Of a stretch of DNA of 64,000 bases, positions 1 through 64,000 are shown piece after piece. The stretch's first letter is position 1, and every line of letters begins with the position of its first letter. The notes beneath the pieces were generated by a model. It saw nothing but the letters and a program-made list of their open reading frames with translations, made no database searches and was not told where the DNA came from. The stretch comes from the human T2T-CHM13v2.0 reference genome, Homo sapiens, in the NCBI RefSeq assembly GCF_009914755.1, contig NC_060931.1; one strand, given 5' to 3'. The position numbers and the translations under genes are program-made.

Positions 1-249
<249 letters not shown>

Positions 250-422
250 TTATTTGCAAATGGTAGGACTGTGTACCTTCCAAATCCAAGAGAACTAACA
301 GGAATAAATTACTGGAAACAATAAAATAATAAGTGATAGGAAATGGGATTAATATACAAAATCAGTAGGTTTTCTAACATGAATATATTTGGAAAAAATA
401 TATATGTATATATATATATATA

Positions 423-726
<304 letters not shown>

Positions 727-900
727 TAGTTTTTTAAAACCCCATTTACAATAATAAAAAAAGGTTAAGTTCTTAGGAATGAACTTAGTAAAAAAATACA
801 AAGACTATTTAAAAAAACTAACAACAACAAAAAGAATATTTAAAAACTTAACATAATATTAAGGTATATGAAAGAAACCTTGACTAAATAGATAGAATCA

Positions 901-1970
<1,070 letters not shown>

Positions 1971-1982
1971 AAAATCAGCTTA

Positions 1983-2160
1983 GGCTGGGCATGGTGGCTC
2001 ACACCTGTAATTACAGCACTTTTGGAGACAGGCGGGGGGATGGCTTGAAGCCCAGGAGTTAAGGCTGTTGTGTGCTATGACCGCCCCTGTGAATAGCTGC
2101 TGCACTCTAGTCTGGGCAACATAGCGAGACTCCATCTCTAAAAAATAAAAAAGAAAGAAA
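1983..2160 (+). mobile_element. Alu monomer (FLAM/FRAM-like)
   Basis: Single-arm Alu with A tail. Confidence 0.75.
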
Positions 2161-2339
2161 GATATAAAGCCACATATGCAATGTGCTATGTTTCAATTTG
2201 TGTAAAAAATAGGAATGTATGCACATGCTTGCACATCGCATTGAGTAATTCTGGAAAGATTTACAAGGAACTTGCAAGAACAGCAGACTCTAGCAAGGCT
2301 AACTGGAGGACTACAGGGAGGAGGAAACTTTCGTCCTTT

Positions 2340-2745
2340 TTTTCTCTTTTTAAAATAGACTTTATTTTTTACTGCTGTTTTAAGTTTACGAATAAACTGC
2401 ACAAAGTACAGAGGGTTCCTCGTTCCCCCACTGCCCTCCCAGTTTCTCTTATTATTAACATTTTGCATTAGTTTGGTAAATTTGTTAAAATTGATGAACC
2501 AATATTGATAGATTATTATTACCTGAAGTACAGTTTACATTAGAGTTTGGTCCCTGTAGCACATTCCACAATGAGGTGTATCCACCATTACAGTATCATA
2601 GGAAATGATTTCACCCTCCTAAAAATCCTCTGTGCTCCACCTATTTATTCATCCCTCTCTGTCCCCAAAACCCTGGCAAACACTGGTCTTTTTACTGTTT
2701 CTGTAGGTTTTCCTTTACCAGAATGTCTTATCGTTGAAATTATTT
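2340..2745 (-). mobile_element. L1MC-type 3' end remnant
   Basis: AAAATAGACTTTATTTTTT...TTATTAACATTTTGCATT...GATGAACCAATA; same family as 43160-43960. Confidence 0.7.
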
Positions 2746-2779
2746 TTTACTTCCTTTTGAAATGCTTGAGTTTTTTTGT

Positions 2780-3086
2780 TTGTTTTGGTTTGGTTTTTGA
2801 GACGGAGTCTCGCTCCGTCACCCAGGCTGGAGTGCCGTGGGGCGATCTCACTGCAAGCTCACTGCAAGCTCCGCCTCCCGGGTTCACGCCATTCCCCTTC
2901 CTCAGCCTCCTGAGTAGCTGGGACTACAGGCGCCCGCCACCATGCCTGGCTAATTTTTTTGTATCTTTTAGTAGAGACGGGGTTTCACCATGTTAGCCAT
3001 GTGGTCTCGATCTCCTGACCTTGTGATCCGCCCGCCTCAGCCTCTCAAAGTGCTGGGATTACAGGCGTGAGCCACCGCGCCCGGCC
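2780..3086 (-). mobile_element. AluY
   Basis: GCAAGCTCCGCCTCCCGGGTTCACGCCATT; CpG-rich; small internal duplication CTCACTGCAAG. Confidence 0.9.
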
Positions 3087-3228
3087 GAGTTTTTTTGTTT
3101 TTTGTTTTTAACATGTGTGTATGTTAATTTAATAAAAATTAATTTTTATTTTCATCAAAGGAATACATGCTCACGTTTGCATGTCTGAAAATATCTTTAT
3201 TCTACCTTATGTTTAAATTATAGCCTTT

Positions 3229-3525
3229 GTTGGGTGTGGGGGCTCACGCTTGTAATCCCAGCATTTTGGGAGGCTGAGGCGAGTGGATCACTTGAGCTCA
3301 GCAGTTCAAGACCAGCCTGGCCAACATCATGAAACCCCGTCTCTACTAAAAATACAAAAATTAGCCAGGCATGGTGGCGCACACCTGTAATCCCAGATAC
3401 TTGGGAGGCTGAGGCAGGAGACTCGCTTGAACCTGGGAGGCAGATGTTGCAGTGAGCTGAGATTGTGCCACACTTCACTCCAGCCTGGGTGACAGGGTGA
3501 AACTCCGTCTCGAAAAAAAAATACA
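3229..3525 (+). mobile_element. AluS
   Basis: Dimeric Alu. Confidence 0.9.
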
Positions 3526-3732
3526 TACATACATATATATATATGTATCCTTCGTGGGTAAGATTCTAGGTTGAAAAATCATCTTCCCTTGGGATTTTGC
3601 CAGCTGTACCGTCTTCCAGCATCTGGGGCTTCTGGAGGGAAGTCAGGTGTTCTGATTCCTGGCCCTTTGATTGGAAGGGGCCTGTCTGTACATTGTCCCA
3701 TGCTGTTCCTCATCTCAGCAACCGTGGGCTTC

Positions 3733-3858
3733 CTCAGTTTGCACTCTCCTGCTCCCTAGCTCCAGGATGTATTTCCATGTTATTTCATTGACAGTTTCTC
3801 AGTTAGCACTTTCATGTTCTCTAGCTGGAGGATATGTCTTTATGTTATTTCATTGACA
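3733..3858. repeat. Diverged ~65-bp tandem duplication
   Basis: CTCAGTT.GCACT...CTAGCT..AGGAT...ATGTTATTTCATTGACA occurs twice, period 65. Confidence 0.75.
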
Positions 3859-3889
3859 ATCTCCTTCTCTCCATTTTCTCTTTCTAGAA

Positions 3890-4191
3890 TTCTTTTTTTT
3901 TTCTTTTTTGAGAGGGAGTCTTTCTCTGGTGCCCAGGCTGGAGTGCAGTGACGCGATCTTGGCTCACTGAAAGCTCCGCCTCGTGGGTTCAAGTGATTCT
4001 TGTGCCTCAGCCTCTCAAGTAGCTGGGATTACAGGCCTGCGCCACCATGCCTGGCTAATTTTTGTATTTTTAGTAGAGATGGGGTTTCACTGTGTTGGCC
4101 AGGCTGGTCTCGAACTCCTGACCTCAGGTGATCCACACGTCTCGGCCTCCCAAAGGGCTGGGATTACAGGCGTGAGCCACTGCGCCTGGCC
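3890..4191 (-). mobile_element. AluS
   Basis: Dimeric reverse Alu. Confidence 0.9.
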
Positions 4192-4923
4192 TAGCTCTTT
4201 CCGTTTTAGGAGCTTATTCCTAGTTTTAAAATACCATCGTATAAATATAGGATTTCTTTTTTAAAGTTCCATTCATCTCCTTATTTCAGCTGTGGTTTTG
4301 GTCTCTCACGTTGGAATCATTCCTAAAAAGCCTGATTGAAAGCTTCATAGGAAGGTGGGGCCCTGTTAATTGGTGGGCTGTGTTGCAGGGTGATCATGCA
4401 GCGAGGCTGATTTTTTGTTTATTTAAATGATCCCAAATGTCAGTATTACCTGCATGTCCTTTCTCTGGGCCTGTACAGTCTTTCCAAAAAAGAATCCTCA
4501 GAGCTTTTGTCACCACCAGGCTGTTTGTGTTCTGGAGGCCAAGTGGGGTCAGGAGGCTGAGAGCCACCATTTAGCACAGAGACTTTGACTTTACCTCCCC
4601 GTATGACCCTTTCGCCCTTACCTGTTCCGTTCCTGCAGAGTACACTCTGGCCTCCTGCAGTGGTGGAGCATTTGAGGGGGCATTCTCCAGTGTCCCCAGC
4701 TTCATCCGTCTCTCCTGCACCTTGTGTCTCTTGGTTCAGAGCCTTTTCAGGGTTCAATCAATTCAATTCTCTTACCCCCTGCCGCACCCCACTGCAGGGA
4801 CTCTGCTCTGCTCAGTCTGTTACCACCATTGCTTCCCCACCATCTTTCTCCTTGTGAATTTATATGTTTTTATTCCTTTGCTATTGTCTTAATGGGGTTT
4901 TAGGAGAGTTAAAAGAAAAACTC

Positions 4924-5520
4924 GGCCAGGCACCGTGGCTCGCACTGCAATCCCAACACTGTGGGAGTCCGAGGCGGGAGACCACTCTGGGCGACATAGT
5001 GAGACCCCATCTCTACAAACAATTTTTCAGGCTGGGCACGGTGGCTCACACCTGTAATCCCAGCACTTTGGGAGGCCAAGGCGGGCGGATCACGAGGTCA
5101 GGAGTTCAAGACCAGCCTGGCCAACATGATGAAACCCTGTCTCTACTAAAAGTAAAAAAAAATTAGCCTGGTGTGGTGGCACGTGCCTGTAATCCCAGCT
5201 GAGGCACGTGCCTCAGGAGGCTGAGGCAGGAGAATCGCTTGAACCCAAGGTGGAGGTTGCAGTGAGCCGAGACCGCACCAGTGCACTCCAGCCTGGGCGA
5301 CAGAGCGAGACTCTGTCTCAAAACAAATTTTTTTTTTCAAAACTAGCTGAGCGTGGTGGCGCATGCTTGTAGTTGTAGCTACTCAGGAGGCTGAGGTGGG
5401 AGGATCACTTAAGGTCGGGAGATTGAGGCTGCAGTGAGCTGTGATTACACCACTGCACTTCAGCCTGGGCAGCAAAGCGAAACCCCATCTCAAAAAAAAA
5501 AAAAAAAGAAAAAAAAAAGA
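4924..5520 (+). mobile_element. AluJ with a younger AluS (~5029-5330) nested in its central linker
   Basis: Left arm, complete Alu, then right arm; AAACAA(A)TTTTT repeated around the inner copy. Confidence 0.85.
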
Positions 5521-6240
5521 AAAGAAAAGAAGGGAAGCCTTAGATAAATTAAATTTAACAGAGCTAACTGAGCAAAGAACAATTTGTGAATCCAGTGGCC
5601 CCTGAACCAGAAGAATAGGTTCAGAGAGACTGGAGCTGCCATGTGGCCAAAGAAGATTTATGGACAGAAAAAGGAAAGTGACAGAAAGAAAACAGAAGTG
5701 AGGCACAGAAGCAGCCAGATTGGTTGCAGCTTCGAGTTTGCCTCATGTGAACCTGGTTTGAACAGTTGGTTGCCTTTGATTGGCTGAAACTTGGTGTTTG
5801 GCACAAGAGTAGGTTATCGTTTGTTTACACATCCAGTTAGCTCACTGTTCACTAGGGAGGAGAAACCTTTAGGCCGAACTTAAAACACATAAGGAGGCAG
5901 CTTTGGGCTAAACTTAATGATTTTCCCTCTTTAGTCAACGTCTCAAAACTTTAGGCATCAATGTCACCCTGTCATCATCATAAATGTACTTATTTGGTCC
6001 CAAATCCTACTGGGAAATAGTAGAACAGTGGGTTTTCTAAGGTGGGTAAAGGTGAGAGTATAGGGGACCTCCTTGTGCTGGAATCTCCTGTTTACAATAG
6101 AAAAACAAAACCTGGTCTGTCTTAGGAACTATCTGCTTCCTTGAAGTTTCAGTTTGATTATGTCACATTTATCATGAATGACTCCATTTTGATGCGGTCT
6201 GTTGAGGCCTAGTGCACAAGCTGAGTCCACCATGGCAAAT
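5520..6240 (-). mobile_element. MER57-like ERV1 LTR (~5520-5920) plus adjacent internal fragment
   Basis: Reverse complement reads TTAAGTTTAGCCCAAAGCTGCCTCCTTA...AGCCAATCAAAGG...GTTAAATTTAATTTATCTAAGG, matching my memory of MER57. Confidence 0.7.
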
Positions 6241-6379
6241 GCGACAGGAGTGGGTGGGGATAAACATATGTATCTAATCCACCATGTTTAACTAGAATCT
6301 ATGAGTTACTTAGAAAGACAAATTACTACATTTATGTATATATATACATGCACACACACAATTTTTGGGGAGAGGACAT

Positions 6380-6570
6380 AATTTAGCCCATAACTATATC
6401 CTTCCCAAATTCATATGTTCAAACCCAGCTATGGTCTGTGTCCTCTAAAGTTCATGTGTTGGAAATTTAATTTCCAATGCAACTGCGTTGGGAGTTAGGG
6501 CCTAATGGGAGGTGTTTAGGTCATAAGGACTCTGCCCTGATGAATGGATGAACACTGCTATAAACAGGGC
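6380..6570 (+). mobile_element. MaLR LTR fragment (MST/MLT1A-like)
   Basis: TTCATGTGTTGGAAATTTAAT...GGGAGGTGTTTAGGTCAT...GCCCT.ATGAATGGAT. Confidence 0.65.
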
Positions 6571-6885
6571 TTGTGGCTCACACCTATAATCCCAGCACTT
6601 TGGGAGGCCAAGGCGGGAGTATTACTTGAAACCAGGAGTTCGAGACCAGTCTCAGCAACATAGTTAAGACCTCCATCTCTGAAAAAAAAAAAGCTTAGCT
6701 GGGCATAGTGGTGCATGCTACTTGGGAGGCTGAGGCAGGAGGATCCCAGCCCATGAGTTGGAGGCTACAGTGAGCTATGAGTGCACCACTGCAACCCAGC
6801 CTATGATTGCACCACTGTACCCCAGGGCAAGGCAAGTGAGACCCTGTCTCAAAAAAAAAAAAAAACAAAAACAAAACAACCAACA
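6568..6885 (+). mobile_element. AluJ-like
   Basis: Dimeric Alu with A tail. Confidence 0.85.
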
Positions 6886-7047
6886 AAAAAACTACCACTA
6901 GATGGAGATGCCGAGCACAACCCATGTCCGTTGCTCTTTAAACTTAGGGGGTTCTATAGTTTTTCAAGTAACAATGCTGTGGAATTATTTTTCTTACCTA
7001 CTTCCATCATCCCATGTTGATTTGTGGTTTCATCCTCAGAACTTCTT

Positions 7048-7133
7048 GGCTGGTACTGAGTTATCAGGATTGATTCGCATTAGTGTCACTAAAGTTGGTA
7101 TACAATCTTCCACTGCTAAATTTGACTGCCTTT
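7048..7133 (+). pseudogene. Processed Y4 RNA (RNY4) pseudogene
   Basis: GGCTGGT...TTATCAG...CATTAGTGTCACTAAAGTTGGTATACAA...CCACTGCTAAATTTGACTG matches hY4; A-rich tail; TSD AGAACTTCT at 7038-7046 and 7155-7163. Confidence 0.9.
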
Positions 7134-7339
7134 AAAAAATATTAAAAAGTAAAAAGAACTTCTAATTTCATTCTAACCAGAAATCATGCCAATTTGTTGC
7201 ACTGGTTTTATATGCCATGTGCCTATTTGTTAGAACCGTAAACCAGCTCAGGTCATAGAAAATGAGTGGAATCTTAGCCAGTGGAAGGCACTTAGGGTAG
7301 TTTAGATGCTGTGAAATTAAATGTTTTTCAAGTGTTCTT

Positions 7340-7510
7340 TTTAATATTAATTTTAATGTATTTTGAATATATCAATAATATATTGTATATTATCATATTA
7401 CACATAATATAGTATATTTAATAATATACTAAGATTTAGTATATTAAAATTTAATTTAGTATATTATTTATAGAATGTAGTAATTTAATAGAACATTATG
7501 TAGTAAACAT
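7340..7510. repeat. AT-rich low-complexity tract
   Basis: TATTA/ATAT-rich, very low GC. Confidence 0.7.
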
Positions 7511-8609
7511 GTGACATTGTTTTAATTGCTAATAATTTCCAAAGATAAACCTTCTTAAATCCCGTTAAGAGGATATTCTCTTCTCCTGTTTTAAGAAAGT
7601 GAAGGCAACCCAGTTAGGAGGCATCTGGGACTTTCCTGGCCAACTCTGAAGACATCAAGTTGAACCATGACCCGGATTCGGTCTTGGAAGCAGATGAGAG
7701 GGTAAAGAGTTGAAGCCAGGTCTACACTCTGATTCCTCCAAGTCACCGAGTGGTTTCATGTGAAAGGGGTCTGGGCAGGAGTGAGCCGAGGTTAGCGGTG
7801 GTATTTCAGTGATTTGGCAAATGTGCACAGATGGCTCATAAACCGCCCCCCCACATGCCACCGACAGGAAACTACCACTTGACAACACGCCTGCTTCTGC
7901 CACATCACAGACTTAGCAGAGTCTGTTCAGAATCTCCTTGCATTTCCAAATGAAGCTTGGATGTTAGCAGATGTTAAACCCAAGAACAGGTACACCTGGG
8001 CTCTAAATTCATCTTCTGACTGAAGTTGAAGATAAAACCTGATACCAGTTTGGAGTAGAAAGAGACACAGTATTGTAATCATAAATGACATTTGACCTTA
8101 AAACAGTAACACAGCAAATTTCTAATTAAAGTGGAGCATGTCCTGTCTTGACTGAGGCACCAAGACGATTTGTTGCAGATTGTTGCTGGCAGTGTGCAGT
8201 CCCCAAGACCAAATCACCAAGAGGCACAGTGGTAAGAGTGGTCAGCAAGGAGCGGAGCGCCTTCCTCCCACCAGCAGGTGACTCACCACATCGTGTCCTC
8301 CTTGGCGTAAGAGGCGCCCTAAAGGTTTCTCCGTTCCAGTTATCCTAACTGGAATACTGTTCCTGAAAAAAGCGTATATTTAAGGCCCTGCTAGCTATAA
8401 GCAATCCTTCAAGGAAGAGAATTATAAACAACCTTTCTTCCAAGTTTTTGTTCTTTGCCTCACTTATATGCCGATTTAAATCGTTCTCTAAGAAAAGGTG
8501 GTATTTCCTCTCACTGCAGGTTCTACCAGACTCTCATCACCTGCTTGCCAAGCAGCAGCCAAGGGAAAACAGTTTGAAATTTACTGCTAACAATTGGTTC
8601 ACATACATA

Positions 8610-8746
8610 CCGGGTACGGGGGACTCTTGCCTGTAGTCCCAGCTACTCAGGAGGCTGAGGCTGGAGGAATGCTTGAGTCCAGGAGTTCAAGTCCAGCCCA
8701 GGTAACATTGTGAGACGCTGTCTCTTAAAAAAAAAAAAAAAAAAAA
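8610..8746 (+). mobile_element. Alu monomer (FLAM-like)
   Basis: Single arm with A20 tail. Confidence 0.8.
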
Positions 8747-8867
8747 TTGGTTCACCCTGCTGTATAATGCATTGGCAATTCAGTGTGGTCTAATCAAATT
8801 AGCTTAACCATGGGATTGCGCTTAGATTTGCTCATTCATTTTAACCATAAACACTTACTGAATGTGT

Positions 8868-8969
8868 ACCATGGGACAGACACCTTTCTAGAGACTGGCT
8901 ATATTGTGGTGAAAATACACCATGGGACAGACACCTTTCTAGAGACTGGCTATATTGTGGTGAAAATAC
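8868..8969. repeat. Perfect 51-bp tandem duplication (in an L2-like remnant)
   Basis: ACCATGGGACAGACACCTTTCTAGAGACTGGCTATATTGTGGTGAAAATAC occurs twice, identical. Confidence 0.95.
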
Positions 8970-9267
8970 AGGCCAAATCCCTGCCTTCGTGTGGCTTCTA
9001 TTGTGGTGGGAACTAGACAAAAACTGTCCAAGTGAATAAATGAATCAGTAATTTCAGGTAGGTGAGAATGCTATGAACAATATAGCTGAGTAGGGGCTAG
9101 AAGGTGATGGGGTAGGCGAAGGGGCTTCGTAGGCTCAAAAAAGGGCCCCAAAGAGCCCCAAAGATATCCAGGTCCTAATCTCTGGAACCTGTGAATTATG
9201 ACCCTGCATGGCAAAAGGCACTTTGCACATGTGATTAAGCTAAGAATTTTGAGGTGTGGATATTACG

Positions 9268-11759
9268 GTGGGGAAATACAATTAAAAACAAAATGTCCTG
9301 TTGACCCAGAAAACCTCTCCACAAGAATAGAAGAGATATAAAGGCTTTATTCTTGAATAACCATTAAACCAGAGTGAGATGCACATTACAGGAAACCCAC
9401 TAAGAGACGGCAAAGACAAAAAGAAACTTCACTCTTTTATACAGCCACCCACCACACACACACACGCAACCCACCACACACACAATCCACCATACACACA
9501 TACCACACACACACCCCACCACACACAAACCCACCACACACACAACCCACCACACATACCACACACACAAATCCACCATACACACATACCACACACACAC
9601 ACCCCACCACACACAAACCCACCACACACACAGAATCCACTATACACACACAAAATCCACTACACACACACAGTCCACCACGCACACAACCCACCATACA
9701 CACACACCACACACACACAAAATCCACCACACACACAACCCACCACACACACACAAAATCCACCCCACCACACACACACAATCCGCCAAACACACACACA
9801 ATCCACCATACACACACAACCCACCACACACACACCACACACACAATCCACCATACACACATACCACACACACACACCCCACCACATACAAACCCACCAC
9901 ACACACAGAATCCACTACACACACACAGTCCACCACGCACACAACCCACCATACACACACACCACACACACACAAAATCCACCACACACACACAACCCAC
10001 CACACACACACAATCCACCACACACACACAACCCACCACACACACACAAAATCCACCACACACACACAACCCACCACACAATCCACCACACACACACAAT
10101 CCACCATACACACGCAATCCATCACACACACACAACCCACCACACACACAATCCACCATACACACACACCACACACACACAACCCACCACACACACAACC
10201 CACCACACACACACAAAATCCACCACACACACACAATCCACCACACACAACCCATCACACACACAACCCACCATACACACAACCCACCACACACACACAA
10301 CCCACCACACACAAACCCACCACAAACACACAGAATCCACCACACACACACAACCCACCACACACAAACCCATCACACACACACACCACACACAATCCAC
10401 CACACACACAAACACCACACACAATCCATCACACACACAAACACCACACTCACAACCCACCACACACATACACAAACACACACACAACCCACCACACACA
10501 CTCCACACACAAACCCACCACACACACAACCCACTACACACAAACACCACACACACACAGCCCACCACACACACAAACACCACACACACACAAAAATAAG
10601 TGACTCATCCTCAGTGAGCAGACTGGACAATGCCATTTGTCACACTTAGTTCATTCTAAATTCACTTGGTAATTGGGATAACCACTTGTGTTTGCTAATT
10701 GCCTTTATCCAAAGGAAAAATAAACTCATATCTTATGATAGAGTATAAGATTACAATTTAGAGCCAAAGTTAGGAGACTAACCCTCTCCCTCCCATGGAG
10801 ACTGGGAGATAGGGACACTGTCTTCCTTGATGTTTACATTTCATATACATACACACACACATACACATATATGTGTATGTATACATTTCAGAGACAGGGT
10901 CATATTCTGTTGCTTAGGCTAGAGTGTAGTGACATAGTTATGGCTCTCTGTAACCTCAAACTCCTGGGCTTAAGCGATCCTCCCACCTAAGTCTCCTGAG
11001 TAGCTGGGATTATAGGGGTGCACCACCATGCCTGGTTACTTTTTTTATTTTTATTTTTTGTAGAGACGAAGTCTCACTGTGTTGCTCAGGCTGGTCTTGA
11101 CCTCCTGGCTTTAAGCAATCCTCCCATCTCAGCCTCTCAAAGTACTGGGATTATTGATGTTTGCATTTCAAAGAGCTAGCTCTCAGGTCCTTGGAGAAAA
11201 ACAGTTCTGAGTTGTAAAGCTGCCAAATGGTTTTTTCTTCGCTTTTAAAAATATTTATGTAATCTCTGCCCAGTGTGGTGGCTCATGCCTATAATCCCAG
11301 CACTTTGGGAGGTCAAGGCAGGAGGATCACTTGAAGCCAGGAGTTTGAGACCATCCTAGGCAACATAACGAGACCTTGTGTCTACAAAAATTTTTTAAAA
11401 AATTAGGCAGGTGTGGTGGTGCATGCTTGTAGTCCCAGCCACTCGGGAGGCTGAAGCAGAAGAACCACTTGAACCCAGGAGTTTGAGGCTGCAGTGAGCA
11501 TCACTGTACTCCCGTATGGGTGACAGAGTAAGACTCTGCCTCTAAAAAATAATAAAAATATAAAATAAAATAAAATAAAATAAAATAAAATAAAAGATTT
11601 GCATATATCTCACATGGGCAGAGGAAAATTCACAATCACAAGCTTTCTAATGCAAATGTGCTGAGAAAAGGGGGTGTTGGTGAGGAGCATCTCTGCCTTT
11701 TTTCACCAGGGAGAAAGAAAACTTATTTTTATTCTTTTTGATTTGTATTTGCTTTTACA
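9268..11759 (-). mobile_element. ERV1 LTR (MER34-like) hosting the CA minisatellite and two Alus (10886-11155 minus, 11267-11595 plus)
   Basis: Collinear similarity with 35601-36782 (GGGGAAATA.AATT.AAAACAAAAT, CCATTTGTCACAC, GCTAATTGCCTTTA, CCCATGGAGACTGGGAG). Family name from memory. Confidence 0.65.
9445..10595. repeat. Complex CA-rich minisatellite (units like CACACACAA(T/C)CCAC)
   Basis: ~1.15 kb of degenerate CA-rich units with internal higher-order block duplication. Confidence 0.95.
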
Positions 11760-12932
11760 ATTCTCCTGGCTATCTGGGTAATTACATGTGTCTTTGTGTT
11801 GGCGGGGGTACAGGGGGAGATTCAGCTGCAGCACAGGCCGGCAAAGTGACAAGTGTAGCAAGATGCTGCGCTGAGGGCTTGGGAGACAGAGGGAGGGGCC
11901 TCGAGCCCAAGAATGCCTGGGAAGCAGCTCTTCCAGCCAGAAAAGGCAAGGAAGGATTCTCCCCTAGAGACTTTGGAGGGAGTGGGGCCCTGCCGACACC
12001 TTGACTTTGGCCCAGTGAAACATTCTGGGCTTCTGACTTCCAGCCGTGTAAGATAATAAATGCCAGTTATTTCAGGCCGAGCTGGTGGTCATTTGTTAGA
12101 GCAGTCCTAGGAATCTCATCTAGGTGTGAAGCTATTTTAGAGGGGTTTGTTGGGAAGCGTGTTTTGAGGCGAGGAGACTTCAGCCAAAATCTGAATACAG
12201 TGAAGAACGGAAGTCCATGCAGACCTGGAGGAGGATCGTCTAGGCAACTCCAAAGGCCCTAAGGTGGAAATGAGTGGCGGCTGCTGGGGCAGTGTCTGGC
12301 AGGCGCATGGAGGTCTGCAGGAACCCTGCAGGCCATGGCCGCGGGTTGGATGTCAGTCCAAATGTTAGCAGGAGGCGTCGGAGTTCCCTAGCAAGGGAGC
12401 TGCTTGATCTGATTCATGTTTAAAGGGCCAAGCTGGTTAAGTGGAGACAGGACTTTATGGGGCCAGAGCGGAGGCAGGAGGAGTGGCTGGCCACTGCTGC
12501 AGAGTCCCGGTGAGGGAGACTATGGTGCAGGGGTGGGGGATAAGGGTGGGAAGCAGGCCTCACCGTTATGGGGCACACGCATGTACCAGTTTCCTCTGCA
12601 GGAAATCTGAGCCATCTACCTGATACTCATTTTACCAGCTGGATTCTTTTTCTTTTAGCAAGAGATTCTGGGAACTAGATATGCGGCAGGAAAGCATCTT
12701 GTGTGGTGGAATTTGGGGACTGACATTTGATCTCAGCCCAGGGCTACTCTTACAGCGTGCGTCCCTGTCGTGCATTATACTTGTTTTCATGCACTTAAAG
12801 ATATTTTTAGAACTGCAGAAGTAGAAGCACTTTGATCTTTTCCTGAATAATTTCCACATGACTTAGCAGGCCTCCTTCCACCTGAGATGGGAAACCTTGG
12901 AAAGTGAGGGGGCCTTCTTCAGTGTGTGCCAC

Positions 12933-13455
12933 TGTAGGGGTTTTTCCTCAGCCCCCCTAGATTTGTGGTTGGAACGGACTCCTGTTACAAAAGACAGATT
13001 AACAAGAGAAAAACCAGTGGAAGTTTATTAACATGTGTATTTCACATCTGCCTGGGAGACACGCAGGAATTGAGTAGTTCTCAAAGTGGTAGCTTTGAAT
13101 TCCAGCTTGTATAGCATCTTCAACAAAGAAAAGCCAAGTTTTAGGGAAGCGACAGGACAAAGGAAAAGAACTTTGAGTGTCTAAGGGGAGAACTTGTAGA
13201 AAGGTAAGTAACTGGCAGATAAATAGAGTTAGTAAAGCACCTTCATGTCCATTCCTCTGGTTCCAGCTCCAGGCCCATAAGAGTCTAAAGTTGTCTTCAG
13301 TGGTTAACTTTTCCCTGGTCGAGAGAGGGAGCAGACCCCTTTTATCCTTCTAAATCTATATCCTGCATTTAGGCAAGTGGAGGGCAGAGAGCTTTCTTCC
13401 ATTTACTTTTTCACTGCCTTCAAGCTCAACAACCCTTCATCTTTCGGGGCCTCCC
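12933..13455 (-). mobile_element. MER4-group ERV1 LTR
   Basis: ACAAAAGACAGATTAACAAGAGAAAAAC...GTTTATTAACATG motif typical of this group; subfamily not determined. Confidence 0.6.
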
Positions 13456-14789
13456 CAACTGCGTTCTCTTGGTGCTCTCCAGCTGGGAAGGCTCAAAGGA
13501 TGGGAAGTGTGTACAGCACGTACCTGTGACTGCTACCAGAGATTTGCCCCTCCTCAGGGTCAGTGAGGGATGTGCTTTCTGCTTCCTCCCCAGACTGCAA
13601 ACCCCTGGAAATTAGCTGCGTGAGAGTCTTGCATATTTGCCGTAGGGATGCGGCAGGAGGTAACGGAGATGATAGTCAAGGGAAGGTTCATTAGAGCAAA
13701 TTGATCCTCAGTCTCCTCCAGCTTTCCACAGTCATCCATCCAGAAATTATCAACAAGCGCTTGTTTTTATTTTGTAGTAGGTACCAAACCAAGAGTTATT
13801 TCCGTAGTTAAATAAGCGTTAAAAGTCTTCTCAGCACCCTCTCACATTGTGGGAAAACTGCACAGACCACCTCTGCCTGACTCATGATGAGGCCGGGCAC
13901 CTGGCACAGTGGCAGATGGTGGGCACTGATTAAATATTTGTTGGATGTATGAGCAAGTCCTGTGGGGGGAGCTGGAACTGTATGTCTGCAAGAAGTGGGT
14001 GCAGTTTTCCCTCTTCCAGATACAGGGCCACTTCTGAACAATACTTGGGTGTCTTCACAGAGGATTTCTGGAGACACTGTTCCTGTCACCCCCTGGCATG
14101 CCAGCCCACTTTGCATCTAATCTGATAATGGGAGCCAGGCACTGTTGGAGGGGAAAATTGATCCTCCCAGGGGCCCTATCAATATTCGCTGTCCAGTGGG
14201 CCCCTTCCTGTCCAGCCCTTTCTCCGGCTAGCTTGTCAAAAGCTGAGACCGTCTCCACTGGGCTAGGCCATTGGGCCATTTGGCTGGTTGCTGGGCCATC
14301 CTCCAAGACATTTTGAAGGGTGAAGTCTCAAATACCAAGGCCTTAAGCTTCCAGCTGGCATAAAGGCTCAGGAATCCCTTCGCAACTCCTTTGCCACTCA
14401 TTTTCTTTCTGCAGAGTGAAGGCACAGTCATACTTAGTTTCCTCTGGCGATGCTAAAGAGGAAGTTACAGCAGGTGGTTAACTCCTGACTGGGAGAAGAG
14501 ACATTTCCTCTAATGGAGGCTGGGGAGAGAGAAAGAAGGTTAGGGCCTTGTTTAATGAAGAACCTTTCTGCTATGAAAGACGGATTACAGACAAGGAGAA
14601 GATACTTTGTGAGTCTATGAAGGAATTCTGCTTCGCAGGCTCTTGCAGGAACGTAGGGATCAAGTGGAATTTTAGGAATGGAGAAGCATTAGATGTCCAA
14701 ACTCACTCGTTAACCCTGGGGGATCCCACGCTTACCCTGTGCCCAGGCCAGCACACATGCAACTTTAGTGGTTAACACTGAGGACAGAG

Positions 14790-15000
14790 GAGCACTGCTT
14801 GGGTTCAAATCAGCCACTATCCCGCTGAGTGGCCTTGAGTAAGTTCCTGAACATTTCAGAGTCTCGGTTGTTACATTTGTAAAATAAGGACCAGAAGAGT
14901 ATTGCATAGGGTTGTTGAGTGGATTAAATGAGATATGTATGTGAGGAGTTTATCACCATGCCTGACACAAAGTAAAGCCTCCCAAAATGTTAACTAATAA
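14790..15000 (+). mobile_element. MIR (other MIR fragments near 20970-21100, 31950-32030, 38450-38600, 52290-52430, 54750-54900, 56830-57000, 59810-59930)
   Basis: GGGTTCAAATC...CCTTGAGTAAGT...TGTAAAATA...GGATTAAATGAG MIR core. Confidence 0.7.
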
Positions 15001-15197
15001 ATTACTAAGTATTTAGGTAAAAACTGGAGCATCTTCTTATTGTACTGTTGGTAGAAAAATTCATTCTTCCGTAACTACTAAACTTGGCCTATATTCCACA
15101 ATATGCTATAACCATATTTTCAGAACCCCCAAACTATATGATATGACAAAGACTTTTTTCATATTTGTGAATTTTATTTTATAAAGTATAAAAGTTG

Positions 15198-16694
<1,497 letters not shown>

Positions 16695-16931
16695 GTTTGG
16701 AAGAATAAATGAAGTGATTCTAGCCAAGAAGTTATGAAGAATAAAAAAACCCAGAATCTTTGTGTAGGGGAAGTACTTAAACTATCAGCTACCAAAACTT
16801 ATTTTCTGTGATAAAACTGCAGACATTCAATGTAGTTTTAGGTTGCGGGTAGCCTCTCTAAACATAACTCTAAAGGCAGAAACCATAAAGGAAGACTGCT
16901 AAGTTTTGGCACATTAAAACAAAACTTTCTC

Positions 16932-17218
16932 GCCGGGCACGGTGGCTCATGCCTGTAATCCCAGCACTTTGGGAGGCCAAGGCGGGCAGATCACGAGGTC
17001 AGGGGATCGAGACCATCCTGGCTAACACAGTGAAACCCCGTCTCTACTAAAAATACAAAAAAATAGCTGGGCGTGGTGGCGGGCGCTTGTAGTTCCAGCT
17101 GCTCGGGAGGCTGAGGCAGGAGAATGGCGAGAACCTATGAGACGGAGCTTGCAGTGAACCGAGATCACACCTCCCTCTACACTCCAGCCTGGGAGACAAG
17201 CCAGACTCCATCTCAAAA

Positions 17219-17258
<40 letters not shown>

Positions 17259-17270
17259 AAAATAAAAATA
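16932..17270 (+). mobile_element. AluY with (AAAT)n tail
   Basis: GATCGAGACCATCCTGGCTAAC; TSD TAAAACAAAACTTTCT. Confidence 0.9.
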
Positions 17271-17285
17271 AAACAAAACTTTCTT

Positions 17286-17314
17286 ATGCTCGCTTCAGCA
17301 GCACATAGACTAAA
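17286..17314 (+). pseudogene. 3'-truncated U6 snRNA retrocopy (first ~29 nt)
   Basis: ATGCTCGCTTCAGCAGCACATAGACTAAA versus U6 GTGCTCGCTTCGGCAGCACATATACTAAA; flanked by direct repeat CAAAACTTTCT. Confidence 0.8.
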
Positions 17315-17348
17315 GCAAAACTTTCTCACATCAACAACTGAAAAGGTA

Positions 17349-17645
17349 GGCCGGATGCAGTGGTTCACATCTGTAATCCCAACACTTTGGGAGGCTGGGG
17401 TGGGAGGATCGTTTGAGACCAGCCTGGGCAACACAGTGAGACCCCATCTCTACAGAAGAAAAACATTAAAATAAAATAATTAGCTGGATGTGGTGATGTG
17501 ATCCTGTAGTCCCAGCTACTCAGAGGCCGAGGTGGGAGGATTGCTTGAGCTCAGGAAGTCCTGGCTTCAGTGAGCCATGATAGTGCTACTGCACTCCAGC
17601 TCTGGTGACAGAGTGAAACCCTGTCTCAAAAAAAAAAAAAAAAAA
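17349..17645 (+). mobile_element. AluJ-like
   Basis: Dimeric diverged Alu. Confidence 0.85.
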
Positions 17646-18399
17646 GTTAACAAGTACGAGGAAACACGTCTGCAACAAACATGACAAGTCTTTAATACCT
17701 GTACTTTATGAGTGCCCCCCAAACAATAAACCAACTCCCCAACTTTTAAAATGGGCAAATAGAAAAGTGGGCAAATGGACATAAACAAATTCACAAGAGA
17801 AAATAAAACTGGCAAAAAATAACCATGTGAAAAAACAATCCAGCTAACTAGTACTCTAAGAAATGCAAGTACAAAAGATGAGAAATAACCATTTCAAACT
17901 AAATTTTTTTTTTAAAAAAGTCTGTGTTGTCAAGTATATGGAAAATGGGCATTTCTCAGGGAAAACTAATACGTTTTCCTGGAAGATAATTTAGAAAACA
18001 TTTAAAAAATATATTCCTTTTATACAGCCATAAATAATCATGTTTAAAAGAATATCTAATAAAATGGAAGAAAATTCACAAGATCGTGTTAAGTGAAGAA
18101 GGCAGAATACATCTTTGCAAGGCATTATTCCAATTATGCCAGACATGCCATGGATATACGTAGAGAAAACACCGGAGGCAACATACCAAAATATTAAATG
18201 TAATTGACTCTACGAGGTAAAACTGAGTTTTATGTTCCCCTATTTCCTATTTATGCAATAGATTTAAAAAGTTTTTTTACGACTAATTATACAATTCAAA
18301 AATTGCCTGTGTTGAAAAGCATGAAAGTACATGAAATTGTACTACCCTGGAAACCCCAGGAAGTGTTTAGTTTGGAAAGCCAGGGCCACCTGCTAGTGG

Positions 18400-19700
18400 G
18401 TGAGTCATGGGCACAGGCTCGCACCTGCCACCGCAGACGCCACACAGGCTGCTGAGCCTTTCCAAGCGAAATGCCCCACGTGCGCCAACGGCCACCTCGG
18501 CCGTCGCCCCACGCTTGGCCCGCAGCCAGAGGAAGCCCAGCAACTTCTGCTCTTTCTTAATTTCTAGAAAAGAGTGAAGAGAGGCCTTTTCAAAGTTCGC
18601 AGGATCGGGCCTTTTTGTGCTCCACTTTGGAACAAATCGGAAGCTAGGGCCTTCCAGGTGCGCCACCGCCGTCCCGGGACCGCCGCGGCCGCAAGCGTCC
18701 GCACTGCGGCCGGGGTGCGCGGCCTGAGAAAGGCCCGGGCAACGACGCTCCGGGGGCTTGCCGGAGCCCTCTTTGAAGTCTCCCGACGGGCTCCCAGCCT
18801 CTCATAAGCCAGCTAAGGCCGAACACCCCGGTGACCATAGGCCAGCCACGCGGTCGCCCGGGGACGCGCGTGCTCCGCAGGGACAAAGGGTCGGGAAACT
18901 TGAGCTCCGGCCAGTCCCAGAGAAACCCGGGCTGGTGGTCGCCATGGCAACGGAGTCCGACCCTCCGAGGCCTGCCGCCCTGGCGCGGCAGTGGCTTGAG
19001 TGACCCGGCCCGCTCTTGGCGGGGGCGCCCGCGCCCCGGCCCCGGCAGTCCCTCCCCGCCCCCAGGCCGCGGCCGCGGGAGCCGGCGACTGACCCTCGGC
19101 AGCTCCTGTAGTCACGTGGCGCTGGGAACCCGGCGGGGGGAGGTTGGGGACGGGCCTGGCAGTTGTGAACTCGAACCTGCCGCTGTCGCCGCGGCGGGGC
19201 GGGGAGCGAGAGTGGGCCGCGGAGGCCGGCCTTCGGGCTCCATGGACGGGCGCCGCGCCCCTGCACAGCCCGCCGCAGAGGTACGGCCGGGGCAGGGGCG
19301 CGGGGCCACCGCGGGCCCGCGGGGGGCCGCTCCACCTGCGGGGCGCGTGACCGTGAGTGTGCGCGACCGTGTGTGAGTGCGCGGGGGGGGACGCTGCTGG
19401 ATCTGCGGGGGTGGGGGAGCGCACCTGCGCACAGGCTCCGCGAGCTGCGCCGTGCGTGGGACCCGAAATGGCTCACTCGCAAGAACGGGACCCGTGTGCC
19501 CGGGAGCGTGGACGGAGGACACGCATCAGTACAAAAGGGCGGTGTGGGGCTTCTGCCACCCGCGGCCAGCCGCGATGCGGAAGGGGATTCTGACGGAGTC
19601 GTGGTCACACCAGCTGGCCCTGCGCAGCCCCATGGGAAATAGGCCTGGAATTCCTGTCGGGAGGAGGCTGGGGGAAGGGGAGCCAGCAGGGATTCCAGAG
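18400..19700. promoter_or_regulatory. CpG-island promoter of REPIN1 with an RFX X-box (18938-18951) and a USF/CLEAR-type E-box (19111-19120)
   Basis: Very high GC and CpG; GTCGCCATGGCAAC is one mismatch from GTTGCCATGGCAAC; GTCACGTGGC; GC boxes. Confidence 0.85.
19130..19280 (+). other. REPIN1: REPIN1 exon 1 (5' UTR; TSS approximate)
   Basis: Inside CpG island; donor GAG|gtacgg at 19280/19281. Confidence 0.75.
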
Positions 19701-20050
19701 TTCCTGCCATAGGCCGGCCTTTGGCCATCAGGGAAAGCCCAGACTCTGGCCACAGAATGGAGAATTCGTTCCGTGACCTTACCAGGGAAGAAAGTGACCC
19801 CGAAAGACAGCAGTGTGCTTCCTTGTTGAAGGGGCACATTCATTTATTAATCCAATGTCCATTAAGGTCACTCTGCCAGGCAGGATGTGGGGCTTATGGC
19901 TGGTGCGTGTGGCTTTGTGGGGGGAGGGGTTGTGGCTGGTGAGGACACAAAGCTGACTGCCCTAGAGGAGCTCAGAGCCTCACTTCTGTTTTCTCTTCCC
20001 TCCCCACAGGTAAGGCTGGCCTCTCTGCAGTCAGAGGTCTGAGCTCTGCC

Positions 20051-20207
20051 ATGGGGATAGGGGTGTCTTTATTACTGCAGTTTTCTCTAACACCTGGGGG
20101 CTACCGGAGTGTGGGCCGAAGCAGGCGCTGCAGCCGCGGAAGTATCCCCAGGAACATCCCCAAGAGGAGCTGGAAAAAGCCTCATCCCCAGCTCTGCAGT
20201 CTCCAGG
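20051..20207 (+). CDS. REPIN1: REPIN1 exon 2 coding part (N-terminal extension of the 624-aa isoform; exon 20010-20207)
   Basis: Polypyrimidine acceptor ttctcttccctccccacag ends 20009; gccATGG at 20051; 157 nt (52 codons+1) to donor AGG|gtagag. Splicing to 21567 reads ...[14 protein letters not shown] in frame (57+567=624 aa). Confidence 0.88.
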
Positions 20208-21130
20208 GTAGAGTCTGGCCTTTGCTGTGCTCCCAAACCACGCCACAACAGGGGTGCACGGGCGTCCCCATCCCGGCGGAAGGAAATGGCCCTTTCTCAT
20301 ATCCTGGGGTCTTCCCTGTGCACAGTCTGACACTGGGAATGAGTGACCTTTGTGTTCCCTGAGAAGAGAGAGTGCGCTCTAGGGAATTTAGAAGGATGTG
20401 TCTGGAGCTTGTGAGCAGGCACAGAAGGGCCCTTAGGAGCCTAACTGCTTCCTTCCTCCTTCCGCGGAGGAGGCTCCTGTGCAGGAATCTGGGCTCCCCT
20501 GAGCTGTGGAAGAGCTGAACATGGGGCAGCCCCTGGCGAGGTTGGGGCAGGACCGGGCAGGGGACTGAGATTGCAGTCTCATCTTCCCTCCCCTTCTATT
20601 GCCCCAGTAATCTCCAGCACCCCGAGGGAGGCAGAGCCGGTGATCAGGCCCCGAGGGCAGCAGGCTGTGGGTGTTCCTTGGATTCAGGGAGAGCATTCCT
20701 TCCTGCAATGTCCTAATTTGTGTGGGTGGAAGAGGGCAGGCGGGCAGAATGGGGGCACAGTCTGGGCAGGCGGTGGTCTGGCGTTAGACTGCCGGGAGTA
20801 GCACCCAGGGCTCTGCTCCTGTTCCCCGAGAAGGGCTGTTCTCACTTGTCCTCCAGCCTCCTACGGAGACTGCAGTTAGTGATGCTGAACGTGCCTCCCC
20901 TGTGGGGCTAGGAATGAAAAGCTATAGAAACCTTTTTCTCTGAGATCTTTGCAAACCCAGGCGTTTTAGAGGAAAGAACACTGGCCTGGGAGTTTAAAGA
21001 CCTGTTCCCTAGTCTTGATTCTGCTGTTGGCTTACTGTGTCACCTTGGGCAGGTCTCGTCATCTTTGATGTCTCACAGTTGCTTCATCTGTTAAACAGGG
21101 AGCTCAGTGTCTGTTTGTCCAGCTTCTCAG

Positions 21131-21223
21131 AGTTGCTGTGCAGCTCGGATGTGGCATAGGAAACAGCAGACACAGGGAGAGGGCAGCATAAGGCACTGTA
21201 GGGAGCAGTGGCCACATTTTCTG
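21131..21223 (+). other. REPIN1: Probable alternative REPIN1 5'-UTR cassette exon (5' boundary uncertain; several AGs at 21078-21130)
   Basis: Near-consensus donor CTG|gtgagt at 21223/21224; upstream acceptor candidates such as cttctcag at 21130. Confidence 0.55.
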
Positions 21224-21580
21224 GTGAGTCCTGTGGCAGGAATGTTTGTGCATTCAGCACTGGAGCATTTACTCCCTGTCTGACACTGGGGTAGCTGCCA
21301 TGAGGGGGATTCTAGTATCAGAGTCCCTCCCTTCTGGAAGTTTCCAGGGCAACAAAGACATAAGACAAACATCCTTGAAATGTTATCTAAAAACCCAAGA
21401 TTGAAATAATACATACCACACAAGGAAACAGGAGAGTAGTCTAGCTCCATGTCCGGGGCTCTAGGGGTTCATAGATGGCAGCTCCTGTCCGGGGCTGAGG
21501 TTGGGAGGGGAGAAACAGGGGCAGAGTGAGTTGGTCTCTGGAGTGACTGTGCTTTTCCACCCTCAGCAGAGGAAGAACCG

Positions 21581-23284
21581 ATGCTGGAACGTCGTTGCAG
21601 GGGCCCCCTGGCCATGGGCCCGGCCCAGCCCCGACTCCTTTCTGGGCCCTCCCAGGAGTCACCCCAGACCCTGGGGAAGGAGTCCCGCGGGCTGAGGCAA
21701 CAAGGCACGTCAGTGGCCCAGTCTGGTGCCCAAGCCCCAGGCAGGGCCCATCGCTGTGCCCACTGTCGAAGGCACTTCCCTGGCTGGGTGGCTCTGTGGC
21801 TTCACACCCGCCGGTGCCAGGCCCGGCTGCCCTTGCCCTGCCCTGAGTGTGGCCATCGCTTTCGCCATGTCCCCTTCTTAGCACTGCACCGCCAGGTCCA
21901 TGCTGCTGCCACCCCAGACCTGGGCTTTGCCTGCCACCTCTGTGGGCAGAGCTTCCGAGGCTGGGTGGCCCTGGTTCTGCATCTGCGGGCCCATTCAGCT
22001 GCAAAGCGGCCCATCGCTTGTCCCAAATGCGAGAGACGCTTCTGGCGACGAAAGCAGCTTCGAGCTCATCTGCGGCGGTGCCACCCTCCCGCCCCGGAGG
22101 CCCGGCCCTTCATATGCGGCAACTGTGGCCGGAGCTTTGCCCAGTGGGACCAGCTAGTTGCCCACAAGCGGGTGCACGTAGCCGAGGCCCTGGAGGAGGC
22201 CGCAGCCAAGGCTCTGGGGCCCCGGCCCAGGGGCCGCCCCGCGGTGACCGCCCCCCGGCCCGGTGGAGATGCCGTCGACCGCCCCTTCCAGTGTGCCTGT
22301 TGTGGCAAGCGCTTCCGGCACAAGCCCAACTTGATCGCTCACCGCCGCGTGCACACGGGCGAGCGGCCCCACCAGTGCCCCGAGTGCGGGAAGCGCTTTA
22401 CCAATAAGCCCTATCTGACTTCGCACCGGCGCATCCACACCGGCGAGAAGCCCTACCCGTGCAAAGAGTGCGGCCGCCGCTTCCGGCACAAACCCAACCT
22501 GCTGTCTCACAGCAAGATTCACAAGCGATCCGAGGGGTCGGCCCAGGCCGCCCCCGGCCCGGGGAGCCCCCAGCTGCCAGCCGGCCCCCAGGAGTCCGCG
22601 GCCGAGCCCACCCCGGCGGTACCTCTGAAACCGGCCCAGGAGCCGCCGCCAGGGGCCCCGCCAGAGCACCCGCAGGACCCGATCGAAGCCCCCCCCTCCC
22701 TCTACAGCTGCGACGACTGCGGCAGGAGCTTCCGGCTGGAGCGCTTCCTGCGGGCCCACCAGCGGCAGCACACCGGGGAGCGGCCCTTCACCTGCGCCGA
22801 GTGCGGGAAGAACTTCGGCAAGAAGACGCACCTGGTGGCGCACTCGCGCGTGCACTCCGGCGAGCGGCCCTTCGCCTGCGAGGAGTGCGGCCGCCGCTTC
22901 TCCCAGGGCAGCCATCTGGCGGCGCATCGGCGCGACCACGCCCCCGATCGGCCCTTCGTGTGTCCCGACTGCGGCAAGGCCTTCCGCCACAAACCCTACC
23001 TGGCGGCGCACCGGCGCATCCACACCGGCGAGAAGCCCTACGTCTGCCCCGACTGCGGCAAAGCCTTCAGCCAGAAGTCCAACCTGGTGTCGCACCGGCG
23101 CATCCACACGGGCGAGCGGCCCTACGCCTGTCCCGACTGCGACCGCAGCTTCAGCCAGAAGTCCAACCTCATCACCCACCGCAAGAGCCACATCCGGGAC
23201 GGCGCCTTCTGCTGTGCCATCTGTGGCCAGACCTTCGACGACGAGGAGAGACTCCTGGCCCACCAGAAGAAGCACGATGTCTGA
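21581..23284 (+). CDS. REPIN1: Replication initiator 1 (RIP60/AP4), 567-aa isoform, 15 C2H2/C2HC zinc fingers in three clusters; encoded entirely in the last exon
   Basis: 567-aa [16 protein letters not shown]...HQKKHDV with repeated C-x2-C-x12-H-x3-H and HTGE(K/R)P linkers; protein recognised. Acceptor ttttccaccctcag|cag|ag at 21566/21569; AATAAA at 24358. Confidence 0.97.
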
Positions 23285-24357
23285 GACGGTGGGCGGGGCC
23301 GTGTTGGCTGAGAGAGGGCTGGGGTCCTTCGTGGTGGGAGTCGCAGTGGGCTGGGGGTGCCTGCCTAGTGCTGGAGTAGGGGACAATGGGAATCCTAGAG
23401 GGGATGGAAGACGCGGGGAGTGAGCTGGGTGGGCCCTGCTAGCGAGAGAGGTCAACCCCGGTGGCCAGGGAACCCACTTCCAAGCGCAGGGACGCCGGCC
23501 TCCAGCTGGTGTGTGCTAAGGCTCCGTCCTGACTGCCCTGTGCCCTGGAAAAGCAGCAATAGCATCCGCCCCTTAGAGCCCTCTGGCTAGAGGAGCCACC
23601 AGTGGAAAGGAAGACCCTCCATCCTCTGGTATTAACGCCTTAATGCCCCTGTCTTTTACTGTAAGTTACTTAAGATCATTTTTGGAAGCAGGCGTGGTAG
23701 AGTCCTGTAAATGAATGCTCTGGGCTAGATACAGCTTGGAGAACCTGCTGGCCTTGTTAGACAGCACTTGGGCCTTTGCCAGCAGCAAGAGGTGAAGCGA
23801 AGCCACTCTTACCTCTCCCTTCCCCTCCCACCTGCCCCCTGCGTAGGCACCCAGACTTGGAGAGACCCGTCTGCTGTTAGTACTTCCATCCTCTTCCTTC
23901 CCAAAGAGCAGACCCCAAGGCATTTACTCCTTGGTCTGTCTCGCTTTATCTGTCGCCCCTCCCAGCGCTGAGAGCCTCCCCTGGCTGTCAGCAGCACTGT
24001 GTCCAGGCTCTTGTCTGAACACCGCAGCCCCTCCTTCGCTCCTTCCAGAGCTCAGCATGTCACAGCAAGGACTGCCGCATTGGTGATGGAGGGCCAGCTG
24101 AGGGGAAGTTGCTGGTGAGTTTCCTTTTCTCCATTTCTAGCATATGGACACCTGGCCTCTGCTTGAGCACTTAGGTGACAGGAACTTCCGCACCTCCTGA
24201 GGCCCTGGATGATTCTAATTGTTAGAAATTCTAATTGTTAGAAATCCTTCCTTATAATGAATGAATTCTGCTTTCCTATAATTTCTACCTATTGGGCCTT
24301 GTTCTGTTCTCTGGAACTAAACAGAACAACCATTTACCCCTCCTTTTCAAACTAGAG

Positions 24358-24363
24358 AATAAA
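24358..24363 (+). terminator. REPIN1: REPIN1 polyadenylation signal
   Basis: AATAAA ~1.07 kb after the stop, followed by T/GT-rich sequence. Confidence 0.8.
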
Positions 24364-24908
24364 GATTTGGTTTTAGAACTGGTGGCTGGGGAGTGTTACT
24401 TTTTCCGGGGGAGCTGCGACATGTCAGGAGGAGCAGCATGCTCTCCTCCCTAGAAGGACGGGGGGCTGTGGGTGGGGCTCTGGCCACAGGCCACATGCCC
24501 AGCTTGCTGAGCTCTGGCCCCCTGCCTCAGTTCTTCCCTGAGCATACCCAGGCAGTTGGGCTAATTCTCTGGGTGGTGGGCCGAAGCTCCAGAGAACTGT
24601 GGTGGGTGGAATGCTCTCAGCTTGGTCCCAAGATTTATGTTCTTGGTCACTTGCCCTCCTAGATGGGCCCAGCAACACCTAATCTTTCTCACCACCTGGG
24701 CCTTTATGAAACTACAGCAAGCACTATGAGCTCTTTTGAGGGGTGCTGGGTGTTAAACGGACTTTGGTTATACTTGGACTGTGCCTCCAGTAGTCCTTCA
24801 GAGGTTGGACAGATGAAGGAGCCTCTGGGAGGGGAGGCTGTTCCCTGCAGCTAAAACAGCACTCAGCTTCCACACTCCACACACCAGGGTTTCAGCCTTC
24901 TTTGAGGT

Positions 24909-26140
<1,232 letters not shown>

Positions 26141-27674
26141 AGGTCAGGTCAGACTTTTCAGGTGCTAGTTGCTAGGCAGGAAAGGGGGCTGATTTGATTC
26201 TGTCCTACAGTGTCCCTGGCCGGCCTGCTGTAGGACTCCAGATTTCTGTGAGCAGTCACTCTGTATGCGTCCCTGAATTGGTGGTTTCATACAAATTTGA
26301 GTACCTCTTTTTACCAGGCATTAATAGTTCTTTTCTTGCCTGTGTTAGCAATTTCTGCATATATCTCCAGCATTTAGCACAGAGCACATAAGAATAACCA
26401 CAATTTGTTGACGTGAGTGGCACCTGGTGAAGTTTACCTAAATTATCTCATGTGTCCTTGTGTGGGAGGTAGTCTTCTTTTATACATGAAAACATTTGCC
26501 CACAGTCATATAACTGGTAATCACCAGAGGCAGATTCAAATTCAAGTCTGTCTGACTCCTGAAACCTGTGCTCTTGACAACCGCTGTGTGCTTAGTGGAT
26601 GAACGCTGCGTGCTGCTGTTTTTGGTTAAGTATTAAATGCCAACTGTGTGGGTGGGGCTTAAAGTGTGTAGGATGGAAAGAACAGCTTCAAAGCTTCATA
26701 TTGGTTTATGGGGTTATGGAGCCACTTAAAAACCTGTGTAGTTGATGGCAAATTATCTGTCAAAGCCTGGGAGCAGAGGGCGTGGTCTCAAGAAAGCCCC
26801 AGTCACATTTTTTCTCTTTGTGGGAACACAGGGTTTCCAGGGAAGGGGAGATGGCCAGGAAAGAGTAGGTCGATGTCTGGAAATGATGGGCAGGGAGCAG
26901 GGGCGGGTCCTTGGGTTGGCACCTAGGTTAGTATTGGAGCCGTTAGGGACAAGGATGAGGGTGAGAGGGGATCTGACCAGGGGTCCTAACCTTTTGAAAA
27001 GTCCCGTTTAAAGGAAATAGTCTGGGATATGGGGAAAGCGGGGTGTGGGTGTCGTCAGTGCTTCACTGCCCACTGCTTGTTATGGGGATGGGAAAGAGAG
27101 GTCCAAAGGACGGAAAGGTCACACAAGTGGCCTTGAGGGGGCTGGTAAAGCAGGAACAGAGTCAAATTGTGCCTGGTTCCTTCCTGAGTCCCTTGGTGGG
27201 TGGCCCAGTGGTTCTCAAGCCCTTGCTCTGCCTGGTTCATCACCACAGCAGTCACTGGGGAGGACTGCCTGGGTTGTAGGGGTCTGCTGGCAGGAGCTGC
27301 CCATCTCTTCTGAAGAATCCACAGTTTTTCTTTGTTTTCTTCTACAATTACAAAAGCATTAAATTATCTTTAAAAATAAATAATTCAGATAATAATGTGA
27401 ACGTTCTCCTTCATTCCCCTATTCCACTCTCAAAATCCTTTTTGTTTACACTGAGAAAAGTTTGAGGAGTATTCTCCTAACACTTTTTTCCTGTGTATTT
27501 GCAAACACATATGCAGCCTCTCCCCCTGGTATTTTTTTTCTTAGTGGAAATAGGATCCCAGAGGTTCTCCATTCTTTCCACCTCTGAAATACCCTTGGTC
27601 ATGGGATGCCAATCTGGAGGAAGTCTGCTCTGTAAGAAGGAAACAGGCCCAGAGAGTGGAAGTGACCCCCACCG

Positions 27675-27959
27675 GTGGGGGTCCTAATTTCTGAAAAACA
27701 ACTCAAGGACATATGTCAAGATGTCATCTTCAGTTTCTATAAGGAAGCTAACGTTTTGTGACTCTTATTTGGGTACTATTGTTTAAACTATTACTACTTT
27801 CTTGCTTAGCAGGTCATTCATTCACTTCCCTAATTGCTGGTTGCAGGGCTAGCTAGGTGCCTGGAATTTCCCTTGAAGGGACTCAAATGTTTCTTTATTT
27901 TCGTGCATTGAATGGGGGGCTGGTGGCAGACCCCTAAGAGAGGTTCCTGCTCTGTCTCA
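27675..27959 (-). mobile_element. ERV1 LTR fragment (MER39/MER93-like)
   Basis: Same motifs; ends CCTGCTCTGTCTCA. Confidence 0.65.
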
Positions 27960-28067
27960 ACACTTGTAGCCAGTGGCAAATCTGGAACTAGAATACTGGT
28001 CTCAGCAACAGGAATGTATTCCACAAGCCTTCGTAGAACCTCTTCTAGGTACTCTTCTAGAAAATAA

Positions 28068-28230
28068 GCTAGGTGTGGTGGTGCATGCCAGTAGTCTCAG
28101 GTGTAGTTCAGGTGGGAGGATCCCTTGAGGCCAGGAGTTTGAGGCTGAAGTGCGTTATGATTGTGCCTGTGAATAGCCACTGTACTTTAACCTGGGAAAC
28201 ATAGCAAGACCCCGTCTTTAAAAAAATAAA
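28068..28230 (+). mobile_element. Alu monomer (FAM/FLAM-like)
   Basis: Single arm with TGTGAATAGCCACTG. Confidence 0.7.
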
Positions 28231-28897
28231 CAGGAGAATGAGACTCCAAAGTGTTGATAGCTAGTGATGTGTGGCCTCTTTATAGGGTGTGTATGATTTT
28301 GTATTTTACAAATCCTTCTATAGATAATATAACCAAATTAACGGTAAAAACTCAGTAAGGTATGCAGGCAACTAGAAAATTATTAACCCTATTTTATAGA
28401 CGAATAAGTCAAAGTCCAGAAACAGAAAAGTATCTTTTATAAAAAGTACACATGAAGTTAGTGACAAAATCGAATCTCAGTCCCCAGTTCCTGCTGTGCT
28501 ACTGAGGCTAAACCGCAGCCGGGCCTGTGGCAAATGTTTAATCAGCTGTTGACTGAAGAAAATAAGGTCCGCCTGCCCAACAGCAACCGTTTGTAGAGTC
28601 TCAGAGGCCCAGCTTCTGTCTGTATCTACCTCATGCCCCAGAGGCAGCTTCTAGCAGCTCCGGAGAGCATCCTGCCAGTGGGAGTTGACCCAGCTGCGCC
28701 CCCTTTGAGGGAGAAGTGTGAGGAATTTCCTTACAATGGGGTGGGGAGTTGCGAAGATACTCCTTCCTGAAGGTCTGGCAGTCTGGACCGGGGTGGCAAC
28801 TGGGCGGAGATGATTCCGCTCACGGGAACCCTACCTAGTAACCCGACCTAGTAACGTAACCTCAGAGCCGTTCCTCAGCTAGAAAACAAAGGGATTA

Positions 28898-29115
28898 GGC
28901 CGGGCGCGGGTTTGTAATCCCAGCACTTTGGGAGGCCGAGGCCGCAGGGTCACTTAAGCTCAAGAGTTCGAGACCAGCCTGGGCAACATGGCGAGACCCC
29001 CATCTCTACAAAATATTTAAAAAGTTAGCAGGTTGGGAGGTTCGGTTGAGCCACGGGTTCGAGGTTGCACTGAGCCATGATCGCGCCACTGGGGTCTGAG
29101 CGAGACCACCTCCCT
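28898..29115 (+). mobile_element. Old Alu retaining CpGs at the edge of the ZNF775 CpG island
   Basis: GGCCGGGCGCGG...TGTAATCCCAGCACTTTGGGAGGCCGAGG with internal deletions. Confidence 0.8.
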
Positions 29116-29669
29116 GAAACAGAAAACGAAGGGGTCGGGTATAATGATTTCTAAGGTCCCTCGTAGTGAACCCTAAAAGTTATCACACCCCACGGTGGGG
29201 CTATCGCGGCTTGAGGGCAGCCACAGCCTCAGCCGGGGTTTCTGTCCGGGCCCTGATGGGTCCCCAGCAGGGAGAAACAGCGTCCGGCGCGCTGTGGCGC
29301 TCGGCGAACGTGCGCTGAGTTCAGGCGTTACAACGGGGTCGCACGCGGAGTCCAGGCCTGGCAGGGGTGCCAGGACGCCGCCGGCCATCTGGGGCCCGAC
29401 CTCCCAAGGTCTCCTCCCCGCGGCCGGCGGCTAGCGCGCTCACGGCGCCCGGGCCTTGCGCGCCCGCCGGGGGCGAGGTCAGCCCTCCCCCCTCGGCTAT
29501 TGGCTCCAGAGAACAAAGGAGCCGCCCCGCGGGCTGCTCCGATAGGGCCGGGCGGGTCATCTGAGCGGCGCAGCCAATGGAGTGGCTGGGCGGCCCCGGG
29601 GATGGCCAGGCCCGCCAGCCAATCAGGCACCCGTGCCCGCCCCGCCTGCCCCGGGAATGGCCAGGGCCG

Positions 29670-29734
29670 GGAGCCCGGTGCCCAAGTCGCCCTCGGGGTG
29701 GCAGTTCCCGTTAACCTTAGCCACAAAGTCAAAG
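29670..29734 (+). other. ZNF775: ZNF775 exon 1 (non-coding; TSS approximate)
   Basis: Downstream of CCAAT boxes; donor AAG|gtattt at 29734/29735. Confidence 0.7.
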
Positions 29735-30984
29735 GTATTTATTTCCCCGTCGCCTCCCTCCGAGTCCCTCTGCATTTTGGGCGGGGAGGGGCGGTGCGAG
29801 GGATGGACCAGCGCCCGGCCCCGCTCCTCCCGTGCTGCCTCCGCCCGGCCCGGGCTGGGGCGGAGGGATGGGGCGGGGGCCTGGGGTGCCCCGAGCCCCG
29901 CGCGCCCCCCGAGCCCCGGGTCTCAAGCGTTCCCTCTGCCCCGACACAGCCGAGGGGAAAGGGGCGCGGCCGAGGGTGGGGAGGGCGCCAGGCCAGGGCA
30001 GCGAGGTTAGGAGGGAGGCTAGTGAGAATGGAGGGAGGACGCGGTGGCGAGTAGAGGGGTCGCCCGCGGGCGGTCTCTCCTGGGCTGTCCCGTTGTTCCG
30101 AGTTCCCCGTCCCTGTTCGCCTCCCTGATAGATCAGTTTCTGGGGGCAGGAACCCCAATGCTCGCTGCAGAGTGACAGACACATAGTAGGTGACCAATAA
30201 ATGTGTGATTAAACGAGCGGGGATAAGGATTGGGGGTGGAGATAAGTGAGAGGGAAGCACCGCAGAAGTTGGAAGTGTGTGGTGTCGGGTGTGGCGGAGA
30301 ACTCCTCTCTAGGAAGATGGGCACAGCAGCCGCGAACTCGGTGGGGCGGGGTGCGGGCATCCCCTCTGTGAAGAACGTTGAGGATATCTACATGTGGAAG
30401 GTGTGGAGATGGGTCCTCCTTCGGCCCTTTGAGCAAGATGATCTGAGCTGGGGCTGGGTGTGGTCAGAGCCCCAGGGGTTGGAGGCGGACGACAGCCCAA
30501 GGCTTCACAGCTAACTGTTCCCATGTTCATCTGTAAAATGAAGAGATTAGATGGCAGTTGTCTCCTTTCAGCTTGAAGGTTCATGCTTCCGTGCTTCAAA
30601 TCTGTTTTGTACTGAAATTTCTTTTATTTAAGTGTTCCCTTATGACAGTTTTTATTAATGGATTACTGTGTGTGGAGCCTGTACTGGGTGCAGGGGAGAG
30701 AGAAGGACCCTGTGTTAAGATGCATGTAGTCTTGTGCAGACTAACAAATTGATGACAATGATGATTCCATGTAGATGGTCCTAGGTGCACAGGTTAAACA
30801 GAGAAGGGATTCCTGGCTGTGCCTGGTGTGTCCAAAAAGGCTTCCTGGTCAAAGCGATCCCTAATCTGGGCTGGGAAGGGGAGAACTGAGCAAGGGCCTT
30901 CCAAGGTTGGTCACAGGGTGCGAGGACACGGTGAGTTCAAGAGCCACGAGAGGATGGGGCGTGTCGGGGTGCAATGGGGAAAGA

Positions 30985-31307
30985 TGAGCAGAGTTGAGTT
31001 CTCAGTTCCCTCTTATCCGAGGTGTGCGTGCCAGCAAGTCCATTTGGTGGGGGTCTGGGTTTCTGAAAAACAACTCAAGGACATATGCTAAGATGTTACC
31101 TTTAGTTTCTTTAGGCAACCACACGTTTCGTGTGGTCTGACTTCCTTGCTATTATTTTAGCTACGATTACCTTCTTATCAGGTTGCACATTTACTTCTCA
31201 GGACCAGCTAGGTGCCTGGAATTTCCCTGGAAAGAACTCAAGATTTTCCTTTATTTTCATGATTGGAGGGCACAGCAGGTGCCTGAAGGGGTCCCTGCTC
31301 CATCTCA
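30985..31307 (-). mobile_element. ERV1 LTR fragment (MER39/MER93-like) in ZNF775 intron 1
   Basis: Same motifs; ends GGGGTCCCTGCTCCATCTCA. Confidence 0.65.
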
Positions 31308-34300
31308 CTTTGCTTTCCCAAGGTCCTTTGAATGCAGCAAGGGATGCAAACGTGTTTATTAATTAAAATGTGACACCTCTTCAGAGATTGTTAGCAGCTG
31401 GGTTTATCCTCGGCCTTCAGCTCAGATGCAGGCCCTGACAGGTTCCTGAATATTAGAATTGGGGCCGAGGAATGTAAGTGCAGCTCTCGCCTCTGAAGGG
31501 AGGTGGGTGAGGAGGAGGGGGCCAGGGGTGTGGCGCAGGGGAGGTGTGGGTGGGACAGTTCCAGCAAGCGTGTTTACCTCTGGCCGGTGAAGGAAGTCTT
31601 GGAAGGAGGTACCTCAGGATCATGGCTGGGGTTGAATTGGGGACCTCTGGGAGGTGGGCAGGCATAGTGGATAAGGCAAGTGACCTGCTTGCATGCAGAT
31701 CAGGTCTCCTGGGAATGTCGAGGGGAGCAAACTGAAGCCATGAAACCAGGCTGGCTGTTCATACCCTGAGGTACAGTTCTTATAACCCTGAGTGGGGAGC
31801 GGGTGATGGCAACAGCAACGACCTAAATCGAATTTGTCTTGCACCTTGGGAATGTCTCTCAGAGTCCTCTCACACTGTTTGCGTCCCGCCATCCCCACCC
31901 CCCACCGCCCCCGCCCCACTTGATATAACAATTCTGTACCACGAGCAAGCGTTATTTCCATTTTCAGGTGGGGAAACTGAGGCCCAGAGAAGGAAAGTGG
32001 TTTGCCTGGGATCATGTGGCTAACCAGAAGCAAACCCAATCTCAGTCCCTGTCTGGGGCCTCTCAGCGGCTTTTTCCACTATGGCCTGTTCTTTGGGTTG
32101 GACAGTGGCCCGCCCTTTCCCTTGGCTCCCCTCCTCTGTTCCCTCCCCAGATTGAGGACTGGGGTGTTTGGGAGACTGAGGTCTGAAGATGGTGGAGTAG
32201 GAAGAGGGGAAGGGTCAGGGCTGGGAGAGTGGTCACAGTGGGGGTGGCCTTGTGCTGAGTGGGATCCGGGAAGTTGGAGAGGAGCAGGGTGGGTCATGGG
32301 GGGTGGGACAGGGGAGTTGTGGGAGGCTTCAGGGTGCCTGATGCTGGGTGTGGGGATGGAGGCCTCCAGGTGGGGGAGGGGATGCCCACCTGGTTTGGGC
32401 TGGGACCTCTGGGAGGGGCATGCAGAACCACCCTGGTAAGTGGAGGGCTCTGCAGACAGTGCCACAACCAGAGCCGTGGCAAACCCTCTTCCTCCTGCAT
32501 GGTGGAGCGTGGAGGCTCCTGTGTGGCGCTGGGGGCCTCTGAGATTCCCAACTGGCTGGAAGGAGTGATGGCTTAGGAGGAGTGAGTGGCAGCGGGGACG
32601 CTGGCAGAGAGGCTTGTACAGATACTGCCCGATGCATCCGGCTCAGGCTTGCCGCCCTGTGGTGCTCCTCCCAAACTCAGGGAGCAGGTATTTCCGTTCA
32701 CCTGCGCCTTCAAGAACCTGAGCTCAAAGCGCTGCAATGACTGGCCAGGGACTAGCAGCGGCTCAGTGGTGGGTGGGCTGGGACTTGGGGTTCTTGATTA
32801 AGACATGGGGTCCTGAGGGGAGGGACCAGGAAGGGTGGCCTTGAGAAGGACATCCCTGCCAGCCTCAGGCAGTGGGCTTCTAGGGGGAGACTAGGGCTGA
32901 GGAGCCAGCCAGGTGGCGGCTGAGGGTCACCCAAAGATGGCTGAAGGGGAGAGGGCCCGCTGCATCCCCTTGGGCCAGAGCCCACAGGCCAGGCCCTGAG
33001 GATCTTAGGCTGCACCAGGCTTGCCGGACACAGGCTCATTGTCTCTAGGGCTTTCTGTCTTGCTGTAACGTCTCTCCAGCCAGCTGCAGCTCCTGCTGAC
33101 TTATCCCACCCCAGCGCAGGTCATCCAACGGTGACTTATGGCCCCGGCCTCCTGGCTCGATGAGGGTATGTTGCTTCTGTTTCTACCTCTCTGAGTTCTT
33201 TTCCTCGGAGCAAGTGACCCTGATGGGATGGCCATGGGTGTACAAGGATACTTGTGTCATGGGTGGCTTTGCAGTTCTGTGTTCCTAAGTGTGCTGTGCA
33301 GTGATTCGTGCTGCCCTGGTTCACAGTGGCACGTTTGTGTGTCTGTGGATCTGTAGGTGTGTCTGTGAGTTTTAAAAAATATCTCACATTCTCTGTATTT
33401 GCATAGACAGTTTTGCAGGTGTTCTCACGTAGTTTTGTGTCTTTGAACTTTTGTTTACTTAGCTGTATTTAGATATGATTGTATCTGGGTGTGTTTGTGT
33501 GTGGTTTAGCATTTACATCAGTTTCTTATGTCCCTATGATCATATATTTAAATTAAAAACATCTGCTATTAACTGAAATCAGAGGCAGAGAATACCATTG
33601 CCTGGTCCTGAGGGATTTCTTAATAGTGACAGAAGACTGGAGCCTGAGGAGCCACCTCTTGGGTCCTCCATTGTTTCATTCACTCATCCGTTCATTCATT
33701 CAATACACATTACACACCTTCTGCATATGAGGGACGCGCAGGTGTGGGAGCAAGCCCCCGCTCCCTGGGGCTAACCTGAGTGAGGGGTCTCACAGGGAGA
33801 GAGGACTGGGTGAGGACATAGCAGTCAGGTATGGGCTGCAGGAGGGCAGGGAGGCGCTGGGGACCCGGTGGAGTTGAGAAGGATGAGGCTATAGAAAGGG
33901 GCAGCATGGCAGGGAGGCATTGGCTGGGCATGGGCTGGGACTGGAGAGGCCAGTTTCTGTGGGGGTCTCCTATGGAAGACCAGCTGAGCTGTGCCCAGCA
34001 AGTGAGGACCTGCTGGGACCTCAGGGCTGAGAAGGGCCTGATACTGGGCCTTTGGCTGGGGTTTGGGGAGCTGCCCCCACCCCCAAAAGCCTTAGCGCCT
34101 AGTGGCGGATCCTGCTCCCGCTCCACTAGCAGCAGATGATACCTGTGGCATGGTCTGCTTCTGACTGCCCGACCTGGGGCGCTGAGGCTGTGAGAGCTGT
34201 GCTGGGCTGGTGGGAGGTTCCAGGGGCGGCGATGGGGAGGACCTTGCCTCTTTCTGGCCTGTGGCCTTTCTCCTCCCCCAGCTGCTGTCTGGCCGCCCCA

Positions 34301-35600
34301 CCCCCAAGTCTCTGCCACAACCAAAGCTCCTTTGTTGCCTCCCCCTGCCCCGGGCCTCTCCACCTGCTGCTAGCTCAATCCCCTCTTTGTGTGGTTGGTC
34401 TTCAGTTGTCATGGCAGCTGGGCCCAGGCTGAGGCCTGCCCACTGTGAGGCTCTTAACTGAACTGCAGCCTGACCCGGTGCGCGGAGGGCCGGGCCAGGG
34501 CCAGGCGTGGGAAGGGGGCCCCTGTGTGTCCTGCTCCCCTCAGAGCCCGAGGGGCAGCAGAGAGGAAAGGTGGTCCGGTAGGGGCCCGGGGGCCCTTGTG
34601 CGATAGACAAAGCGGCCTTCCAAGACTTGGTGTGGGCACTGGTGGGAGATGGCGCATCTGGCCCTTGATGCCTGTCTTCCAGCCGGGGCGCTTTGCTGGG
34701 CAGCCTGCTCACCTGGCTCCTGGGTGTCTCCAGGTGGCTGAGGACATGTCAGGATGGTAGGTTAGGAGGGGCCCGCCATGCACAGAGCAGAGTGAAAGGC
34801 AGAATAGGAGAGAAGCTTAGGGTGGGGACGTGTGTGTCTGGCCAGCCTGGAACATGACACATGGAGGGCTTTCCTGGATTTTGTCTGTAGGACACCTGCT
34901 GTGCCATTTCCCAGACATAGCCCACCTGAGCACACAGGTAGAGGCGGGTCCCCAAAGACTTGGCCTCCCCTCATTCCTGTCCTCTGTGTTTCCCCCTTTG
35001 AATTTCTCACTTCTTCCTCTTGGGTCCTCTTCCTTCTGTCTCCATTTCTGTTCTTACGTAAGCCACAGGCTGCTTCCCCTCGAGCCCTGGTATGGCCCGA
35101 GACAGAGGCACCGAGGCTTGAGGGAGGAGCTGCTCTGGGAGGTCCTGGACAGTGGAAGGCCTGCTACTACCTGGAGTGGCTGTTAGGTCCTAATACCTCT
35201 TGGGAGGCAGGGTGGGTGAAGTAGGACTGTCTTTGATTTGCCTTGGGGGTCTCGCTCTGTGGAGACCCAGGCCCATCCTTCTGTCCTCCTGAATTTGTGG
35301 CCTGGGCTCTGCCCTCCTCGGTCTGAGTTCCCCTTACCAAGGTGGCTTCTCTGTCCACTAGCCCCTCTGCGCCTCTTCAGGTGGATGTTAAGTCCAGTTG
35401 GTGAGAGGTTTCCCAAGATGTGGCATGCAGAAGCTCACAGAGTGGCCCCAAGGGAGGAGGGTGGCGAGGGAGGGAGGAGCCCCCAGCACCCATCAGAGCC
35501 CCACCAGGGGCTCCTCCCGCCCCCTTCCCCACTGCTCGCCTTTTCTCTGCACCACAAGCAGGTTCTGTAAGAAACCATGGTAGGCATGCGTACAGACCCC

Positions 35601-36782
35601 TGTTGGGGAAATAGAATTGAAAACAAAATCTCTTGCCAACCCAGAAAAGCTCTTTGCAAAAGTAGAAGAGAAAAACAGCTTTTAAAAGATTGAATGTGCA
35701 TGAAACCAGAATGTGGTGCGCACCATGGACAATCCCCCGAGCAACTGCAAAGACGGGAGCTCTGAGCCTGCAATACCCCAAGCGACTGCAAAGACGGGAG
35801 CTCTGAGCCTGCAATACCCCGAGTGACTGCAAAGACGGGAGCTCTGAGCCTGCAATACCCCGAATGACTGCAAAGACGGGAGCTCTGAGCCTGCAATCCC
35901 TGAGTAACTGCAAAGACGGAAGCTCTCAGCCTGCATGTAGCCGGCAGGTGCAGCCCGTTACAGACATGTTCTCAGGATAAACAGCAACCAGCCCTCCAGC
36001 AAGAGGACTGGACATTACCATTTGTCACACGCAGGCAGGTCGTCCTAAATTCACCTCATAATTGGAGTGACCATCTGTGTTAGCTAATTGCCTTTACCCA
36101 CAGGAAAAATAAAGTTCTTATATTTTTATGACAGGAGATAGTTTTGTGATTTGGAGCCAGGCACCTGCTGAAATTAGGCTCCTACCCTCCCATGGAGACT
36201 GGGAGGCAGGGGTGATGTCTTCCTTGATACTTAAATTTCAAAGAAATGGCCCCCAGGACCTTGGGAAAGACAGTCCTGGGTTGTAATGTTGGCAGAAGGC
36301 TTATTTAGCTTTTTTTTTGAGACAGAGTCTCACTCTGTCACAATCTCGGCTCACTGCAACCTCTGCCTCCTGAGTTCAAACAATTTTCCTGTCTCAGCTT
36401 CCCGAGTAGCTGGGATTACAGACATGTGCCACTACACCCAGCTAAGTTTTGTATTTTTAGTAGAGACGGGGTTTCCCCACGTCGGCCAGGCTTGTCTCAA
36501 ACTCCTGACCTCAGGTGATCTACCCACCTCAGCCTTCCAAAGTGCTGGGAATACAGGCATGAACCACCGTGCCCAGCCTTATTTAACTTTTAAAAAGATT
36601 TATTTCTACTTGAGGAGCATTTACTGCAAAAATAAAAAATAAAGATTCACATGCATCTCAAAAAGACAGAGATAGAGCTTATTAATTAGAAGTTTCTAAA
36701 CAAAATGCTCTTGAAAAAAGTGGGTGTCTCTTCTTCTCTTTGCACCAGGGAAAATGACTTTCTGCATTTTCTAGATTCATAT
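35601..36782 (-). mobile_element. ERV1 LTR (MER34-like) in ZNF775 intron 1, hosting the 41-bp VNTR and an Alu (36310-36578, minus)
   Basis: TG...CA termini; homologous to 9268-11759. Confidence 0.65.
35730..35935. repeat. 41-bp VNTR, 5 copies (GAGTGACTGCAAAGACGGGAGCTCTGAGCCTGCAATACCCC)
   Basis: ACTGCAAAGAC recurs at 35744, 35785, 35826, 35867, 35907. Confidence 0.95.
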
Positions 36783-37357
36783 TCACCCCTCCCCCGACGT
36801 CTCTTGTCAGGGTCCAGATTCCCAGTCTGTGTGTGTGCCCCCAGTGTCTGGGCTCTGAAGGGGACCTAGGAGAGGGAGTCTGGGTCTCTGCGAGGCTCTC
36901 GGGCCCTGGGGTGGGTGTTTCTGTGGGGGTGGCCGAGCCAGGGTGCCTGGGAGGAGGGGCTGACTGAAATCTGGAAGAGCCCCTCCCTGAGGCAGCAGGA
37001 AGGACGAGCTGTGCATCTCTGTGGGGCAGCCACATCTTTGCTCTGCTAGGGGGTACAGGTGCACGGGACCACATCCCTGTCCTTAGGAGAGGTGCACCCC
37101 CAGCGAGGAGGAGATGAGTCTTCAGGCTGCACAGCTCCTGGCCAGGCAGGGCAGCACATTCCTGCCACCTGCATTTGTTACGGGCCCTCTGTGTGCCCGG
37201 CTCTGCTCTGAGCCCTGTGGATCCAGCAGCAAGCATGAAGAGCTCCTGACCTTGCTGTGGTGGGGAACAGAAAAGTTAAGATCATGTCAGGTGGCAAAAA
37301 TGTTAGAGAGGAAACGGGAGGTGGAGTTAGGCTGGTGACTGTAAATAGGAGCGCCAG

Positions 37358-37657
37358 GGGCCAGCACGGTGGCTCACGCCTGTAATCCCAGCACTTTGGG
37401 AGACCGAGGTGGGTAGATCACAAGGTCAGGAGTTCAAGACCAGCCTGGCCAATATGGTGAAACCCTGTCTCTACTAAAAATACAAAAATTAGCTGGGTGT
37501 GGTGGCGCACACCTGTAATCCCAGCTACTTAGGAAGCTGAGGCAGGAGAATCACTTGAACCCAGGAAGTGGTGATTGTAGCGAACTGAGATCGGGCCACT
37601 ACACTCTCAGCCTGGGCAACAGAGGAAGACTCTGTCTCAAAAAAAAAAAAAAAAAAG
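37358..37657 (+). mobile_element. AluS
   Basis: Dimeric Alu. Confidence 0.9.
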
Positions 37658-37874
37658 AAGCACAAGGGATGCCTGCTCTGAGAAGGGGACATTTAAGCTG
37701 GGAGCTGATAGAAGTGTGGGGGGCAAGCCAGGCGGGGATCTGCGGTGAGGGGACAGCCAGGGCAAAGGCGTGGGGCATCCACACAGCAGTGTGACCTGTC
37801 CTGTCATGTTCCAGGCACAGAGTGAGCCACTCAGGAAGCGCTCAGAAGACTTGGGCATAAAAACAAAAAAAGAA

Positions 37875-38162
37875 GGCCGGGCGCAGTGGCTCACGCCTGT
37901 AATCCCAGCACTTCAGGAGACTGAGGCGGGCGGATCATGAGGTCAGGAGATGGAGACCATCCTGGCTAACACGGTGAAACCCCGTCTCTACTAAAAATAC
38001 AAAAAAATAGCCAGGCGTGGTGGCGGGCGCCTGTAGTCCCAGTTACTCAGGAGGCTGAGGCAGAATGGCGTGAACCTGGGAGGCGGAGCTTGCAGTGAAC
38101 TGAGATCCCGCCACTGCACTCCAGCCTGGGCAACAGAGCGAGACTCCATCTCAAAAAAAAAA
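37875..38162 (+). mobile_element. AluY
   Basis: ACCATCCTGGCTAACACGG, GAATGGCGTGAACC, GGAGCTTGCAG. Confidence 0.9.
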
Positions 38163-38813
38163 GATGAATCCTACATCAGTGAACTGGGCATGGGCTCAGC
38201 AATGCCCAATTGACCGTGTGTGTTCTTGTATGGAGATGGCTGGCCCCGAAGCTCCCCAGAGGGATTTGTGCTAGAACATGGATGGGGACTTTGAAAGAGG
38301 GGGCGGGTGACGGAGGAAACGTGTAGGGCCATTCTGCCTTCCGGGTGCATTCCTCATGGCCAGTCGCAGACATGTCTCTAACCTTACTCCAGGCTCCTGC
38401 TTCTCAGGCGTGGTGTCCATCACATGCCGCCCTGCGAATGTTGAGGGTGTGGGCTCTCGTGTGGGAGTTAGAAGACCTGGGTTTTTGTCCAGCTCTGCCA
38501 TTCATCACCTCCATGACTCTGGGCACATCAGGGGTCCTTCGTGGTCTCAGTTTCCTCTTTTGTAAAATGGGAATTATGGCTGTTTTACCTTCTCAGCAGG
38601 TATGCTTACAATGAAAGAACCCCTGCCCATGTCGAATGTGGCTATGGATAGAAAAGCTCTTTGGAAAAGAGAGTGCTTTATGGGATGGGAGGGGGGCTGG
38701 GGACCCTGAGTTTTGTCCTTGTCCCACAGGCCCATTCTCTTTCTTCTGCTTCTCTTTCTGACAGATGGCAGGAAAGGGACACAGCCGGCGCTGATGCTGG
38801 GAGGCCTCCAGGG

Positions 38814-38844
38814 ATGGAGAGTGGCCTGGCTGGCAACGGCACAG
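38814..38844 (+). CDS. ZNF775: ZNF775 exon 2 coding part, MESGLAGNGT+G (exon 38765-38844)
   Basis: Strong acceptor ttctgcttctctttctgacag ends 38764; gggATGG at 38814; donor CAG|gtaaga at 38844/38845; phase 1 matches exon 3. Confidence 0.9.
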
Positions 38845-40200
38845 GTAAGAGAGAAGAAAGAGGAGGCAGGGGAGCGGGGTCTCCTCTGCTGAGGTCACGT
38901 GCCCTTATCTTTTCTAAAGCCAGGCGCGAGCCAGTGCCCTCAGCCAGTAGCTAGTACATCCCACTGATGCAGAATTTCAGGGTGGGGACCAGGACTTAGA
39001 CAGCCATGTCAAAGAATGGAACAATGACAGAGGCTGTGGGAGCTCAAAAAATGGCAAAGCCTGGTCCATTAACTTGCCCAGCAAGGGGACACATGTGCAC
39101 CCATGCCTTGTAGAAATTGAGGTGTTATTTACGTGCTAGAACAGGGAGTTTGTGGGGTTATACTAATTAGACACGGAAAACTGGCACTCTAGGTAGGACG
39201 ATTGGAACAAACCTGTGGCTCATCAGTCAGGACATTGTCTTCAGTTCAGTCCATTAACGCTTCCTGGGGGTCACTCAAAGTTCAGGGTCGTTATTGGCTA
39301 AGCCGCTTAGAGCTGGTTGTGATGAAATACATGCTGCCAGTGGAAAGTTTGCCCGCACAGTCATGTGCTTTTGGCTGGAGCCCCTGCCCAGCGTCCCTGC
39401 GCCTGGAGTGGAGCAGCCCCTGGCGTCTGTGTGTAGCACTTGCAGCCCTTCCTGGAGTGCCCTGTCGCATGTGGCGTGTGGCCCAGCTGCCAGAAGGGCT
39501 CTAGGCCCCTTGGCAGGGTTGAGTCCAGAGCACACCGGCTACCCTTGGGAACCCTGCCCTTTGGCACAGTGTGACTCGGGTTTCTTTACCTCCCTCTCCC
39601 CTCCCAGGGGAATTGCCCCATAGACCCCAGGGCCCCTTCCTCATTGCCTCTGTGGGAAGAGCCGCCTCCCCTCCCAGGAATATCATGTCAGGAGACCCAA
39701 GACTGAGACAAAAATCAGGCAGCGGGGTAAAAGAGAAACGTGGCCGCAAGTGCAAAACATGGCAGCGTGGTGTGTGGACACAGACCCTCAGGGAGCCTAG
39801 CCATGCAGCTGCGCGCCTGTCCAAGGAGCCAGGTGGTGGCAGGAGCACCCTAGCTGCATGTGTGTTTTGGAAATTCCAGTGGAACTCAGAGCACATGTGC
39901 CCAGCGTGTTATAGAAGGCCCTTTCCCCAGATAGACTCATACCTGGGATCCTGAGTCACTGTGAGGTTGCTCTGGTTGATGTGAGCTGTGGTCTGCTGGG
40001 GTCCTCTCTCCTCTCTACGGCAGCTTCTGGGGAACCCTGTGGTTTTAGAGAAGAGTTTGAAAAACACTAGCCTAGACTCCTGGAGACACGGAGGCACGTG
40101 GGGACTGGCCTCTGGCCAGACTGAGGGAACCACTCATCTGGAGGACCCCGTTTTTCAGACAATTGACAGCTTACCTCTTTTAAGCAACTTTTAATTTTTA

Positions 40201-40202
<2 letters not shown>

Positions 40203-40245
<43 letters not shown>
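40203..40245. repeat. (TG)~21 microsatellite in ZNF775 intron 2
   Basis: Pure TG run. Confidence 0.95.
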
Positions 40246-40248
<3 letters not shown>

Positions 40249-41479
40249 ATTATGGCAAAATATACGCAACACTTACCATTGTAACCATTTTTAAGTGTAC
40301 GGTTCAGTGGCATCAGTACATTCAGTGTTGTGTAGCCATCACTGCCATCTATTTCCACAACATTTTCATCACCTGGGAAACTGTACTCATGGAGCAATAA
40401 TCTGTGCTTTGCACCTTCTAATTTTATCTGAACCATTAAAACCTAAAACATGATCCTTTTCATGATGACTGAGGAGCGGTGCCATTATTTCGGGACTCTC
40501 CACGGGCAGGCCAGTGGCCTGCGCTCTTCATATGGATACCTGAACCCTCGGGAGTGTGCCTGGGGCTGCTGGAGCCCCAGCACACTCCACCTCAGCTCCA
40601 GGGCCTCCAGGGATGCGTGCTGGACTTAGCACCTCGCCCAACCCAGTCATTTGCGTCCGCCAGGGGCCCTTCGGCAGGTGGATGTGACAGCACTGTCCTG
40701 GCATCCTGGGGCTCTCTGGCCCACAGTCATCTTTCTGGCTGGAGAGGGCTGAGGGGGAACCAGCCATCAGCCACCTGATGGACACAGCACAGCCACCGGT
40801 CTCAGATTGGTGTGACTCATCCTGGATCATGCCTGTGTGTATACATAGAGACATATGGTTTAATTTTTTATGAATTCAATCAGATGATTCATATGGTTTT
40901 TCAACTTGTTTTTTGTTTTCTCTTAAAATGTTTTGAGAATCTTTTCATATTGGCATACATAGTTCTTTTCCATTCTTTTTACTTGATGCATAGTATTCCA
41001 TATTATGAAGGGAACTATTTTTTAGGATAATTAAGTTATTTTCCATTGTTTGCTGATTACAAAGAACACTTCAGTGAATATTCCTGGACATTCCTCTTTA
41101 CACTCGTATGTCAGTATTTCTTTGGTGAACACGTGGGATGGAATTGCTGGCTGGAAAGGGCCAGAAGGCTCTCCACACTTCTAATTTTAATAAACACTGT
41201 CAGATCGTCCTCCACAAATTCTGCCTCAGTTTATGCTCTCAGAATACCCATGTGTATACTTGTTCTCCTGTGTAGTGTCCACGCATATTGTAAAGTAGAG
41301 GTATTATTGATTTTTTAAATTTTTGTTGGTATGAGGGGTTGAAAGATGCTACACTTTTAGTTTGCATTTTGTTGATGACTAGTGGGGTTGAACCTCTTTT
41401 TATCACGTATAGGAGTCTGTTTTATAGTCTGGATACTAAGCGTTTGTCTATTCTATATCTGCACATATTTTTTCCTGGA

Positions 41480-42343
<864 letters not shown>

Positions 42344-42725
42344 AAATTCCCATTTCTATTGGACTTATGTTTATAGTATCTTTTGTCATACAGATGTTTT
42401 AAATTTAGTTTTTATCTTTTGTATCCTGTTTAAGAAGGCTTTTAATTACCTCTGGATTCTAAGCAAATTCTCCTAATTCTTCTAATACTTCCATTTCCTT
42501 TTTTTAAGCTGGCACTTAAGTCCATCTGGAACTGATTTTTATAAACAATCTTCACTATGAATCTAACTTAAATATTTTCCCCAAAGAGAGAGTTGGTTCT
42601 AAGTCGATGAATAGCCTTTTTCCATGGACTTGGAATATCTCTTGTATCATGTATCAAACAATACTGTTCCATTGGCCTATTTGTCTATTATGTGTACTGT
42701 ACATTATTGTAATGATTATATTTAG

Positions 42726-43157
<432 letters not shown>

Positions 43158-43159
43158 AC

Positions 43160-45700
43160 TTTATCTTTTAGAGCAATTTTAGCTTTACAGAAAAATTGTG
43201 AAGAAAGTAGAGTTCCCCTATACCTTAGCTCCAGTTTCTCCTATTATTAACATTTTGCATTCATGTGGTACATTTGTTATAACTGATGAACCAATATAGA
43301 TACATTTTTATTACCTAAAGTCTGTAGTTGACATTAGGGTTCTCTTTTGGTCTTGTACCTTACCTGGGTTTTGACAAAGGCATAATGTCCCGTATCACTA
43401 TTATAGTATCATACAGAATATTTCACTGCCCCCCAAGTTCCCTGTGCTCCGTCTGTTCATCTCTCCCTACCCCCCAACCCCTGGCTACCACTGGTTTTTA
43501 AATTCTCTCTGTAGTTTTGCCCTTTCCAGAATGTCATATAGTTGAAGTCATACAGTGTGTAGCCTTTTATGTTGACGTCTTTCACCTAGAAGTTTGCATG
43601 TAGGGTACCTCCATGGCTTTTTTGACTTAATAGCTTACTTCTTTTTATTGTTGACTAATATTCCATCATGCGGAGTTATCCATTCACCCACTGAAGGACA
43701 CTGTGGTTCCTGCCCAGTTCTGGCAGTTAGGAATAAAGCTATAAAAATTCATGTGTAGTTTTCTGTGTGGACAGAGGTTTTCAGCTCTTTTGGGTAAATA
43801 CCTAGGAGAGCGACTGCTGGATTGGATGGTAAGCCTGTATTTAGCTTTGTAAGAAACTGCTGAACTGCCTTCCAGAGTGGTGGCAGCACTTTGCATTTCC
43901 ACCAGGAAGGAAAGAGCCCCTGTTGCTGCTCAGCCTCACTGTGTGCACATGCCAGTGATCTGGATTCTAGCCACTCTCATTTATTTTATTTTATTTTTAT
44001 TTTTTTGAGACAGAGTTTTGCTCTCGTTGCCCAGGCTGGAGAGCAATGGTGTGATCTCGGCTTGCTGCAACCTCTGCCTCCTGGGTTCAAGTGATTCTCC
44101 TGCCTCAACCTTCTGAGTAGCTGGGATAACAGGTGCCTGCCATCACACCCAGCTAATTTTTTGTATTTTTAGTAGAGATGGGGTTTCACCATGTTGGCCA
44201 GGCTGGTCTTGAACTCCTAACCTCAGGTGTTCCACCTGCCTTGGCCTCCCAAAGTGCTGGGATTACTGGCATGAGCCACTCTGCCCGGCCAATTCTAGCC
44301 ATTCATATGTGTACAGTGGTAGCATTTTTGCTTTTAATGTCGTATAAGCCAAATTCTTCTTTGTTCATTTTTAGGATTTTCTGGGCAATTTGTATAGATG
44401 ATAAATTTTACAGTTCACTTAAATAGGATTACACTGAATTTAAACATTATTTCAGAGTGAAGAACATCTTTGGCTTCTCATCTAAGAATATGATATACAT
44501 TGCTCCTTTTCTTTAGTTTTCTTTATCTCTTTAGTAAAGTTTAATAGTTTTCTTTGTATATGTTTTGCATGTTTATTGGGTATATTCCTAGTTACTTGTA
44601 TTGCCATTTTTTAAAAAGTGATTTTTGTATGTTTTTGTACTGGGCAATCTTGCTGAACTCTTATTTCTATTTCTCAGTGGATTCCCTTGCACATTCCAGG
44701 TTGTTAATAATCATAAACAAATGGCAGCTTCCTCTCCTTTCCAATGTTGATGCGTTTCTCTTTGTTTTCCCCTCTGCCTTGGCTAGTTCCTCAAGGACAG
44801 CCGGCTGATTTCAGGGATGGTGAGCATCGCATTTTGTTTCTACCTGTAATGGGCTTCTAATCTTTTGCCTTTGGTTATAATGTTCGCTGTAATTTCTAGA
44901 GTACATTCTTTGTCAACTTAGTTTCCTCTATTCTTAGTTTGCTAGGAGCTTTCTTCTCTCTCTCTCTCTCTCCCTCCCTCCCTCCCTCCCTCCCCTCTTC
45001 CTCTTTCCCTACCTTCTCCCTCCTTTGATCCTTCCCTCCAGAAATAATGTTGAATTTTATCATATGACTTTTTCACATCTATTGGGAGTTTTTTCACTTT
45101 TAATAAGGTAATGTTATAAATTATATTGGGCCATCTTTGCTTTCCTGGGGAAAATCTCAGCAAGGTTAGGGTATGTTATTATTTTGATACCACTGAAGTT
45201 GCTTTGCTAATGTTTGTGTCTATGTTCAAAGAATGATAAACCTTTTGCCCACTTCCATTCTTGGCTTGATACTGGAGTTATGCTAACCTTGTAGACTTTT
45301 CTTTCCCTTTGCTCCTATTCACTGTAATAGTTCATATAAGGTGGAAAAAGTCCTCACTTGAGGCTTTAGCAGCACCTGTTTATATAGTTACAGAGCCTGT
45401 TACCCATTTTTGAGGTACACTGAGATGTTCTTCTCAGTCTCTTTTAGTTGTTTATGTAGTCAGATTTTCTACCTACTCTTGGGTCAGTTTTAGTTTACAT
45501 TTTCTTGCAAAATCTTCTATTTCATATAGATTTTCAAATTTATTTATATAAAGTCCATATTTGGGGATTTTCAGAATCCTTTTTGCGGCTACATGTCCCT
45601 TATCTATAATCTGTTTTTATCTTTATTAATGCCGTTCTTCTACTTCCTTTGGGTTTATTTTGTTGGGTTTGTAACGTTGACGTCTGTTTAAAGATTTTTC
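43160..45700 (-). mobile_element. L1MC/L1M remnants with an inserted AluS (43980-44290, minus)
   Basis: T-rich L1 3'-end motifs (TTTTGGGTAAATACCTAGGAG...GCTGGAT..ATGGTAAG); Alu TSD ATTCTAGCCA. Confidence 0.7.
44950..45040. repeat. CT-rich simple repeat (TC)n/(TCCC)n
   Basis: Almost pure polypyrimidine tract. Confidence 0.85.
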
Positions 45701-46833
45701 TCTTTGTTCACAGCTGTTTTATTCCACCTACTTTTAATTACATGTAAACCTTTTTGGAAAGGTGCATGGATCACAAGCTCTGTAAATTCTTATAAAGCAA
45801 ACATTCCCCTGTAACTAGCACCCACATCAATGGAGAACATTGCCAGAACCTCAGAGCCCATGCTGCCTTCCACCCACAGTGCCCTCTGTAATAGGGCATT
45901 ATCCTGACTTCTAACTCGTGGGTTCATTTTGCCAGTTTCTCCTCTTCACATAAATGGAATCACACAGTATGCATTCTTTAGTGTCTGTGGCAGATGGTTT
46001 CTTTATGGCTTCTTATTCTGTGAGCTGGGAAGACAAAGTGCCTCTGTAGACTTGTGCACGGCCCAAGTGTGGGCTGGGAGCAGTGGGTGTGGGACCCCCA
46101 TGAGTAAAGTGGATTGGATTTAACACAAAGGGAAGGCGACACCTCTTTTGGGTGCTGAGGTCTTTCTGGCCTACTTTCTTGTTCTTGGTTTTGTTGAAGG
46201 AAGATGAGTTGCCAGACAGCCAAGGTCCCAGCAGGTGAAGTGCTCCCCCGCCATGGCTTCTGCCTTGGAGCAGGAGCCCCGACAGTATAGACGGTGCTGC
46301 AGTGACCCAGGGGTTGGTCTCCCTGACCACTGAGGGACTGAGCATGCCTTTGCTTAGAAAGCTTCCAGCACGTCGATCCTCTTAGAAAAAGAATGGTATG
46401 TTTTGCAGCTTGGCCACTTTCTCCTTGCCCCCTGGGTCAGCAGATTTCACTGGATCGGTTTCTTTAAACCTTCTCTGCATCTCCTCGGCCTCAGGGTGGA
46501 GAAGGCAGAGCAGCCGGTGCCTCGGGGATCCTGAGGCCTGGGCACCCGAGTGATTCACTTACGGTTCCTTTCTTGTATTTTTCTCCTTCACTCCTTTCTA
46601 TATCTTAACCTGCCCTTGTTGTCCTTTCTGCCTTCCCGACTCTTTTTTCTTCTTTTGCCCCTGTTTTCTTAGGTTCATTTAAAAATCTTTCCCTTCTGCC
46701 TTTTCTCGTGCCCTCTTTTCAGCCCCTCTCTGCCCTCCTGCACCACTTCCCTCTCTCTTGCTCCTTCTCTCCATCCCACCCAGCGGAGCAGCAGTGACCT
46801 CTCTCCCTCCTCTCTCCCGCTTGCCTCTGGCAG

Positions 46834-48416
46834 GAGCTGGGCTGGTGATGAAGGTCAAGCAGGAGAAGCCGGAGCGGCTGCTGCAGACGCTGGCGCCGCA
46901 GGCCATGCTTGTGGAGAAGGACAAGGAGAACATCTTTCAGCAGCACCGGGGCCTCCCGCCACGCCAGACCATGGGGCGGCCTCGAGCCCTGGGGGGACAG
47001 GAGGAGTCTGGGAGTCCAAGGTGGGCCCCTCCCACTGAGCAGGATGCGGGGCTGGCAGGCCGGGCTCCCGGGTCAGCCTCCGGCCCCCTGAGCCCCTCGC
47101 TTTCCTCCGGCGAGGGTCACTTTGTATGCCTGGACTGCGGGAAGAGGTTCAGCTGGTGGTCGTCCCTGAAGATCCACCAGCGCACCCACACCGGGGAGAA
47201 GCCGTACCTCTGCGGCAAGTGCGGCAAGAGCTTCAGCCAGAAGCCGAACCTGGCGCGCCACCAGCGGCACCACACGGGCGAGCGACCCTTCTGCTGCCCC
47301 GAGTGCGCGCGGCGCTTCAGCCAGAAGCAGCACCTGCTCAAGCACCAGAAGACCCACTCCCGGCCCGCCACCCACTCGTGCCCCGAGTGCGAGCGCTGCT
47401 TCCGTCACCAGGTGGGCCTCCGCATCCACCAGCGCGCGCACGCCCGGGACCGCCAGGGCTCCCGCGCCGGCCTGCACGAGCTGATTCAGGACGCGGCGGC
47501 GCGCCGGGCCTGTCGCCTGCAGCCGGGGCCGCCGCGGGGGCGCCCCGAGTGGGCCTGGCTGGGGCTCTGCCAGGGCTGGTGGGGCCAGCCCGGGGCCCGG
47601 GCCGCGGTCTCCGGCCCCGAGGGGCCGGGCGAGCCGCGCCAGTTCATCTGCAACGAGTGTGGCAAGAGCTTCACCTGGTGGTCGTCGCTGAACATCCACC
47701 AGCGCATCCACACTGGCGAGCGCCCCTATGCGTGCCCCGAGTGCGGCCGCCGCTTCAGCCAGAAGCCCAACTTGACGCGGCACCTGCGCAACCACACAGG
47801 CGAGCGCCCGCACCCCTGCCCGCACTGTGGCCGCGGCTTCCGCCAGAAGCAGCACCTGCTCAAGCACCTGCGCACGCACCTGCCCGGCGCCCAGGCTGCG
47901 CCCTGCCCCAGCTGCGGTAAGAGCTGCCGCAGCCGCGCCGCGCTGCGCGCCCACCAGCGCGCCCACGCTGTCGCTGAGCCCGCCGTTCCGGCCGGGGAAC
48001 CGGGCGACCAGCCGCAGGCCGAGGCCATCCCGGGCTTGGCCGCGAGGCCGCGGAGCTCCCAACGGTCCCCGGGGGCCCGGGACGCGCTGTGGGGCCGGGG
48101 ACAAGCGGGCCTCGCTGGGCCTGGCGAGCCGCGCCAGTTCATCTGCAACGAGTGCGGCAAGAGCTTCTCGTGGTGGTCGGCGCTCACCATCCACCAGCGC
48201 ATCCACACGGGTGAGCGGCCCTACCCGTGCCCCGAGTGCGGCCGCCGCTTCAGCCAGAAGCCCAACCTGACGCGGCACCGGCGCAACCACACAGGCGAGC
48301 GGCCCTACCTGTGTCCCGCCTGCGGCCGCGGCTTCAGCCAGAAGCAGCACCTGCTCAAGCACCAGCGCGTGCACCGCGCGGCCCCTGCGTGCAGCCCCAA
48401 GGAGGAGGCGCGCTAG
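46834..48416 (+). CDS. ZNF775: ZNF775 exon 3, 11 C2H2 fingers (4+4+3); spliced protein 537 aa
   Basis: Acceptor ttgcctctggcag ends 46833; 31+1583 nt = 538 codons; [26 protein letters not shown]...PKEEAR recognised. Confidence 0.95.
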
Positions 48417-48931
48417 TGGACTGGACCTCAGCGGACCCGTGGTGGTGCGGGGGATGTTTGCGGGGTGTGTGTGGGGAGTGGGGGTGGCCAGGATTGCTGG
48501 CTCCTAGAACCCCTTAGAGCGGGACCGGTGGATTCCTTAAGGCTCTGAAGGGCTGAGAACAGTTCTAGAAGCGTCCCAAAGGGTGCTGGGAAAGGTCCCA
48601 GCGTGGGTTGAGGGAGGAGGGAAGATCCGAGTTCCTCACCGCGGGCCGGGATGTGACCACCCTCTTCAGAGGTTGGACCCCAGGCTTCAAGCACCGAGTG
48701 AGGGGTCTGTTGGGGACGCTGGGAGAGTCTCTGGTGTGAAGTGGCTTAGGTCTGGACTGGTCAGCTGTGGCACCAGCCGGTCCTGCCCACGCTTCAGGAT
48801 GGCCGGGGGCTGCCCCTGTGGGAGAGTTGCCAAGACTCGGCGATACCAAGGATGGAAGCCAGAGGCTGTGGCGAGGGAGAGCCAAGCATATTCCCAGCAC
48901 CAGGGCCACTGCTGGCACGTCGTAGACATCC

Positions 48932-48937
48932 AATAAA
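48932..48937 (+). terminator. ZNF775: ZNF775 polyadenylation signal
   Basis: AATAAA ~515 nt after the TAG, followed by T-rich sequence. Confidence 0.75.
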
Positions 48938-51900
48938 TATTTTTGGAAGGAGTGAATGGTTTGATGTCCCTCTCCATCCCTGCCAGCCCCCTGCCCAAGG
49001 TGTGTGTGTGGTTGGGCCCGACTCTAGAACTGGTATGTGTGTGATGGTCAGGCAGGCATGAGCGGGGTGGGCTCTGCTGAGGCTTGGCTGCCTGAGGAGG
49101 TAGCTGTGCAGGAGAGAGCCAAACACGCTGCTTCTATTCCTGTCTGGGGCATGTCTGAAGTGGGCTGGCTGTCTTGACTGGCTTGGATCCTTATCAGTCT
49201 GGTGTTGCAGAAGAGAGAATGGATGGAATATTCCACGTGGTCTCACTTTCCTTTCTGAACCACCCTTGCTGAAGCCCGGGTCTGTGTGTGCTCAGAGATC
49301 CATTTGCCCCAGGCTAGGAGCACAGCACTCCCCACACCCAGTTCTTGCCAGGGGTGTTTTCTCTCTTCCCTTCTCCAAGTCAGTTTAGTGTCTTCCCACA
49401 TACCCTCCTCGGCCTCCTGCCCCCAAGAGGTCACCCCTCACGCCCTTCCAAAGCAGGGTTGGCTGAGTCCCTGGTGCTGACAGAAGAGCCCAGGACTCCA
49501 GCCCAGGCTGTGACCTCAGATGGTGTCTTCCCAGAGGAGAGGAGGGAACTGGAGATGGTGGTGATGGGTTTGGGGTGCCAGGGTTGGGTAGCTGGGAGGT
49601 AGGAAGAAAGGACCCCAACATGGCTCTAGAGAAGGAAGAAGTGCACTTGCCCCCATCTCACAGCCCAGATCCTTCTCTGTATGCAGAGAAGTGTTACCTT
49701 CTGGGAGCTGCCACGGTTCAGCCTAGCTTCTGGTCACTGTTCTTTAATCCTCTGTATCTGGAAAATACTCCAGTTGTAGATCTATGGAAGGACATACGAA
49801 GGTGATGGGTGGACCCGGAGGGCCGCCCTGACTGTTATGGCTTACTAGGGTAACAGTGCCGATGATGGTTAGCACTCAGCCAGGGCTGCTGCATCTCCGT
49901 CCCGTTCTTTGATCACAAAACATGCAGTGTGAAATCACACGGGGTGTTGTACGCCGGGGTTGCTACCACCTACTTGAGCATTCAGCGCTTAGGACCACGG
50001 GAAACCAAACCAGGAGGGTTTTCCTGGGCACCCTCCACCCGACACCAGCCCTAGGGGCTGCCCTGACTCTAATGACCTGCCCCTCTCCTGGAACTCCCCT
50101 TCCATCCTGCACCGCCCCAGGGAGTGCTTGACTGCCTTGCAGCTCATCAAACCCTGCTTTAACAGGGTGGGGGAGGGGGGCTCAGGAGTCCTTTGCTTTT
50201 TTCTCTTTGCCACTTGCCAAATTCTGAAATCAAGTTGAGCAAGCCCACCCACTTCAGGCCTCACTGAGTCCCGTCTTTCATTCCTGGGTTAGAGAAACAC
50301 TGCCCGCAAGGACAGATCTGTGGAAACACTAGGTCCCTGTGACTCAGGTGCCGGAGGATGCAGTGTCAGCAGATGCTGACGAGATCAGTCCTGCAGGAGC
50401 ATCTTTACGACAGAACATGTTATTTTCCATAAGTGGCCTGTTTAATGATCAAATCAGTCAAATAGCTGTGCTGGTAGGACTTGGGGTTAAAAATGAGGCC
50501 TAATTGCAGCTTTTTTCTCCAGCACCAATTCATGAGAATGCCTGCTCGCTGACCCCAGGTGACTGGGCCTCCCACAAATGGGTGTTTTGGGTCACAAAGG
50601 GGGCAGGGTCAAATCCCTCAGGCAAAGAGTGACTGAGGTGTATGACTCACTGACCAGGCCGGGACTGCACGGCATTCGTTCACTAAAGAAGCCTGCTGTG
50701 TGCCAGGCATCATGCTCAGATGCTGCCCGAGACACAGCCCCTACCCTTGAAGAGCTCAAGGACCTTTATGGAAAATCATTTTGATACACACAGGGCTTGG
50801 GACCATCTATGTGTTCAACTCTTTAAAAAATGGTTCCCAGCCCCAGTTCTCTTAGCAAGGCTTTCTAATTCATTATCTCATTTAATCTCGCCATGAGTCA
50901 GGCAGGGCAGTAACACATGGGAAAGGAGGGTGGGGGTGGGGATAGTGTGACCTGTCCACCAGGTCCTGCTACAAATTGACAGCAGATCCCAGGCCTCGTG
51001 TTAGCCCAAGCTGCTTCTACTGTCACATTGCAGCCTTCTGCAAGGATGGGGTGGTACTGTCCTTCTCACTTCTCATTCTCTTCCATTTTAAAATGATAAA
51101 CCTGGGTCAGAGGATATTTAGGAAGAGGCATTGTCATTAAGTCCAAGACAAGATGGTCAGATTTGTTATCCTAGTGGGTTACAATCCAAAATACTCTGGA
51201 GCATGCTGAGATTAAGGTGGTTGCCAAGGGAACAGAAAACAGCCATGAGTAAATAAATCAAGACTTTAAAGGATTTAGATCGGGTCTATGGCCAGGTAAG
51301 TGCAGACCTTTGTATTCTTTCCAAGGCCAGGTAAGTGCAGGTCTGCAGTGGGGATCTGTGGCCACGTGGTCACAGATGTGGAAACATCCTGCAAACGCAG
51401 CCACGCTGCTTCGTACAGGCGGTGCAGTGGCTGGCATGGGGAGCCAGGTGAGCTTGGTGATGTTGGGGCTTCTGGAACTGCCTGCATTATCCTTGTATTT
51501 CTTTGTTAGGAGCAAGTCTGGACCTAAGAAAGATGGTGTAGGTTCTCGGAAAATGGTTGTTTTTTGGCAAGGGACACGAGCTTCAAGTCGTCCGGTAAGG
51601 CAGTCGGCCTCATTGAGAGGGTTTGGTGTCCCACTGCCCAGTCCCGGGGAGCTGCCTGACGGAGGGTAGACTGCAGTGACCAGAGGCAGCCGCTCAGCCA
51701 TGCAATAGCACAGGCCGAGGGAGAGGGCAGGCCCCTCGTGGACTTGGCAGAGAGAAATGGGTGGGAGTGGGGGATGTGAAACCTTTTGTTACTTTTTAGT
51801 GGTTTGAATTTAGTAAAGAAATATCTTTGACCTTTAGGCAGCAGGAGGAGTATTGGGGCCAAAAACAGTGTGTTCTCACATATCACTGTTCTTCCTGCAT

Positions 51901-52009
51901 TGTGGCAGGGGCAGTGAGAGAGGGAAATGAATGGACTCCCTTAAGTTATCCCTTAGGCTAAAAAGAGAACAGCCTCTTTTGGGTTGACTGGATTTGGAGG
52001 AGGTGTCCT

Positions 52010-52200
52010 AAACAGGCTGTTCAACAGGGGACTTTTTGTGATGATGACAGCGCTCTATTTCTGTGCTGTCCAGACTATAGCCACTAGCCACATATGGCTA
52101 TTGAGTATTTAAATGTGGCTTGTACGGCTGAGGAACTGAACTTTATTCAATTTTAATTCATTTAAATAGCCCCACGTAGCTACTGGGCATAACAGCCCCA
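52010..52200. mobile_element. MER3-like hAT DNA transposon
   Basis: GCTGTCCA...TAGCCACTAGCCACATATGGCTATTGAG...TGAGGAACTGAA.TTT. Confidence 0.7.
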
Positions 52201-55149
52201 GGGATGATAGGATGACACTCCTATTGATAAGAAGCTAGAAACATTGTTTCTTTTCCCTTCACCTTCTCCCCTCTGCTCACCACCTCCGGGAGAGCCAGAT
52301 AGTTCTGGGGTTCAATTCTGGCTTTGTCATTTAAACCATAGGTCCTTGGGCAAGTAACTTATGTAAAGCATGCAGTATAGTGCCTGGCACACAGCAAGCA
52401 CTCAATAAATGGTAGCTATTGTTGTTTTAATAAACTTGAGTGGTTACTTGCAGAGCAATTGTGCCCATGGAAAGGGAAAAAAGGGTTTTTCCCTTGCTTA
52501 GCTTAACCCACATAAAGAATTAACCATCTCCAGTGTGAAGCAGGCCTGCTGCAAGTTTAAGGGTTTGAATTGATGTCATAGGTCACATCCTGGGTTTTAA
52601 TTCCAAGGAAAGAGAACTTTGGAGCAGATGAGGCCTCACGCTGAGCCTCACATCTCCATCCAGGCCTCTGCAGAGCAACTCAGCCCTCACAGGGCAGCAG
52701 CTTTGCCTGCACCTCCTCATTCCTTGCATTGCATCAGCTCTCCTCCTCCTCCAAACCCTTGGGGGCCATCTTTTCTCTCTGCGCCGCCTGAGCTATTAGA
52801 TGTAGCTTGCAGAGGAGCATACCTTCATTCAACAGACATCGACTGAGGACCTATTGTATGCTGGACACGTGGGACAAAGAGACGCTAAAATAGTCCCTGC
52901 CCTTTGAAGTTCATAACCTGGTGGGGAAAACAAAAGTGTGCTAAATTCCAAATCTGGGATCAGCATAAGGTGCTTTGGAGAGAGGGATCAGACTGCTGTC
53001 CAGTCCTGGGAGATGGGAGATGGGAGAGGCTTGTCAAGGGGGAGGTGGTTGCCCTGCTGAGTGAGGAAGCCCTAGGGACGCAGCCCTACAGGAGGAGCTG
53101 GAGGATGCGGGGAGCAGGGTCTGGAGCTGCCCCGAGGAGGCCCATGGGGTGATCTGTTTGTCCACCTGTTGTGCCCCAGGGTGACTACAGTGCAGAGTCT
53201 GGGACAGGGTTCACCTGAGCTACACGTTTACCCATGGTCTACAGGAGCCACGAGCAACACATCTACCCACACGGGAGCCATGGTCTGCTGTTCTCCAGGA
53301 CGCCTTGGTTGTGGGCAGTCCAGGCCTTTGTTAGGGTCCAGAGTCCAGCTGCCATATGGATCTGTCAGAATAGTGGTGATCCCTGTGCCAGCCACTGCGC
53401 TGCCTGTATGAGGAAGCATGAAGCAGGGCTGTGTTTGCAGGGTGTTTCCATATTGGCACTCTATCGTGCTTGCCGCAGCACCTAAGAATGGGATGAGGGG
53501 GAACCTTGGGGGAGACAGGGGAGGTGGGTGTATGTGCACGAAACTAGAGAAGTGAAGTGCCTGAGCTCAAACCACCGTGGCAGAGCAGAGAATGGAGGCC
53601 TCTGGGAGCCCTTGGGCCTTGGCTTCCCCGCTGAGACAGGGCAGGTTTGAGGTGGTACTGCCCGTGTCTGTGTCCACCCCCATCCCCTAGCCGTGTTCTT
53701 TTCCTTTCTATTTTGGTTCAGCTTACCTAGAAATGCTGCTAAAAATATGGGAGACATCCTCAGGCATATTATTGATTTTGCTTTTGAAAAACATGGTGTT
53801 CACCGAGTGTCCCCATTTCTCTTATGGTCTGCAGAGGAGATGAACACTGGGGGCTCTGGCAGGTGACAGCAGGGGCTGGAAAGCTGAGCAGTGTTGATGT
53901 GCTCCGAGTGGAGGCACGGGTGGGGTTGGTCATCAGCACCTGGGGTGCTGGTGTCACTGCATGAGAACTCAACATCTGTCCTATGGACTAGTTTCTTTGT
54001 CTTCCTAGTATTCCCTTCCCGTTGTCTCTGTTTAAAATGCCAATTTCCGTGGGACGTGGAACTCCTAAAGTCCCACATCCAGCAGTGAGGTGTCTCCAGG
54101 AGCAGTGAAGGGATGGGGTGGGGGTTGGGGTAGGAGTGGATTCTCCAGAGGCCACAAGCCAGACGGGTGGGGCCTGGTGGGGCAGACTGGTCCTCCAAGC
54201 GAGCTGTGAAAGCAGGCAGGCCTGACCTCCAGGCCTGGTGTTGGGAGGAAGGGGCTGATTTTACAGCCTGGGGTCTCCCACCTGGAATTCTTCAGTTCCC
54301 AGGCTCCAGAAGGCACAGTGGGCACCTGCAGAGCTGCAGAGAGGACCCTCATGGTATCGGGAGGCCCGCATCTCTCAATGCCCTCCATCAGGCACAGCGC
54401 CACCCCAACCACCACATCCATTGTCTGCTGCAAGGATCCCTGCCTGGGCCTTGGAGAGAGAGTCGCGTTTCTCCACCTGGCAGCTACAGAGAGGCCACAG
54501 AGAAAAAAGCCTATTTAATGTTCTTCTACTACTTGTGACTTTTAAAATAACTTTTCCTCTCAGGCCTCTGTTTTTTTGTCTGTCAAATGTACACCCTCAG
54601 GCACGTTCTCACTGGGGCCCAGGTTTTTACTTCCCTGTCGTCACACACTATTTATGTCTGAGGGTCTCAGTCCCAGGGCGGTGCAGTGGAACACAAGCTG
54701 GGCCACGGTGCTGGGTCACGGTGCCGTGTTCCCGTCTGTGCTCTGCTACTTAGAGCTGTGAGTGTTGGAGGAAGCCACTCTGTGTTTCAATTTTATTTTC
54801 CCGTCTATAAAATGGGATAAAACCCACACAAGGTAGGGTGCACATGGTTATTGGAAGGTTCCCACGAGATCATAACATGGAAAAGGGCTTTGTAAAAGGC
54901 AAAGTTATGTCCGAGTAAGGGACATTATCATTAAATGGCAGCTGGAAGCTGTAATTTGGTTCTGCCCTCTCACGCCCGCTGCTACTCCAGACGTCGTAAG
55001 TTGCTCTTTTATGGGATATCTCTGGCTTGACTGCGGGTTCCGTTCTGAGGAGGTGGGGTCAGCAGGGGCCTGATGTCTTCTTCCTTTCCCTCTGGTCACT
55101 CTAGTGATATAACCCAGGCCATATAGTCAGGCAGACTTTGGCGAAACTG

Positions 55150-56350
55150 TCAGCGAGGGCAGCTCCTCGATTCGGCCCCTTTGACTATTGTCTCCAGTCC
55201 TGAAACCCTCGCCCAGGGCCGCTCCGCCGCCGGGCTCCGGCGCTCAGCCCATGTCACCCGGGGAAAGGCCGGCGCCTCCGTCCGACCCTCTTTCCTGTCG
55301 CTGGGGGCGGTTTGTGGGCCTGGCCTTGGGATTAGGAAAATAGGGATGGTGCTATAACGGCCGAATGCAGGCCTCAGGGAATCCCGAAAGGGGGAATGTC
55401 TGGGTCGGCGGATCGGGGGGCTTGAGAGGGCCCGCTCCGTGGGACGTTCAGGCCCCGGAACCGGCCCCCGCATGGTCGCCGCTCCGGCCCGGGCGGGCGC
55501 AGCGCTGGCAGCCCCGTTTTCCGCCAGCCGGGCTGCCGGAGAGTTAGACCTCCCAGCCTCACGGGGCTGCTGTGCGGCTGCGACGACGCCGGCGACTGCG
55601 GCGCTGCAGCGGAGACGGAAGGCTCGGGAGGCGGCGCCATGTGAGTGCGCGCGGGGCCGCGCTGGGGCCGCGGCGGGAGGTTACCGTATTTACCGAGGCC
55701 AGAGCCGGACCCTCGGGGGCGGGTCACTGCGGGCGTGCTACCGTATTTGCCGGGTCCCGCGCAGGTCCTTTCCGGGAGTGGGAGCGCCGGGACTTAATTA
55801 CGTATTTATCCAGGGTTGCGTGGCTCCGCGGGGGGGCGCTGCGGCCGTGGGGGGTGGGCTGCATTCATTCCCTCTGGGAGCTGGGGCTTGCAGTCGGGCG
55901 GGGTGGGTTGCGGCAGCAGGGTGGAGGCCTACGTATTTTCGTGGGGGTGGGGTTGCGACGCAGAGTTTACCATATTTCTCCAGGGTTGCTCCGGCCGCAG
56001 AAGTTGGCAAGGTTGTGTGTAAGGTCGGGTGGGGTGGGGTCAGCTCTCCCGATTAATGCAGCTATTTGATAAGAGCAACGTCGCGGGACGCTTGCCGTCT
56101 TTATGGGGGCGGGGAGAAGGGGCGCGGGTGTCGCTGCGGGAGAGTTACCGTATTTGCGTTGAGCAGCGCAGACTGTAGAGCAAAGAGCTGCGGCCGGAGA
56201 CCGGAGGAGCAGGGGCTCAGCTGGGCTGTGAGTGTGGCATGGGAGGAAAGAACTTGGGGGAGAGACGGGGGGCCTTTCGGCGTGCAGGCGGGGCCTCAGT
56301 CAGGGGTATAGCTGGGGAGAGTGAGGAGGCTGCCCAGTCACAGGGCCGGG
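55150..56350. promoter_or_regulatory. CpG-island promoter of the third zinc-finger locus, with two candidate first-exon donors (CAT|gtgagt 55640/55641; GCT|gtgagt 56227/56228)
   Basis: CpG/GC-rich; two GTGAGT donors 1.7-2.3 kb upstream of the acceptor at 57906. Confidence 0.8.
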
Positions 56351-57934
56351 CTGAGATTGGCCAAGGGGACTCTGATGATCTGTCTTTGCAGATGTCAGTG
56401 CAGCTGCCTGTGGAAAAGACTTGTGGGTGGGGTCTCTTGCAAGTAGGACTTGTCTCCTTCCCCAGGGTCAGTTCCACCCCGGCCTCGAGGGTACGGAAGA
56501 CAGAGGAGGTGGCCCTGAGACCCCACTCTGCAGATAGGTTGACTGAGGCTGGAAGTGAAGAGAGGCCTTCGGGGAGGTCCAGTGGAATATTCAGCCGGCT
56601 TCCCTGATGGGGTTGGGGAGAATGGATGAGGCAGGCCTTAGGGCCCTGCAGGAGCCCAAGTTTTGGTGGGGGTCGTGGGAGTGGTGGCAGTAGACAGTGC
56701 ATCTACAGGAGAAGTGGCCCTTTGGAATGCATGGCTCTGTGACGGCTGGGATGGTGGCAGTGGGGGGTGTGTGTGTGTTTTGAGGAGTGTTTAGTTGTTG
56801 AGCAGCTAGTACATTGAAAAGAGCTTTCAACAGTGAGACAGGAGACTTAAGGCCTAGTCCAGGCTCACCTTGCTCTGTGACCTTGGCAAGTATGTTGACC
56901 TCACTGAGCCTCAGTTTCCCCATCTTTAAAGTGGGGCTCAATAACCCTGCTCCGCCCCTTTCTCAGGGCTGTTGTGAGGACAATGGGAAACAATTTAAGA
57001 GGAACACAGTGTCCTGGGAAGAGGATCCTTTGGAGAAGCAGCATGAAGGGAGCTGGGTTTGGGGGTGTTGGCTGGGCACTGAGGGTGCTGCTCAGCCTTG
57101 GGCCAGGCTTTGCTGTGAGGATACCAAGAGGAATCACGCTGAGACCAGTCCCCCTGGGAGCCCACACCCTGGTTCAGTGACTTGGAAACCTTTTGAACAC
57201 ATGCCTCATTTTGATAAACAAAGAGCTGCCGCCTTTAATGTTTAACCGAGGTCACTTTCAAGTTTACAGGGTTGTGTTTTTTTTCCTGTTTTAAGCTTCA
57301 CAAAAATATCTTTAAATCACTGATAATGCCACCCTTTTCTCCAAGTTTGGGGTGCACTTCCCTACCTCCCCCTGTCCTTGAGATCTGGTTGGAGGGATAA
57401 GACATATCTAGACGAAGGTAACTGAAAATCCTAGCTGAAACTGAAACTGAAAATCCTAACTGAAACTCATCACCATCTGTCTAGTGTCTTGTGTGGCTGG
57501 CTGGCATGGTGCTAGGTGCTGGGGTTGAAAGAAGGCAGCTCTGTCCTTAGGGTGCTGGGAGTCGGGGGACAGAGGTGGCATGACTGACCCTCGTGCAGTA
57601 TGATCAGTGAGAGCCACATGGTTGTGTCACACGGTGTTTAAGCCTGGGGTGGAAAGGTCAGGGAAGGCTTCTAGGAGAAGGTGCCCTTGGGAAGGGACTG
57701 GAAGGAGTGTAGGCCGTGCTTAAAAGGCAGTGGAGGAAGAAGAACACCAATTCCCAGCAGGGGAACTTGAGCTTGAACAAAACGGGGCGAAAGGTGGAGG
57801 TTGTGGGAGGTGAGTGTCCCTGCCAGGCTGGGGGTTGGCTAACCCTCGTGTTCCCCGACCCCTCTCTCTCCACCCCCCACCCCCGCCCCCGCTTCTGTCT
57901 CCCTAGGGACTGGTGATTGCAGCTGGAAGTGCCC

Positions 57935-58546
57935 ATGACCGAGCTGGCGTCCTCCGGGGGCGGGTCCCCTGCGGGGGACGGGGAGGAGGGTCTGGGGGAC
58001 GAGCGAGGCCTGGTCATCCACCACCCTGCAGAGGAGCAGCCCTACCGCTGCCCGCTGTGCGGCCAGACCTTCTCGCAGCAGCCCAGCCTGGTGCGGCACC
58101 AGAAGGCGCACGCCGGAGCGGGCCGCGCGGCTGCCTTCGTGTGTCCCGAGTGCGGCAAGGCCTTCAGCGTCAAGCACAACCTCGAGGTGCACCAGCGCAC
58201 GCACACCGGGGAGCGGCCCTTCCCCTGCCCCGAGTGCGGCCGCTGCTTCAGCCTCAAGCAGAACCTGCTCACGCACCAGCGCATCCACAGCGGCGAGAAG
58301 CCGCACCAGTGCGCGCAGTGCGGCCGCTGCTTCCGCGAGCCGCGCTTCCTGCTCAACCACCAGCGCACCCACGCGCGCATGCCCGCGCCGCACCCGCGCC
58401 GCCCCGGCGTCTTCGGGGAGCGGCGGCCCTACTTCTGCCCCCGCTGCGGCAAGAGCTTCGCGCGCGAGGGCTCGCTCAAGACCCATCAGCGCAGCCACGG
58501 CCACGGGCCCGAGGGCCAGGCGGCCCACTTAGGACGCGTGCTATGA
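57935..58546 (+). CDS. LOC728743: Intact 203-aa protein with five C2H2 fingers (locus recalled as 'zinc finger pseudogene' LOC728743; exon 57907-58811)
   Basis: ATG 57935 to TGA 58544-58546; five complete C-x2-C-x12-H-x3-H fingers with HTGERP/HSGEKP linkers; high GC3 with CpGs retained; acceptor cttctgtctccctag ends 57906. Name is from memory of synteny. Confidence 0.75.
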   Translation: MTELASSGGGSPAGDGEEGLGDERGLVIHHPAEEQPYRCPLCGQTFSQQPSLVRHQKAHAGAGRAAAFVCPECGKAFSVKHNLEVHQRTHTGERPFPCPECGRCFSLKQNLLTHQRIHSGEKPHQCAQCGRCFREPRFLLNHQRTHARMPAPHPRRPGVFGERRPYFCPRCGKSFAREGSLKTHQRSHGHGPEGQAAHLGRVL

Positions 58547-60483
58547 TGCGCCCGGGGCCTGCTGCCGACGGCTGCTTCCCGCCCCGCACGTGCGTCCCCG
58601 ACCCCTGGAGATGGCCCTGGGCCGCAGCTCCCTCTCTAGATGGGATCCCGGGAGAGGGGCAGCGCTGGCTTGGGCTCTTGAAGGTGTGGGCCGCCGCCAG
58701 GCTCCGGCCGCCCGCTCGCGTTCCTCCCTCGGGACCCTCTGGCTGGCTGCGCACAGCTGCTTCCGGCTCCTGCCATGGTTCTCCTTCTCTGGCCCATCCG
58801 GCCTAGAGCAGGTGAGACCTGCGGGGCTGGCCAGAGCCCCTCTCAGGGCTGGGAGTGGTGGGGGTGGAGTGGGTGGTGTTGATTCTTGATGGCAGGTGGG
58901 GCGGTCTGGGTACCGGGCTGTAGGTTTCTCTGTGATGAGCTGCTTACCGGATCTTCATCCCCAGAATGTCAGAGTTGAAAGAGACTTGGAGAGGCCACTT
59001 TCCACAAACCCCACGCCCAACCTCAGCCCCTAGGCCTCCTGGCTCCTGTACACACTCTCTGCTGTCCTTGAGATGTCATTTCACTTCATGTTTCAGTTTA
59101 CTCATCTGTAAGTTGGGGATATAGATGAGGGACTCTTCCTCGCTGGGATATATTGCAGCTACTGGATGAGAGAGGGTGAGGTCACTGGTGCACAGAGCCT
59201 TAGTTGATTCTGCCACACCATGTGCCACTGACTGTGCCGGGCTGGGCTCTCCCAGAGACACACATGAGGACCGCAGGCCCTGTCACGGGGTGCTCACACT
59301 CGGTGTGTGACGCGGGGCCAACCTACAAAGTGCTCTGGGGTGAGACCGAGGAGGGTGACTGGTTTCTCTTCGTCACCCAGGGGAGTTTGATGGCTTTGAA
59401 CCAGGTCATGGGGACAAATAAAATTGTTCTAGGAAGAGCAAGTGTGTAGAAGGGTGTTTTCAAGGGGGGGGGGGGTCCTGATAGTTCAGTGACTGTCTCC
59501 AGGTGTCCCAAGGGGAGGTTTGCCCTACAAAGGACTTCGTGGTCAGGGGGTGGGGACACTGAGATTTTTAATGAGATGAGTGCTATGATCTCAGACTTAT
59601 GCTTTAGGAGGAGAATCAGAGGCACTGTGAGGACAGACTGATGTGGGAAGAGCTGGAGCCTCGAGGGGCTTGGGTCATCTGGGCAAGAGAACATAAGGCC
59701 CCCAGCTAAGAGGCCTGGCCAAGGTCTGGCAGTGAGAAAGGGGGCAGCCAGGACTCTGCTCCAGGACCTCTGGTTCCAAGCTGGCGCTCTGAGGCACGGG
59801 CCTCTTCAGCCTTTTGGCAGATGAGGAAACAGGTTTGCCAAGCTTGCCTACACCACAGTTGGTACTTAGGAGTACAACGGGTGGAAGCCAGGGCTTTGTT
59901 TTGGATTCTGAATCCCAGAACCTTTTAGCTTCACTGCTTAAAAAGTGGACGATGGAGCAGGGAGGATTTGGGGCCATGTGATAGGAGCTGGGGCAGGGGT
60001 GTTAGGGGTGGTACGGGTGTTTGAAGGGGACATGGCATCCCTGGGAGTGGTTTGGGAGGAAGGGAGCTGGGGCTTCGAGGGGACCTGCACATTCAGTCCT
60101 GTGCTGGGTGCTGGAGACTCGTCCCTCCCCACTGCCCCCTCTGCCCATCCTCAGTGCTATGTGGCTATGGCTCCTCGGAGACTGTCCTCTGCCTACCACT
60201 CCCAGGTGCTGTAGACTAGCATTGGTGGCAAAGATGAAATTAAACAGGGGCTTCGGACACCTGGAGTCAGTCACCAAAATGCCCTGAACCCAAGGTGTCT
60301 CATCTGTAAATGGGATTCGTAATCCTTGCAGTGCTTGGTAGGGGACAAAGAGGATTCATTCAAACCCTAGGACAGATTCAGGGTAGGCCAGCTGATCGCT
60401 CCCTCCTAGCCCCAGAGGGGTGGCTGGGCAGGGCCATGTCACGGCTCCACACCTGATCCTGATCTCTTTGTTTCTGTCGACAG

Positions 60484-62795
60484 TTGCAGAGTGGGCAGGA
60501 TCTTAAGACCCGATAGGTGCAGAACCCATCTGGACACGGAGACCAGGAATGGAGTTCCATGGAGGCCTGGCTGGCACTGCACCCGGGCATGAGGACACAT
60601 CCAGTAAGAAGACCTGCCTCAAGAGGTGCACTGCGGTGACCAGTGGAGGTGACTGGTTGGAGCCTGGAATTGGAAGCAGATTCCAAGCTCTGGTGGACAA
60701 ACTCTCCAGGCCTGGTGGGAATCACAGCTGGGGCAGACCTCATCCTGGCTGCCTGGCCACAGGCCCCCACTCTCTGCCACTGGTGGTAGGACGATGCCTG
60801 TGTGGAGAGCTGGCTTCTCTGCTCCCGCCTGGTCCACCACTTGGCTAGAGTTCAGAGACAGGAAGTGATTGGTCTAAGCTAACACAGCAAGTTGGTGGCA
60901 GACCTGGTTCTAGAGGCAAAACCTTCTTCCAGATGTGAATGAAACCTGCAGGCTTCATTTTCCTTTCTGAGCAGTGCTTCTTAGCTCTTTGGAGACACGA
61001 AGCCCTTGGAAAATCTGATGAAGGTTACGGACCTTCCCTAGGAAAACAGATAACTGACGTAGACTCAAAAACCCCAAGCAATTTCAGGAGCCACTGGACT
61101 CCCTGAATGAAACCCATCCCTGGACTCCAGGCTAAGAACCTCAGCCCTGGGGACTTCACCTGCTGCCCTTTCCTTACCTGTCACACATTGAGCCCCGAGT
61201 CAAGGCCACTGTACAAGTAGTGCCCCTCCCTCCCCCTGGCCAAGCCTCCTTCCCTTGTTCAGGAATAAAGAATTCCGAAGAGCCCTTTTTAGTCATTCCC
61301 TTCTCCCAGACCTAACGAATGGTGCGTCAGGTTTCTGGAGCCTCATTTCCCTTCCCCAGACATTGGCAGAGGTCCCTTGGGCTAGATTTTCTCTTCTGGT
61401 TTTGTTTCTTGTTCTGCCTGACTGGCCGCTGGCTTCCACAAAGGAGCCCTTTGCTCCTGGCCTGGGCTCTGATTTCACTGTGTGGTCTCAGGGGAAGCTG
61501 GACTGCTGTGGACGCTGGTGGGAGCTTGAGTCTGGTCTGAGTCTGCCCCAGGAAGAAAGAATCCTGCTTCCACCAACCAAGCCCAGTCAGCGGTTCCTCC
61601 CAACTGGCCAAGTGTTCAGCCCAGTGGGCTGGGGAGGAAGAGGATGAGGGCCTCGCTCCTGGTGCCTGTGGCTCTGGGCAGGGTGAGAGGTCGGTGGAGG
61701 ATCTTTCTGTGTGTTCTCTGAGTATGCAGCAGTGCAGTTGAAGGGAACAGGGCCCAGGCAGGCAGCAGGACGAGGACTCCTCCCATCTTCACACCTGAAC
61801 CAGTCAGCCTGGAAGCTACAAGTTCTCACCTGCCTCCCCAGAATGAACATCAGAAAAGGCAAAACTGACCAGGGCTGGGATGGGTTTGGGTCAGCGTGGT
61901 TGGAGGGCAGCCTGTGGATCCCTGCACTGGAGTCTTGCTGTCTTCGATGCAGGTTGGATCATACATTGTTACCTCCTACTGTATGCCTCACCCTGGAATA
62001 GCAGAATGCTCAGGGGGAGATCCGAGAACGAGAAGGTGCTCCCAGCCCCAGGAGCTTCCAGTCTGGCTCTGATCCTTGGCCGACCTAGAGGAAACCTCCA
62101 CACACGCCCCTTTTGTGCTAATGGTGCAGTTTGTGTCCCCCTCTGCCCATCACTGTGCTGTGCTTGTTCCTGCCTCTGTGCCTTCCCCTATACTGCTCGG
62201 ACATGTCCCCTTTCCTCTCCTCTACCCAGCTAAGCCCTTCTGATCCACGGGGCCCGGCTTCCCAAACCACCCAGCCCACATTCCTCCTTCCTGCTCCGAA
62301 CAGGTCCCGTGTGAGCCCCTGCCCCCGAATTGCGTGCTGTCCCATGGACGCTCCAGTCTCTTCCGTGTGTGTCTTGAGTCCCTAACTAGACAGTTAGCTC
62401 CCTGAGGGCAAGGGACTGTCATTTCCTCTTGAGTCCTACCAGGGTCTAGCACAGGACTGGGCTCCTAACTCTCAGGAAACACTTGTCGGCTGACTGGTGC
62501 CTCAAGCGCTGGAGCTTGTCGGTGGCCGGTAATGGGCAGTGCACGTGGGGAGAGGGTATGTGAGTTAACTCAAGGGTGCCTTTTCTTGGGCTGTGGGCTG
62601 GCTCCCCTGGGTCAAAAGTGGATGTCGGAGGCCTCAGGCTCTTACCTCCTTGGGGCAGTGGGAGCATCAGGGACCCCCACCCCCACCCCGGCTCTGCAGG
62701 AGTGCACGGAAGTGGTCGTCCAGCCTGGATATTTCTACAGGTTGCTGACTCCTGCGGGAGCTGACTGAGTGGAATAAATGTTCTCTCAACATCAG
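60484..62795 (+). other. Probable last (3'-UTR) exon of the third ZNF locus; polyA signal AATAAA 62773-62778
   Basis: Donor CAG|gtgaga at 58811/58812; acceptor tctctttgtttctgtcgacag ends 60483; AATAAA at 62773. Confidence 0.6.
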
Positions 62796-64000
62796 CTTGT
62801 GTAAGGAGTGGTCATTTGGGGCTTAGCGGGGAGCAGGGTGGTGGCCTCTGTCTCTGCCTCCATCATCTCTTGAGGAATTATGTTTCAAGGTTGCCTGGTG
62901 ACCAAAGACCCTAGAAGACACACATCAGAGCCTCAGTGACGAGCTATTGTAGGCTTCTGGCACCTGCACAGTGACTGCCCTTTGCACCTGACTCACACAT
63001 ATAGGGGCTGCAGCCCTTGCTGCCTGCGCAGCCCACGGTGAGGCCAGACTTGCCGAGAAGCGTCGGACGGTTCCCTCAGTGCTTGAGCAGTGGACGGCTA
63101 AGAGTGCTTGAGTCGGGAGACCAGGCCCCTGTGCTGGTCTGTCTCCAGTGGGAGGTCTCGGCCAGGCACATGCCTCTCCTGAGGTTAGTCCCCTTCCCTG
63201 CTCCTCTTCCTTATGGCGTTGTGAGAAGCAAACAAGTAGATATGGAAAGGACGCGAGTGCACAGCGTGGCACAGAGACTCTACCATTGCTCTTTGGGCCT
63301 CCCCACCGAGTAGGACCTGGCTGAAGACCACCTCTCGCAGAGCGCTCTGGACAGCTGACCTTCTGTCCTGCCCGCCGCCGGGTGGCCGTGAGACCTGGGT
63401 AAGTAACTTCCTTCCTGTCAATGGAAGGCCTGGCTGGAGTGCGGTGGGCTCGCTTTGGCACCGTGACCCTGTGCTGCGTCGTCTGACTCTGACTTCTTCT
63501 ATGGCCTCTGTCAGCCAGGAGGGTCCTGCGAGTAAGGAACTTAGGGATTGCACCTTTGAAACGTGGGTGGGTGATGTTGGGAGTGAATCAGGCAGGGTTC
63601 TGTGTTCAACTCAGATTTCAAAAAAGGAAATGATGAGCTCGTGTAAGTGAAAAGTACAGTGACTCGATGGTCACACGGACCCAGCCAGGAAGAAGAAGCC
63701 GGCAGCTCAGCCTTCTGCCTGGCAGCTTCCAGTCCTTCTCTAATGGATCTGAGACAGCGGAGGGTCCTACTCTTGTTGGCCTGAATTGGGTCAGTGCCCG
63801 TTACTAGACCCGTCTCAGTGGCCAGGGGAGTGCAGGGTTCTGAAAGGCCTTGTCACACGCACACCTATGGCCAAGGGGGCTCAGCTGCACCTAGAGTCCA
63901 TGTGCTGGGAGTGGGAAGGTTTTGTTCAGCAGAGGAAAGCCAGAGATGAGAAGATGGGTGGATGGACTCCAGGCAGCAGACCCACACTCTTGCTATGGGG

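What the first reader, a model, noticed from the sequence alone, without database searches (positions are those of the whole stretch)
55681..56155. Six same-strand copies of (T/C)TAC(C)GTATTT in the third gene's CpG island
Seen: TTACCGTATTT 55681, CTACCGTATTT 55738, TTACGTATTT 55798, CTACGTATTT 55929, TTACCATATTT 55967, TTACCGTATTT 56145. This is an AT-rich word repeated in a very GC-rich background, with mostly unrelated spacers (two copies share a TCCAGGGTTGC flank). The cluster lies between the two candidate first-exon donors. Inference: a homotypic binding array (for the gene's own fingers, or REPIN1, known to bind ATT/T-rich DNA), an RNA-protein or decoy 5' splice-site array (GTATTT is also ZNF775's exon-1 donor), or an old minisatellite whose core was preserved.
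Basis: partly seen in the sequence, partly recalled or inferred. Interest (0 to 1): 0.75.

Follow-up and report, generated by a model that had tools for sequence, protein, structure and literature searches.

The report
Repeated 10-base word in LOC728743 promoter
A short AT-rich word occurs six times on one strand in the GC-rich start region of a small human zinc-finger gene; it was left by old local duplications and probably serves as a cluster of protein docking sites, though the protein is unknown.

Summary
Six + strand copies of YTAC(C)RTATTT lie at the stated coordinates, and there are none elsewhere in the 64 kb on either strand. In an unbiased k-mer test of the island it is the top over-represented word (0 of 300 shuffles better at k=6, 7, 9, 10; 1 of 300 at k=8).

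It is not a regular minisatellite (TRF finds none). It is the residue of nested local duplications:
- A ~175-bp block (55640-55816) aligns full-length with the next block (55817-55986), z=5.2.
- Copies 1, 2 and 6 share 40-55 nt of flank.
- At least two further copies have decayed and one is deleted.

Conservation has sharp edges (10 positions plus an optional base).

Best reading (0.45): a homotypic array of sites for one sequence-specific DNA-binding protein in the CpG-island promoter and alternative-first-exon zone. The binder is unidentified. ZNF775's published consensus is absent and the DMTF1 PWM fits poorly.

The copies are very poor U1 sites and share no RNA structure.

A neutral duplication relic remains a serious rival (0.28). 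No cross-species or occupancy data could be consulted.

The parts
55681..55691 (+). Copy 1, TTACCGTATTT (type I, with the extra C); lies in alternative first exon 55666-55764
   Evidence: flank homology to copy 6
55738..55748 (+). Copy 2, CTACCGTATTT (type I); a 42-nt unit is 76% identical to the copy 6 unit; alternative exon 55743-55801 starts at its G
   Evidence: (family D1); hub table
55798..55807 (+). Copy 3, TTACGTATTT (no extra C); GT at 55802 is the annotated donor of alternative exon 55743-55801; shares the TCCAGGGTTGC flank with copy 5
   Evidence: (D6)
55929..55938 (+). Copy 4, CTACGTATTT; homologous by block alignment to the decayed site at 55761-55771
55967..55977 (+). Copy 5, TTACCATATTT (CG changed to CA); 22-32 nt upstream of the start (55999) of the selected transcript's exon 1
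   Evidence: hub table
56145..56155 (+). Copy 6, TTACCGTATTT (type I); inside exon 1 (55999-56227) of the selected transcript
   Evidence: hub table
55761..55771 (+). Decayed copy (GCAGGTCCTTT) aligned to copy 4 in the block A/B alignment; its GT (55765) is the annotated donor of exon 55666-55764
   Evidence: hub table
55859..55869 (+). Decayed copy (CTGCATTCATT) aligned to copy 1 in the block A/B alignment
   Evidence: (D3)
55532..55546 (+). Flank-only relic GCTGCCGGAGAGTTA; 14 of 15 identical to the upstream flank plus first three bases of copy 6; core lost
   Evidence: D4, D7
56092..56102 (+). Possible decayed copy TTGCCGTCTTT (2 mismatches); at chance level on its own
55640..55816 (+). Block A of the higher-order duplication (copies 1, 2, decayed site, copy 3)
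   Evidence: A vs B z=5.2, 0 of 300 shuffles; 110 of 186 columns identical
55817..55986 (+). Block B of the higher-order duplication (decayed site, copy 2 homologue deleted, copies 4 and 5)
57935..58546 (+). LOC728743 coding sequence: 203 aa, five C2H2 fingers; candidate binder of the array (hypothesis only)

Best explanation
The array is a homotypic cluster of one short cis-element, created by old nested local duplications inside the LOC728743 CpG island and kept in about six of at least nine original positions. The element is 10 conserved positions, YTAC-RTATTT, with an optional single base between TAC and RTA. All copies lie on the sense strand, spread over 475 bp across the alternative first exons. 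The most likely action is at the DNA level. Several molecules of one sequence-specific protein, most plausibly a C2H2 zinc-finger protein reading three triplets, would dock side by side, so that occupancy depends on the number of sites rather than on any one site. This would set promoter output or first-exon choice. Shown: the copies, their non-randomness, their uniqueness, the duplication history and the sharp motif edges. Inferred: selection on the core, DNA-level action and the class of binder. Unknown: the binder and the sign of the effect. RefSeq marks 55302-55761 as a silencer (hub table).
For: The six copies are far beyond chance and are the top-ranked word in the island. Relative entropy is 1.7-2.6 bits at nine of the ten positions from -4 to +5 (1.20 at -4 and 0.74 at 0, the R position). 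It drops to 0.04 at -5 and 0.18 at +6, giving a footprint-like block. Copies 1, 2 and 6 align over 72 columns with 34 identical in all three, and the longest invariant run is the 10-nt core (41 of 5000 column permutations reach it). Between subfamilies the flanks are at control level while the cores are identical: 26 of 30 flank pair scores are not above the island control. Mismatch counts are bimodal: six sites have 0 mismatches to the degenerate consensus and the next best has 2. This fits retention of some sites and free decay of redundant ones. The region has no paralogue in the genome. Exact pairs of the 10-mer within 300 nt occur otherwise only in three true tandem-repeat arrays and one short chr19 pair. 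The AT-rich word sits in 60-77% GC sequence with CpG o/e 0.8-1.1. A known precedent for such logic is ZNF410 with its CHD4 motif clusters (abstract starts in the listing).
Against: There are no occupancy data and no cross-species conservation; neither could be consulted with these tools. In the block A/B alignment (59% identity) the cores are not better conserved than the flanks. Of four sub-sites, one pair is intact in both blocks, two are decayed in one block and one is deleted. No high-identity window exceeds permutation (window 11: 4028 of 5000; window 27: 1220 of 5000). Same-strand orientation is explained by tandem duplication alone. No known factor tested fits: ZNF775 and DMTF1. Literature string searches returned only primer hits.
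Confidence: 0.45

Rival explanations
1. Neutral relic. A short unit carrying the word was multiplied by tandem or nested duplication in the CpG island, and the copies are simply decaying. The six good cores are survivors with no function of their own.
For: Duplication origin is demonstrated. In the A/B block comparison the cores are no better kept than the flanks, and three of eight sub-sites are decayed or deleted. Same-strand orientation and irregular spacing (57, 59, 131, 39, 178) follow from duplication plus indels. The same 10-mer is amplified in ordinary tandem-repeat arrays elsewhere (chr10, two on chr17), so it has no obvious special status.
Against: Copies whose flanks no longer align (26 of 30 flank pairs at control level) still have identical cores with sharp edges. 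Uniform decay should blur the cores as much as the flanks. In the copy 1/2/6 alignment the core is a significantly long invariant run (41 of 5000). Mismatch counts are bimodal. TRF detects no array at score 30 or more.
Confidence: 0.28
2. RNA-level element. The word acts in the transcript as UAC(C)GUAUUU, either as weak or decoy 5' splice sites or as a binding site for an RNA-binding protein carried by every alternative 5' leader.
For: All copies are on the sense strand. Five copies lie whole within an annotated alternative first exon, and copy 3 straddles the donor at 55801|55802 (hub table). Copy 3's GT is an annotated donor, and the decayed homologue of copy 4 (55765) is another. GTATTT is also the donor of two ZNF775 5' exons (29734, 32687), so 3 of 23 annotated donors in the window are GTATTT.
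Against: U1 duplex energy is -1.5 kcal/mol for five copies and +1.4 for copy 5. These are the weakest values among 23 annotated donors (median -6.7) and weaker than the median of all 54 GT sites in the island (-3.9). The conserved exonic side (TAC/ACC) is contrary to the MAG consensus (recalled). Two of five island donors falling on motif-derived GTs is about P=0.09 by my own hypergeometric estimate, which is not significant. There is no consensus RNA structure (0 pairs), and single-unit folds are unremarkable (z 0.67, 0.79, 0.36, -2.15, -0.14, 0.74). The copies do not match the U12-type RTATCCTT consensus (recalled).
Confidence: 0.15
3. The binder is a known factor: DMTF1 (Myb-like; CCCG(G/T)ATGT), the neighbouring paralogue ZNF775, or REPIN1.
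For: On the minus strand three copies read AAATACGGT. They share ATACGG with the DMTF1 consensus ACATACGGG, a 7 of 9 match (consensus from PMC3161675, passage). ZNF775's in-vitro consensus ends GAATTT, one base from GTATTT (PMC13541613, passage).
Against: The DMTF1 PWM (PMC7862700, supplementary file 5) scores the copies 4.0, 4.0, 0.0, 0.0, -2.6 and 4.0 out of a possible 14.7, and better hits lie elsewhere in the island. The conserved TTA end is unexplained. For ZNF775, 0 of 8 GNWGAATTT and 0 of 10 GNWGAAGCA window matches fall in 55200-56400. REPIN1 has no usable motif in the papers searched, so it is untested.
Confidence: 0.05

Closest known systems
ZNF410 motif clusters at CHD4 (a dedicated zinc-finger factor with one target)
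   Same: Many same-motif sites are packed into a few hundred bases at one gene. The cluster has no counterpart elsewhere in the genome (here). The motif length is suited to a short C2H2 array. Source for ZNF410: abstract starts in the search listing.
   Different: For ZNF410 the protein, occupancy, conservation and function are all demonstrated; here none is. The word is different. Here some copies are visibly decayed, and single copies of the 11-mer are scattered through the genome (688 exact).
Homotypic clusters of transcription-factor binding sites in promoters (general class)
   Same: Three or more sites of one motif lie within a promoter-sized interval, beyond chance.
   Different: The motif matches no factor tested here. 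The strict same-strand orientation and the traceable duplication origin are not general features of the class.
GC-rich minisatellite or tandem repeat within a CpG island
   Same: It originated by local head-to-tail duplication, with a higher-order ~175-bp block duplicated and all copies in one orientation.
   Different: There is no regular period. TRF reports only three unrelated short arrays in 55000-56800. The spacers are mostly unalignable while the cores are intact.
Arrays of U1 or 5' splice-site-like motifs downstream of promoters
   Same: The copies are sense-strand GT-containing words just downstream of start sites, and one copy is used as a donor (hub table).
   Different: Complementarity to U1 is worse than for random GT sites in the island.

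Membership tests
Minisatellite / tandem repeat | Head-to-tail copies with a regular period, detectable by Tandem Repeats Finder | tested here: not met
   at score 30 or more only three unrelated 9-11-nt arrays in 55000-56800. Spacings of the word are 57, 59, 131, 39 and 178.
Minisatellite / tandem repeat | Units alignable over their whole length (common descent) | tested here: inconclusive
   Blocks A and B align full-length (z=5.2), and copies 1, 2 and 6 align over 72 columns. However, 26 of 30 flank pairs are at control level.
Homotypic cluster of protein-binding sites | Several matches to one motif within a few hundred bases, more than composition predicts | tested here: met
Homotypic cluster of protein-binding sites | Occupancy by the cognate protein | not testable with these tools
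   No ChIP, footprint or SELEX data are reachable, and no paper describing the word was found.
Homotypic cluster of protein-binding sites | Cores more conserved than spacers between species | not testable with these tools
   No vertebrate genome other than the window's own is held. The within-locus paralogue comparison gives mixed results.
Dedicated single-target cluster (ZNF410-CHD4 type) | No comparable cluster elsewhere in the genome | tested here: met
   The region is unique. For exact TACCGTATTT pairs within 300 nt, all 15 matches were listed: this locus, three tandem-repeat arrays and one chr19 pair. Of 4 mixed pairs, two are here. For TACGTATTT pairs, 143 matches exist and 100 were listed; apart from this locus they are mostly AT-rich tandem repeats, plus some isolated pairs in non-GC-rich sequence. 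43 were not seen.
5' splice-site / U1-binding array | Base-pairing potential with the U1 5' end comparable to real donors | tested here: not met
   -1.5 (five copies) and +1.4 kcal/mol, against a median of -6.7 for 23 annotated donors. The U1 motif was recalled.
DMTF1 (DMP1) binding site | Match to CCCG(G/T)ATGT / PWM CAT[C/A]CGGG | tested here: not met
   best scores are 4.0 of 14.7 (three copies), 0.0 (two) and -2.6 (one). PWM, consensus.
ZNF775 binding site | GNWGAA followed by TTT or GCA | tested here: not met
   0 of 18 window matches lie in the island. Consensus.
PAR-bZIP / NFIL3 site (TTACGTAA, recalled) | Palindromic TTAC|GTAA half-sites with fixed spacing | tested here: not met
   Read directly: no copy has GTAA, and four of six carry an extra base between the half-sites. 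The consensus is recalled and comes from no call.

The most novel reading that the evidence does not exclude
The array is an autoregulatory landing pad for the gene's own 203-aa five-finger protein. Read on the minus strand, the word is AAA-TAC-(G)-GTA. Canonical C2H2 contact rules (recalled, not computed by a trained model) give GTA for finger 1 (helix QQPSLVR: R6, S3, Q-1) and a central A for fingers 2 and 3 (N at position 3). The only non-canonical, long linker (AGAGRAAA, between fingers 1 and 2) falls exactly where the word has its optional base. The same rules reproduce the published ZNF775 half-site GAA for its QKPNLxR fingers. LOC728743 finger 1 differs from those at position 3 (N to S), which would turn GAA into GTA. 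In the island the derived pattern NAN-NAN-(N)-GTA hits exactly the six copies on the minus strand (plus one palindromic overlap on the plus strand). A random 11-mer fits with P about 0.01-0.03, or 0.04-0.09 without the weak S-to-T rule.
Probability: 0.12. Interest if true: 0.7.

Novelty: new member of a known kind. Interest (0 to 1): 0.42.

Why it matters
If the cores are constrained, this is a compact and easily testable example of how a promoter acquires a multi-site docking platform by duplicating a short unit, then keeps only the word that matters. It would also give an uncharacterised human zinc-finger gene (LOC728743, until recently labelled a pseudogene) its first defined cis-element, and possibly a self-regulatory loop. 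If the cores are not constrained, it is an ordinary decaying duplication in a CpG island and needs no further attention. Methylation-array studies repeatedly list probes assigned to this gene, in intron 1 or the gene body (passages). I could not map those probes onto the array.

Tried and rejected
- Regular tandem repeat: rejected.
- Paralogous copy of the region elsewhere in the genome: none found.
- Homology of the LOC728743 5' island to the ZNF775 or REPIN1 5' regions: only weak GC-rich hits, best E=0.004 on the opposite strand.
- Literature search for the word and its reverse complement: 520 papers with at least one of the terms, 30 listed, all primer or oligo contexts and none about a motif. 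The same outcome for the DMTF1 nonamer strings.
- LOC728743 in print: 22 papers, 20 listed. The three I opened (passages only) list it in methylation or ChIP-primer tables.
- RIP60 plus 'ATT-rich': 0 papers. REPIN1 plus 'binding motif': nothing usable.
- ZNF775 as binder: rejected.
- DMTF1 as binder: rejected on its PWM.
- Shared RNA structure: none.
- TATA-like or start-site modules: offsets from the word to annotated exon starts are inconsistent (26, 56, 94 nt, or inside the word; hub table). Only copy 5 sits near -30 of a start, so this was rejected.
- U12-type donor, YY1, SRF/CArG, forkhead (4 of 6 copies fit RYAAAYA, but through the non-conserved downstream bases), PAR-bZIP, OSR: considered from recalled consensus sequences only. 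None explains the conserved positions.
- Earlier findings of this scan were not open.
- The chr17 19-bp tandem-repeat array sharing TACCGTATTTACC with copy 1 was judged a coincidence.

Full report
**1. What is there**

- Four copies carry an extra C (TTACCGTATTT at 55681 and 56145, CTACCGTATTT at 55738, TTACCATATTT at 55967).
- Two copies lack it (TTACGTATTT at 55798, CTACGTATTT at 55929).
- Neither degenerate form occurs anywhere else in the 64 kb on either strand.
- The setting is a CpG island: 60-77% G+C and CpG o/e 0.8-1.1 between 55200 and 56200.
- The island spans the alternative first exons of LOC728743 (hub table).

**2. Chance**

- Shuffle expectations are 0.08 for the three YTACNGTATTT hits and 0.00 for the two YTACGTATTT hits.
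- To remove the bias of testing a word chosen by eye, I ranked every k-mer in 55200-56400 by Poisson probability under a dinucleotide model. Sub-words of this motif are first at k=6, 7, 8, 9 and 10.
- Only 0, 0, 1, 0 and 0 of 300 shuffles respectively produced any word as extreme.
- Raw counts alone do not single the word out, because G-rich words are as frequent.

**3. Genome context**

- The 591-nt region has no second copy in the T2T genome.
- The exact 11-mer occurs 688 times genome-wide on both strands, so single copies are unremarkable.
- Two exact TACCGTATTT within 300 nt occur at this locus, in three genuine tandem-repeat arrays (chr10 with a 23-nt unit, chr17 with a 19-nt unit, chr17 with a 37-nt unit) and in one short chr19 pair. 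All 15 matches were listed.
- Pairs of the 9-mer TACGTATTT number 143. Of the 100 listed, those outside this locus are mostly AT-rich tandem repeats, with some isolated pairs in non-GC-rich sequence; 43 were not shown.
- Mixed pairs number 4, two of them here.
- The cluster is therefore the only one seen in GC-rich, non-satellite sequence.

**4. Origin**

TRF finds no array containing the word, but the copies are related by descent.
- Copies 2 and 6 share a 42-nt unit at 76% identity.
- Copies 3 and 5 share TATTTnTCCAGGGTTGC.
- 55532-55546 repeats the upstream flank of copy 6 but has lost the core.
- Upstream 30-nt flanks score above pairs of random island 30-mers as a group (P=0.0006). Downstream flanks do not (P=0.18). 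Only 4 of 30 individual flank pairs reach the 1% tail.
- Block A (55640-55816) aligns end to end with block B (55817-55986): score 21.5 against 8.3±2.5, with 0 of 300 shuffles as good.

In the block A/B alignment:
- copy 3 pairs with copy 5;
- copy 4 pairs with a decayed site at 55761-55771;
- copy 1 pairs with a decayed site at 55859-55869;
- the homologue of copy 2 is deleted.

Block A also matches the copy 6 neighbourhood locally (z=5.6), whereas blocks B and C do not align. The history is therefore nested duplication of a unit that already carried several copies, followed by the loss of some.

**5. Is the core constrained?**

The evidence is mixed, and both sides are given here.

For constraint:
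- Anchored on the word, relative entropy is 1.7-2.6 bits at nine of the ten positions from -4 to +5 (1.20 at -4; 0.74 at the R position). It falls to 0.04 and 0.18 at the two adjoining positions.
- In the copy 1/2/6 alignment (34 of 72 columns identical in all three), the longest invariant run is the 10-nt core. Only 41 of 5000 column permutations reach it.
- Subfamilies whose flanks no longer align still have the same core.
- Mismatch counts are bimodal.

Against constraint:
- In the A/B alignment (110 of 186 columns identical) no window is better conserved than permutation predicts.
- Three of eight sub-sites are decayed or deleted.

Selection for a sufficient number of sites, with redundancy after the block duplication, explains both sets of facts. 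Uniform neutral decay explains only the second. This is inference, and cross-species data would settle it.

**6. Splice-site reading**

- All 23 annotated + strand donors in the window were scored for duplex energy with the U1 5' end (a recalled motif). Their median is -6.7 kcal/mol.
- Five copies give -1.5 and copy 5 gives +1.4, below the median of all 54 GT sites in the island (-3.9).
- Copy 3 is nevertheless the donor of alternative exon 55743-55801, the weakest of the 23.
- The decayed homologue of copy 4 is the donor at 55764|55765.
- Five copies lie whole within some annotated alternative first exon, and copy 3 straddles the donor at 55801|55802 (hub table).
- No shared RNA structure exists (0 consensus pairs). 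Five of six single-unit folds are unremarkable.

An RNA-level role is not excluded, but a U1 decoy array is not supported.

**7. Who might bind?**

- ZNF775: a GHT-SELEX paper gives its consensus as GNWGAA followed by TTT or GCA (PMC13541613, passages). None of the 18 window matches lies in the island.
- DMTF1: I recalled a CCGTAT-containing nonamer and confirmed it in a review passage (PMC3161675). Its PWM from a supplementary table (PMC7862700) gives the copies at most 4.0 of 14.7.
- REPIN1: no usable motif was found.

**8. The boldest reading still allowed**

- LOC728743 encodes five C2H2 fingers related to the ZNF775 arrays.
- Only recalled canonical contact rules were used. Fingers 3-2-1 predict NAN-NAN-GTA, and the long finger 1-2 linker coincides with the optional base.
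- In the island this pattern hits exactly the six copies on the minus strand, plus one palindromic overlap on the plus strand.
- A random 11-mer fits with probability 0.0096 (uniform composition) or 0.026 (motif-like composition). Without the weak S-to-T rule the figures are 0.038 and 0.085.
- This is post hoc and rests on one motif, not six independent tests.

**9. Verdict**

The feature is real, non-random and unique. It was produced by old local duplication. It is most likely a homotypic docking array for an unidentified DNA-binding protein (0.45). A neutral relic (0.28) and an RNA-level element (0.15) are the main rivals.

I found nothing in print about it: plus passages from three papers. 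Supplements of other papers and subscription journals were not searched.

Noticed in passing
window 29735, 32688, 55802: Three of the 23 annotated + strand donors in the window begin GTATTT: two ZNF775 5' exons and LOC728743 copy 3. All seven GTATTT found in at least 60% G+C context lie in the 5' regions of these two paralogous genes. No promoter homology between the two genes was detectable.
   Followed up: partly
window about 55813, 55909, 55951, 55984: GGGTTGC occurs four times on the + strand of the island (count; approximate places read). Two occurrences are the shared flank of copies 3 and 5. It may be a second repeated element or just part of the duplicated unit.
   Followed up: no
L012-L017 (G000:C17:1357827-1358155): A 19-nt-period tandem-repeat array on chr17 has the unit CTACCGTATTTACCCCGGT and shares 13 nt (TACCGTATTTACC) with copy 1. 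Judged a coincidence, since any word can be amplified in a tandem repeat.
   Followed up: partly
window 57935-58050: The N-terminus of the LOC728743 protein ends GLVIHHPAEEQPY just before finger 1. This resembles the C-terminal half and linker of ZNF775's first-type finger ([15 protein letters not shown]) and looks like a decayed finger without its cysteines.
   Followed up: no
window 55989-56000 and 56188-56199: A perfect 12-nt inverted repeat, CTCCGGCCGCAG / CTGCGGCCGGAG, has its first arm overlapping the start (55999) of the selected transcript's exon 1 and its second arm inside that exon. Together the arms bracket copy 6 (pair I4).
   Followed up: no
window 55742-55802: Annotated alternative exon 55743-55801 starts at the G of copy 2's GTATTT and ends just before the G of copy 3's GTATTT. 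Its length of 59 nt equals the repeat spacing. The preceding bases are CC, not AG, so 55743 is a transcript start and not an acceptor. Coincidence, or an alignment or template-switch effect at direct repeats, cannot be told apart here (hub table).
   Followed up: no
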